A DNA stretch of 64,000 nucleotides from Phoronis australis (lineage: Eukaryota; Animalia; Phoronida), in assembly GCA_002633005.1 (NCBI GenBank), contig NMRA01000854.1:1-64000 (forward strand), given 5' to 3'. The first letter of the stretch is position 1; every line of letters starts with the position of its first letter. Both the position numbers and the translations under genes were made by a program. The notes beneath the pieces were generated by a model. That model worked only from the letters and a program-made list of their open reading frames with translations, was not told the origin of the DNA and ran no database searches. Shown here piece by piece: positions 1 to 64,000 of this stretch.

Positions 1-2599
1 GCCTCCTAAAACGTCACTTCCGGAGTAGGGGACGAGTAATTTATAAAATTACAAAAGGCTGTAATTAAGTGGAAAATATGTCTAGGATAACCAACCAACC
101 TTATTTTAGCTCAAAATGACATGGAAAAAGGTTGTCTTCGCCTTTAAGTACCATTTACCTGCACGCCCACTCAAGAATTAATGCTTTCCAATGTAGACAG
201 TAGCTGTAAACAAGTTAGCCAAACTACATGTAGCAGGCTATCATCAGCTGGTTGTCCTCGAATGCTTTCAGTCATGAAGCGGACTACTTGGAAATGGGAA
301 AGGCACGGGTACAATATTTTCCTGGCTGTTTTGATCATTTTGCACTGACACCTGGTGCCTAAAATATTAGTTTAGGCTGTTTTTTTAAACTAAAATTCTC
401 ACTAAATGTGCAAGTGTATTCTGGGGAACTTTTTTGAAATTAACTTTTACAACATCTTTAGATGGGTTTTATGCAAAGTTCTCGTTGCCCCCAGAAAGTA
501 GCCACGGAAGTAAAAGATAGGAGAACTGGGACTATGGCCTACGACACTTCCGTTCCCTCATCTGGTATTCTAAATCTGTACACAGATATTGTCAAAGTAG
601 TGCCGAGCTCTCCAATAAGTCAGCCGTAAACACGTCTGTGTAGCCAGCCATAAAGTACATTGGTGTACAAAATAATATTGCAGCGCTTTGAATGGGGCGT
701 TTAATATATTTAAAAGTGTCATGAAAATCTACCACCGGAACGTCAATCAAATCCACATTTAAAACCATAGTTTAATAACCATATCTTGATTAAACACGAA
801 AACTAAAGCAGTCACCAATGTCTCAACATTACTCCCCGACAAAAGACGGTGCTGTAGCTGCATGCAAAAAACGATTTTGACTTTACTTCCACTCCATAAC
901 TGAGAAAAACATTACTTGTTAAAGTAACCACACGTATGAATAGGCCTAAATTAAAGCCCAAAATCACATTTGCCATATGTACGTGTAAGAAAGATTATTC
1001 ATGAAACTACACTGTAACTATACATATTAGTAGGTGAAATTATATATGCCAGTTCGTTAATAATATGTTAGTCCTTGGTCATAGAACATAATGTTTTCGT
1101 GTGGTAAATCAGATGACTCCAAAGCTCTTTGTCCTTTTTTTCCCGTGGAGCCGACAAACTGTATACGGTAGCTTTTTGGGTAGAATACCTGATTTCCGTC
1201 ATACGGCAAACTCAAGGCCATGACTGAGTCCGATTCGCTGAAATTAGAAAAAGAGGAATCGGGTTAATACGTCTATACGGTCTCCTCCAGAGATAACGTA
1301 GAAGCTGGTAAAACGCTATAAAATTATTTGTCAAAAATACTAGCTATGGAGCTTAGTGGGAGATTGCCGCCATCATATATGGAGACGAATGGTGCGAAAG
1401 TCCTTCATATACCAACATGAAAAAGTGAAAAAAGAGAGGAAACGCTAATTGTTAGACGTAGTGGCTCATATGTCGCACTCACATTCGTGGAGCTAACAAA
1501 CTTTCAATGAAAGTTTCCTGTCCTCTATTTTCTGCTTTTTGGAATATTTAATTCACGGTTGTGATGTAAAGTGCTATAAAAAAGTCTAAAGAAGGTAAAA
1601 TGGTAAATCCGATTTTTAAGTAATTTTCCGCGAAATTTGTGCGGATCGCAACCTGCGAAACGTCATTGACAGTTGTAAGTCCATGCCTGAACGTTACCAG
1701 ACAAAGTTGTCATTTATTTTGCACAAGCACACATTTCAGATTAGGCTCCAGTACCATTGAATGTAAAGTTACATCGTCGTTTCTGTACCGGATGTTGATG
1801 TAATAAACGTAGTCTATGTAACACAAATCTCGCTGACGGACGACTACATGGCTATTACGCATACCATTCGCTTCAAGCGTATTTCGGTCAAATCCCCGCT
1901 CAAATTAAAATGATGCGAAAGTACCTGGGATTATTAAGACACTTTCTAACGATTAACTAACGATTTATTTAAGTTTTCAAGTGCAACAAACATTCTTTTT
2001 CCAAAAGATAGCTTAGTAACTGTGCACACCATATCCACAACTTAACCGGATGTGATTTTTTCTAAAGTTTGCAGATAAGATGGGAGTGTGACACCTAGGG
2101 ATAAGAAAACTCCCAAAATGAGCTAATAAAAGAAGAAATGAACAAAATACAGCTTATGACATGAAAAATGCTTGTCAATTGATGAAGACACTGTCTTATT
2201 AATCGATGGTCTAATAACAATATCGACGTTTAAGTGCAACAAAGATTATTTTCCTAAAAGATAGTTCAGTAACTCTGGATACCGTGTCCACAGCTTAAGA
2301 CTGAGGTGCTTTTACAGCAAGGGATAAGAAAACCCCAAAAACGAACTGGATTGTTTATTTGAATTTCATGTTGAAGAGGAAATGCGACAATTTTGATTAC
2401 TACAATGAATAAAAATATTAATTCAAATGAACAAAATACATCATGATATGACCACTTTATTTTTAAATACAACAAAAATGAAAAAGAAACGTAAGTTAAG
2501 ACACATCTGTGTTATCTAAATAAGCTGCCTTCAAATTAAAGCTAAACTGCCTGAAGCAAATCTAGTGGCAGCAACTAAAGGTACATGCGGTTGTGATGC

Positions 2600-3560
2600 A
2601 TGACACGGTCTACTGTTTCATGTGATAAATCCAAAACTCAAAAAGCAATAATTATTCACCCTGCATCTAAGTCGTGATCGTTTGCCACTCTCTTCATCAG
2701 ATGATTCCGTTTCTCTTGGTATGGGATTATGATCTTCATCTAAATAGCTGTCCATACTATCATCTGTCTCAACATCGCCACCACTGTCATGTGCCTCTGT
2801 TTCGACTACAATCTCTGGAATTAACGCAGAGGGAATCTATTCTCCACTGAACCAAACTATGCCAAACTCGCCGTCAACATTTTTCCATCCATTGGTGGAT
2901 GTTTTTTTCCACAATTTGGAGATGAGCGCTACACCATAGTCTAGCGACAAATGCAACTCTATTCTCTGTCCATGTGAAGTGCTAGTTCAGCTTCAGGTGA
3001 TGGAATACTGCTGCCCGCGATGCTCTTAAGCTTCTCAAATTGATGCTTAGCATTGACTTTCGTTTGAAGGCTTTGTCGACGACGTCGAACTGGCGCTTCT
3101 TCAGTGAGACAAGTTTCTGTACTCCTTACAACACACAAAACAAAATCCTGCAAGACTTCTGCTGAGACATCGCGGCTCAATGAAGCAAAAGCTCTCTGGA
3201 ACTTATCACTTTTCGCCACGATTGTATATGATCTGTTCTCTTCTTTCCTTACAAATGCACAGTATAGTCACATCAAGTGAACACGCGTAGGCCGATGAGT
3301 GCAGCACACACAGCTCTGCCTATCGCAGAAGCAACCTTAGATAAGTTTAAATAAGGCAGATCGCCTTGTCCTATAGTCCCACCCTCCATCCACATCGTGA
3401 ATGTAACTCAATGGACATGGTGTAGGTAAGGAGCAGCACTAGAATGTCAGTGTCAGAAGCTCTTATGACAATGTCGCCAGATGCGGACTTGTGCGCCTCA
3501 ATCATATGAAGGATGGCTCTGGTGTCGGCTGCCTTCAACGAAGTGCCGAGTGCATTCTCC
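2600..3560 (-). mobile_element. Degenerate XPG/PIN-like nuclease-domain transposase relic (AcademX-like)
   Basis: Minus-strand translation gives AADTRAILH...IVIRASDTDILVLLL (about 3535-3425), ALIGLRVFT*CDYT.AFVRK (about 3305-3245), SIPSPEAELALH, NGWKNVDGE and an acidic tail. These match the EADTR / DTD / GxHAFTGCD motif order of XPG-like transposon proteins. Stops and frameshifts are present. Imperfect inverted repeats flank it (e.g. gggataagaaaactcccaaaatga ~2098 vs tcattttgggagtcttcttatccc ~4247). Confidence 0.6.
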
Positions 3561-3825
3561 CATCACCCAAAAATATACTTCCCTTTCACCTAGAAGCGGA
3601 CTGTACAAGTTGCACGGCCAATGCTTGGTGAGAAAGACGGGCAGCTGTCGTGTGAATGACTTCCCTTCGAATTGTTTCTTGAAGCTTGAGTTTCTTTTCT
3701 TTTCTGTTCAGATCCTTCTGGAACGAGTTCTCTTCCTACAATAGGGTCTTATTGTCCCTCTGGGTCCAAACACTCCCGTATTATCTACAAGCCCCAGGAA
3801 AATTGCGTCTTAAGTTGTGGATACG

Positions 3826-4050
3826 GGGCCTGTTCCAAGAAACTGATTTGAGTTCAACTGTAAGATTTGTCTCAACTTCCAAACTTTGAAACTTCCACAT
3901 CCGTTAATTAGCCAAAACTTAAATCAAAAACTTAAGTTAAACGTAATATCTTGTCGTTGAAACGGACTTCAGATAATTTTAAGTTTTATCTTAAAATTGG
4001 CTGAAATTTAAAATTTGTCTTAAATAAGTCAGTTTGCTTGGAACGTGCCC
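3826..4050. mobile_element. MITE with GGGC-type termini (PIF/Harbinger-like)
   Basis: gggcctgttccaagaaactga ... tcagtttgcttggaacgtgccc terminal inverted repeats; a related right end lies at ~32645-32725. Confidence 0.55.
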
Positions 4051-4339
4051 ATGGTGTTAAACTATCTTTTGGGAAATTCAAAAGATTATTATTGTTGCAT
4101 TAAAAAGTTTAAATAAATCTTTAGTTGGGAGTTAATTAATAGGTGTCTTAATAACATAAGGATTTTTATGCTATAAGTTGTATTTTCAAATAATTTTTTA
4201 TCCATACCAACAATCAAAACTGTTGTATTTCTTTTTCATACAAGTTCATTTTGGGAGTCTTCTTATCCCGTAGGGTCTTATCTGCAAAGGTCAGGAAAAT
4301 GGTGTCTTAGGTTGTGGTGTCCAGAGTTGCTTATCTATC

Positions 4340-4530
4340 TTTTAGATAAGCAACTCTTTGATGCACTTACAAGTTTAAATAAATGGTTTATTGGTCAAGT
4401 GAATTAAACTTGAAACGTATGTTGCACTTGAAATTTTAGATAAGCAACTTTTTGATGCACTTACAAGTTTAAATAAATGGTTTATTGGTCAAGTGAATTA
4501 AACTTGAAACGTATGTTGCACTTGAAATTT
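4340..4530. repeat. Two-copy tandem duplication, ~95 bp unit
   Basis: tttagataagcaact...tatgttgcacttgaaattt occurs twice head to tail. Confidence 0.85.
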
Positions 4531-5944
4531 TAATAAAATTGATTTTTGGTCCTCTTTTGGACCCCACCTAGGGACCAGAGCATTGTGCCACTTAAGACGC
4601 CCCTTTCCGTCAATGGTAGGTGACGTACAATAGAATTATGCACTCCAATATTTTGCACTAAAAAGTGTGAATAAAGTCCTGCTGGCTCTCTAACTACATA
4701 GTCTTTTGGTTTGCATCGCTTGTGCGGGAGGAAATCCTTCGTGAGCGGCTCCTGTTTACCTAAAACGACGGCTCACTACTCCAAAAACATAATGGCTAGA
4801 AATTTAATTGCCGATTTATCATAAAAGATCGTTAAATTTTTGAAACCGTTTAATGTTTTTAGAAAGTTTAGTCACTCAAGAACGGTATAGTTTAGTGCAT
4901 GTGCCTTGCTCGGTTGAATGTTTGAAACACGAGCTTTGTTCTGAGGCCCCGTCGCTTTGCTGATTTTTTTCAGAAAAGCCACAGTAATGTAATGGGCGAC
5001 TCATGTGCCGAAACATCTCGATCTAGGTTATATTTCATGAAGCAATTTAACGTGGCATAGAATGTGAAAACAGACTAAATTGCATGATCCAGTGTGATTC
5101 TCTGCCACTGAAACATAATCAGTTTGTTAACCAGGTACTTTTACAAGCTGTTCGTAAAGATTTTAAATTTCTTGTTTATGTCAAAGCATTTTTCCTTTAG
5201 TTTCAAATTCAGGGGGTCAACAACTGGTTGGACTTCAAAACCACTTGCCCGGACTTCAAAACGCTATGGCCTAGTTGACTGGACCCAAAAAAATGATGGG
5301 CAGTGCTAGAACCAGTTGGCCGAAGATCAAACACATTGGCCAAACTTCCTCAGAGACTCGCTTTGAACGTCTCGAAAGATTCAAGTGACATCTAGTGTAT
5401 ATTTTTCGTACTCGGTTGCTTCTTGTGCTCAAAATCAGCGATTTGTTCGGACATTGTGTTTGAGCACCGGCCAACCCGTTTTAGATCCGGCCAACCAGTT
5501 TTTGGGTACGGCTATCTGAGCAATCAGTTTTGCAGTACCACCAGCTGGCCCTTATATAGAAAATGTGATATTTCCATATTAGGGAAATGTGACCTTTGAC
5601 CATTCTTGAAAGCGACTTCAAAACAGCAGCCAATTTGTCTTCTTTGAGCGTATGCACGAATAATTATAATATCAGGGAAGAATAAGTTAAAACTTTTATG
5701 GGGATGAAAGAGCTTATATTTTGCCTGTGTCTCAAAAATAATGCATCTGACCATTTTTAGAACTTCTTGCAATATTCAAAGTGAATCACTCTCACTTTAG
5801 CATCCCTGCGAAGTACATTGGACGCGATCAGTTTAGAATGTATTTTTACGAGTTCCATGACTCTTTAAACCCTTTTGATGTTTAACCGAACACGTATAAG
5901 TTGATACTGTTATTGCTATTGATACCTGCATGCTAATTGTTACG

Positions 5945-8900
5945 TCACCTGTTAGCTTGATACGACGCCATTCTCCCATAACTACGAGCGCCATCTGCAT
6001 AGACGTATTCGTTTCCATAGAAATTTCTTGAAGTGGAGTCCTTACGTTCGCGACTTTGCCGAAATGGTTTCCGGTCACTGTATTCCGTCATGGGTCGCCT
6101 TACGCGACTATGGTTACGCATCACAGTCTTAGTATGTCGTCGCCTATTCTGACGCTTACACCACTGAATGGAAACGTAGATGATTCCGATTGGTACCAAT
6201 AAGATAAAAAGAGGAGCGCAAGCCGCAATGACAGCAATCTCCCAGTCTTCAATACGCAATGAGCTGTCGTCAATCTCACAATGGGTACCACGCATGCGAG
6301 CTGTGCACGTGCATGACCCATGACCACCATCATCTTCGACGCAGGAGCCTCCGTGCAAACACATGAACTGAGAGCAGGGGATCACGCATGTGACGCCAAG
6401 AAAGTCGTTACTAAGTTTGTTTCGCTCTTCATGTAAACAGATACAAGCATAGGACCCATTCGTGTTCTGGCATTTTGCATATGACGGACATGTATTGGGT
6501 GCTACACACTCGTCCACGTCCTTAACAACCAAGCTCGCCACTTGCGAATATTTTTTCAAATTCGCTTTTATAATCGCTTCAGTTTTCAATAAATTTTTGA
6601 GATCCTCAAACTTGCTCTTTGTCGATGAAACCGGCGCTGTTCTCTCAATTACCAATACATTCACTTCCGCACCAATACTTCCGGGGTAAAATCTAACAAT
6701 AGAGCACCTAACACTGCTGACAACCTCAGAAAAAGTGTCCAAAATAGCACGCTTGAAGTTTATGCTCATGGTAGCTTCCATATCCTTGAACGCTTGACTT
6801 TCTCGGTTGTACAAAGATTCGGTGAAAGTAAGTGTCCGGTTTCCAAGTTTTGTGAAAACAACGTTCACGCCAAAGTTAATTTGCTGGTGTGGTTTGAAGG
6901 TGGTAGTTTGCGACGTTGAGGGATGGGACGTCGTGGATTGTACTGCTGAATGCTCCGTCGTCAAGGGTTGGGTAGTGTTGAACTGAGTCGTTAGAGACTG
7001 TATCGTGGTGGCCTGAGTATTTGTGGGTTGTGACGTGTTGGTGAGCGTAGTTGGAGGCTGTGTGGCGTTGGTCTGTTTAGTTGGAGGTTGTGACGCGGTA
7101 GTCTGTGTTGGTGAGGCATCCGTCTTACAATCTACAATTATATCAAAGACATGCATGATTACCAATGTTCGGAGTTCAGCAAATAAATGCGCTGGCCCCC
7201 CGGGTCACTAGTTTGAAAATTTACAGGCCCGACTGCCAAGTTGTTGGCCCTGTTTTCAACAGCCTATCTATGTTTTTCTCAATCTTTTCCTGTACACTAA
7301 ATCCGCATTTGCAATGCTTTTAAATCTAGGTGAGGAGTTGTTTCATCAGTACATAGACTGACTCTCGGCTAGAGTTCTATGAGTAAACAAAGTGAATGGG
7401 GAGTTCGCGGATTTGTTGGCTACAAGATCCAAACTTGTTGGCGTTCAAGAGGTGACAGGTAACAAAATATTGAGTAGACCACATCTACATAGGGCCTATA
7501 TGTGAAATTTTACTGGTGCCCCAAGCCAGCAAAGTTTAAAGGTTACTGGCCCGGCTGCAAATCCCACTGCCGTGTATTTCGAATGCCGATCATTTCCCGA
7601 GCCCTATAAGCAATCCCGGTATTCAGGAATCACCTACAATGAATACAAAAAGTGAAAAGAGTACGAACTTTAGAATTAGCGCGTAAGTAAATAACGACAT
7701 ATCTATCCAACGTTTCGGTTTCTTACTCTAAACCATTGTCAAGGAAACAATTCACAGACTCAAAACAGGCGACACCAGCCTCCCGTTCAGTAACGCTAGG
7801 ACCTCGCTAAAAAGCAAGACTTCGCGAGATTGCGTGAGATATTGCCGTGCATTTTAAATAAGAACACGTGACTTTGACTAGGTTTTAGTTAGGTCCTAGC
7901 GTAGGTCCTAGCGTTTACTGAACGCACGCCAGGTAGAGAAGAGACTGTACAGGTACACTTCAAAATGCATTGTGAGGAGGAGAGACCAGAAATCAAAACA
8001 GTTGGAGCTCAAATGAACCAGTGTTTCTATTGAGGTAACGCAAATGAACCCGTGTTTCTATTGAGGTAACGCTCAGCATGATTCAACCATATATGCATAG
8101 CCTCCTTTATGAGGAGCCTGAGGGTTGCATTATCCTTGTCTAGCATCTGAACACCAGAGCAATCCATAGTGTGACCAGTTGTCAAGGAATGATTGAGAAC
8201 AGCACTGTGTGTGTCTTTACAGTGTTCTTTGGCTCTGATGTTTTACATTGGAATGACGAACAGTATTCTTGGCAGAGGTGCTTAACTGCTTTACTTTCCT
8301 TGACTAATACAAACCCGTGCTTGTGTATGTATAGACTAATGCAGTGTTATAGAACTTTTTTACCATTTCAAGCACATTCTAGAACTTTCCGGAATCTACC
8401 CAGTCATTCTACAAGCATATAATATTCCAGGCTGCATTAATTACTGTTATGCTATAGTCTTCTAGAAAGTTCCGCATTATACTGTAGTAAACATATAACA
8501 TCATCACTGTACTGAACTCAGGGGTTATGTCAATCAAACAGAACAACAAATTAAAACAAAACAAAACAATACAACTAAAACAGGGTCAGTCCACATTCTG
8601 ACAACGTATCTGTATATATTTCAATTCCAAATTTAAAAACGCCTGCCTTTTACCGTACGATGCCAGCAAGCAATATCAGATAACAAACCTATTTCTGCTG
8701 TGTTGTTTCTTGGTCGATTTTAAGGCATTCACACCGCACTATTTTTGGGAGCTCTGTTGCTGCTATATAACTTAGCTAGGTATAAACTCTCAAATTTAGA
8801 AAAATGACTGTGGATATAGGAAACATGAAATGCAGCATACACTAATTAAGATGAAATAATTTACATTTATAACTGTTTAAGGCGAGAATATTTCTTGAGT

Positions 8901-8964
8901 ATTTACATTTACCTGGAAGTAACAGCAACAGGTAAAACGATATCAGATTCAAAATCCACATCAT
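5945..8964 (-). CDS. Type I membrane mucin-like protein: signal peptide, Thr/Ser/Pro/Gln stalk, SEA domain, 2 EGF domains, TM helix, cytoplasmic tail (~412 aa)
   Basis: Exon 1 8964-8913 (MMWILNLISFYLLLLLP, donor G|gtaaat, phase 1) joins exon 2 7131-5945 (acceptor tgtag, phase 1). SEA motif FYPGSIGAEV; Ca-binding EGF DVDEC..C..C.NTNGSY.C.C; second EGF; hydrophobic IAVIAACAPLFILLVPIGIIYVSI followed by a basic stop-transfer segment. Confidence 0.85.
7700..8250 (-). mobile_element. Penelope-like retroelement 3' remnant (GIY-YIG C-terminus plus terminal hammerhead-like motif)
   Basis: Minus strand reads NIRAKEHCKDTHSAVLNHSLTTGHTMDCSGVQMLDKDNATLRLLIKEAMHIW (about 8240-8085), typical of the PLE GIY-YIG tail; motif ccttgacaatggttt...aaaccgaaacgttgg at 7744-7706. 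A small palindromic MITE (~7780-7930) sits within it. Confidence 0.7.
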
Positions 8965-9063
8965 ACAGCTAAGTCCACTAGAGGATAGTACTGTCCGTCA
9001 AGCTTCAGGAACACAGTGAAAATCAGCTGAAAAGAAGATGCACAAACCACGAAAAACCCCTAC

Positions 9064-9071
9064 TTTATATA
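9064..9071 (-). promoter_or_regulatory. TATA box of the mucin-like gene
   Basis: Minus-strand TATATAAA about 100 nt upstream of the ATG at 8964. Confidence 0.5.
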
Positions 9072-10142
9072 GACTGCTAGAGCAACCTTTTGTTAAGCCT
9101 AGATTGCATACCGCTCAAACGACTGAATGAAACGGCCAACCACAACTGGTCACTATTCACTGTTAAAGATGTCCCATAATAAAACTAGAAGGTTGTCGGA
9201 TCCGTGTTACGACACAGATCTTAGATGGCGAATTTACGTGGAATTTTGGAAGGGAAAGAAAAGTCTTTGTGTTCGAAGTTGAATCAACACTTTGTTTGAC
9301 CGCATTGAAGCACTGAACAGTTACGCTGCAGCCACAAGGCATTTGCTGGTCCGACCTTGTATAGAATTTAAATACAGGGGATATGACAGGTTTGGCGTTT
9401 GGTTTGAGGAATATGTTGAAACTGGTTTGCTTGTGCTTTTGAATGAGAAAAGTCATTTTTTTTGCCATGACCAACTTTTGATGCAAAATGGTGTCTAAGA
9501 AACCGACCGGGTGCGATTTCAGGTGGCTGGCAAACAGATGAAAGTTGTGCAAAAGGTAGCTAGTAAGGGGGTACTATATGACCACATTTATAGGGTTACA
9601 GTTTAGAGAGAACGCGCATTCTGAATCTGTAGTCAGATTTTTTCTAGCACTAGTAGTGGTGGGGGGAGAAAACTGTAATTCGATGTTTTGGTCCTATTTT
9701 TATGCGCTCGGATTTTGTTCCGGTGTGAATTAACCGATTGAAACTCTGGAGCATAATTAAGTTTCAGTTATCATGAGTAGAGCCCCATCCCTAACCCTCC
9801 CCCAGCCCCTATGGTGCCCCACCCATGTGGTAAGGACCCGTCTCCACCTGCTTGTGCCTCGGCAGTAATAATTGTTATGTGCCTCCTAACGTATAACAAG
9901 TGTATCGTGCATGCGCCGCCACGTGACCTTCTGGACATCATCATGAGATTAACTGTCTCCCCCCGCCCCCCAATTTGGCAAAGTGGACAAAAACGTCCGC
10001 CTCAGAGAAACAAGTCCGAGATAACGAGACAAAAGCCCACTAAAAAGGCAGGAACTACCGAAATTCGGTGAAACCGATAATTTTTCGTCCCCCATGAACG
10101 TACCTCGTTGTTATAAAGGTCACATTCCCAAAAATTCGAGCA

Positions 10143-10883
10143 CCCTTATTTTTAGGCTGGGTACGCGCATGGAGCATACAGTACTTTGCATGATTTAAGA
10201 CTTATTGTTGCTGGATGGTGTCGTTGTAGCGCTGCGAATGCCATATATATGGGAAGCCGGTATATAAGGTAATCCAGGCTCTGATTCAGAGAAACTGACG
10301 ACACTCCGATCATCCAATACACTCGTAACAAGAGGCTATGAAAGGCCCAGCTCGGTATGTTTGAGTCTATTAACTTATGATCGGTCTAGCTTGCAGTACT
10401 AACGCTCCTCGTACGCCTGACTCACTCACCCTAACTCTATCCCCTTTTAAGTTAAAGCTCTACAGTGCAGCTCGTCACGCTTCTCGTCGTTAGGTGCACT
10501 CAGATAATCATTTNACCCTTATTTTTAGGCTGGGTACGCGCATGGAGCATACAGTACTTTGCATGATTTAAGACTTATTGTTGCTGGATGGTGTCGTTGT
10601 AGCGCCGCGAATGCCATATATATGGGAAGCTATATAAGGTAATCCAGGCTCTGATTCAGAGAAACTGACGACACTCCGATCATCCAATACACTCGTAACA
10701 AGAGGCTATGAAAGGCCCAGCTCGGTATGTTTGAGTCTATTAACTTATGATCGGTCTAGCTTGCAGTACTAACGCTCCTCGTACGCCTGACTCACTCACC
10801 CTAACTCTATCCCCTTTTAAGTTAAAGCTCTACAGTGCAGCTCGTCACGCTTCTCGTCGTTAGGTGCACTCAGATAATCATTT
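10143..10883. repeat. ~370 bp near-identical tandem duplicate split by a single n (probable assembly/haplotype overlap)
   Basis: 10143-10513 is repeated at 10515-10883 with very few differences; n at 10514. Confidence 0.85.
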
Positions 10884-11960
10884 CGGTCACTTAGTCTATA
10901 ACTATAACCGTTTACCATGTCCACAGATTCTATGGGAGTATTTTTGGTGACACCTGGATGTATATCTCATTCTGTACCCTGTATTTTCATAAAAGCATAT
11001 ACATGTATTATTATTAGTATTGCATCCCGGAATCGGAAGATTCGGTCCAAAATAAATGCACAACGCTACTCTACAATACCTAATTAAAAACAACGCCTGC
11101 TACAGAAGTAAGATGAACGCTTTCAGAAAATCTTCGAAGATGTTTTGGTTTCTTGGCCGCCTACTGCGGGTGATTGGGCTGCTGTCTGTAGAAAGCCTAT
11201 AAAATCACTTCTGTAGCTTCTTTTGGACGCAATATAATTTTGGTGGTTTTAGTGCCATTAAATGATAACAATATTTTAACCGTTTGGAACTTGATAAAGA
11301 TTATATATCTGAATCAAAATGTTAATAACTTTACAATTGCAAGGCTTCTTCATTAAGTTCATCAAGTTTCATGTAATATTGTTATAATTGGCATGATCCC
11401 GTTGTAGCCCAATGTCAATCCTGCGTGAGAACGAATCAGCTGTCTTGCGCTATGTATGGATTTGAGCAAGGTATGGATGACGTCATCCATTTTGCCGCGC
11501 AAGTGGTCGGGGGTGGAATATGTCCGCAATTACACGATAAATATACCTGCGCCGCCGGGCAGGATTCGGCCGAGTAGTGAAATACTAATGCCTGGGCCCC
11601 AGTGCACAATCTACAATAATTGTTGCGCCAAACAGCTAGTGTCCGAGTTAAATGAAAGTCCGATTAATGCCGTCAGGCAGGCGCGTCGATAGCAACCGAC
11701 TCGGAGGTCCCGTCGTCCAGGTGACGTACTCCGGGCCCAATGGCAATGCGGACGATCTTTGTCACCTACGCCGTCTACGGGAAACCCTCCCTGGCCCGGC
11801 GACTGGTTTTCTGACATGCCAAGCCAAGTACGACATCAGTCCAATTTTTCAGTGTAATAAGTCCCCGATTGATTTCAGTAGGCCTAATAATTCTTTAGCC
11901 AACAAAAGCCAAGAATAATTATTGTAATAAATCGCAGTTGAGTCAAAGATACTATATCCC

Positions 11961-12275
11961 CAGTGGCGGATCTAGGCATGATATCATAAAGGGGGGGGGC
12001 AACAATCCGAAGATGACGTCGGCAAAGCGTGCTTGTGTTTGCAGCAGAGACCCGAAAGTTGCGGGGACCGGTCTTGTAACCCTTCTGTTCAGAAAATCTG
12101 CTGTTGGACTAAAATTAAAAAAAACGGGAACGNNNNNNNNNNNNNNNNNNNNNNNNNNNNNNNNNNNNNNNNNNNNNNNNNNNNNNNNNNNNNNNNNNNN
12201 NNNNNNNNNNNNNNNNNNNNNNNNNNNNNNNNNNNNNNNNNNNNNCCCCCCCCCTCCCCCCTAAATCAGCCCATG
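11961..12275. mobile_element. hAT-like non-autonomous element spanning the assembly gap
   Basis: cagtggcggatctagg...ggggggg left end and ccccccctaaatcagcccatg right end; gap at 12133-12245. Confidence 0.45.
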
Positions 12276-12867
12276 ATCCCGTTAGGCTACTATAAAATCT
12301 GGTTGAGTGAACGGCCTACCGTCTCAGGGCTCCCCAGCCAGTGACTCGGTTTGGCACTGCCAATAGGTGGCAGCTTCCTCGACTCATTGAGACGTTGAAC
12401 TCTTCTCCAAGTGGGCATATGTAGCTTAGCGTAGCCCTTCGGCTCGAGTCGTATATGGGGCTGACTAGACTGTTCTTTGCGATCTTAGGCCTGTTCGAGG
12501 TTGCACAAGTTATAGACCTGCCGTCTCCACGCTCAGAACAGAATAAATACTGAGTCAGTGAGTGGTGGTTGACCTCTGACATTGACTTTGTTTTCACGGA
12601 ATTGCCCAAATAATGTCCCAACCTTTATTTTGTAATCTGTAACAGAATGTTGTGATTTAACTTGTGTATGCACCATAGCTTTTCAGGTTGATTTTAATAC
12701 CTCAAATATTCCAGAAAAAAATTGAATTGGGAGATTGTCTGGTGATACTCCAGACCAGATTGTAAATGTTGTTAGCATGTATTTCCATTTCATTTGTCAC
12801 CGTGTATATTCTTACAATGTTGCTGCTTTACATGTGTTGTTAGATTGTCTTGATTTTCTTGTAGGAA

Positions 12868-15800
12868 ATGGCAACTGAAAACAACATGAAAGAGTCTGTG
12901 GCATCAGCCACGAAAAGATATTTTGTGGCCAAGTGTTTTACCATTGACAGTCTGAAGTCTTGTCAAAGGTCATCCCTGTGGGCATGTAAGGTTAGGAACA
13001 ATCCACCCCAGCCAAAAGATATACTAACAGAGGCATTTAACAGATGTACAGAGGTGATTCTAGTCTTCAGTGTTAATAACTGTAGCGGTTGGCATGGGTA
13101 TGCTACCATGGTAACAGCACCAGAATCCTCTAGTACATGTGATGAGGGAACAAGACCTTCTGGAATTCAGGATTCAGCCAGTTGTAACCGGTCTCCTTTT
13201 CTGGAAGGTATTTGGTATACATTCAAAATCAAATGGAAAACTCTGTTCCTGGATGAATTTGGTGAACAGTGTTTGTCCTTTAGGGACACTAAAGATTTGG
13301 TAACTACAGATCCACTTGTTGGTGTCAATCAAGCCAGGAACTTTGATGAGCTGTCACTTAAATCTGGTAGTCAAATTTGCCAGTTAATTGACAGTCAGTT
13401 TTCAACATTTGTGGCATTGAAAAATGATAAACTTCAGAATCAGTTGGATCAGAGGCCGAGGCAATTTCTTGACATTGCTGATATTCATCAAAGCATCGAC
13501 CAACTGTGGAAAGCAGTTTTGCAAAAAGTTGGAAAACTTGGTCAGATACTTGTCGCATGTCCATTTGGAAGTCATAGGCAAGTTTTGTTTCATCTTTAAG
13601 CAGTGACCTTATTTTATGTTTTCTTGGTCTACTTCCAACCAGTTTTGAATAATTGCCAAACTGCTAAAATCCCATACAACAATAAGCAAGTCAAAGGTGT
13701 CATCTTCAATGTTTGAATAAATCAAGTCTGTAATATACAGTACTGTACGCACAAAAATAATTGCCAAAATGTTCATGTGTCATTTTTCAATGGCTGATTG
13801 TCCTAATTAAGTATACAAATGATGGGAACATTATAAAACTAACGTTGTTTTGTGACTTGAACATACATGGACTGCAAACCATTTTAGTAATGCACTAAAA
13901 TATTCTTTATTCTTGTGTAAAAATTTTATTAAAATAGAATAACAGTTGTCAGCCATATTGTGTGCTAAATAAGTGACGAATTGGAGGAAATTTTGAAGCT
14001 GTCCCTTTAGTATGGCTTCAAAGTGGCATTGGCCTGCTCTTGAAAGGATGCTAAACCCCGTTTTGGTTATTTCAACCAATTCTCATTCTGCCATCATCTG
14101 CATCCCATCTGAGAGATTAAAACAAGATTCATCTGATATACATACCCTCTGTGTCACATATTGGATATTGGTAGGAGGTCTTTCCCTACAGTTGTCGTGT
14201 AACTCGCGTAGATCACGCTTGTCGAATTAGCAGGCTTTGTAAGAAATTTTCATATCTTGCTCCAAGTATTTGAGGGTTGTCAAGGGTTACAGGCTTCATT
14301 TTGTTTCAGAGAATTAAATGTGAAAGTTGTTTCAATATCTGTTCATATCCTTTTAACTCTGCTAAGTAAGGTATAAACAGCAACTGTACTAATTCAATTT
14401 CAAAATATCCTACACTACACTTACTAATCTGCATGCACCAGTCTTTAGGCCCATACAGCCAAAATAATGCATTTACCAAAGGAAAAAGTGTGGCCCTAGT
14501 GTTTCTCATGTAGGTTTATACACTGAAGCTTTGCAGCTGTTCCTTGCGTTAAACTGTATATTTTGGGTTTGTCAATTTTTACTGTCATTTGTACCCGTCA
14601 ATGTGGACTGTTTTGTAAGTGCTGTTTAGTGCTGTTTTAGTTAATGTTCTCTCAGTGTTACTCTAGTGGTTCACATAAAGGTGCGTACGGCACCTAATTC
14701 GTGATGAAAATAGGTGCATGTTTGCATGTAGACACATGGGCCTAAATAAATGCACACACAGTAATTTGTGGTGTGAGCAAAAAAAGAAACAACCTGTGAA
14801 GGGATGTCTTTTACATCATTGGTGTGTCTCGCGGAAATATGGGACCACATCACAGTCGGTATTTTCTGGACACTAGCCAATGTTGATTTTCTCTGGACGT
14901 TTTTTTCCGCGAAAGTCTCTCTTAAAATCATTTTTCTACTTGCATATGTCATGCCACATTCAATTCAAAGGAGCTCATTTAAAGCGCTGGTCTCATTTTT
15001 CAAAATTAATCTGTTGTTGACAGCTCATAAAGATCTTCGACATTCCACAACACAACATTGCATTTTGACTACAATAATCCTAACATCTGAATGTTTCTGT
15101 TTTATCCCACTCATCACAATAACTTTCATACTCTATTGTATTGTGAAAGTTGTGTTATATTTTGAAGTCTCTGATCTGAGGTGACACTGATTACATAATT
15201 ACATAGGGATGTATTGAAGTGCTTGACTGAAATCGAATAAGGCATTGGACATTCCAATTAAGCAAACAGTACAATATCTGTGTAGCTCTTCTACAGTATT
15301 GTTCTTTATGTTAAAAGATGGGCGTTATTTTGGTGTGAAACGTTATTTTTCTTTAAGTCTCCATCCACATTACAAGTGAACTGTAGGTTGTGTTGAATGT
15401 TGTCCACCAAGGGTTCTGTCACCATTTAGCAACACAATTTATTTAACACAGTTAAGCTCATAAATAGTTTGTCAAACGAGTGACAAGGAGGTGGCGGTTG
15501 GGTATCTGAAGGACAGTAAGGATTGTCCTCTAGTGGTCACTTATAAGGGTACTGCATTTTGAGAACCTGTTTTCTTCATTCAATAATGGGCATCAAACTG
15601 GTACTCCAAATCCAGGATGCCTGTTACTGTAAGTGACTGTCCATCGAGCTGCCCAGTGGACAGAATCATACATCAGCCATCACTGGTTGATCATAAAATA
15701 GCTGTGCATTCAATCTTTCATTGCTTAGCCTTGTGTTACAGCGCACTATCCGTTATCACCATAAATGTTGCACAAGAGCCAGTTGTAGTAAATTATTGTC

Positions 15801-18800
15801 AGGGTTTATGATGATACTAGGACTTGTTACTAACATGTTCACTGGCCACTTTTACAGGTACAACCTAGCCACTCCTGACAGTGACACTGACATGTTTGTA
15901 GTTTATGCAGCTCATACATCAGACCTGCTGGGATTCAGCCCTCCTCCTCACACTATTAAGGTGAGTATTACTCTTGATACTGCTGCAGGGTATATAGCTG
16001 TTATTCACAGCTAGCTGGCTTGACTAGGATGGTGTATGGTCTTGTGCCTCCGTATGCAACTGGACAACTTACAACTTAAGTCAGTTCAGTCTGAACGCAG
16101 AGGTCATTCTGAGAATATTTAAACCCCTGAATTCAGTGACATGTAAATTTTACCTCCTGTTGGTTTCAACTCCAGACTGCAGCGGTTCTTTAATCAAGGC
16201 TAAATTTAGCCAGCCAGCTCGCTGTATGAAGACTATCGTCAAAATACAGCTAGGTACCACTGTATGTTTTTCTTCCATAGACCCTGAAATTGCATACAGC
16301 CAGGGTAGTTCTGCTCGTCAACTCGTCGTGAAACCTGAATCAGTATGTAGAGCTAAAGACCGGACAGGGTCCATGCAAAGTCTGGGAATCAAACGATGCT
16401 CACAATTCCCGTTACAGGCATTTAAGTGGTAAACAATCTAATAAATGTCATTTTCTTGCGTAATCCTCTGCCTTTTCTAACGAAGGAAAGTTATGTCGTC
16501 ATTTTGAAAACAGTACGCTCGTGACACGCACACGCGTCATTTCCTAAATTTTTGCGACCTCTCTCTCGAGAGATGATGATGATGATAGCTTGGCAGCAGC
16601 AAAATTTCTTCTGAAATTCGATTTTTCGGTATCAAAATTCTAAAAACTTATAATGAAGTGAAATCAGCTCTGATAATTTGTTATGACATGTACGGAACCT
16701 CGTGAAAGAAGATCAGTTGGTTGAAGAATTGTCGAAAAAAAGAAATTGGCCAATAGGCGATGCAATATTTCAAAGTGGCGAAAGCTGTCGCTAAAGTTCG
16801 ATTTAACCGTTCAACTCCACCATTAGGTACTGAAAAGCCAAATTTTTGATGATTGCTAATTTCTAGATATGCCAAAAACCTACATTGTCTCTTGAATGTG
16901 CAAGTGCATAACTTACTATTCGTATTCATGCTCACATGGTTGTTTTCTTATTTCTTTAGAATCAAGATACAGAGTTTCAGGACTATACTATTTTAGAGGT
17001 ACGCCGCTACTGTGAGCTGCTGATGTCTGGGGACCCTCGTTGTGTGGAGACCTTATTCCTCGATTCGTCAGTGATCTACCACGAGTCAAAGCAAATGGCT
17101 GCTCTCCGAAAAGACAGAGGTCACTTCTTGAACAAGTAAGTTCCAATCTTGTCAATTAAATTTCTATAAAAGAATGGAGTCTTTCCAGAGTTTTCAGCAA
17201 GCCAGTCCAGTCGAGTATGTGCTCACTGGTGGCATGCAAAGAAAATTTTATGAATTTATTCCCGGTGTGGTTACTCGGGGGGTGGGGGATTTACACTGTC
17301 AAACCCTAAAGCTTTCCCCAGTGTCATAGAAAATAGACACCTTAAATCTTAACCAAAAAAACAGAAAAGTTTCCACAACAATCTTTTCATGATTATTTAA
17401 ACAAATGATTCTGTTTTTAGTACTTAATTGGGGAGAATGTCCCATGAGTGTTCTGTTAGAGCTTGCTACACTATCAAAACACCTTTTCTTTAATTTGGCA
17501 TTGCCAATTGTGTATTTATTAGCTTTTTAACTGGATTTCACTTACTTCACTTATGGTTGTCAAAGTCTTATCTGCTTGTATACTCGGCCACTTGTTTGAG
17601 ATAAGTGATGGACAGATGTTAGGGTAACAAATTAAGCTTGGTAGAAGTAAGTACAGTAATGGAAAAATAAAGTGTTGTCAGACAAAATACTGCTTGCTCA
17701 TCATGACAGCTAAATTCTGTTACAGCAAACATGTCAGAGGAATGATAATCACTTTTATGGTGGCAGCACTTTATAGATTCGGAATGGATAACCCATTTCG
17801 CCAACGTTTCCGTAAATTTCTCATTCTCATTCATGAGAAGACTACTATGACAATCAGTGTGGTCTTACCAGAATGTTTTGGCATGTGCTGTAGCAAGGTA
17901 TAAATATTGTCTCACTCCTGTTGGAGTTGTGGTGAGGCTGTAGTTGTGGTATAAAGGCGTAAGTCATGAGAATAAACTGAGCTTACAATTGTGGTGATAG
18001 TAAGCCAGAGTTTATCATCACAAGTTAATCGTGGGTATTTTATCCAGAAAGCGGCTCAGGTTAGAAATGTGACGTCATTGGAAGTGGGGTAAAAATCCGC
18101 CTTGCTACTATGACACAAATATTCATTAGTCCACAATTGTTTCGTATTCTAAGCATAATGCAAGGGATGATTCTATGAAGAATCAGAACTACTTTGATGT
18201 AGAGCTGTTTGACTCTAGAGTTGAAAACAATTCCTTGACTGCACTTAAAATTCCAGGTACGATTCTGTGTGGACAAGCGCAGGTGAAACCTGCTCTACAA
18301 AATCCCTAGACTCACACCTCTTGAGTTCCACTTGTGCACCGAAAGTGCTCCGTACACTATGACCAAACTTCAGTCCTAGGGACCAGATTCCAAGGGGACA
18401 GTTTTAGTCCATAGCTGGAATTTAGAGGTGTGACCATGGAGTCTGGTCCCAGGAACTGGAATTTGGTCATCATGTGTGGTGCATTTGTGAATTTTAGGGT
18501 TGCATGTTTAAGGATTTCTTGAGCGGGTTTTGGATTTGCTGGTCCAGGACTGGAGTGAGATTGCAGCTGTTATTTAGAGAGCGGTGATGCAATTGTTTCC
18601 ACCCCTTATCATTTTCTTCAACTCATTGTTTGCCATCTCTCATATATGAAGTCTGGTACCGACGCAGACATTGTAAAAGTTTTTGTCAATTATATTATGG
18701 CATGGCCATCATTGTGCAGGCTGTGGCATTGATATGATATGGCTATTATTGTACAGGTTGTGGCACTGATATGTTATTGCTATTATTGTGCAGGCAGTGG

Positions 18801-21800
18801 CACTATTGTGATATGGCTATTATTGTGCAGGTTGTTGCACTTGTATGATATGGCTATTATTGTGCAGGCATGGCATTGATATGATATCGCTATTATTGTA
18901 CAAGTTGTGGCACTGATATGATATTGCTATTTTTGTGCAGGCAATGGTACTGATATGATATGGCTATCATTGTGCAGCTGTGACACTGATATGTTATGGC
19001 TATCATTGTGCAGGCTGTGACACTGATATGATATGGCTATTATTGTACTGGTTGTGGCACTGATATAATGTGGCTATTATTGTGCAGGCTGTGGCACTTG
19101 TATGATATGGCTATTATTGTGCAGGCATGGCACTGATATGATATGGCTATTATCGGCAGGTTGTGGCGCTGATATTATATGGCTATTATTGTACAAGTTG
19201 TGGCACTGATATAATATTGCTATTATTGTGCAGGCTGTGGCACTTATGGCTAATATTGTACAGGCTGTGGCACTGATTTGATATGGCTATTGTTGTGCAT
19301 ACTGGCACTGAATGAAATGAGACTACTGTCATTTTCTGTCATTAAATAGACATTGATTTGGTTCTGTTGAAGACTTTGCCTGGAAAAGTATTTGAGAGAT
19401 GCAACAGGAGCACGAGGCTTGAAGCAGATAGAGAAAATACATAAAGGTTCCTCTACCAAAGGGTCCACCAAACTGAATAAGCTGTTTTATATAGTCATTA
19501 GACTCTTGCAAAACGCACGGTGAGTTTGAATTCTTGCATTGTATAATGGGGTATTTCTTATAGCCTTTGTGCTATTTAGATATCATAAACAACACTTTGC
19601 AATTGTTTCCATTATGTGCAGCTAGGAAATCAGTCTTTGAAAAAGAGAAAAATTAGAATTTTGGCAATTATTTTTGTGCAGATTGGAGTTCTTTTCAAGA
19701 AGAGAAGTTTTACAATGAAATTGGTCGAAACTTGTTTTGTGGATGAGAAGTTATTTCTGGGTTACTTTGTAATTAACTTACAAATCGTTATTTGTTGAGA
19801 TCATGCTCAGCATGTAAAATCACGTGACATGACAAATCAATTTGTAGAGAGCCCGATCTCAAGCAATAATCAGAGGCGGATCTCAGGTGGTTTACCCCCC
19901 CCGCATAGAATTAAATTAAAAAATGTCGCCAGGAAAACCAAATCAGCTGCAAACACCAAAGAAACCTACCGACCTTGTAATTTGAAACCGTATCCAGTTT
20001 GCCTAAGGAATAATTAGAGGCCAATTTTATGACTAGAGTGGTTAAGTCAAAAGTTGACTGTTGCAGTGAAAAGCTAGCTTAAAGCTGTTTTAAGTGAACA
20101 GTCAAGTTCGTTTATGGACTGTTCTATTAATTAGCATAGTGTGCACATGCAAGCACCATAGGATACTAATGGTGATTACCCACCTGTTTTGTGGAATTTC
20201 AATCTGGGGGAATGCGAACTTAAATAGCCATCGCAACTTTTCTCCTAAGTTTAAACTAACTCTCCAGCAACAGTGCATGTTCTCCGTTGGAAGCTTTTTA
20301 AGGCCACCATCATGTCAGACACAATCAAGTACTTTTAAAAGCTGAACATTTTTTACCGCTGCAGTCATCCTCAGAATGGCTAGGTGGACATGAAGTCATG
20401 CGATGACGTTCTCGCCTTTATTAGGGAAGCTGTCGAAAGCGTCATGAACTGTGACGTAGGTCAGTAACCCTATTTCTGGCATTTATTTACGTGATGCTGG
20501 TTTATGCTCACAATGTTTCAATAGAGAAACTAAAAATGAAGAGGTGAATGTTAAGTTCAACATGGTTGTCACTAAGACTTGTTTAGAGCCCTGGGCGATA
20601 CATCTGATTTGGATGTTACTTTGGCGTGTAACAGTCGAATATTGCCTGCAATCATAAATGGATATTTTATCATTTTGCAGAAATATTGCCATGAAGGAAG
20701 ATCTGACAGTTTTCCGACCATATGGCTCAAAAGATCGAGACTTGCTTATGTCAGTAAGAAAAGGAGAATTTGGATATGAAGATATGAAGATTATGACAGA
20801 TAGGTGAGTGNATTGTGACAGATAGGTGAGTGCACTAGATTATGGCAGATAGGAGAGTGCACTAGATTATGACAGATAGGTGAGTGCACTAGATTATGGT
20901 AGATAGGAGAGTGCACTAGATTATGACAGATAGGTGAGTGCACTAGATTATGACAGATAGGTGCATGCACTAGATAATGACAAGATAGGTGAGTGCACTA
21001 GATTGTGACAGATAGGTGAGTGCCCTAGATTATGACAGATAGGAGAATGCACTAGATTATGACAGATAGGTGAGTGCACTAGATTATGACGGGTAGGTGA
21101 GTGCACTAGATTATGACAGATAGGTGAGTGTACCAGATTTTGATGCAAGTCTTTCTCACTGAACAGCCAGTAAGGGTTATCTCCTATTGTTTAGCAGACC
21201 ACGCGGTACGGCAAAAAGGGATAATTTTGGCAAACAATATTTCATTGTCACAAGGTGTTTAAGTATGATTACTTTATTTTTATTTCTGTGCAGTTGTGCA
21301 GATAGTCTGTTGTAATGTTTTGAACATGAATGTTGAATTAAAGACTGTACACAGTTACTACCTTTTCACAAGAATGTACAAAAAGTTTGCGTTGGGGAAG
21401 TACATTTTTACTTGTAGTCTATAATTTTGACGTCTCATGAATAGCGATTCGAAATAACGTATTTAGCGTTTCTTGATATCAGAACAAATTTGTTTTGTTT
21501 ACGTTGTCTTTGCACAGTAAACACCAACACTGAATTTATAAGCATCCTCACAGCTTATATTAACTGAATACTGGCCTATAAATATGCCGATATCCACTTT
21601 CGGAGGAACAGAAAAGCATTATCTTTTGTGCACTCGTGAAATTGACAATTGTGAGCAGTCACTTGCGCATAGCTTGAACTTGGTGTTTTAACTTGCAATC
21701 AGAGAAAGTTTAGTGATTAAAATAATATTTCTTTCCTTTTCAGAATGATAGAGGACATCCAAGGATATCAAATAATTGATGAACATGTAGATTTCGGCTT

Positions 21801-21864
21801 TCTAGAACAATGGTTGCTTGACATTCGCTATAAAGACTTTGTCTCATTGTACACTCCACCTTGA
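12868..21864 (+). CDS. YTH-domain + RlaP/YcgL-like (DNA polymerase beta superfamily) nucleotidyltransferase fusion protein, 459 aa
   Basis: Six coding exons with consistent phases: 12868-13577 (GC donor), 15858-15960, 16960-17135, 19373-19519, 20681-20803, 21744-21864 = 1380 nt, open. Residues ~16-175 follow the YTH pattern (RYFVAK...SLWAC...EVILVFSVNNCSGWHGYATM...FKIKW...VNQARNFDEL...GSQICQLI). C-terminal half: FGSHRYNLATPDSDTDMF, QDYTILEVRRYCELLMSGDPRCVETLF, KLFYIVIRLL, RDLLMSVRKGE, LEQWLLDIR. Confidence 0.88.
16245..16790 (+). repeat. Dispersed repeat, second copy at ~45555-46105
   Basis: gggtagttctgctcgtca...gtgacacgcacacgcg...gcagcagcaaaa...ctgaaattc blocks are shared in the same order in both copies. 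Confidence 0.75.
18695..19310. repeat. Minisatellite, ~38 bp unit
   Basis: gctattattgtgcaggctgtggcactgatatgatatg repeated about 15 times in intron 3 of the fusion gene. Confidence 0.9.
20788..21140. repeat. Minisatellite, 27 bp unit derived from an exon 5 / donor junction
   Basis: agattatgacagataggtgagtgcact about 13 times; the first unit is the real exon end; n at 20811. Confidence 0.9.
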
Positions 21865-22151
21865 TAATGTCTTAGCAACTTCTTGAATTATCTGTTTCAA
21901 CATGTTGGGAGCGAACTGGTTAGACAGGAAAAAGAAAATTTATATGTTTGTTTAACTCAATGCTGACATATCTAGAATGGCATAATGAGTTGGGTCAACC
22001 ATAATTTTTGGAAAAAAATTGTCTGCATAAGTAACAGTGTTTTCTTTTTGGTGGCTTGTCTGTAGGGGCTGTCCCCAAGACCCTAAGTTTGCCTACAGGG
22101 TGTGTCTTCCTAGGAGTGTTTCTTTCCAAGTACATAATGATTAAGAGAATG

Positions 22152-22440
22152 CCACTGCACATTCTGTGTCCATATCAACACACTGCATATTTTGTGTGCA
22201 CATCAACACACTGCACATTCTGTGTGCATATCAACACACTGCACATTCTGTGTCCATATCAACACGTTGCACATTCTGTGTCCATATCAACACACTGCAT
22301 ATTCTTTGTCCATATCAACAGGTTGCACATTCTGTGTCCATATCAACACACTGCATATTCTGTGTCCATATCAACACGTTGCACATTCTGTGTCCATATC
22401 AACACACTGCATATTCTGTGTCCATATCAACACAGTGCAT
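22152..22440. repeat. Minisatellite, 29 bp unit
   Basis: cactgcacattctgtgtccatatcaaca about 10 times. Confidence 0.9.
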
Positions 22441-24338
22441 AAGCACCAGAAAGTGGATAGGAATCCCTGAAATGGTGACGAAGCTATGCCATGACAATAA
22501 TCACTTTCATCAACTCGCAATTTTCCAGTCATATAAACTATGCTTGACTGCTGGTGAAATGTGTTCTGTACTTAGTTATCAACCATTTTGTTGAAGTAAC
22601 CTCTCAAGCAATTAAGCCTGAAGAAACTGGCCTAAATTCAGCTAATATAAATATCTACGTTTCTTTCTGCATGGGTTGACAAAATTCTAGAAAATTTACA
22701 ATTTTCATGGAACTTTTGTACAAAGGTACATTTAACCAGCAAAATGCCTTTGTTGATCCAGTTAGAATATAATGTGTAGTCTTTTATTTAATAAATAGTT
22801 GTGAGCCCCTATGGTTGCCTGGAGATTTCACGAGAATATAGCAACTTTCATTAAAATTTTAGCCAGTATAGCTCGGTAGTAGCCCTTCGTATACACAAAC
22901 TTCGTTTTTAAAGACACTAGACTTTTTGTTAGCGAGCTTGATACTGGTACGTTCGTAATTTCGGGAAAAAGTCTCCTTTCTTCTGGTGTGGAGGAATGAA
23001 GTAACAAACCAAGAGACATAACAAATAAAAAAAAACAGTAGCTCATTGCTATATTTCGTGACTTCATGTCACGCCATCAGGCCAAGAGTGGAATGATAAT
23101 ATACAGAGCGAAATAAACGGTGAAATACACGTGACAGCATACAAGCAGAGAGCGTTAATGCAACACGGTAGAAAGCCCGCAACTCTAGTTCGCACTCGCT
23201 CTGTTTCTTAATCTTGGTATTTTTAAATGTTTCAAGCTTGTTTATCAAGTTTCAGTGTACCTTTGTGTCGCCAGAATCACACTTTTAAACCTTTCACAAA
23301 CTTGCTAAAATCATCACGCTAGAGTTTTTGCTAGCATTTTCGCCAGCACTAAAACACCAGTAGGCCCTAATGNATCAACACACTGCATATTCTGTGTCCA
23401 TATCAACACAGTGCATAAGCACCAGAAAGTGGATAGGAATCCCTGAAATGGTGACGAAGCTATACCATGACAATAATCACTTTCATCAACTCGCAATTTT
23501 CCAGTCATATAAACGATGCTTGACTGCTGGTGAGATGTGTTCTGTACTTAGTTATCAACCATTTTGTTGAAGTAACCTCTCAAGCAATTAAGCCTGAAGA
23601 AACTGTCCTAAATTCAGCTAATATAAATATCTACGTTTCTTTCTGCATGGGTTGACAAAATTCTAGAAAATTTACAATTTTCATGGAACTTTTGTACAAA
23701 GGTACATTTAACCAGCAAAATGCCTTTGTTGATCCAGTTAGAATGTAATGTGTAGTCTTTTATTTAATAAATAGTTGTGAGCCCCTATGGTTGCCTGGAG
23801 ATTTCACGAGAATATAACAACTTTCATTAAAATTTTAGTCAGTATAGCTCGGTAGTAGCCCTTCGTTTACACAAACTTCGTTTTTAAAGACACTAGACTT
23901 TTTGTTAGCGAGCTTGATACTGGTACGTTCATAATTTCGGAAAAAATCTCCTTTCTTCTGGTGTGGAGGAATGAAGTAACAAACCAAGAGACATAACAAA
24001 TAAAAAAAAAACAGTAGCTCATTGCTATATTTCGTGACTTCATGTCAGGCCAAGAGTGGAATGATAATATACAGAGCGAAATAAACGGTGAAATACACGT
24101 GACAGCATACAAGCAGAGAGCGTTAATGCAACACGGTAGAAAGCCCGCAACTCTATCGCACTCGCTCTGTTTCTTAATCTTGGTATTTTTAAATGTTTCA
24201 AGCTTGTTTATCAAGTTTCAGTGTACCTTTGTGTCGCCAGAATCACACTTTTAAACCTTTCACAAACTTGCTAAAATCATCACGCTAGAGTTTTTGCTAG
24301 CATTTTCGCCAGCACTAAAACACCAGTAGGCCCTAATG
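22397..24338. repeat. ~970 bp near-identical tandem duplicate split by a single n (probable haplotype overlap)
   Basis: 22397-23372 is repeated at 23374-24338 with scattered SNPs and small indels; n at 23373. Confidence 0.85.
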
Positions 24339-24974
24339 TGGACGGTCACATTTTCTGTCTCTAGTTCAAATTAGTACACTGTACTTCTGTAGGCAAACGC
24401 TCACATCAAAGGACACATCTGCGCTGGGGTAAGAGGTCTTTGTGTGTCTTGGCATTAAGCAATTGATAGCAAAGACTAAACCTGTTTTGCCATCAAAGTT
24501 TTGGCAAAAATGACGTACCTTTTGGCATAGCTATTCCTGTTTAGGCTGTAGCAATGTGATACTGGTGTCGTTCCCTTTACTCAAGGTCGTGGGTGTGAGT
24601 CTCACTGGGGAATACTGCTAGACGGGCCCTTGAGTTAGGCCTCTACCTCGATTTTATTTATATATTAATAAGGAATAGTTGTGTTGATATTGGGTGGCGA
24701 AGTGAGTCTCGTGGGTTCTGGCTTGGGTCGCCTTAAAGTGTACACAACATGACTCTAGTACCTCAAAATAAATTTTATTATTATATCTTACTTGATTTCA
24801 GTTCCTTTAGTGCACAGCTCATAAAGAAACACGCAAAAATTGAAAAAAATAATAATTATGTACAACGTCATGGGTTGAACCCAAGTCGTTCGCAATACCG
24901 TTCGGATCAGAGACAAAGTGTATAGAGTGAAGAGAATGCAAAGTACATTTAGCGTCGAGAAGGTTCGTAGAGGG

Positions 24975-25213
24975 ATCAAAAGATGTGTTTCCGGAGGCTG
25001 CAGCAACAGCAGCCAGGGGGAAAACGTCTCGGTGTTCCGAAGGACACCAAAGTTGCGCAGAAGTGGCATGACTTCGTGCGCCGAACGAGAGTGTGGGACG
25101 TCATCGTGGACCAAGCGATTCGGTCCGGGGCCACTCTGTGTTCTGCCCACTTTGAGGACTCCTGTTTCGACTCCAGTCACATGAGACGTTACGATGAAGG
25201 CCTGGTTCAATAA
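24975..25213 (+). pseudogene. Frameshifted THAP zinc-finger domain, transposon relic
   Basis: KRCVSGGCSNS in one frame and PKDTKVAQKW...LCSAHFEDSCF in another together make the C2CH THAP signature with its conserved P, W and F; stop at 25211-25213; contig join n at 25252. Confidence 0.7.
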
Positions 25214-26779
25214 AGGACAATATTTATCATTCAGAAACATCAGCTCTTAATNATTTTGCCGTTTCATGGGACAGAATCATTTCAGTGGTCATTTGAAATG
25301 AAAGCAAAAACGAATCGAATGTTTATATATTGACGGTGTTTTTAAGATAAGCAATGAAAATGCTCATTTCGGTTGACCCCTGCAGGAGTAACAACATGGT
25401 GGTCCTCTGATCCCGTGCCCTAACACGAGTATTGAGATAGAGTGTCGATTTGTGCTATGGAATTGATGATAAACTCGTCACACTGGACATGTGAAAGATA
25501 GCTTTCCTTTAATTTCACCATATTCAAATAATTTACTTGCAAAAAATGAAATGTCATGGAAACCTTAGTCCGAGCAAAGTGCCTGTACGTATATAGGGGC
25601 CTCCGAGCAATTCAGACATCGTTCTTGGTGTTCTCAGTGGTACTGAACAAATCCGTGGTCAAAAAATGAATTTGAAGTTCTCAGTGGTACTACACAAATC
25701 CGTGGTCAAAACATAAATTTGAGTCGGATCATTTACGGCCATGAGCCTTGTTATCGAAGTCGCCGTACGTCACAAAAAATAGGCCTACTCGTCGTCATAA
25801 AATTACTGGCCGGCGTTTGCGATAAGCCGGGCTAAATCAAAGTTATACGCTTCTTGGAAGGAACGCTGGTTTATTTCGGTACCGCTTTGATAAAGAAACC
25901 GTATATTTAGTTGTTAGAATTTCTCGGCCGAGTTTGCTCTCGGGCTCCCCTGTACCTCGACAGCAAGCCTATGGCGTCAACAGTGGTTGTCGATCATATA
26001 AACTTTAGGCCTATAATCATTACACTCTTCTATACTTTACATCAAATTATGATGATGATGATCATGATGACGGATGATATAACAGCAACTTTATTTGAAA
26101 AAGAGGCCACCGGCTCACGTACAGCTCGGCACAATAGCAATGCATACACAGCCATCAAAGATTTAATATTTCGTTTCTAATAATCATTGCCCTTTGCATC
26201 TACATTGAAATGTTTTTTTAAAAGGTGTTTGTTACTCTCGAGTTAAAAAGAGACCTGATATTGTGGCAGGCGTGTTACCTAAATCTGTTTCTTAAATTGC
26301 CAAAAGTAGACAGCGTAACATAAAATGCTCTTTTGTTTCAATCTCCCCGGTACAAAAGTTCTTTCACTTCGGGGGAATAGGCCTACCATTTTTCAATTTC
26401 TAATCTGTGTGTTAGTTGAACATCTAATGATCGCTATGAAAAGTATCTGCTGCTCGTCGATCGTTTTCCCCATATAAATACTTTTTTCAAGACAAGTCAG
26501 ACTTAACTCCTCTGTAAAATTCACACTTGTTTGCATTTTCTACTACCGAGAACCAATTTTGAAAGTTAACATCTCTTAGCCTTTGTTTGAACCGAATATT
26601 GTTCACCGACTCACTGGTTCAACCGTACATGACCATTTTGGGCAGCAACTATTCTCGTACATCTAACAAAAATATTCCAATTTCAGTATGACGTTCATGA
26701 AATATGTTCCGTAGTTTCATCATGCTGCTTAATTGTGACACTGAAACCAGCAGCAGCTCAATGGAGTTGAGTGAGTGAG

Positions 26780-27100
26780 GTAGGCCTTAGCCTGACGTCA
26801 ATGTCCTCGTACAATTTTGGCCACGATATTGTCAACCGAAAACTTCCGCATCATTGTTCATTTTCAAATTGATTTGTTAATGTTTAAAGTAGTTTGATTT
26901 TCACAAGCTGCAATTCATAATTTGCCGAGCTTGCCTCGGCGGTCCACCCGCCACTGACAGGCCCGCCAGGCTGCGCTTACCGCTCACTCCAGACCGATTC
27001 TTGAGACTCCGCCCACAACTATGATGTCATTTCCGTAATCCGGAGGGTCATGACCCTTGACGGAATTGTGGGATACAACTAAAGTGTATCACATTTCGGA
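26780..27100 (+). promoter_or_regulatory. CpG-rich promoter of the PHD gene
   Basis: tgacgtca (~26793), GC box ctccgccca (~27007) and ttccg ETS-like sites just upstream of the ATG at 27175. Confidence 0.45.
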
Positions 27101-27174
27101 CGTATTAAAGATTTCAATTGAAGTCAAAATTCAGTGTTTTAAACGACATACAGTGGAAGATTTCTTTTTTATTC

Positions 27175-30100
27175 ATGGCGGATGACATATTCAAGGGTAA
27201 GACACAATGCCATGTTGGAATTCTGACTGGATTTATGTGTGATCGTGCAGGAGCTATGTTCAAAGTTTTCTTTAAAAATGGTCACCGACTCGAGCCAAGC
27301 GTTGATAAGATCATAAACAAGCACTTGCTAGTTTGTCTATTTCGTTCACTTTGTTTAAGTTCATTTCCTGACAAGCATATTTCTCTTACAGCTCCGAAGG
27401 CAAAGCGAAAGAATGATTTTCACGTAAGTAACACCGGGTATACATTTCATAATTTACCTTTTTTCAATCGGCTACCCAAGTTCGGCCATTTGCATTTAAT
27501 TTGCACTCGGTGTGTTTTCAAATTTGTCATGAAAATGAAAACGCTCTATTGGCTCCTGAAAATGTTGTCGCTCAGTGTTCGTTTTCTTATTCAGCATAAT
27601 AAATTAACCTATTAATGACTATTTCTGGGAGGACTTGTGAACTACTATTGAAATTAATATCTAAGCCTACCATGGAACATTCAGCTTGTCAAGCATCAAT
27701 AAGTCACCGTTTCATGGAAGTTAACGATTTGATAACAACGATGACATCATGTTTCACATTGCAACTGGTGAACAATGCTGAAGATCTTGTTAATGTGGAG
27801 ATTTCACAGTTTCCCGAAACGAGCAATTGATCATCACAATCAAACGATTAAATATACAATAGACCTCTAAACTCTCAAAATACGAGTGGAAAAAGTAAAA
27901 TACAATTAGAGAATTGGGCTTACTCTTGTAGTTGAAGGAGCACCGAGCAGATGTTCAGCTGTTTTGTCTTTTGGTCACCACTTATACAAGCCCCTGTTCT
28001 GAAATACAATTATTCGAGTATATGCGTGCAATTTGTTCAGTTCAGTTGTGTTTTCGAAGTGACATTTTTCCCTGTGTCAAGTGCTGATGCAGTTCTACTG
28101 GTTAACAAATGCAAGTAATTGCATGTATCCCCTTGATACCCATGCAGGCATGGTCCAGTGAGAAGAAGCGCAGAACGAAGGAAGACTTCTTTACCTTTTG
28201 CAACATAGTTTTAGCCTACACAAACTATGAGGCTTCCAGACAAGAGGTGAGCGAGATGGTTTAGTTGTGGGTAATAGTTGCATTTTGAGAACCAGTTTTC
28301 TCCACTGAATAACGGGCATCAAACTGGTTCTCAGAATCTGAGCATCCGATTATGGCCTAGTTCTGCACGATGGTCAGCCATCTCATGTTACTGTAGACTC
28401 ACCACTCAAACATTATGCTCAGCCTTGAACAGACTTGAATCATGTTTAGAAATCGAGTTTGAGCTATGTTTAATGAGCCTGGTCAGTTTGTTTCATGGGA
28501 AGACAAATGATTAAAATATTTTTCCAGATTGGTTGTTTTTTTTTGCTCTTAGAATATTAGTGACATGCGCTTGGCAATTGCCTCAAATCTCGCATTTAAC
28601 TGTTAGTTATTTTTGTTGAATTATAATGTATGAAGACTCCATGCCCTGTTTTAGCTGTGTTTGGTGTTTTGCCTTAGCAGAATTCTGTTAAGCATGTCAT
28701 TTGTATTAACATTTTCGATTGTGAATCTTATAGCCTCTGCTGCAGGAATAGGGTTTCAATGATATGAAGTATTTTGATGCCTTTAGTATTCTGATGGTAG
28801 CTTTAGGAGACTTGATATTCTCTAGGTAGTGCCCCCTTTGTTACACCTGAATAGATTGAGAGTAGGAAGTAGTTGGTGGGGGCATGAGGTGCATTGTGTG
28901 ATGAGTGCTCTCATGACTTATCTGAATGCAGCCATTTCAACAGGAAGGACCTTTGCTTGACTTGGGACATCTAGGGAATTTCAAGTTCCCTCAACACATG
29001 TGGACTGGCCAGCTGATTGACATTTTGACCTGAAAGTCAGGAATTTGCGTTAGCGAATCAGAATTTAAACCTGGGAGAAATTATTGACATCAGTGAATTT
29101 ATACAGAAAATGTTTTGTTCTATTAGCCGTGTTCAATCGTGTCTATGTTTCAGGAGATGAGATCGGTGAATAATTCCAGCCCTCTGGGTAGTGTTGGTAG
29201 TTCAGTAGACAGTTACAGTTCCGAGTCGAGTCTCAGTTCGATGAGTCCATCCAGTTCATACTGTGGGTTCAGTGATGATGTGCCCTCTAGTGGTCGTCTA
29301 GTGCCTAATTCAGGTATGTCTTATGTTTAATCCTTAAAAGGTTAAGTGACCATATGTTGTCTGAAGTGAATGGTGTTGAAGGTTACCACTGGATAATTGT
29401 ACGTCAAGTTTCTACATTGTAGAATTAAAATAATTACCAAACATTTAATCAGGTTTCTGATCCACTCTCACTTGAGTGATCAATTAAAAGTTTCAATGCA
29501 GATTTGTTTGTAAAACCTGCTTGATCCATTATAGGATTCAGCTAAGCCTTCCTCAACTTGGATTTATTGTTTTCATACCTGGGCAAAATGTCCTGAGCAG
29601 TAGGTAGTCATAACTTTGGCAAAACATAATTATTGATGCTTTAAGCTATTCAATCTTTAGTGGTAAAGTTTTTGTGTTACAAGTATCACAGACTGAAAAT
29701 GTTTTGCACAAGCATACGCAATACAAAGGTCATCAATGTTATGCAATGATTTTATAGTTTTGATCAAGCAGCATAGTTATCTCAGGATGATTTACGTCAG
29801 TCTGTAGTAAGGGTTCCCCAAAATGCATACAGTCCAGCTTAGAAATTGTTATCATTTTTCAAAGACTATACTTCATTGTTTTGATTGTTCAACATGTTGC
29901 CATGTATGTTATGTTGACGTCTGTGAAGTGCAAACCTGGAAAATAATATCTTAAATCTTGTTATTTTGGTTGATAAGTTTCACATATATAAAATTCCACT
30001 TTTCTGCCACTTTGTGTGTCTAATATTTGTTTAATTGCTGACTATTTAGTTGTGTCAAAATATGGTTGGCCACTTGTATGAGTCTTGATCGTCATCGGAA

Positions 30101-30762
30101 TTATAAAACAACAAAGGTTCACCATTTCCTGTCAGAATTTCATACGCGCCTAACACAAATCCAATGAAAGCTCAAAAAAAAAACAAGTTCAAAAAACCAT
30201 GAATGGTTCTTGTATTTCTTGATAGCAATTAAAGCTTCCTGCCGTTGCAAGTTCGCATCACATCCACGATGAAACATCAAAAACTCCTTTGGGGAAAATC
30301 ATAAGTTACAACTCATGGAACTTACTGTAAAATGATTTTACCCGACATTGCCGAGATGCAATGCCAGGAAAATTATTTTACAGTAAGTTCCAGAAGTCGT
30401 GATTTATAATTTTTGCATCCAGTTATTCACCTAGATGAATGATGGTGACCACCATCTAACCCAAAACTCTCCTTTCTAGCCATCATGTAATGTAAAAAGA
30501 TTTTCAAAAGATTGTGATGTGTTCTCGTTATTCCTTTGTAGATGATGAAGAGGGTTTGATCACTTGCTTCTGTATGAAGCCGTATGGTGGTCGCCCAATG
30601 ATTGAGTGTTCGTCGTGCCTTACCTGGGTTCATCTCTCTTGCGCAAAAATCCGCAAGAGCAATATTCCGGACACTTACGTTTGCCAAAAGTGCAAAGATG
30701 CACAGGCTAACCCCCGCAAGTCCAATAGACCCAGAACTGAAAAACGACGAGACAGTTCATAG
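27175..30762 (+). CDS. PHF13: PHD finger protein of the PHF13/PHF23 family, 177 aa
   Basis: Exons 27175-27196, 27392-27423, 28148-28246, 29154-29313, 30542-30762 = 534 nt, all GT-AG and in phase. N-terminal family motif [20 protein letters not shown]; [49 protein letters not shown]. Confidence 0.9.
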
Positions 30763-33700
30763 CTGTTTGCTCGGGACGTCCCGTTGTTCATGTAAATATA
30801 ATGTACATAGCAGAGAAACCCACTTTGTGATGATAGCAGCCGTGATGAATGGAAGGAGTGCAAGACCATGGTCTCTACTGAGTGGTTGCAAGATATTAAA
30901 AACCATCAATGCATCCAATCTACTGATTTTCCGACTATTTCGCGTCTTTTACCTCATTTTACTTGTCACAGAACATAACTCCATACATTCAAATATGAGA
31001 ACCCAGAAAATTGTGTGTCCACAAAGTCTGTCCATAACACTGCTAGCCTTGTGCATGTTCACGACAAGTCCTCTCTTTAGCACTGCTGGCCTTGTGCATG
31101 AACAGCATCATGTGATCAAGCGACTGTCGGGGGTCAGAAGGTCACTATGAAATACTGTTAAGTACTACAAGCCCATCAAAACTTCAGTTGCTGTTAGTAC
31201 AACATTTTGTCACTAATGTGTAGAGTTTGTTCATCAGTCTTAAATGGTAATTTTTGGAATGAAATTAGCAACTGTTGCAAAAAATATTCATATCAAGAAA
31301 TGCAACGCATTGACAGCCTTTAAAGGTTTTCTTGCCAATTTTAATATTTTCATTAATTTTTTCACTCAGTGTTTTTGCTCATTTGTCACTTGTATCAAGT
31401 ACTCCTGTAGGTGTAATTTATTTTTTTTCAGGTGAAATTAGTAACTGCTTTGAGAGTGTCTTTATTTGAGGAAATTTTGTTTGACTGTTAAATGTAAACT
31501 ATTTTTGATTTTTTAGAATTAGGATGCGGCACAGATAAAATGTGTCTATATACTCTTTCTGACCAACGTGTCTCCGACACCAGAGGAGCATCAATGTAAA
31601 TTAGCAAGTTAGTTGAACCTTTCGAACTGGCTTCGGTGGTTAACACTGGACTTGTTGCCAGTCCATGATCGCATCATCGAAGTTATTGCATGACTTATTA
31701 CTTACATAATTTTTTGAATATTAACAATCATGTCCGTGTGGATAGTAAATGAAATGAAGTGCTTATAGCAGCGGTATGGTGAATAGTTGATCATATAATG
31801 ACACGATGTGTGCTATTTTTAGCTGTGACATCTGCCGATAGTTCCAGCAACGCCAATTAAGTTAACTTTCACACCGCATCTCAGCGTTGATGCTCCGTTG
31901 TTCAATTCTGTTTAGTGTGGAGTTAACTTGCACTTATTTTTGATCCAAGACTGAAGTCAACTTTTCATACCAACTGACGGTCTCGTTAACATTGATGCAT
32001 TGACGTTGGTCTGAAAAGCTTTTATCTTATTGTGATTAGCTGAATTTTCAGGCTGTTTTACTGATGTAAATATTTGAATGTTGTTAAGAAACGATGCAAG
32101 CTTGTAAGTTAATGCGAGCCTTGCAATGCCAAAAAAGCATAGTTTGTTCTGGTCTTGAGCTGCACAAAGGCACGTTAACTGGGGTAAGCAAGGTTTGAAA
32201 CGCCGTGATTTGCCAACCCATGAGTAAAAAGAACAAGTCCCGCATCATTTTGCTCGTTTCAGGTGGATTTTGTGTTTTGAAAAAGTAAGAAAACCACCAC
32301 CAACTCTATTAAAACACAGCTGTGCTTTTTTGGGCTAACAGTCTAAAGTTTGGTTTGGAACTGTAAGTGCTTGCTGTACATGTGTGTATTTAGGTCCCTG
32401 CACCTATTATCTGACATAAAGTGTTTTTCAAAGAAATTCTTGTACTCGAATGTTTGTTATATAGGACAATATGATACAAGTGCATTTTAGTTTTCACATT
32501 TACAATGTTGATGAATACAACTGCACTTTGTATAGCCTAGATTATGTTCAAATAGCATTGTTGCTTAGTTCCTGCTGTACATTAGCATAGTTAGGAGCAT
32601 GCAAATACATCCTTATGATCAATTTTTTGGAACAAAATTACGGTAAGTCAAACTGAAGTTTTATCTTAAAATTGACCTAAATTTAAGGTTTTGTTGTAGC
32701 TAAGTCAGTTTTCTTGGAACGGGCCGGAATTCAGCTACTACCTGCAAAAAATGGTTTTAATATTTTCATATTTCCAAAGATGAACAATTGAACAAAACCA
32801 ATGTGTAATGTTAACGCTTCTGGAGGGAAGAGATTTTTATCATTACTGACGATTGTCATGGACACTTTATAAATCATGTATTGAACCTTCTTAAACATGT
32901 GCGCATGTACATGTATGTTTAGGCACACCAAGTATATTCACAACATTCCACGACTTGCCAGATAGCCGAGTATAATTTTTAAATTTGTGTGCTGACATGT
33001 TCAGCATCAACTTCAACTACGGTTCTACTCAAATGGTTTGCCATAAGGCACATGAGTCTAGTTTTGGATATAGGCATGGCTTCGAGTACCGGTGCATGGA
33101 CCTAAATCGTGCATATACGCTATGCTATTGTCGTCTTCCTATATTTTCTCTGTTTTGTCAGCTTCTCAGAATCTCAATCAAGACTTGGGAATTTGTTAAC
33201 AGAAAGTTGCACTTTGTCCAACAGTTTATAGGTTCAGTTTGTTGGTCAGCAAAACTTATTCAGTGCCCCTCTTCATTACCAGAATTAAAGAATCTTGTTG
33301 CTTCACTATGATTGTTTGCGAGAACGGTAAACCAGCTAACATTTCGATTAAACATGGCATGCATAAGTTGTATTTCCTTGCCATTTTTGTAATGTGTTTT
33401 GGTATTTTCTAAAATATTTGTGATGCAGATTTGGTTATCTCAGTTTGTATATAAGTCTCACTATTTAACACAGCAACTTATGAAAACCTAAACTTTTATC
33501 ATTTGCATTGGTCACAACTGTTAAACATTGTTCAAGACTGTCACACCAAGGTAGTTCTTCATGTGGTCTTGAAAAGGGGACAAAACCAAGTAATGACCAG
33601 CTAAGTGTTTTGCAATTGAAACAAGAGCATTATGGGCAGTGTTGCACTTAAGGAACTTCTCATTTTCTCTCATTTCCTCCTGTTGTTGAGACTTGCTATG

Positions 33701-33763
33701 ACTTTCTAAGAACTAGTGTGCTGTGACTTGGCCTTAAGATATTGCCTTGTGAGATGGATTTAC

Positions 33764-34028
33764 CAGTGCATGCACACACCCAGGGGGACTCGGGAGGCTC
33801 GAACGAACCCCCCACTTTGGTGAAGTGGGCAAAAATGTCTGCCTCAGAGAAACAAAAACTCCGAAAAAAGTAGAAAAGAGACAAAAGACCACTTAAAAAG
33901 GCAGGAATTACCCAAATTCGGCAAATGCACAATTCATAGCTCAGAACGTAACCCATGAATCTTATTAAAAGGTCCACAATCTCAAAAATTGGACCCCCCA
34001 TTTTTTAGGCTGGGTGAGCATATGCAGT
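33764..34028. mobile_element. hAT-like MITE, related copy at ~9950-10172
   Basis: Shared core gcctcagagaaac...aaaaaggcaggaa..acc.aaattcgg...ttttaggctgggt; starts with cagtg. Confidence 0.55.
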
Positions 34029-35769
34029 GAGTATCTTTTCTGTACTAGCCAAGCCCAGTATTATATTGTATATAACTATGTTGGTATGTAATGTCGCATG
34101 ATCCTTTCTTATTCATGTTGTTGACATGCAACAATTGCGTCAACAGTCATGAATGACTACTTTTTTGTTCCACTTAGTATAAGGGCCGGTTAAGACTTCA
34201 GTCTGAAATTTGGTCTTGCGCTTCCACTTAACAATTGCTAAATAAAAGTTTAGCAAAGTAATTGCGTGCATCACAGTATAAAAGTAATTTACAGATTGAA
34301 ATAACCTCAGTAACTGGCAGTTATGTGTATATTCTCAGAGACCTAACACTGTTGCCTCAAGTAAGATTTATTTATTTTTCAGAAATAGTAGTGTGGATAC
34401 CATACTTCTGACTTCACTTTTCCATGAAACTGGTCCTGAGTGAAGCAGTGTGGTCTTCAGGGGAATTTTAGCTACTGACAATACAGGCCAAAAATATTCA
34501 GACAAAATGACTTGGGATTTCAGTGACATTACAGCTGGGCAGAAACCAAATTAATCGTCAGAATGACTGTCAGAGAATGAAGGGGACCAGGAAAGTTGGT
34601 AAGGTGGCCGAGTCATTCTTCAATTAGAATTTTGCCCCTCAATAGTTATTACCAGCCATCTGTACTGTTAACAGATTTAGCATGAGTGGGGAAAATGTAT
34701 TTTGTCTGATTAATTTTGGTTTGTACTCTATTTTATTATATAAACCGATTTCAGTTGAAGCTAAGGATAAGAGCACAATAAATTTGCTTTGGAAGACCCA
34801 ATACTCTAATGAAGAAAGATGTTACACAGAGGTCTCTTTCAGGAAAAGTGACAATAAGAGTTAGTCAGAAATTTGGCCTTGTGCTCCGCACAATTATTTC
34901 TGAAAAATAATTATATCTCTTTCTATCAAAGGAATTGTCTCTGAGAATTTACATTACACGTAACTATTAGTTAGTGAGGCAATTGGTAAAAATTATTTTT
35001 GATGTGCTATCAATTGGATAAACCGTTATTCATTAATTGTGAAATGAGAGCGCAAGACCAATTTCTTACCAAGTCTCAAATCACAGTTCTGCAGTAGCAT
35101 TACATTAATGAACCAACACTGAGATGATGCAATTTTTGGATTGTACCACAAGAGCAGGTCTCTAGGAATGGTGTGCAGAATACTGTCCTTCGATTAGGAG
35201 ATTGTTTTGAAACTGTTCTGGTTTTTTCCCCCGTGTCCGATTTATTTCGCCTACTGGTTGATACTTGTGTCGCAACTGTTTAATAGTAAACAAAACTTGT
35301 AAGAGCAACATTACAATTATTACATGACTTGAGTGTGAAATCAATATGATTGTACATGTCAAAAAATTACCAAATGTTCGTACTCTATTATTTTGTACAT
35401 AGTTGGAAAATAAAATGCTATTTTCTTGAATCTTTGTCGTAACCCGTACTCAAGAGCATCGTTTCCTGTTGCTTCTTTACTTTTCAGAGAAACTAGAATA
35501 TTCCCAGCTTCTGTAATGCTCGTCTCCACAAAATTAAAAGTACCAGTCGAGCAAATTATTGGATTGGCCAATCACAGTCCTGCACTGCTTTCCATGTTAG
35601 CTCATTTAGTTTCTGCTTGTCTCCCAATTAACCTTGAATTGTATTGTATACGGTATACGATAGGTCTTTGGATAAACAACAGGAGGTGATAATCCTGCCA
35701 ATTAGAACAACACGCGGCATGTAGACATCGATGCTTTCTCAATCCTGCAACTTTCTGACAAAAGTGATT

Positions 35770-43639
<7,870 letters not shown>

Positions 43640-44202
43640 GCTTTGCTAAATTGGGTCATGTAACATGACCTATTTATATATTGTAACTCTTTTTGGAAAC
43701 TTAAATGTACAAATATATTGATATATAATTTAACTTTCATTTATATCTGACTCAATTATTCTAAGAAAAACGTAATTTTACATGATTTTTATTAGAATAT
43801 ATTTTTCCTTATCTACCCAGAACTCCGTTTCCTTCATGTCGGCCTCCATGAATTTTGATTTACGTGGCTAGAAATCTTATTTTTTTGAAGGAGCATCTAA
43901 CAAAGGTAATGCTAACTATAATTTCTCTCGTGTAATTTCTAAAACTTTGCTTTAAAGCAGCAAAAATTTTGTGTGTTTCAAGTTTCGTTGCTGTAGGCCT
44001 ATTCGTGAATAAGTTTAAGATCTCCGTATCAAAATACAATGTCAATATGGTCACTTCCTCACGTCGGCTCCTCAACGCAACTTAACTCAATCACAAGTTC
44101 ATGTACACAGACAGTGCAGTGGCGCAGTGCCCATCGGCAACTTGTCTAATTCTTTTTCCTCATATTTTATTACAGTGAAAAATCACGTTCCAGTGCAGCA
44201 GT

Positions 44203-44967
44203 AGGCAACACGTAGCCCCTCGGTTGGCAGGTTAGGGGCAACAGTACTTCCTCTTGACTATGGCTCTAATCAGTCTAATGGCTCTATCGCTTTCTGTATG
44301 AATCTCGTCCCGTGTATTTAATTTAAAGGGGCGGTAGGTTGAATCCAGCCACCAATTAGGAGTTTTCACCTCATCAAAGATACATTCCACACTTAAAACT
44401 AAGAAAAGCGCTTACTTTCTTCAGTGCCAGTGGTCTTTTCTACTTCTACACATATCTTTGATGAAGCTTAGTTACGAGAATTAAGGTGACTTTGGCGAAG
44501 AATTCCAACTCCACTTTTTTGGTCACCGTTAACTTTTTCACCACGCACGCGATAACCATAAAGTATTTCAACTCAGTCACGTGAGTTAGGCAAAGGCTAG
44601 CGCGAGACTGAGCGAAGCGTGGGTGGGACGCTGGCGCGCGACACTTTCAAAATAGCATGGGAAGGTATCAGGTGAAATTTGTAAGATTTGTGTCCCTTTG
44701 ACTTTTTATTTGTCAACATGCGTGATTTCACGTAACTTCCTCAAAATGGCTCCCGTTAAGAGAAACTCGAACAAACCACGACAGATTCGTTCATCGATTT
44801 GTTCAAATTATCTTGACTGAATCGTCTCCAGACTTATGGTATGTGTTAATTATAACTCCATGTGCATATATGCATGTTCATTTGAATGTTTTCCTGTATT
44901 TTGAAATTCGTAACTTTTTGTGGGGATGTACTATCGCCCCTGTATGCCAGGGCGATGTAATTGCCTA
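44203..44967. promoter_or_regulatory. Probable bidirectional promoter with non-coding first exons for METTL1 (-) and MFSD5 (+); right arm of the inverted repeat
   Basis: CpG-rich core 44540-44640; YY1-like caaaatggc at 44742-44750; plus-strand donor ATG|gtatgt after 44838; minus-strand donor AAA|gtaagc after 44416; lies between divergent genes. Confidence 0.6.
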
Positions 44968-45008
44968 GCACAGCAATAGTCTGCCAGTTAGCTGTGTATG
45001 AACACTAC

Positions 45009-45532
45009 TGTTGTGTGGCGTGACTTCTGGTTGTGACGACATGTATAGTCAGATAAAGCCTCTCTAAGCCACTTGCCAAGTGGCAATTGCCTCTTGGCCA
45101 AATGGTTTAGACGCTTGGTCGTCACACATGCAACCTGGGTTCAAGTCCCACTGGAGACACTGAAATTTTCTACATTGGTGCCCAACTAAGGAAAAATTTA
45201 CGATTAACTCTGAAATGTAAAGTGGCTAATGGAGAGGGGGTGACCTGGTAGTGATGGATTCAGAGCACAAAGAGAGCGTCACTGCCGGCAAATTCCAGGA
45301 TGCTAGGCCTAGGGTGTTGCTGAGATCTAAAAGCCAGGGAGCTCGCCTGTTGGCGGTAGGGGAACAGTGTTGTGAAAGGTGACTTCCGGTTGTGACGACA
45401 CGTGCAGTCAGATGAAGCCTCTCTAAGCCGCATGCCAAGTGGCAGTTGCCTCTTGACCGAATGGTTTAGACGCTTGGTCATCGCACGTGCAACCTGGGTT
45501 CAAGTCTCACTGGGACACTGAAATTTGCTACA
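45009..45532 (+). mobile_element. Miniature non-autonomous LTR element (TRIM) with tRNA-like sequence in its LTRs
   Basis: LTRs 45009-45174 and 45368-45532 (TGTTG...CTACA); PBS-like tggtgcccaact at 45176; purine tract aggggaacag before LTR2; flanks ctac/ctat; A-box tggccaaatggt and B-box gggttcaagtccc inside the LTR. Confidence 0.75.
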
Positions 45533-46884
45533 CTATTGTCAAAATACAACTATGAGCTAGGTACCACTGGTACTGGTACTGTCAGGCACTGTGCGTTGAA
45601 CATCGTTAGATTCAGAAATTTCACACAGCGCGGGTAGTTCTGCTCGTCACCTCGTCCTGAAACTTATATCAACATGTAGAACTAACGACCGGTGGGGGCA
45701 TGCAAAATCTGGGAATTAACCAATACTCACTTCGCCCGTTGCAACTGTTTAAGTGAAAAACAATTCTAATAAACATCATTTTTGTGCATAGTTCCCCGAC
45801 TTTTGTAACAAAAGAAAAGTATGTTGTCATTTTGAAAATAGTATGCTTGTGACACGCACACGCGCAATTTTAAAAAATTTTGCGACATCTCTTGGGAGAT
45901 GGTGACAGCTTCGCAGCAGCAAAACTTGTTCTGAAATTCAGTTTGCTGGTATTAAAGTAATGAAAACTAGTAACTGATATGTAACCAGTTCTGATGATTT
46001 GTTGTGACATGTATGCAACCTCGTGGAATAGACCTATTGAAGAATCGAGGAAACAAGAAATTGGCTAATATATGACGCAATATTTCATGGCGCCGAAAGC
46101 CGACACAAAAAAGCACTATAATTTTAGCAGTAGAGTAATGGTAGGATGTCAATTTTTCCAACACCGGTTAATAATTTAGTTTACTCAAGGAAGAGTGTAG
46201 TTTTTAATGACACTAATTTTGTATCAGATTTCATTTGGTCAGTTTTTTACCCACGTTGGCACAAAGCTGTATATTAAGGTATACAGCTTTGCACCAAGGC
46301 TAGCCTTGTATCAAGGCTAGCCCAGCAGTAGCACCCAATAAACTGTGGTACTCCTTGCTAAGAGCCTGCTTCATAAGCGGGAAGCTTTTCGGCCAGTTAT
46401 ACCTCATACTAGTTTTGATTAAGTCGTCAAAATCACATTTCTATAAGAACCTTTTGCACACAGAGGGATACTTTAGGAGGCCATCTTTGTCTTTAATTCC
46501 TTCCAACTTGAACATATAATCAAACTTTTTTCGAGCAGTCCTTCGTTCAGTTGCCCAAATCGGCAACTGGCAATTTTTATACTGCTAGCGCCAGGGTATA
46601 TGACGTCATACCTTCTGACCATTCTGATTTTTGCTGTTTGACTCTATATGTTTACTTCCTGTATTATTTTGAGTGTTTTCTCAGATGTGTGCATGGCAAC
46701 TCCATGAATTTTTGTGAGGTTCCCAAACAAAATCTCAGGTCGCATTCTTGGTGACCTGCAGGCATCTTAACCCATTAGCCAAAGAGCAATAGCTTGTGGT
46801 TGAGTGATTAATAGAGGCCTTTATATTACTATCAACACTCATTTGTAAATCCACCACTATGCCACTCACATACACTGTATATGT

Positions 46885-47040
46885 AAGGAGCACTACCACT
46901 ATGTAAGAAAAGGAGTTCTAAAACTATATATGTCAGTAAAGGAGTTCTACCATTATATATGTAAGTAAAGGAGTTCTAAACCTATATGTAAGTAAAGGAG
47001 TTCTATCATTATGTATGTAAGTAAAGGAGTTCTACCACCA
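46885..47040. repeat. Minisatellite, ~29-30 bp unit
   Basis: tatatgtaagtaaaggagttctac about 5 times. Confidence 0.8.
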
Positions 47041-47802
47041 TATATTCCATTGTTGTAAAAGTGGTTATACCACATTGTACTTTCCATAGTTGTAAAAGCA
47101 TCTTGTGCATTGCACTGGTCAACTACAGGAATGTCCACATATTACGGCATCCACCACTTTTTACCCTCTGCCGCCTATGTCATCACCCGCCATCGTGATA
47201 TAACCCCCCATACATCATCACAGCCAACCCCCTCCCGCATTTAGGCAGTAATTGAATAGGTTTGTCATTTGTCTATAGATGTTTACGGGTAAACCTTGGA
47301 AGAGTGAAACGACTGGTCCCATTCTGGAATTAGTTAATTCCCCTTGAAGGTGAACCAGTTTCCCAGTGATATATATTGTGATGGAGATATTTTAATAAAC
47401 CACATGGTGATGTCACCATTAATCTAATCCCCCATCATAAATCGTCATCTTTTCCAAACCTCCTCCCTCCCGAGTATTGACGTAATCCGTGAGTATTCTC
47501 TAACCACAGGGACCAAACTATTGACCCTGACATGAGAGCTTTAGCTTTCAGATGATTGGCAATGTTGCTGATTCCTTAATACCAGTACAAAAGAAGGATT
47601 CTTTTGAAAAATAAACTTATTATGGAATGATACCCCCCCTCTCCCGTTGAGTACTTGCTATGATTGACTAAACAATGTTGGTGGTTAGTGACTCAAAATA
47701 TGATGTTGAGAACTGGGTAATCAATCTTCTACGTTGTGGTAGTAAAAGAAAAAAGTTAACTACACTCGACCGAACATTTTATTTTTGTCTTTCAGGCACA
47801 GG

Positions 47803-49188
47803 ATGTTCAGCAGTGTTTTCAATCGCAATTGCTACATTGCGTTCGGAACTGTAGCTCTGGCGTATGTTCCAATAGGCTACTTAGCCTACAAGTCCAAGTT
47901 GACTTACAGTGTTGGAAACAATCCTGCATTTGTCAAATTCCGGAAGGAATACTTTCTGGCCTACTTTCTTGCCATGGCTGGGGACTGGCTGCAAGGACCT
48001 TACTTGTACAAGTTGTACGCTCATTATGGATTTCTTGAAGCACAGATAGCTGTTCTGTACGTGTGTGGATTTGCTTCGACAGTCATTTTTGGAACATGGG
48101 CGCCAGCGTTAACTGAGAGATTTGGAAGGAAGAAACTATGCGTTGCCTGCATGATCATCTATGTGATAGCATGCTTGTTGACACTGTCCTCTCTCTATGG
48201 CATTCTTGCTCTTGGTCGAATTTTAGGAGGTATTGCAACATCACTGCTATTTTCTTCGTTTGAGGCGTGGTATGTGCACGAGCACATTGACACTCATGAT
48301 TTCCCAAAGGAGTGGATATCGGTAACCTTTAAAATAGCCTCATTGTGGAATGGCGTCATATCAGTGGTCTGTGGTATAATTGCTAACTTGTTTGTTGGAA
48401 GTATGCCAGGCCTTGCGGGACCAGTTTGGCCTTTCATGTTGGCCGTGCCATGTTTTATGACTTCAGCACTGATTGTACTCAAGCAATGGAATGAAAACTA
48501 TGGTCATCAGAAAGTAAATCTTAGAAAGTCGTGCATGCAAGGGTTACGTGAGATTGCTTTCAACAAGCGCATATTTCTGATGGGTGCCATTCAGGCTTTG
48601 TTTGAAAGTGTGATGTACATCACAGTGTTTTTGTGGACTCCAGTATTAGATGGTATGACGCGAGCTGATGCACCATTAGGCATCATTTTCTCCACATTTA
48701 TGGTCTGTATCATGATGGGAAGTAGTTTGTTTCAAATCCTCTCGGCCAAAAATATATCTGTGTGTTTCATATTGGCTTTTGCCATGTTGCTGGCAATGCT
48801 GTCAAACTCTCTATGTGTCATATCTACTCACAAAGCAGTTCGGGAGGTGTCTCTCAGTTTTATTTGCCTCGCTTTATTCAATACCTCAGCAGGAATCTAC
48901 TTTCCGGCCATGAACTATTTACGAGACACGATTATACCGGAAATACACAAAATCTCCATCATTGGTTGGTTCAGAGTCCCTCTCAATTTCATCGCATGTA
49001 TCGTATTGATGACATTACATAATGATAACAGCCGACATGGCAACAATGTGATATTCATTGTCTGTTCAATTCTTTGCTGTGCTGCATTAGTCTGTGTTGC
49101 CAGTTTCCGTGCTCTCTTGAGAAAATCAGAAGATGTTGCAGAGTTGATAAATCGAAACGACAACCAAGAAACTCTTATTTTGGTATAA
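47803..49188 (+). CDS. MFSD5: Molybdate-anion transporter, MFS family (single coding exon, 461 aa)
   Basis: NNPAFVKFRKEYFLAYFLAMAGDWLQGPYLYKLY, GRILGGIATSLLFSSFEAWYVHEH, WNENYG, FLWTPVL, WFRVPLN; many TM segments; acceptor ttcag at 47795, first ATG at 47803. Confidence 0.95.
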   Translation: MFSSVFNRNCYIAFGTVALAYVPIGYLAYKSKLTYSVGNNPAFVKFRKEYFLAYFLAMAGDWLQGPYLYKLYAHYGFLEAQIAVLYVCGFASTVIFGTWAPALTERFGRKKLCVACMIIYVIACLLTLSSLYGILALGRILGGIATSLLFSSFEAWYVHEHIDTHDFPKEWISVTFKIASLWNGVISVVCGIIANLFVGSMPGLAGPVWPFMLAVPCFMTSALIVLKQWNENYGHQKVNLRKSCMQGLREIAFNKRIFLMGAIQALFESVMYITVFLWTPVLDGMTRADAPLGIIFSTFMVCIMMGSSLFQILSAKNISVCFILAFAMLLAMLSNSLCVISTHKAVREVSLSFICLALFNTSAGIYFPAMNYLRDTIIPEIHKISIIGWFRVPLNFIACIVLMTLHNDNSRHGNNVIFIVCSILCCAALVCVASFRALLRKSEDVAELINRNDNQETLILV

Positions 49189-50479
49189 TCCAGCTGTGTC
49201 ATTGTGAGACATAATCTTACACCTGGAATTGCAAATCTGACTATACCTGTTGAATTGAAACATTGGTAAATTATTGGAACTTTACCTTCATAAACAGTTT
49301 TTGTGAGGTACATGTATGCAGCAATAAAAATTCTGATGTGTAAACATGTTCAGTATAAAACTTGCCTTTGATGGGCACCCATCAGTCAGATATTCGGTTA
49401 ACTCGGGCAGAGTTCTGTGGTATAGCTGTATTTGTGCACTTGACTTTTCTGATAAGTCGCAATTTGCTGAACTCTCATGAAAATCTCAAGTCCCAGTTGG
49501 ATGCAACTTAAATGAGTTATACCTTTGATAATGCAAAATGGCAGTCCCAAGTGAATAGGGATTTTTGCTAAGACACAGCTATTATCATTGATTTAAATAA
49601 CTATTATCCAAAATAACTATTTTAATATCCAAAATAACTATTATCCAACCAAATGCTGTACTGGCATTCAATAAACATTGTAGTTACATCTGGTATCTAA
49701 GTAGATCTACTTTACGTGAAGTAGTGAGATGCAATGATCGAAATATTGGAGTTTTGATTCATTTACATTTTGTAGCTTTCCAAGAAAATGTGCTGGCTAC
49801 TTTGAACAGCCTATAATGACGAAATTGTGCTCTCATTGCTGAAGAATTGTACTGAATTTCCCACTTATTTTTCCCCTTTGTCTATTTACATTATGAACCA
49901 TGTGTGTCAATTGTTTGTCATTACTGTTCTGGTGAGTTCATTTCCATATCAGCCAATTGAGGGAGTATATTTTATGTTACAGTCGTCAGATCTGTAGTGT
50001 TCTTCTGTCAGTGGTTTGTGTCTGTTAAAGTTTCTTTAATTTAGAATGTAAAAGGACATTATTTGGTGCTTTCACTGGCAAAAATATTTACGGGGAAAAC
50101 ATTATGTGAAGAGAGAATTACCGCTGTAGGATTCGTCTGTGTAGAGAACGAATATTTATGAGCCACCAGGCACATTAGGCCTGCAGGAACTGGTTTGTTT
50201 CTTGAGCCGATAAGGGTCTTCAACTCCACAGGAGGAAATGCTAGTCCATGGCAGACTACTTTCCAGCCCTGGCTGGCCCTCGTTTTTAGGCAGACAAAAC
50301 TAAATAACTGTGGCTCCCATGACTTTTGGCAATTTCAGCTCAGCCTGGTGTTTTGTGAAATTTAAAGCCCCTGACATGTGGTAATAGGGTTGCCATTTTC
50401 CTATCATTTTTAAGAATTGTATGTTTTGGTTACACATGTAATATTCCTGTTTCTGGAGAGTTGATTTAAGATTACGCAT

Positions 50480-50968
50480 TATTGAAAGTTATGTGGCGAG
50501 CTGTATCTCAGCCTCAATACCTCAACACTAATTGTTGAAAGTTATGTGGCGAGCTGTATCTCAGCCTCAATACCTCAACACTAATTGTTGAAAGTTATGT
50601 GGCGAGCTGTTTCTCAGCCACAATACCTCAACACTAATTGTTGAAAGTTATGTGGCGAGCTGTATCTCAGCCACAATACCTCAACACTAATTGTTGAAAG
50701 TTATGTGGCGAGCTGTATCTCGGCCTCAATACCTCAACACTAATTGTTGAAAGTTATGCGGCGAGCTGTATCTCAGCCTCAATACCTCAGCACAAATTGT
50801 TGAAAGGTATGTGGCGAGCTGTATCTCAGCCACAATACCTCAACACTAATTTTTGAAAGTTATGTGGCGAGCTGTATCTCAGCCACAATACCTCAACACT
50901 AATTGTTGAAAGTTATGTGGCGAGCTGTATCTCAGCCTCAATACCTCAACAATAATTGTTGAAAGTTT
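50480..50968. repeat. Minisatellite, 53 bp unit
   Basis: ttgttgaaagttatgtggcgagctgtatctcagcctcaatacctcaacactaa about 9 times. Confidence 0.92.
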
Positions 50969-52689
50969 CAAACTGTGATCATTATGTATGGTAGTTTCTT
51001 CAAATTTGAACAAATCAAAATCGGAGTTTTCTATTTTTCAGCTTTCTGCTGTGTTACAGTGATGTATGTAGGGCTGGGTTCATCTCTCGTAACGGAAGAT
51101 AACCATGCCCTCCCCACACCTAGTTACACCAAAATTTTGATATTCATCACATCTTGATTGATGCAGATCATGGAGTGAACGAGTTCTGCGATAAACTTTT
51201 CAATTTTGCACAGTAATTGCAAAATAACAAAAAATGGAATTACACATGTCCGCCATGTTGTGTGATAAATTGAAGAGCATTTTATAATTCATTTTTGTTG
51301 GGTATCTTCAGAGCTCCCATTGTTTGTTCCAAGTTGAAGAAACGTTTACCCTATGACACTGCACTTATCTTACTGAATTGGTGGGTATTTTTTCGTTGTG
51401 GTTAATATGCTGTTATATAAAATCAACAGGATTCAAAAAGAAATGTCCTACTTTCAAGTTCATCAGCTTGTGTTGTTCTTGGCCATGGTCAGAGCACAAA
51501 ACTGGAAAGGTCAACACAAATATTAGAGATTAAATTCACCTTCCACCAAAGAAATTCCAACTTTTGACACATAGCACTGTGTAAGTAGTCTCAACTCGAT
51601 TGATTATTAGGTCTGGAAAGAACAGACTCTTCATAATTGTTACACTATACAGTGTTTAAAAACTTCTTGAACCTGGTCTCCATGCTCCAATTCTTACGGA
51701 GCCCAAATTCACCTCTAGAGATCTCGGTAAAACAAACAACTGAAATGACAAAGGTCTAAATTGAGTTATTTCTTTATGGAAGGCAGGTTCTGAGCAGTTT
51801 TGAAGCCACGTACAGTGTCACCTTTGAAAACTATTGTTTGTTTCATGATATGGGGTGGAAGTTGTGGAACCCTGAATGCATGGATGACAATCATAACATG
51901 CATATGAAATGCAGAACTTCTTGTTTATGAAGGGGTAGCCTGATTTTAACTACAGGAAACTTGTGGCATTGCGAGATGCGGGGCTTTGTGTTTCATTGCG
52001 AGTACATAAATCCCACACTAGAAAATCTCATTGATGAACTACAGTCCATTCTACACATAAAGGCGAATGACTTCACAGACTGAAAGCAGTCTTGCTAACC
52101 TTCAGCAATAAAAGACCAGAGTAAAAACAAATCTTATGAAGAGTTTATTCAGCAATATTGTTAACAGTCATCTCAAATTAATAACATCGACAATAAATAA
52201 AGCACTTTGAACACAGCGGATAGGATTGACAACAAAGTATTTTATTTTTCAGTTTGTACTAACCTAACACAGAATGTTTTCCACTGTAATAATCCCAATC
52301 AACAGCTGTTTCCATCACTAAGCTAACATTATGTGGCACTACACAGAGATCTAGTACACACTCAACAGATCGATAGTGAGATTTATATGCATTTACAAAG
52401 AGCTTACTTACAGTTTTGCTGAGAAATTTACCTGGCATAGGGTTCATTATTACAAAATACATAAGCTACAAAAAGACTAGGAACAATGCACGGCACTGGA
52501 AATAGTTACAACTAGCCCGCTTGCCATTTATCAAGAGTAGTAAAAATAAAGCATGCGTTACACACCGACTTTCCTTTTAATTGTATACACGACTAAATAG
52601 AAAGGTTGAAATTGGATGAATGTAAACATAGAGTGAGACTTAACGGTAGTCGAGGCAGCAGTGGTCTGGTGATGTTGTTCTTTGTACAC

Positions 52690-55600
52690 TTACTGTTGCT
52701 TGCAGTCGCCAGGAGTCTCGCCCTGTAATGACAAACAAATTACCTTGTGACAACAAAACTCAGGGTGGAAATAATTCATGGCCACGCCTCATTGTCATCA
52801 ATTCCTATGTTAGCCTTGACCAGTGGGGGAGCGTATATTGACAGTTGTGTCGTCCACAAGCTCGTAAAGCTCATCATTGCAAGCATTAATTCAGCATAAG
52901 TTGGCCCAAGGTTTCTTCAGAGTTTATTGGCTGCTTGGTTATTCAAAAAGTTAACAAGAGCAATGCGGAGTGGTGAAATGCACCCACGAATGCACCGCAA
53001 ATGGTGAGCTTCCAGGGGTTGCTTCTTTTTAGAGCTATTTGGTTGATAGAGGGGTGGACGTCAAAAAACAGACTCGAAAACAGTAAAATGGCCACTAGGT
53101 GGTGCAAAATACCTCGAATCCATCCGAAAACTGGAGGATAGCTTCATCTTGCCAAATTTTATAAAAATCCATTGAGGACCTTTGAAGATACAGAAGTAAA
53201 CCTAAAAAACTAAAATTGCCACTAGGGGACACAATGGTAGTCTGATCCGTCTGAAAGTTTGCTCATGCCGTCCCATACATGAAAGGAACACGTGCAAAAT
53301 TTCATGAAAACACGTCAAAGGTTTTGGAGATGAAGCAGCAGATGCCAGATGGATGGCCGGGATAATGGCATAATGCATCAGCATATAAATACGCAGGCGC
53401 ATAAGGAATAACCAACAGAAAACTAAAATTTATATTTAAGGAAAATCCCCTGATGCATGCAAACGTTCATGGCGTGTCGACCTTACAATCAGTTTTTCAC
53501 ATTCAAAACAGCCCACAGAAATTCGATCAGGGAGTTTACTAAGCTCAAAATATGAACGGCAAATCGAGAAGACTCTGGTTTAGTCTCTAAAACAGCACAC
53601 GGTGAAGCTTTGGTGTCGGAGGAGCTTCCAGTAAGTACAGTCTCGTATAGCGTTACTCTTCAGTGTAGGAGATTTTAGTGTGCACTGCTTGTAGTTGCCA
53701 TGGTTTGAAGTTTAAGACTGCATTGAGTTATGGGTACCAAGACTGCACTGAGTTTGATTTGAGTGACAAAAAAACAAAATGTACACCATCTGTAATATGC
53801 AAGCTGATGAAATGTAGAAGCAATCAAATGAAGCTAACAGAATTTACCAAGGCATCAGAAGGGGACTTAAACCAGCATGTCGCACTGTTCAGCTGACGAA
53901 GAAACAAAACTCACATTTTGGCCTTTTACTTTATCAAACCGGTCTCACAATATTCCTTACTGTGACAGGATTCCATTTCTGATAGCAATTAGTACTGTTA
54001 GGGTTGCCCATCCCCAATAGAAGCCTAAAGCATTTTCTGTAGTCTCTTATGGTTTTGATATTCTTTTTGGTAACAAGAATGCAATCCTATCACAGTAAAT
54101 AACCTTCTTTGATTTTTGTTCTTAGCCAGCTAAACAGGACGGAATGCAGCTTTAAGCAAGAAATGACAACTTAACTTGGGAGAGGGGTCTCCTCTTAGCA
54201 CTCGAAATCAAAGTTTTGCCTCTTTTCAATTCTACTTATGCCCAAATTAAAGATAATTGTTGATTTTTCTGTGCTCAATGAAAACTGTTAATGTGGATAA
54301 CTGACCAATCCTAGTTTGTAGTTAATAACCCCAGCATTACAGGTATAAATTTGAGTTTGAACTCGAGACCTCGAGTTTTTACTAGGAATCTCAAGTGTGT
54401 TCAAGCTTGAAGCTCGATTATAGGGACAGAGCGTAGAATAACACACATCTATCTTGAATTCACATAAAAGTAGACGGGAAAATGTCAAAAATAACAATGA
54501 GCTTAATTTCGAGTACCTAGAGTGAACCCCAGGCCAAGGACAGTACAGACCAGAGGATCATCCAACATGTAAAGACACACCCCAGTTCATGCACCAATCA
54601 CATGTAGCCAGCAGCTTTGCGCTGCATTGGTACAACGTCACAAACCATGGCAACAAGTTTCCCAAATGTTTCCAAACAGGTCAATAACGTCCTACATCTC
54701 CTTACATTATATACTATGTACAATCTCCTTGCACAAGTCTCAGACAATGCATTATTACATAACATAAGGACGGACAGCTTGTTTTTCACTTGACAGATGT
54801 CAATGCATGTAATGAACAGAGATCTCAAAACTACTCTGTACTTTATTTTCACCCATTTATAACCCACGAAGGCTTACAGCAAACGAGAGGCATCACACGA
54901 ATAGGAACAATTCGAAAATTTTAGCCTTCCATGCATTTGCATTTTTATTGGCAATTAATAAAAAACAAATTTCAATGCTGTTCAATTGCCACAATCATGT
55001 TAATGATTCAACACCAGGAATTTTAAAATCAAATTGAAAAATTTAATCAACTTTATATATTTTTGAAAAACATTTGATTATGTGCTGAAAGAGCATCATA
55101 AAAGTGAAATTCCCGAAGCTTTTATCTGTCAGACTAGAAGCTGAAAGATTAACAATAATTATTATACCGTTTCTAACACTCTTTAGATATTCACTGAACA
55201 CTTCACATAAAGTTGAATTAAAATCCAAGATCCTAATAAGAACACCGAGATTTCACATCAGCCAGTTTTACAACATAAAATCAACAGGTGAGTGAAAATA
55301 AACAGACATTTTCAATTCTTAAACAGAAACCACCATTCTTGGTTCATGGTGACATTTTTTTTTAATTTCTCGAGACCTGTGGAAGCAGACGCCAGGAAGG
55401 CAGGGCAAGAGGCTTCCACGATTCAAACAGAGTGTTTGACTGTCCTTGATAGCTATTGAGCAGTGGTACACCAAAACACGGATGATTTGGGCAACATATC
55501 TACCAACTGCATAAAAATCAAATGCCCTCATTTAAGATGCATGCACGGTCTCTTGCATTGAAACTCAAGCCAAAGAGAACATAAAACAATTCCAGAATGC

Positions 55601-58600
55601 CGAGTAACTGTAGTTAGATCATAGCAACAGCAGAGATTAACTGAGTTATACACCAATATACATGCAAGTACAATGATTTACCTGAATTTCACAATCCATT
55701 AGGCTAGTTAGCCTGATGGTCTAATGCTCCTAGCAAAAACAAAATTATTTAGTTCACAGTAGAAGCAGACGACGCTCAAGTGCGAGAGCCCCGTATAAAT
55801 AAAAATACTCTGTGAACACAGCCGACACCAAAGTCTTCAAGATAAGCCAAGGTTTTCTTTTACTAACCAAGCTCTTGCATTTCAAGCACTACATTAGATG
55901 ATAGACATTTTACAATTCAATTAAAACCCATTTTGTAACATGTCTATCCCCATCACTGTAGCAGATCTCCACTGTATCACTATGGGCTAATTGAACGGTA
56001 AAACAGATTCCAGTTAACTTGTACACACTGGGCAAACAACCGTGGAGAAATTTACTTGGATTGGTAAAGACTAGGTTAACATCAATTTTGTAAGAAATGA
56101 TTTGTCCTACTTGTAAATGATTCCTACTTGTAATACACGTTTAAGATATTTGAAATGCAAATGTGTTCAACACCCTTGACCATTGCGGCTCCATGCGCTG
56201 TTTGTGGTTTCTTTCCTGGTTAGGAAAATGAACAAATGAAACTACTTTTTGATGGGTCACATTCAAGCAACGACAGCATTGGATACCTTACATTTACCCA
56301 CAGCTAAAACAGTGCAGAGCCAGCTTGAGGTTTGCTCTGATACAATGTATGCAGAACCACAAGCAATATACTCACAGGTGCTGGCTTGTAATCAGGATCA
56401 TTGTCGTCGTCATCGTCATCCTGGTCATCGCCCACGTCCCCGTCATCGCCTTCTTCTTCTTCATACTAAATGAAGAAAAATACAAGGACCATGTAGTACT
56501 GAGAAACAATGGTGAACAGAGTCACAACTACACAACAGGAAAATCATCACAAAGACTAGAAAAAATTCTTGTTCTTGTTGCTTTCTAAGGGTGCGGAACC
56601 CATAGTCACACAGCTATCACTATCAGTCAGGTAAACAGGATTCATCAAAGCAAACACAAGCAGTTGAACTGTAATTCTATGTCAATACATGTCAAGCGTA
56701 TAGTTTGCAGCTATCTCCATAGCACACAATCAGGTCATTATGTTGAGACACTGCAGTAATGCAATAACCCTTTGAAAAATGGAGAAATTATAGTTTTGGC
56801 AATAATTTTTGCCAAACTGACAAAATTGTTTAGTAGGCAGTTTAATCTTGGTATATCAAACCAAGCAGACTCCAAGAATTCAGCAAATCAATGGCAAGGT
56901 TTGACTTTTTGACATGGTAAAAATCCCACACATCTGACATTGTGAAACATAATGGAGTTAGGAATTGTTCAGCAAAAACTGGACGGGAAGACTGTTATCT
57001 CAGGTGTTCCAGCCAACTTTTGCTCAGTTTATCCCGGGTGTTCCAGCCGACTTTTGCTCAGTTTATCCCTGGTGTTCCAGCCGACTTTTGCTCAGTTTAT
57101 CCCGGGTGTTCCAACCCATTTTTGCTCAGTTTATCTCGGGTCGCCTAGCCGACTTTTGCTCAGTTTATCTTGGGAGTTCCAGCCGACTTTTGCTCAGTTT
57201 GCCAGTACTTCAATTCAGATATCTTATCTTCTCATGTATAGACAACAATGTCTACATCCAATGTGCACATAGAACAAACTGCACTCACCTCTTCGTCTTC
57301 TAATGCCTCTCCCGTGAAGTAAAGCACAGCCCGAGGCACAACACGTTCCCGGATAAAATGGCCGATCTCGTAATCAGCAGCTAACAGTTCCTCCGTTTCC
57401 TCGTCCAACTCAAAGTCTTCACCCTCGGGAACTGTTCAGTAAGACAACAATGACAGTTAATTTGCTGGATCCGAGTTTGGTGAATAAGGTGGTTAAAATT
57501 GAAATAAAGAATGTTTTTGTATCTTATACATCAGAACAAATTGTGATTTTTGGTCTGGGTCAAAAAAATTCCAAAAGTTTCAGATCCTTTTATTTTCTAA
57601 CAATAATCCTGCAACAAATTTTAAATTTTTCAAGTTTATTGTAGACAATTAGATAATGCAAGGAGACATGGTTTTGGTGAATTTTTGTAGACTTGTTGAT
57701 TAACGTCATTTGTTTCCATGAATTAATACAAAAGAATCAGTTTAATTTAAATTCCAGTAATCTTATTCGTCAATCTCGGGTCCAGCAAATTAAAATGCTC
57801 GACATACAGTTTTGTGTGAATTTGTGCCTTTTCAAAGAAGTACTAAGGGCTGTTCCAGTAAAATCCGTGTGGGAGGGGGGGACAGCAGTAGAAATAAAAA
57901 TTCATGGGTGGTGGTCTTCAGAAAAAAACTCAAATTATGGGTTGTTGTTCCTGTAAGAAGTGATGCATTAAAAATGGGTGGTATTTTTTGACCTGTTAAT
58001 GTTGACAGGTTGGTTACTGAAAAAATGCAATTGGCATGTATCTTAACTTATTTCAATACAAAAAAGCCCATATTGCCAAAGAACAGAGTGCAATATGTTC
58101 ACTTAGCCATTAATCAACTCATGGGCAACTTGATTTCAGCCAACTGTTTGTCTGCAGTCCTATTGAATTGAAAAGTTATGCAACACTAAACTGGTGTTAA
58201 CACATATAAGAAAATTGATGATTTTTAAGTAAAAAGTATGAGGAGTAAGATAAACAAGTTCCAATATTCACTCGACATAGAAGTATAAAAGAGTTTGTGG
58301 AGACAGTTTGAGATTCATAGATCCTTATAATTGAAAAAATGTTCATTGAAATTATAGACACATGGTGAACAGAGACACCTGGTGGCTGCCAAAAGTATTG
58401 CTCACAGGCTACCTTAGTTTTTGGCAATATTGGACAAGGCAACTAGTTCTTGTCTGTCAATCATCTTAACAGGTCCTCCTGGAGGCAATTTGTTAGCAAG
58501 TGTTGGATTTTATATTTTAACCTATTAAAAATGATTAAAAAATTATGGGTCATGGGTTGGAGAAATAAATGAAAAATATGGGCGGTGGGTACGAAATAAA

Positions 58601-61600
58601 AGTGCCTCCCCCCTCCCATACAGATTTTGCTGGAACAGCCCTAAGGCCAAAAAACTTCAAATTGAAAGTATAGCAACGCAGCAATACTAACCACTAGTGT
58701 TAAGTAAAAGTATAGGCACCGACCTACAGTATTTATTTAGAAAAATTCAAAGTGAACGAAAATACAAAAACAGATTGTCATTTACACGTCACAGTAGCAA
58801 ACTGCTCATTTGATGAATCACAAGTCAATGCTGAATGTGATTTGGATTTTATATTTACTCAAGCTTCAAAACAATATGAGTGTTCAGCATAACTTATCCT
58901 CCATCTAGATCGGAAGTGAATCCATGGCATTAAATCTTCACATTTCCTAGGTAACACTGCACGACACTCGAAGACATGAACAGGAACGAAAATAGACATG
59001 ACCGATACATGTCATGAGACAAGGAAACCCCCTTTAACCGTATGGTGAGCAGCCACTGCCCTACAAACAGCATTATGAGTACCTAGCCACTTACGTTCAG
59101 GGGGGTTGAAGAAGTTGAAGAAAGAGTCTTCCTGGACCTGCTTGGTGACGACACGTGTGGTGCCGCGGCCCTTGTGTTTCTGTTTCTTTTTAACCAACTT
59201 CACCGTCACATTCATGTTCTTCATCCAGTCAATAGTACACCTGCAGAGGACAGTGACAGTTGTTACAACAAATATGGTCTCAGTGTTTACAGCAATTCTC
59301 CACTTTATTCGCACAAATGTGATTGCCAAACTTCGGTTTCCAAAGGCGTACTACCATGCCAAAAACAATGAAAACTTTGTCTAATGATGCTTTAGGACAT
59401 CTAAGACTACAATGTTCTTAATCTACAAGTTTGGAGACATTTGAAAAACTAGAATTTCACCTTTCGATCATATTGGGTGCTACATATGTAAAGAATTGCT
59501 GTACTGAAATTTCCACCTTTCTTGCCCTCTTAGTATCATTTTAATGTATATCCCATGATAGTCACATTATTCAGTTACATAATCTCCATGCTGACAATAC
59601 AGCTACGGGCACAATAGCGCAAACCAGTGATTCCCGAATTTCCCATTAAGTTTTCGATTGTCTTTATTGCAGTTAATAAAAAACTTAAGTCACATTTTAG
59701 CAGAGGTTTTACGCCCGATCATACCTAACAGTCATCAGCACATTTCTTATAAACGGCATGCTGCATTTGTTTACAGCAGTAAAACATGGCGACTAAATGG
59801 CAAATATTCTGGCTTTGACGACCACCTTCATGAGCCCGCTTGAAGAATAACGTGGAGATTAAAATCAAAGTTTCAACCCTCTTAGCTAAGAATGAACTTG
59901 TTATCTTTGACAAAAACATGCCCCTTGAATTTTACGAGGAGTCAACACACACCAACAGGGTCTACACACTGTACATCCACCGCAAAGCGACCTATGACTT
60001 CTCTTACCCTTTACATCTGATGATCTCTGGTCCCTCAAATCCAAATGGGTCCGACTCGTCAGGTTCGGAGCGCATGAAGTAGGTTTTTGTCAACACTGTA
60101 TTGCTGAAGTACTCGTTGGGCTCAAAGTGAAACTCTAATATAAATCCCTACAAAGTAATGCCAGTGACAGTTAAATATTGGTACCCACGGTATCTAGTTA
60201 TTTACAGTGATGGTATTAGTCAGAAAAATGGTTTCCAATGCGATAAGTCCAAAACGGAATCAAAAGCTGAGTGGTCACAATCCAGCACTATACTGACACA
60301 GTTAAACCCCACTTGATAAATGGCAACCGTATTTTATGTTTAACATATTCAAATTCAGAGAATGGCCGGCAGAGAACAGTGAAAATTGGTAATTTGTAAC
60401 AAAGAACTTTTTTATTGCTCTGGTCAAAACTAATAACTTCAAGGTCTATCCCATCCAACAAAATCCCAAAATGCGTTTTCCATTCATAAAACCAATTACG
60501 TCTCTTTACTTACATGTATTCCAACATAGCCTACACCATACTTGTAAATCTTGAGCAATACTTGAAAAGCTCTCAGCCAAGTTTACAATCTTGAACAATG
60601 CTTGAAAAGTTCCGAGCCAAGTTTGCAATCCTGAGCAATGCTTGAAAAGCTCCGAGCCAAATTTGCAATCTTGAGCAACATGCTATGAATAATACGCTGA
60701 CACGAAAGTCACGTATTTCTAAAGATATGCATGACTTTTCACCACTCGTCCTTCTGGTCGGCTTTTACAAGGAACAAAGAGAGCGCGGCGCCAGAGTAGG
60801 ACTCAGTTGCAATGACTGCATTGTCTGGTGCAAGCAAGACCCAATTAAGTGTTATTACCCAACCATAAACTATAGTAAGCATTTCTGCCTGAACATACTG
60901 AAGAATTTTCAAAATGCGTAAACCAACAGTTTCGTTAAAAACAAATACCACAGCGGTATTAAGATGGAAAAAACAACCAAGTTTGGTTTTTGATTTTCAG
61001 AAATCCGTAAACTACTAAGCTAAAAACTACAAACATTGGGTACGATTGAAGATAGACGACGGTGCGTATTTATATACAAACACTGATCAGAGTTAACAAT
61101 TTCACGTGGATTATTCTTTTAATATACAACTAAGCTACATTGAAACATCTATAAACAACACACAGTGACTAAATTAGATGTCAACAACTTTTAAAACATT
61201 GCTTATGGTCCAGTGCATGCCGACCTACTTAACTCGAGGAGTAGTACACTAACCGGAAAACTGATGTTCATGGAGATGTGCCAATTTCGATAGTTAGCTT
61301 GTAGTTGAAAAGGAATACGTGTAAAGACGAGAAGATGGCTAGTTTGTAATCAACGAGCAGTGGATGAGGTTGGTCGGTGGGCAAGAGCTGTGATTTCATT
61401 CTTATGACTTAGGAAAAGCTAGAATAGTTATGTAGTTACTGCAACCAAAAGTGTCCAGAGGTTCCAAATCTTCAGCTTGGCTATCACCATATTTGGACTT
61501 TTGTATATATTTTATGATTGGAGTTCTAATAAAGATTTAACTTGAACTGATGACAGGTGTAGTTTTGTTTGCTGTGACGTGTTTGACGTAGCTGGAAAAT

Positions 61601-62626
61601 TCAGGCATGGGTTCATATTAACTGACTGCTAAGTTGTTCTGATACTTCATTTCAAAACAAAACAAAAAGATAGCAACCCTAACCGGTAAGAAAAAAAAAA
61701 CAAGTAGACCGGAGTATTAAAAATAACAGGTATGAAACATATTTAAAACCAACCTTCCTTTGGGAAGTGGCCCTTTGCCAAGATCAACGCGAATTAACTT
61801 TTTAGTCTTTTTGTAATATTTAAAATGTACAGAGTTAAAGCTACTCTCCACATTGCAGGCTTTAACTCTCCACATTTACCAGAGAAAACCAATTTGTGTG
61901 TAATAACAACCACCATTGTTAAGAAAGTAGTGTTAGCTATTACCTTTCCACTTCATTAGCTCAGATCTGCATCAATACAAAGGGCATGCTGAATAGGCAT
62001 CAAAAAAAGATGTCCGGGGCTTAGGTAATCTGAGTGGTGACCAGTGTAAACGAGAAATTCTCCACATGAATGCTTGAAAAGCTCTGAGTGAAGTTTGCAA
62101 TCTTGAGCAATGCTTGAAATGCTCTGAGCCAAGTTTGCAATCTAGACCTATGTTTGAAAAGCTCTGGGTTATGTCTGCTTTACAAGACAAACAATTGAAA
62201 TTGTCTTGCATAGTGGTATTTATTTTAAATTTGTGCTTTTGCTGCGTAAAAATAATAACGGCATGGTCAGCAAGAGAAAATATTTCGTTAACTCTACCAT
62301 AGTTGTTCCTGTGATTAGGAGAAAAGATTAGGACGTAAAAACTTGACGCAGAAATTAGCACCATGCATAGACTTTTGCTAGTATTTTAAGTTTGACGTCC
62401 CAATAACAGTGTACGCATATACACCACACATACACCATACACATACACCCAACATATACACCAAACATATACACCAAACTTACCATAGGATCAGACTCTA
62501 AGAACTTGAGCTTTATGTCTGTGAGATGCTTGAGGATGGGTTCATCATGTTCTTGGATCATCGAGTCCAGCATGTCTACATTTTTAAGTGTTGTTAACCA
62601 GAACTGAGGTACACCAGGTGGAGCCT
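52690..62626 (-). CDS. NAP1L1: Nucleosome assembly protein 1-like, 3' portion (5' exons lie beyond the window)
   Basis: Exons 62626-62484, 60147-60008, 59240-59095, 57431-57289, 56465-56376, 52722-52690 in phase. Motifs [92 protein letters not shown], acidic tail, CKQQ* farnesylation motif. NAP1L1 vs NAP1L4 cannot be distinguished. Confidence 0.93.
53060..53240 (+). repeat. Dispersed repeat, second copy at ~63560-63780
   Basis: aaaatggccactag.tg.tgcaaaa...aatccatc.gaaaac...ataaaaatccat shared by both copies. Confidence 0.65.
56995..57200. repeat. Minisatellite, 31 bp unit
   Basis: ggtgttccagccgacttttgctcagtttatc about 6-7 times. Confidence 0.9.
57847..58641. mobile_element. PIF/Harbinger-type MITE with TAA target duplication
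   Basis: taa|gggctgttccagtaaaatccgtgtgggagggg ... cccctcccatacagattttgctggaacagccc|taa. Confidence 0.85.
60545..60680. repeat. Short tandem repeat, ~39 bp unit, related copies at ~62068-62165
   Basis: tgcttgaaaagctccgagccaagtttgcaatcttgagcaa units at both sites. Confidence 0.75.
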
Positions 62627-64000
62627 CTAAAGGAACAAATGTACATCACACATTTTACATTTGACATGTCTCAATAGTAAAGAAAACGAATCTACTGCTT
62701 TGTCTGCTAAACGAGGCAACTAACACAAGTTCCCGTCGAAGAAAAAAACTTTTGAGTTGGCCCACTTCCTGCTTTAAAATTAGTTTCAACTAGTTCCTAA
62801 CTCAGAAGTAATCAGTTTTGCGCAATAACCAGCGGTCAGTTCTTTCTAAGTTCAGAAATCACCTCTAACCCGACTCGGAAACAATTTGAGACCAATTTTA
62901 TAACAGTTAAGTGGTCTAAATCAAAAGCCACTTTTTGTGACAGACAGCAGATTTATAGCCACATTAAATAAGCATTTAAACGAGTGACTCATCTGTCACT
63001 TGGTGGCGCTAATGAAGGAAGTCTTCTTCACCAACAGGGGGAGCACCTAGGGGATGAGAACCCCATGTGACCTCCTCAACACATGCAGTTCTACAGGCAG
63101 TCTATTGCTTCATCAATGCCACCCATCAAGTTGCCAACAAAATGTCCAATTACGTCGAATAAACAGAAGCAAAAATAGTGTAATTTGTGTTCATCTCTAA
63201 CATACAGTGGCAGCTATTTTAGGACTAACAGACAACAAGGTGTAGGTGTACAAGCTGCTTTACCGTGATATACGTCATGGTTTTTCTTCTAAAGCACTCG
63301 CACTGCTTTTAAAACCTCACATGACCAGACAGTAATTGCCATTGCTGCAGTGGGACTGACTGAATACCGCATCTTTTGATTTTCATTTGTGAAATATTTT
63401 AGACAAATAACTAAAAATGAAACTTGTGCACCCAAAAATAAAATTTTTGTTCCTTATCACGTTTTAATCGTCCTATGGTGGACTCGTTTCAATAAATTTG
63501 TGAATGGTCGAACAACTTCATACCTATATAACCACAAGAGCAACGGGGAGCATTGAAATGCGTCCACGAATGCACCACAAACGGTGTGCTTCTAGAGTCA
63601 TTTGTTTCGTAAAAATGGCCACTAGATGATGCAAAAACGTCCAATCCATCTGAAAACGGGAACATGTCATGGATTCTTTAATAGTAAGCTGTTTACCAAA
63701 CTTCATAAAAATCCATCAAGGTACTTCAGAGAAAGAAATGAAAATGGAAGCAATGAAATTGCAACTAAAGGGCACAGCGTTCAATGGATTCACCTGAAAG
63801 ATGTCGTTTGTTGTTAGCTTCATATAAATACAATTACAAAGATTCTGCAGTGGGTTTAGGAGATGCAGCTATGGGCGCAAAACAAAACAAAACTACCACT
63901 AGGAGGCGACACAGTAGTCGAAGTCATCATCGTCAACCGTCCTCTTCACACTGAGAACATATACCCCAATTTTCAAATCATCCTTAGATTGGTTTGGTTG

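Follow-up and report, generated by a model that had tools for sequence, protein, structure and literature searches.

The window analysed here, a 64,000-nucleotide stretch of the Phoronis australis contig NMRA01000854.1, holds one copy of a gene whose six coding exons (Table 1) splice in frame to 1380 nt encoding 459 amino acids and a stop. The original prediction had described such a six-exon reading frame, joining an N-terminal YTH domain to a C-terminal RlaP-type nucleotidyltransferase (NTase), and the splice proved to be open with the residues as first numbered. The donor of intron 1 is GC (GCAAGT), and the remaining four introns are GT-AG. Raw reads from three RNA-seq runs (X1, X2 and X3, about 18-19% of each sampled) spanned four of the five coding joints, including that of the GC-AG intron joining both domains. 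The linking joint, 13577>15858 (placed at 13575>15856, with a 3-base slide), had 2, 0 and 3 reads in X1, X2 and X3; the corresponding yields were 5, 5 and 7 for 15960>16960, 9, 0 and 13 for 17135>19373, and 4, 2 and 6 for 19519>20681. Upstream, two non-coding joints were seen, 12553>12865 with 5 reads in X1 and 12557>12865 with 3, 2 and 1 reads in the three runs. The first mate of every junction read was on the minus strand, as most stranded libraries would give for a plus-strand RNA. The fifth coding joint, 20803>21744, was absent from the junctions listed in two RNA-seq read mappings; it is supported by same-strand read cover of exons 5 and 6, by the homology of exon 6, and by a metagenome locus (L005) in which the matching exon ends at the identical codon with a GT donor. 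The tandem array in intron 5, which copies the exon-5 end and donor 13 times, may hinder read placement at this joint. An alternative exon-4 acceptor at 19350 was rejected, as it introduced stops and broke the frame, and the reads place the acceptor at 19373.

Table 1. Features of the YTH-RlaP gene and its surroundings, in window coordinates
Feature	Position	Strand	Remarks
Upstream non-coding exon	12268..12557	+	RNA-seq depth in bin 12268-12651 and junction reads; start unmapped; donors 12553, 12557
Coding exon 1, aa 1-237	12868..13577	+	YTH fold, long linker helix, NTase start with G234-S235; GC donor; junction reads
YTH-fold domain, aa 16-174	12913..13389	+	K22, W38 (12979-12981), W116 (13213-13215), R157; Pfam PF04146
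Variable loop, aa 84-115	13117..13212	+	Site of second cage tryptophan in canonical YTH; no Trp here
Coding exon 2, aa 237-271	15858..15960	+	D246 (15883-15885), D248 (15889-15891); junction reads
Coding exon 3, aa 272-330	16960..17135	+	Third acid D279 (16981-16983), E284, D296, E301; junction reads
Coding exon 4, aa 330-379	19373..19519	+	Helical lobe, invariant K366 and R373; junction reads
Coding exon 5, aa 379-420	20681..20803	+	Helical lobe; junction reads at its acceptor
Tandem array, 27-bp unit, 13.3 copies	20788..21143	+	Inside intron 5; repeats exon-5 end and splice donor
Coding exon 6, aa 420-459 and stop	21744..21864	+	W443, R448; homology; read cover

The earlier proposal had noted that, lacking the 13577-15858 junction, the locus would be two separate units. 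That the fusion is an artefact of the gene model, made of two separate genes or of contamination, is scarcely credible. The linking joint was covered by five reads in two of the three runs and uses a GC donor, and many database entries end where exon 1 ends; against this, the joint is present in RNA, and the NTase G-S motif is encoded within the YTH exon itself. Ten donor/acceptor pairs were tried for intron 1, three of which were open, and only 13577>15858 had reads and restored the family motif. Further, metagenome loci L003, L004 and L007 each have a GT intron, positioned at the same codon, and full-length fused proteins were found in over 30 named species. A scan of 10 long ORFs and one exon in the window identified MFS_5, EGF, NAP and METTL1 neighbours; these eukaryotic genes and the spliced RNA bear out the claim that the gene is not bacterial contamination. 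No RNA ligase was found among the same 10 ORFs and one exon, and no conserved neighbour was identified. Since the gene is eukaryotic, operon logic does not apply to a search for a ligase neighbour.

Both domain assignments of the original prediction held. Exon 1 matched Pfam YTH (PF04146) at E 1.8e-16 (60.6 bits, cut-off 22.1), the model of an ortholog superimposed on the YTH domain of YTHDC2 with Z 20.0 and rmsd 2.0 over 125 residues, and Foldseek returned YTHDF2 at E 1.5e-9. For the enzyme half, exon 2 alone matched Pfam RlaP (PF10127) only at E 0.16, and exons 3-6 by themselves gave no Pfam match. Because single exons match weakly or not at all, the RlaP call rests on full-length orthologs and the family HMM. 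The orthologs, at 34-45% identity, scored above both the YTH and the RlaP cut-offs; all nine relatives scanned exceeded the RlaP cut-off of 23, with 39.8-62 bits, and the family HMM matched the window's spliced protein with 313 bits. The C-terminal half also aligned with 15 short RlaP-type proteins, one of which, P0084, is a member of the fused group, over 232 columns (probability 100%, E 3e-60). The enzyme domain of ortholog P0042 was modelled with pLDDT 95.4 and pTM 0.92 as five strands, a helical lobe and a terminal helix (243-261), and this layout of NTase, C-terminal helical domain and closing helix agrees with the RlaP description in the available part of PMC12776372. In the ortholog model the linker forms a helix (156-187), and the stretch matching the variable loop has pLDDT under 50. 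The orientation of the domains is unsure because the full-length model reached a pTM of 0.62.

The predicted catalytic residues G234-S235 and D246-x-D248 and the third acid D279 were correctly placed, and none of the five varies across 48 relatives, made up of 34 animal and 14 other fused proteins. Thirteen positions are invariant when the query is added to these 48, and 12 of them lie within the enzyme half or at its boundary. Mean conservation was 0.78 in the NTase core, compared with 0.21 in the YTH lid loop.

Among solved structures, the folds closest to the enzyme half match it weakly and point away from the RlaP reading. The top solved match was HalB of the Hailong system (Z 9.1, rmsd 5.0 over 177 residues, 10% identity), kanamycin nucleotidyltransferase gave a TM of about 0.4, and the best Foldseek matches among viral structures were phage and giant-virus nucleotidyltransferases. 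No released RlaP structure was among the structural matches listed, an absence that carries no weight. HalB shares the Pol-beta NTase and helical lobe; it makes protein-primed poly-dA for a channel partner, according to the part of the Hailong review consulted, and is without a reader domain. The fused protein might be a signalling or guard oligonucleotide synthase, like HalB, cGAS or OAS, switched by nucleic acid on the YTH fold in the manner of an innate immune sensor-synthase. The HalB match speaks for this, as do the derivation of YTH and EVE domains from readers of modified viral DNA (PMC7641849, in part) and the nearest non-fused Atlas clusters, mostly phage proteins at scores of 0.75-0.76 that serve as leads only. 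We consider such a synthase unlikely, given that the HalB match is middling, that no PADLOC model scored below E 0.01, and that a gene with one copy in the window, well conserved and with a tree that tracks host lineages, is set against fast-turning immune families. Transfer of NMP to a protein or small molecule, as by MNT antitoxins, GlnE, DrrA or aminoglycoside nucleotidyltransferases, in which the YTH fold would serve only to dock the enzyme on an RNP, is distinctly improbable. The minimal NTase with a four-helix lobe is a layout common to those enzymes, and a weak MntA match (E 0.014) arose with one of six queries against NCBIfam, in which no profile fell below E 0.01; identity to those structures is 7-14%, however, and the sequence family is RlaP, whose bacterial members label no proteins in the experiments seen in PMC12776372. 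TUT4/7, GLD-2 and Cid1 extend RNA 3' ends without a template, directed by RNA-binding modules. They belong to a different NTase family, and their fold matches were weak, with E above 0.01.

The YTH pocket was compared with canonical YTH, with P0188 as the canonical reference sequence. The first cage tryptophan (W377 of YTHDC1) corresponds to W38 and is present in 34/34 animals and 11/14 others; K22, W38 and R157 are all kept in the 34 animal orthologs. The lid-loop tryptophan (W428 of YTHDC1) is absent from 35 of 35 animal sequences and from 11 of the 14 non-lophotrochozoan or unnamed fused members, and the lid loop itself is unconserved, at 23-255 residues. In P0188 the lid Trp is at loop position 10, and in the alignment a Gln stands opposite the YTHDF2 Trp. 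At the third cage position (L439, or Trp in YTHDF), W116 comes opposite the YTHDF2 Trp once a one-residue gap is allowed; a Trp near this position occurs in 31/34 animals and 5/14 others, as judged by alignment. The N367/D401 position, at which m6A-reading YTH proteins use Asn, Asp or similar to bond N1 of the adenine, is S28 here, with Ser in 26, Ala in 5, Gly in 2 and Asn in 1 of the 34 orthologs; P0188 has His, so this position varies among canonical YTH domains too. The D476 position is Asn, a five-residue R-x-x-x-P-Q-P insert follows the first Trp, and the residue next to N158 is Trp in 30/34 orthologs and Phe in the Phoronis gene.

Because the lid tryptophan is absent from all 35 animal sequences, m6A reading by the family's YTH fold is doubtful on sequence grounds, and the m6A-type reading first proposed is weakened, the N367 and D476 positions being Ser and Asn. 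A true m6A reader whose enzyme tails m6A-marked mRNAs or fragments and so sets their decay would nonetheless draw on several features: the fold scores as YTH proper (Z 16-20 for YTH domains and no more than 12 for EVE and ASCH), every animal sequence keeps the first cage Trp, a Trp lies near the third cage position in most orthologs, and the Trp next to N158, where present, could replace the lid residue. Opposed to these are the missing lid Trp, the predominance of Ser at the N367/D401 position, and the account in PMC6112328, as far as that paper was available, that m6A specificity derives from methyl-pi contacts to two tryptophans and that Mmi1 retains the YTH fold without m6A reading. We regard such a reader as fairly improbable. 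The canonical proteins (YTHDC1, YTHDC2, YTHDF1-3, CPSF30-L and Pho92) share the fold (Z up to 20.0), the first cage Trp and the K22 and R157 positions, while the fused protein differs in lacking the lid Trp, in its changed N367/D476 positions, in its insert and in the attached NTase. Mmi1 of fission yeast, which acts in trans by recruiting a poly(A) polymerase and the exosome, has the same fold (Z 17.6) and no working m6A pocket. It binds unmodified DSR RNA on another surface (PMC6112328, in part), whereas the fused protein keeps the canonical face and has its own NTase. As had been supposed of familiar animal YTH proteins, none of the five human ones has a YTH-NTase layout in the portion of PMC6112328 consulted; the same source has R475 and W377 of YTHDC1 contacting RNA.

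Of 56 homology-search matches, 39 contained both PF04146 and PF10127. The fusion was found in lophotrochozoans (oysters, mussels and Aplysia among them), a choanoflagellate, amoebozoans, a stramenopile, a dinoflagellate and Spironema; a search with an 18-sequence alignment returned three proteins only and did not widen the range. The enzyme domains of fused proteins formed one group with support of 98/83 in an LG+G4 tree that omitted six long branches (P0190, P0153, P0156, P0132, P0205 and P0177); in a quick version of the mixture-model tree the group had an SH-aLRT of only 80, and a coverage filter excluded Balamuthia P0100 from both trees. The fused-family tree follows host lineages. Pattern scans with the fused alignment, a method that detects close relatives only, found no relative among 8 candidate stretches in viral contigs or 10 candidates in prokaryote genomes. 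The idea of an animal-only or recent horizontal fusion is thus recast by the distribution and the tree, since the family spans several eukaryotic supergroups. No published account of the fusion was found in the literature searched, a scope that did not extend to Burroughs and Aravind 2016; PMC12776372 mentions a few eukaryotic RlaP proteins and names no YTH fusion in the main text seen, and its supplements may list eukaryotic architectures.

The closest enzymatic precedent is RlaP of Pseudomonas, which belongs to the same Pfam family, has an NTase with a helical lobe and three conserved aspartates, and by analogy likely has the same chemistry. As described in the accessible text of PMC12776372, RlaP labels RNA but neither DNA nor protein, requires a 3'-OH, and adds one or two NMP to it in a Mn2+-dependent, template-free reaction; the cut end of a tRNA mimic is preferred, broken tRNA is the favoured substrate, and in P. 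fluorescens and P. aeruginosa the gene sits in an rtcB-rlaP-rtcA operon. This function comes from a single preprint (December 2025) on two Pseudomonas proteins. The fused gene differs in being eukaryotic, spliced and without an operon, and in bearing a YTH fold at its N terminus along with a long linker helix. Since bacterial RlaP adds one or two NMP to RNA 3'-OH ends, addition of NMP to RNA 3' ends is likely here by analogy. Of the nucleotidylation first claimed, then, the RNA part is plausible, and a protein target is less likely, E. coli proteins having gone unlabelled with bacterial RlaP. A role at DNA ends, in which the YTH fold would recognise damaged or modified DNA, is very improbable: modified DNA is the ligand of archaeal YTH-like and EVE domains (PMC7641849, in part) and RlaP can use dATP as donor, yet in the experiments seen in PMC12776372 it failed to extend DNA, alone or in hybrids.

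We conclude that one spliced transcript encodes a YTH fold and an RlaP-type NTase with its acids intact, and that the product is likely an RNA end-mending enzyme, a reading to which we give a probability of about 0.55. It starts from the fused transcript, the two folds, the invariant G-S, D-x-D and third D, and the conservation across supergroups. The YTH fold is predicted to grip RNA, probably without reading m6A in its pocket; the conserved K22, W38 and R157 suggest that the RNA would lie on the usual YTH face, and in the model the reader would be kept away from the active site by a helix some 30 residues long. The enzyme half, if it acts as bacterial RlaP does, would extend the free 3'-OH of the gripped RNA by one or two nucleotides. 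The most likely use would be to restore the trimmed ends of structured RNAs that have been cut, tRNA halves for example, ahead of re-ligation, with marking of such ends for decay as a close alternative. The YTH fold would replace the operon, targeting the enzyme where no operon places it beside a ligase. PMC12776372 itself raises the mismatch between a 3'-OH product and RtcB, the main animal RNA ligase; such a product, if made here as in bacteria, does not suit RtcB and would count against end mending. More tentatively, the family may be an ancient eukaryotic RNA-repair enzyme, perhaps as old as the last eukaryotic common ancestor and absent from the human YTH set, whose YTH fold would have given up the m6A cage for an open pocket that reads another mark, for example a bulky modified base next to a tRNA anticodon loop that has been cut, the fused RlaP site then refilling the lost nucleotide. 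If true, YTH domains would acquire a new class of ligand, and this would be the first case in eukaryotes of an RNA end-filling pathway guided by a reader.

Novelty is limited in that both parts are known folds, automatic database names already show them paired, and function is inferred. Animal YTH proteins have been regarded as m6A readers that form a closed set; the fused family adds a further YTH class with a rebuilt pocket. RlaP, for which the December 2025 preprint gave the first assays, has been treated as a prokaryotic and phage repair enzyme, a picture broken by a family that extends from molluscs to amoebae with its catalytic residues intact. As a single soluble protein of 450 residues, it offers a route to the ligand of a cage-open YTH domain and to whether eukaryotes refill trimmed RNA ends.

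Splicing by coordinates joined the six coding exons of the fusion gene into the open 459-residue protein of the original prediction, with the residues named there. The prediction further required that the YTH exon be joined to the D-x-D exon (13577>15858), and this joint was seen in RNA-seq from three runs carrying the same species label as the window (2, 0 and 3 reads, with 18–19% of reads used). Intron 1 is of the GC-AG type, with its GC donor at 13578–13583, and three metagenome orthologs (loci L003, L004 and L007) have a GT intron at the matching codon. In all, four of the five coding joints were seen, joints 2–4 with 5/5/7, 9/0/13 and 4/2/6 reads in the three runs, and all coding-joint reads had the strand expected for plus-strand RNA; depth across the gene was low, a few reads. 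The fifth joint (20803>21744) was absent from the RNA-seq junctions listed in either read placement, and is supported by read cover, by homology and by an intron position common to metagenome locus L005. Given the joint reads, that the fusion is an artefact is extremely improbable. At 20788–21143 a 27-bp unit recurs 13.3 times in tandem, and this array repeats the final exon-5 bases plus the GT donor, forming a series of decoy GT donors. Read-through into the array hits an in-frame stop, so that full protein comes from the first donor only. Three short intronic stretches (13931–13971, 15557–15602 and 16207–16295) drew many partly matching RNA reads on both strands and are probably dispersed repeats transcribed elsewhere.

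The fusion gene is present once in the window. The genes around it are eukaryotic and encode an MFS_5 transporter, an EGF-domain protein, a NAP-domain protein (one exon) and METTL1 (one exon). The tandem duplicates listed below, each pair joined at a single N, are probably haplotype or scaffolding artefacts.

Other features of the window
Feature	Position	Strand	Remarks
Near-identical tandem duplicates	10142-10513 + 10515-10883		98.9%; copies meet at one N
Near-identical tandem duplicates	22398-23372 + 23374-24338		97.7%; copies meet at one N
METTL1-type tRNA m7G methyltransferase exon	40513-40908	minus	E 7e-21; ~19 kb downstream of fusion gene
MFS_5 family transporter	47746-49185		single long ORF

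Both predicted domains were recovered. Exon 1 matches Pfam YTH (E 1.8e-16), and the YTH cut-off was exceeded by all 8 scanned relatives whose sequence includes the N-terminus. The RlaP assignment was made through orthologs because the enzyme half, spread across five exons, gives weak Pfam scores when scanned piecewise. These orthologs share 34–45% identity with almost the whole spliced protein, and 9 of 9 relatives scanned exceed the Pfam RlaP cut-off. Structure was taken from the AlphaFold model of an oyster-cluster ortholog, P0004, rather than of the window protein (pLDDT 86, pTM 0.62). This model consists of a YTH barrel, a disordered loop, a helix of ~30 residues, a nucleotidyltransferase core and a helical lobe. 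Among solved structures it most resembles YTH domains (Foldseek E 1.5e-9; Z 20.0), and among viral proteins the nucleotidyltransferases of phages and giant viruses. Modelled separately (pLDDT 95), the enzyme half resembles solved structures only moderately, the matches being HalB (Z 9.1) and kanamycin nucleotidyltransferase. In BFVD the enzyme half matched HE65 of baculovirus as well as fusion proteins of giant viruses that bear the names endonuclease V or exonuclease; thus RlaP-like modules also occur in viruses of eukaryotes.

According to excerpts of PMC6112328, the m6A cage of YTHDC1 is formed by W377, W428 and L439, while N363, N367 and S378 bond the base and R475 and D476 touch neighbouring nucleotides. 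These positions were mapped by sequence alignment to YTHDF2 and one canonical YTH match, P0188. The first cage Trp is present (W38, in 34/34 animal orthologs). The lid-loop Trp is missing in all 35 animal sequences, which makes m6A reading by the YTH domain doubtful; an m6A-coupled tailing enzyme is an unlikely alternative. The lid loop, of 23–255 residues, is the least conserved region of the protein, and 3 of the 14 other fused proteins have a Trp in it, at loop positions 3–5, where the canonical P0188 has it at position 10. Most animal orthologs have Ser at the N367 position, and the D476 position is Asn in 33/34, followed by Trp in 30/34 versus Gly in canonical YTH. K22, H76, N154 and R157 do not vary among the animal orthologs. 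With conserved and altered positions side by side, the canonical YTH face is therefore conserved yet rebuilt, and we infer that it would bind RNA with a ligand other than m6A. W116 is one residue away from the third cage position, and W38, W116 and residue 159 may form a substitute cage.

The predicted catalytic residues G234, S235, D246, D248 and D279 are invariant when the query is aligned with 34 orthologs from animals, all full-length, and with 14 further fused proteins; partial matches were left out. Y238, S245, D296, E301, K366 and R373 are likewise invariant. As judged from this alignment, the active site is preserved intact across the fused proteins. In excerpts of a preprint (PMC12776372), two Pseudomonas RlaP proteins label RNA, neither DNA nor protein, and require a 3'-OH. 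They attach one or two NMP, discriminating little between bases and with a preference for Mn2+. On a tRNA mimic the cut end is their preferred site, and they raise the aminoacylation of repaired tRNA from which a nucleotide had been lost. With such kin, action on DNA is very unlikely, and an NMPylase acting on protein or small molecule is improbable; a sensor-coupled oligonucleotide synthase is also unlikely, if less so than any other alternative. By analogy with the bacterial proteins, the RlaP half would add nucleotides to RNA 3'-OH ends, and conservation of the YTH half suggests that it would target RNA. A weak point of the mechanism is that RtcB requires a 3'-phosphate (PMC12776372, excerpts), and therefore a 5'-phosphate ligase or an extra step would be needed.

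Both Pfam families are present in 39 of 56 homology-search matches, of which 33 carry an NCBI species name: 30 are mollusc records, and the others come from Lineus, Owenia and Lingula. Through cluster look-ups a choanoflagellate, Salpingoeca kvevrii, joined them with a complete fusion of 451 residues. An exhaustive search yielded 556 proteins with E of 0.001 or lower, and the best 150 of them were considered. Ten likely fusions among the matches listed were looked up, and nine had species names: Spironema, Balamuthia, Arcella, Stenamoeba, Pelomyxa, Flabellula, Mastigamoeba, Platysulcus and Tripos. In seven of these nine, matches to PF04146 and PF10127 both reach E of 0.001 or lower; two of these seven lie slightly below the RlaP cut-off. 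The Flabellula protein has a Pfam YTH match and a nucleotidyltransferase match by family HMM, and the YTH region of the Mastigamoeba protein is degenerate. The ESM Atlas holds a 74-member cluster, eukaryotes only, automatically given a two-domain name. The named matches include no vertebrate, arthropod, nematode, fungal or plant protein, most exhaustive-search matches carrying no name; excerpts of PMC6112328 indicate that all five human YTH proteins lack the layout. Six proteins from amoebozoans and Platysulcus (P0100, P0103, P0104, P0106, P0116 and P0211) have 1–2 additional RlaP-like modules downstream of the first, in part degenerate, and a separate group of proteins (510–645 aa) has two RlaP modules without YTH.

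An LG+G4 tree of 78 nucleotidyltransferase domains, midpoint rooted and with 6 long branches left out, placed 30 rows labelled fused, some by hand from the alignment, in a single group (98/83) with 9 rows in which YTH was not detected. By eye, these 9 show the family linker pattern and two retain a YTH-domain tail; truncation or secondary shortening is the probable explanation. The window protein falls in a 15-row lophotrochozoan group (100/97), closest to Lingula; mollusc (98/89), Tripos (100/100) and amoebozoan (94/93) groups were also recovered. The tree fits one ancient fusion, vertical inheritance and numerous losses. Against this, the rooting is by midpoint, a quick mixture tree gives the fused group support of only 80, and Salpingoeca and Spironema (P0058, P0089) pair at 99/97, contrary to species phylogeny, which suggests contamination or gene transfer in one of the two transcriptomes. 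Pattern scans with the fused alignment found no close viral or prokaryotic relatives.

Full-text literature searches, with subscription literature mostly outside their reach, returned no publication pairing YTH with RlaP or PF10127, and searches for a YTH domain with a fused nucleotidyltransferase returned only unrelated work, by title and abstract start. RlaP was reportedly named by Burroughs and Aravind in 2016, whose paper may include the YTH-RlaP architecture because the Lottia protein was already public. Neither nucleotidyltransferase nor RlaP is mentioned in excerpts of a 2026 m6A-machinery survey that includes molluscs (PMC13629450), of an EVE/DCD/YTH fusion survey (PMC7641849) or of PMC4738411. 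Excerpts of PMC10400998 and PMC6514570 mention RlaP, not the YTH fusion, and those of PMC12776372 mention a small number of eukaryotic RlaP proteins, the YTH fusion not among what they describe. The folds are known and the chemistry, by analogy, probably is too. What appears to be new is a widely conserved eukaryotic pairing of YTH with RlaP, undescribed in the literature searched, in which the reader pocket is altered.
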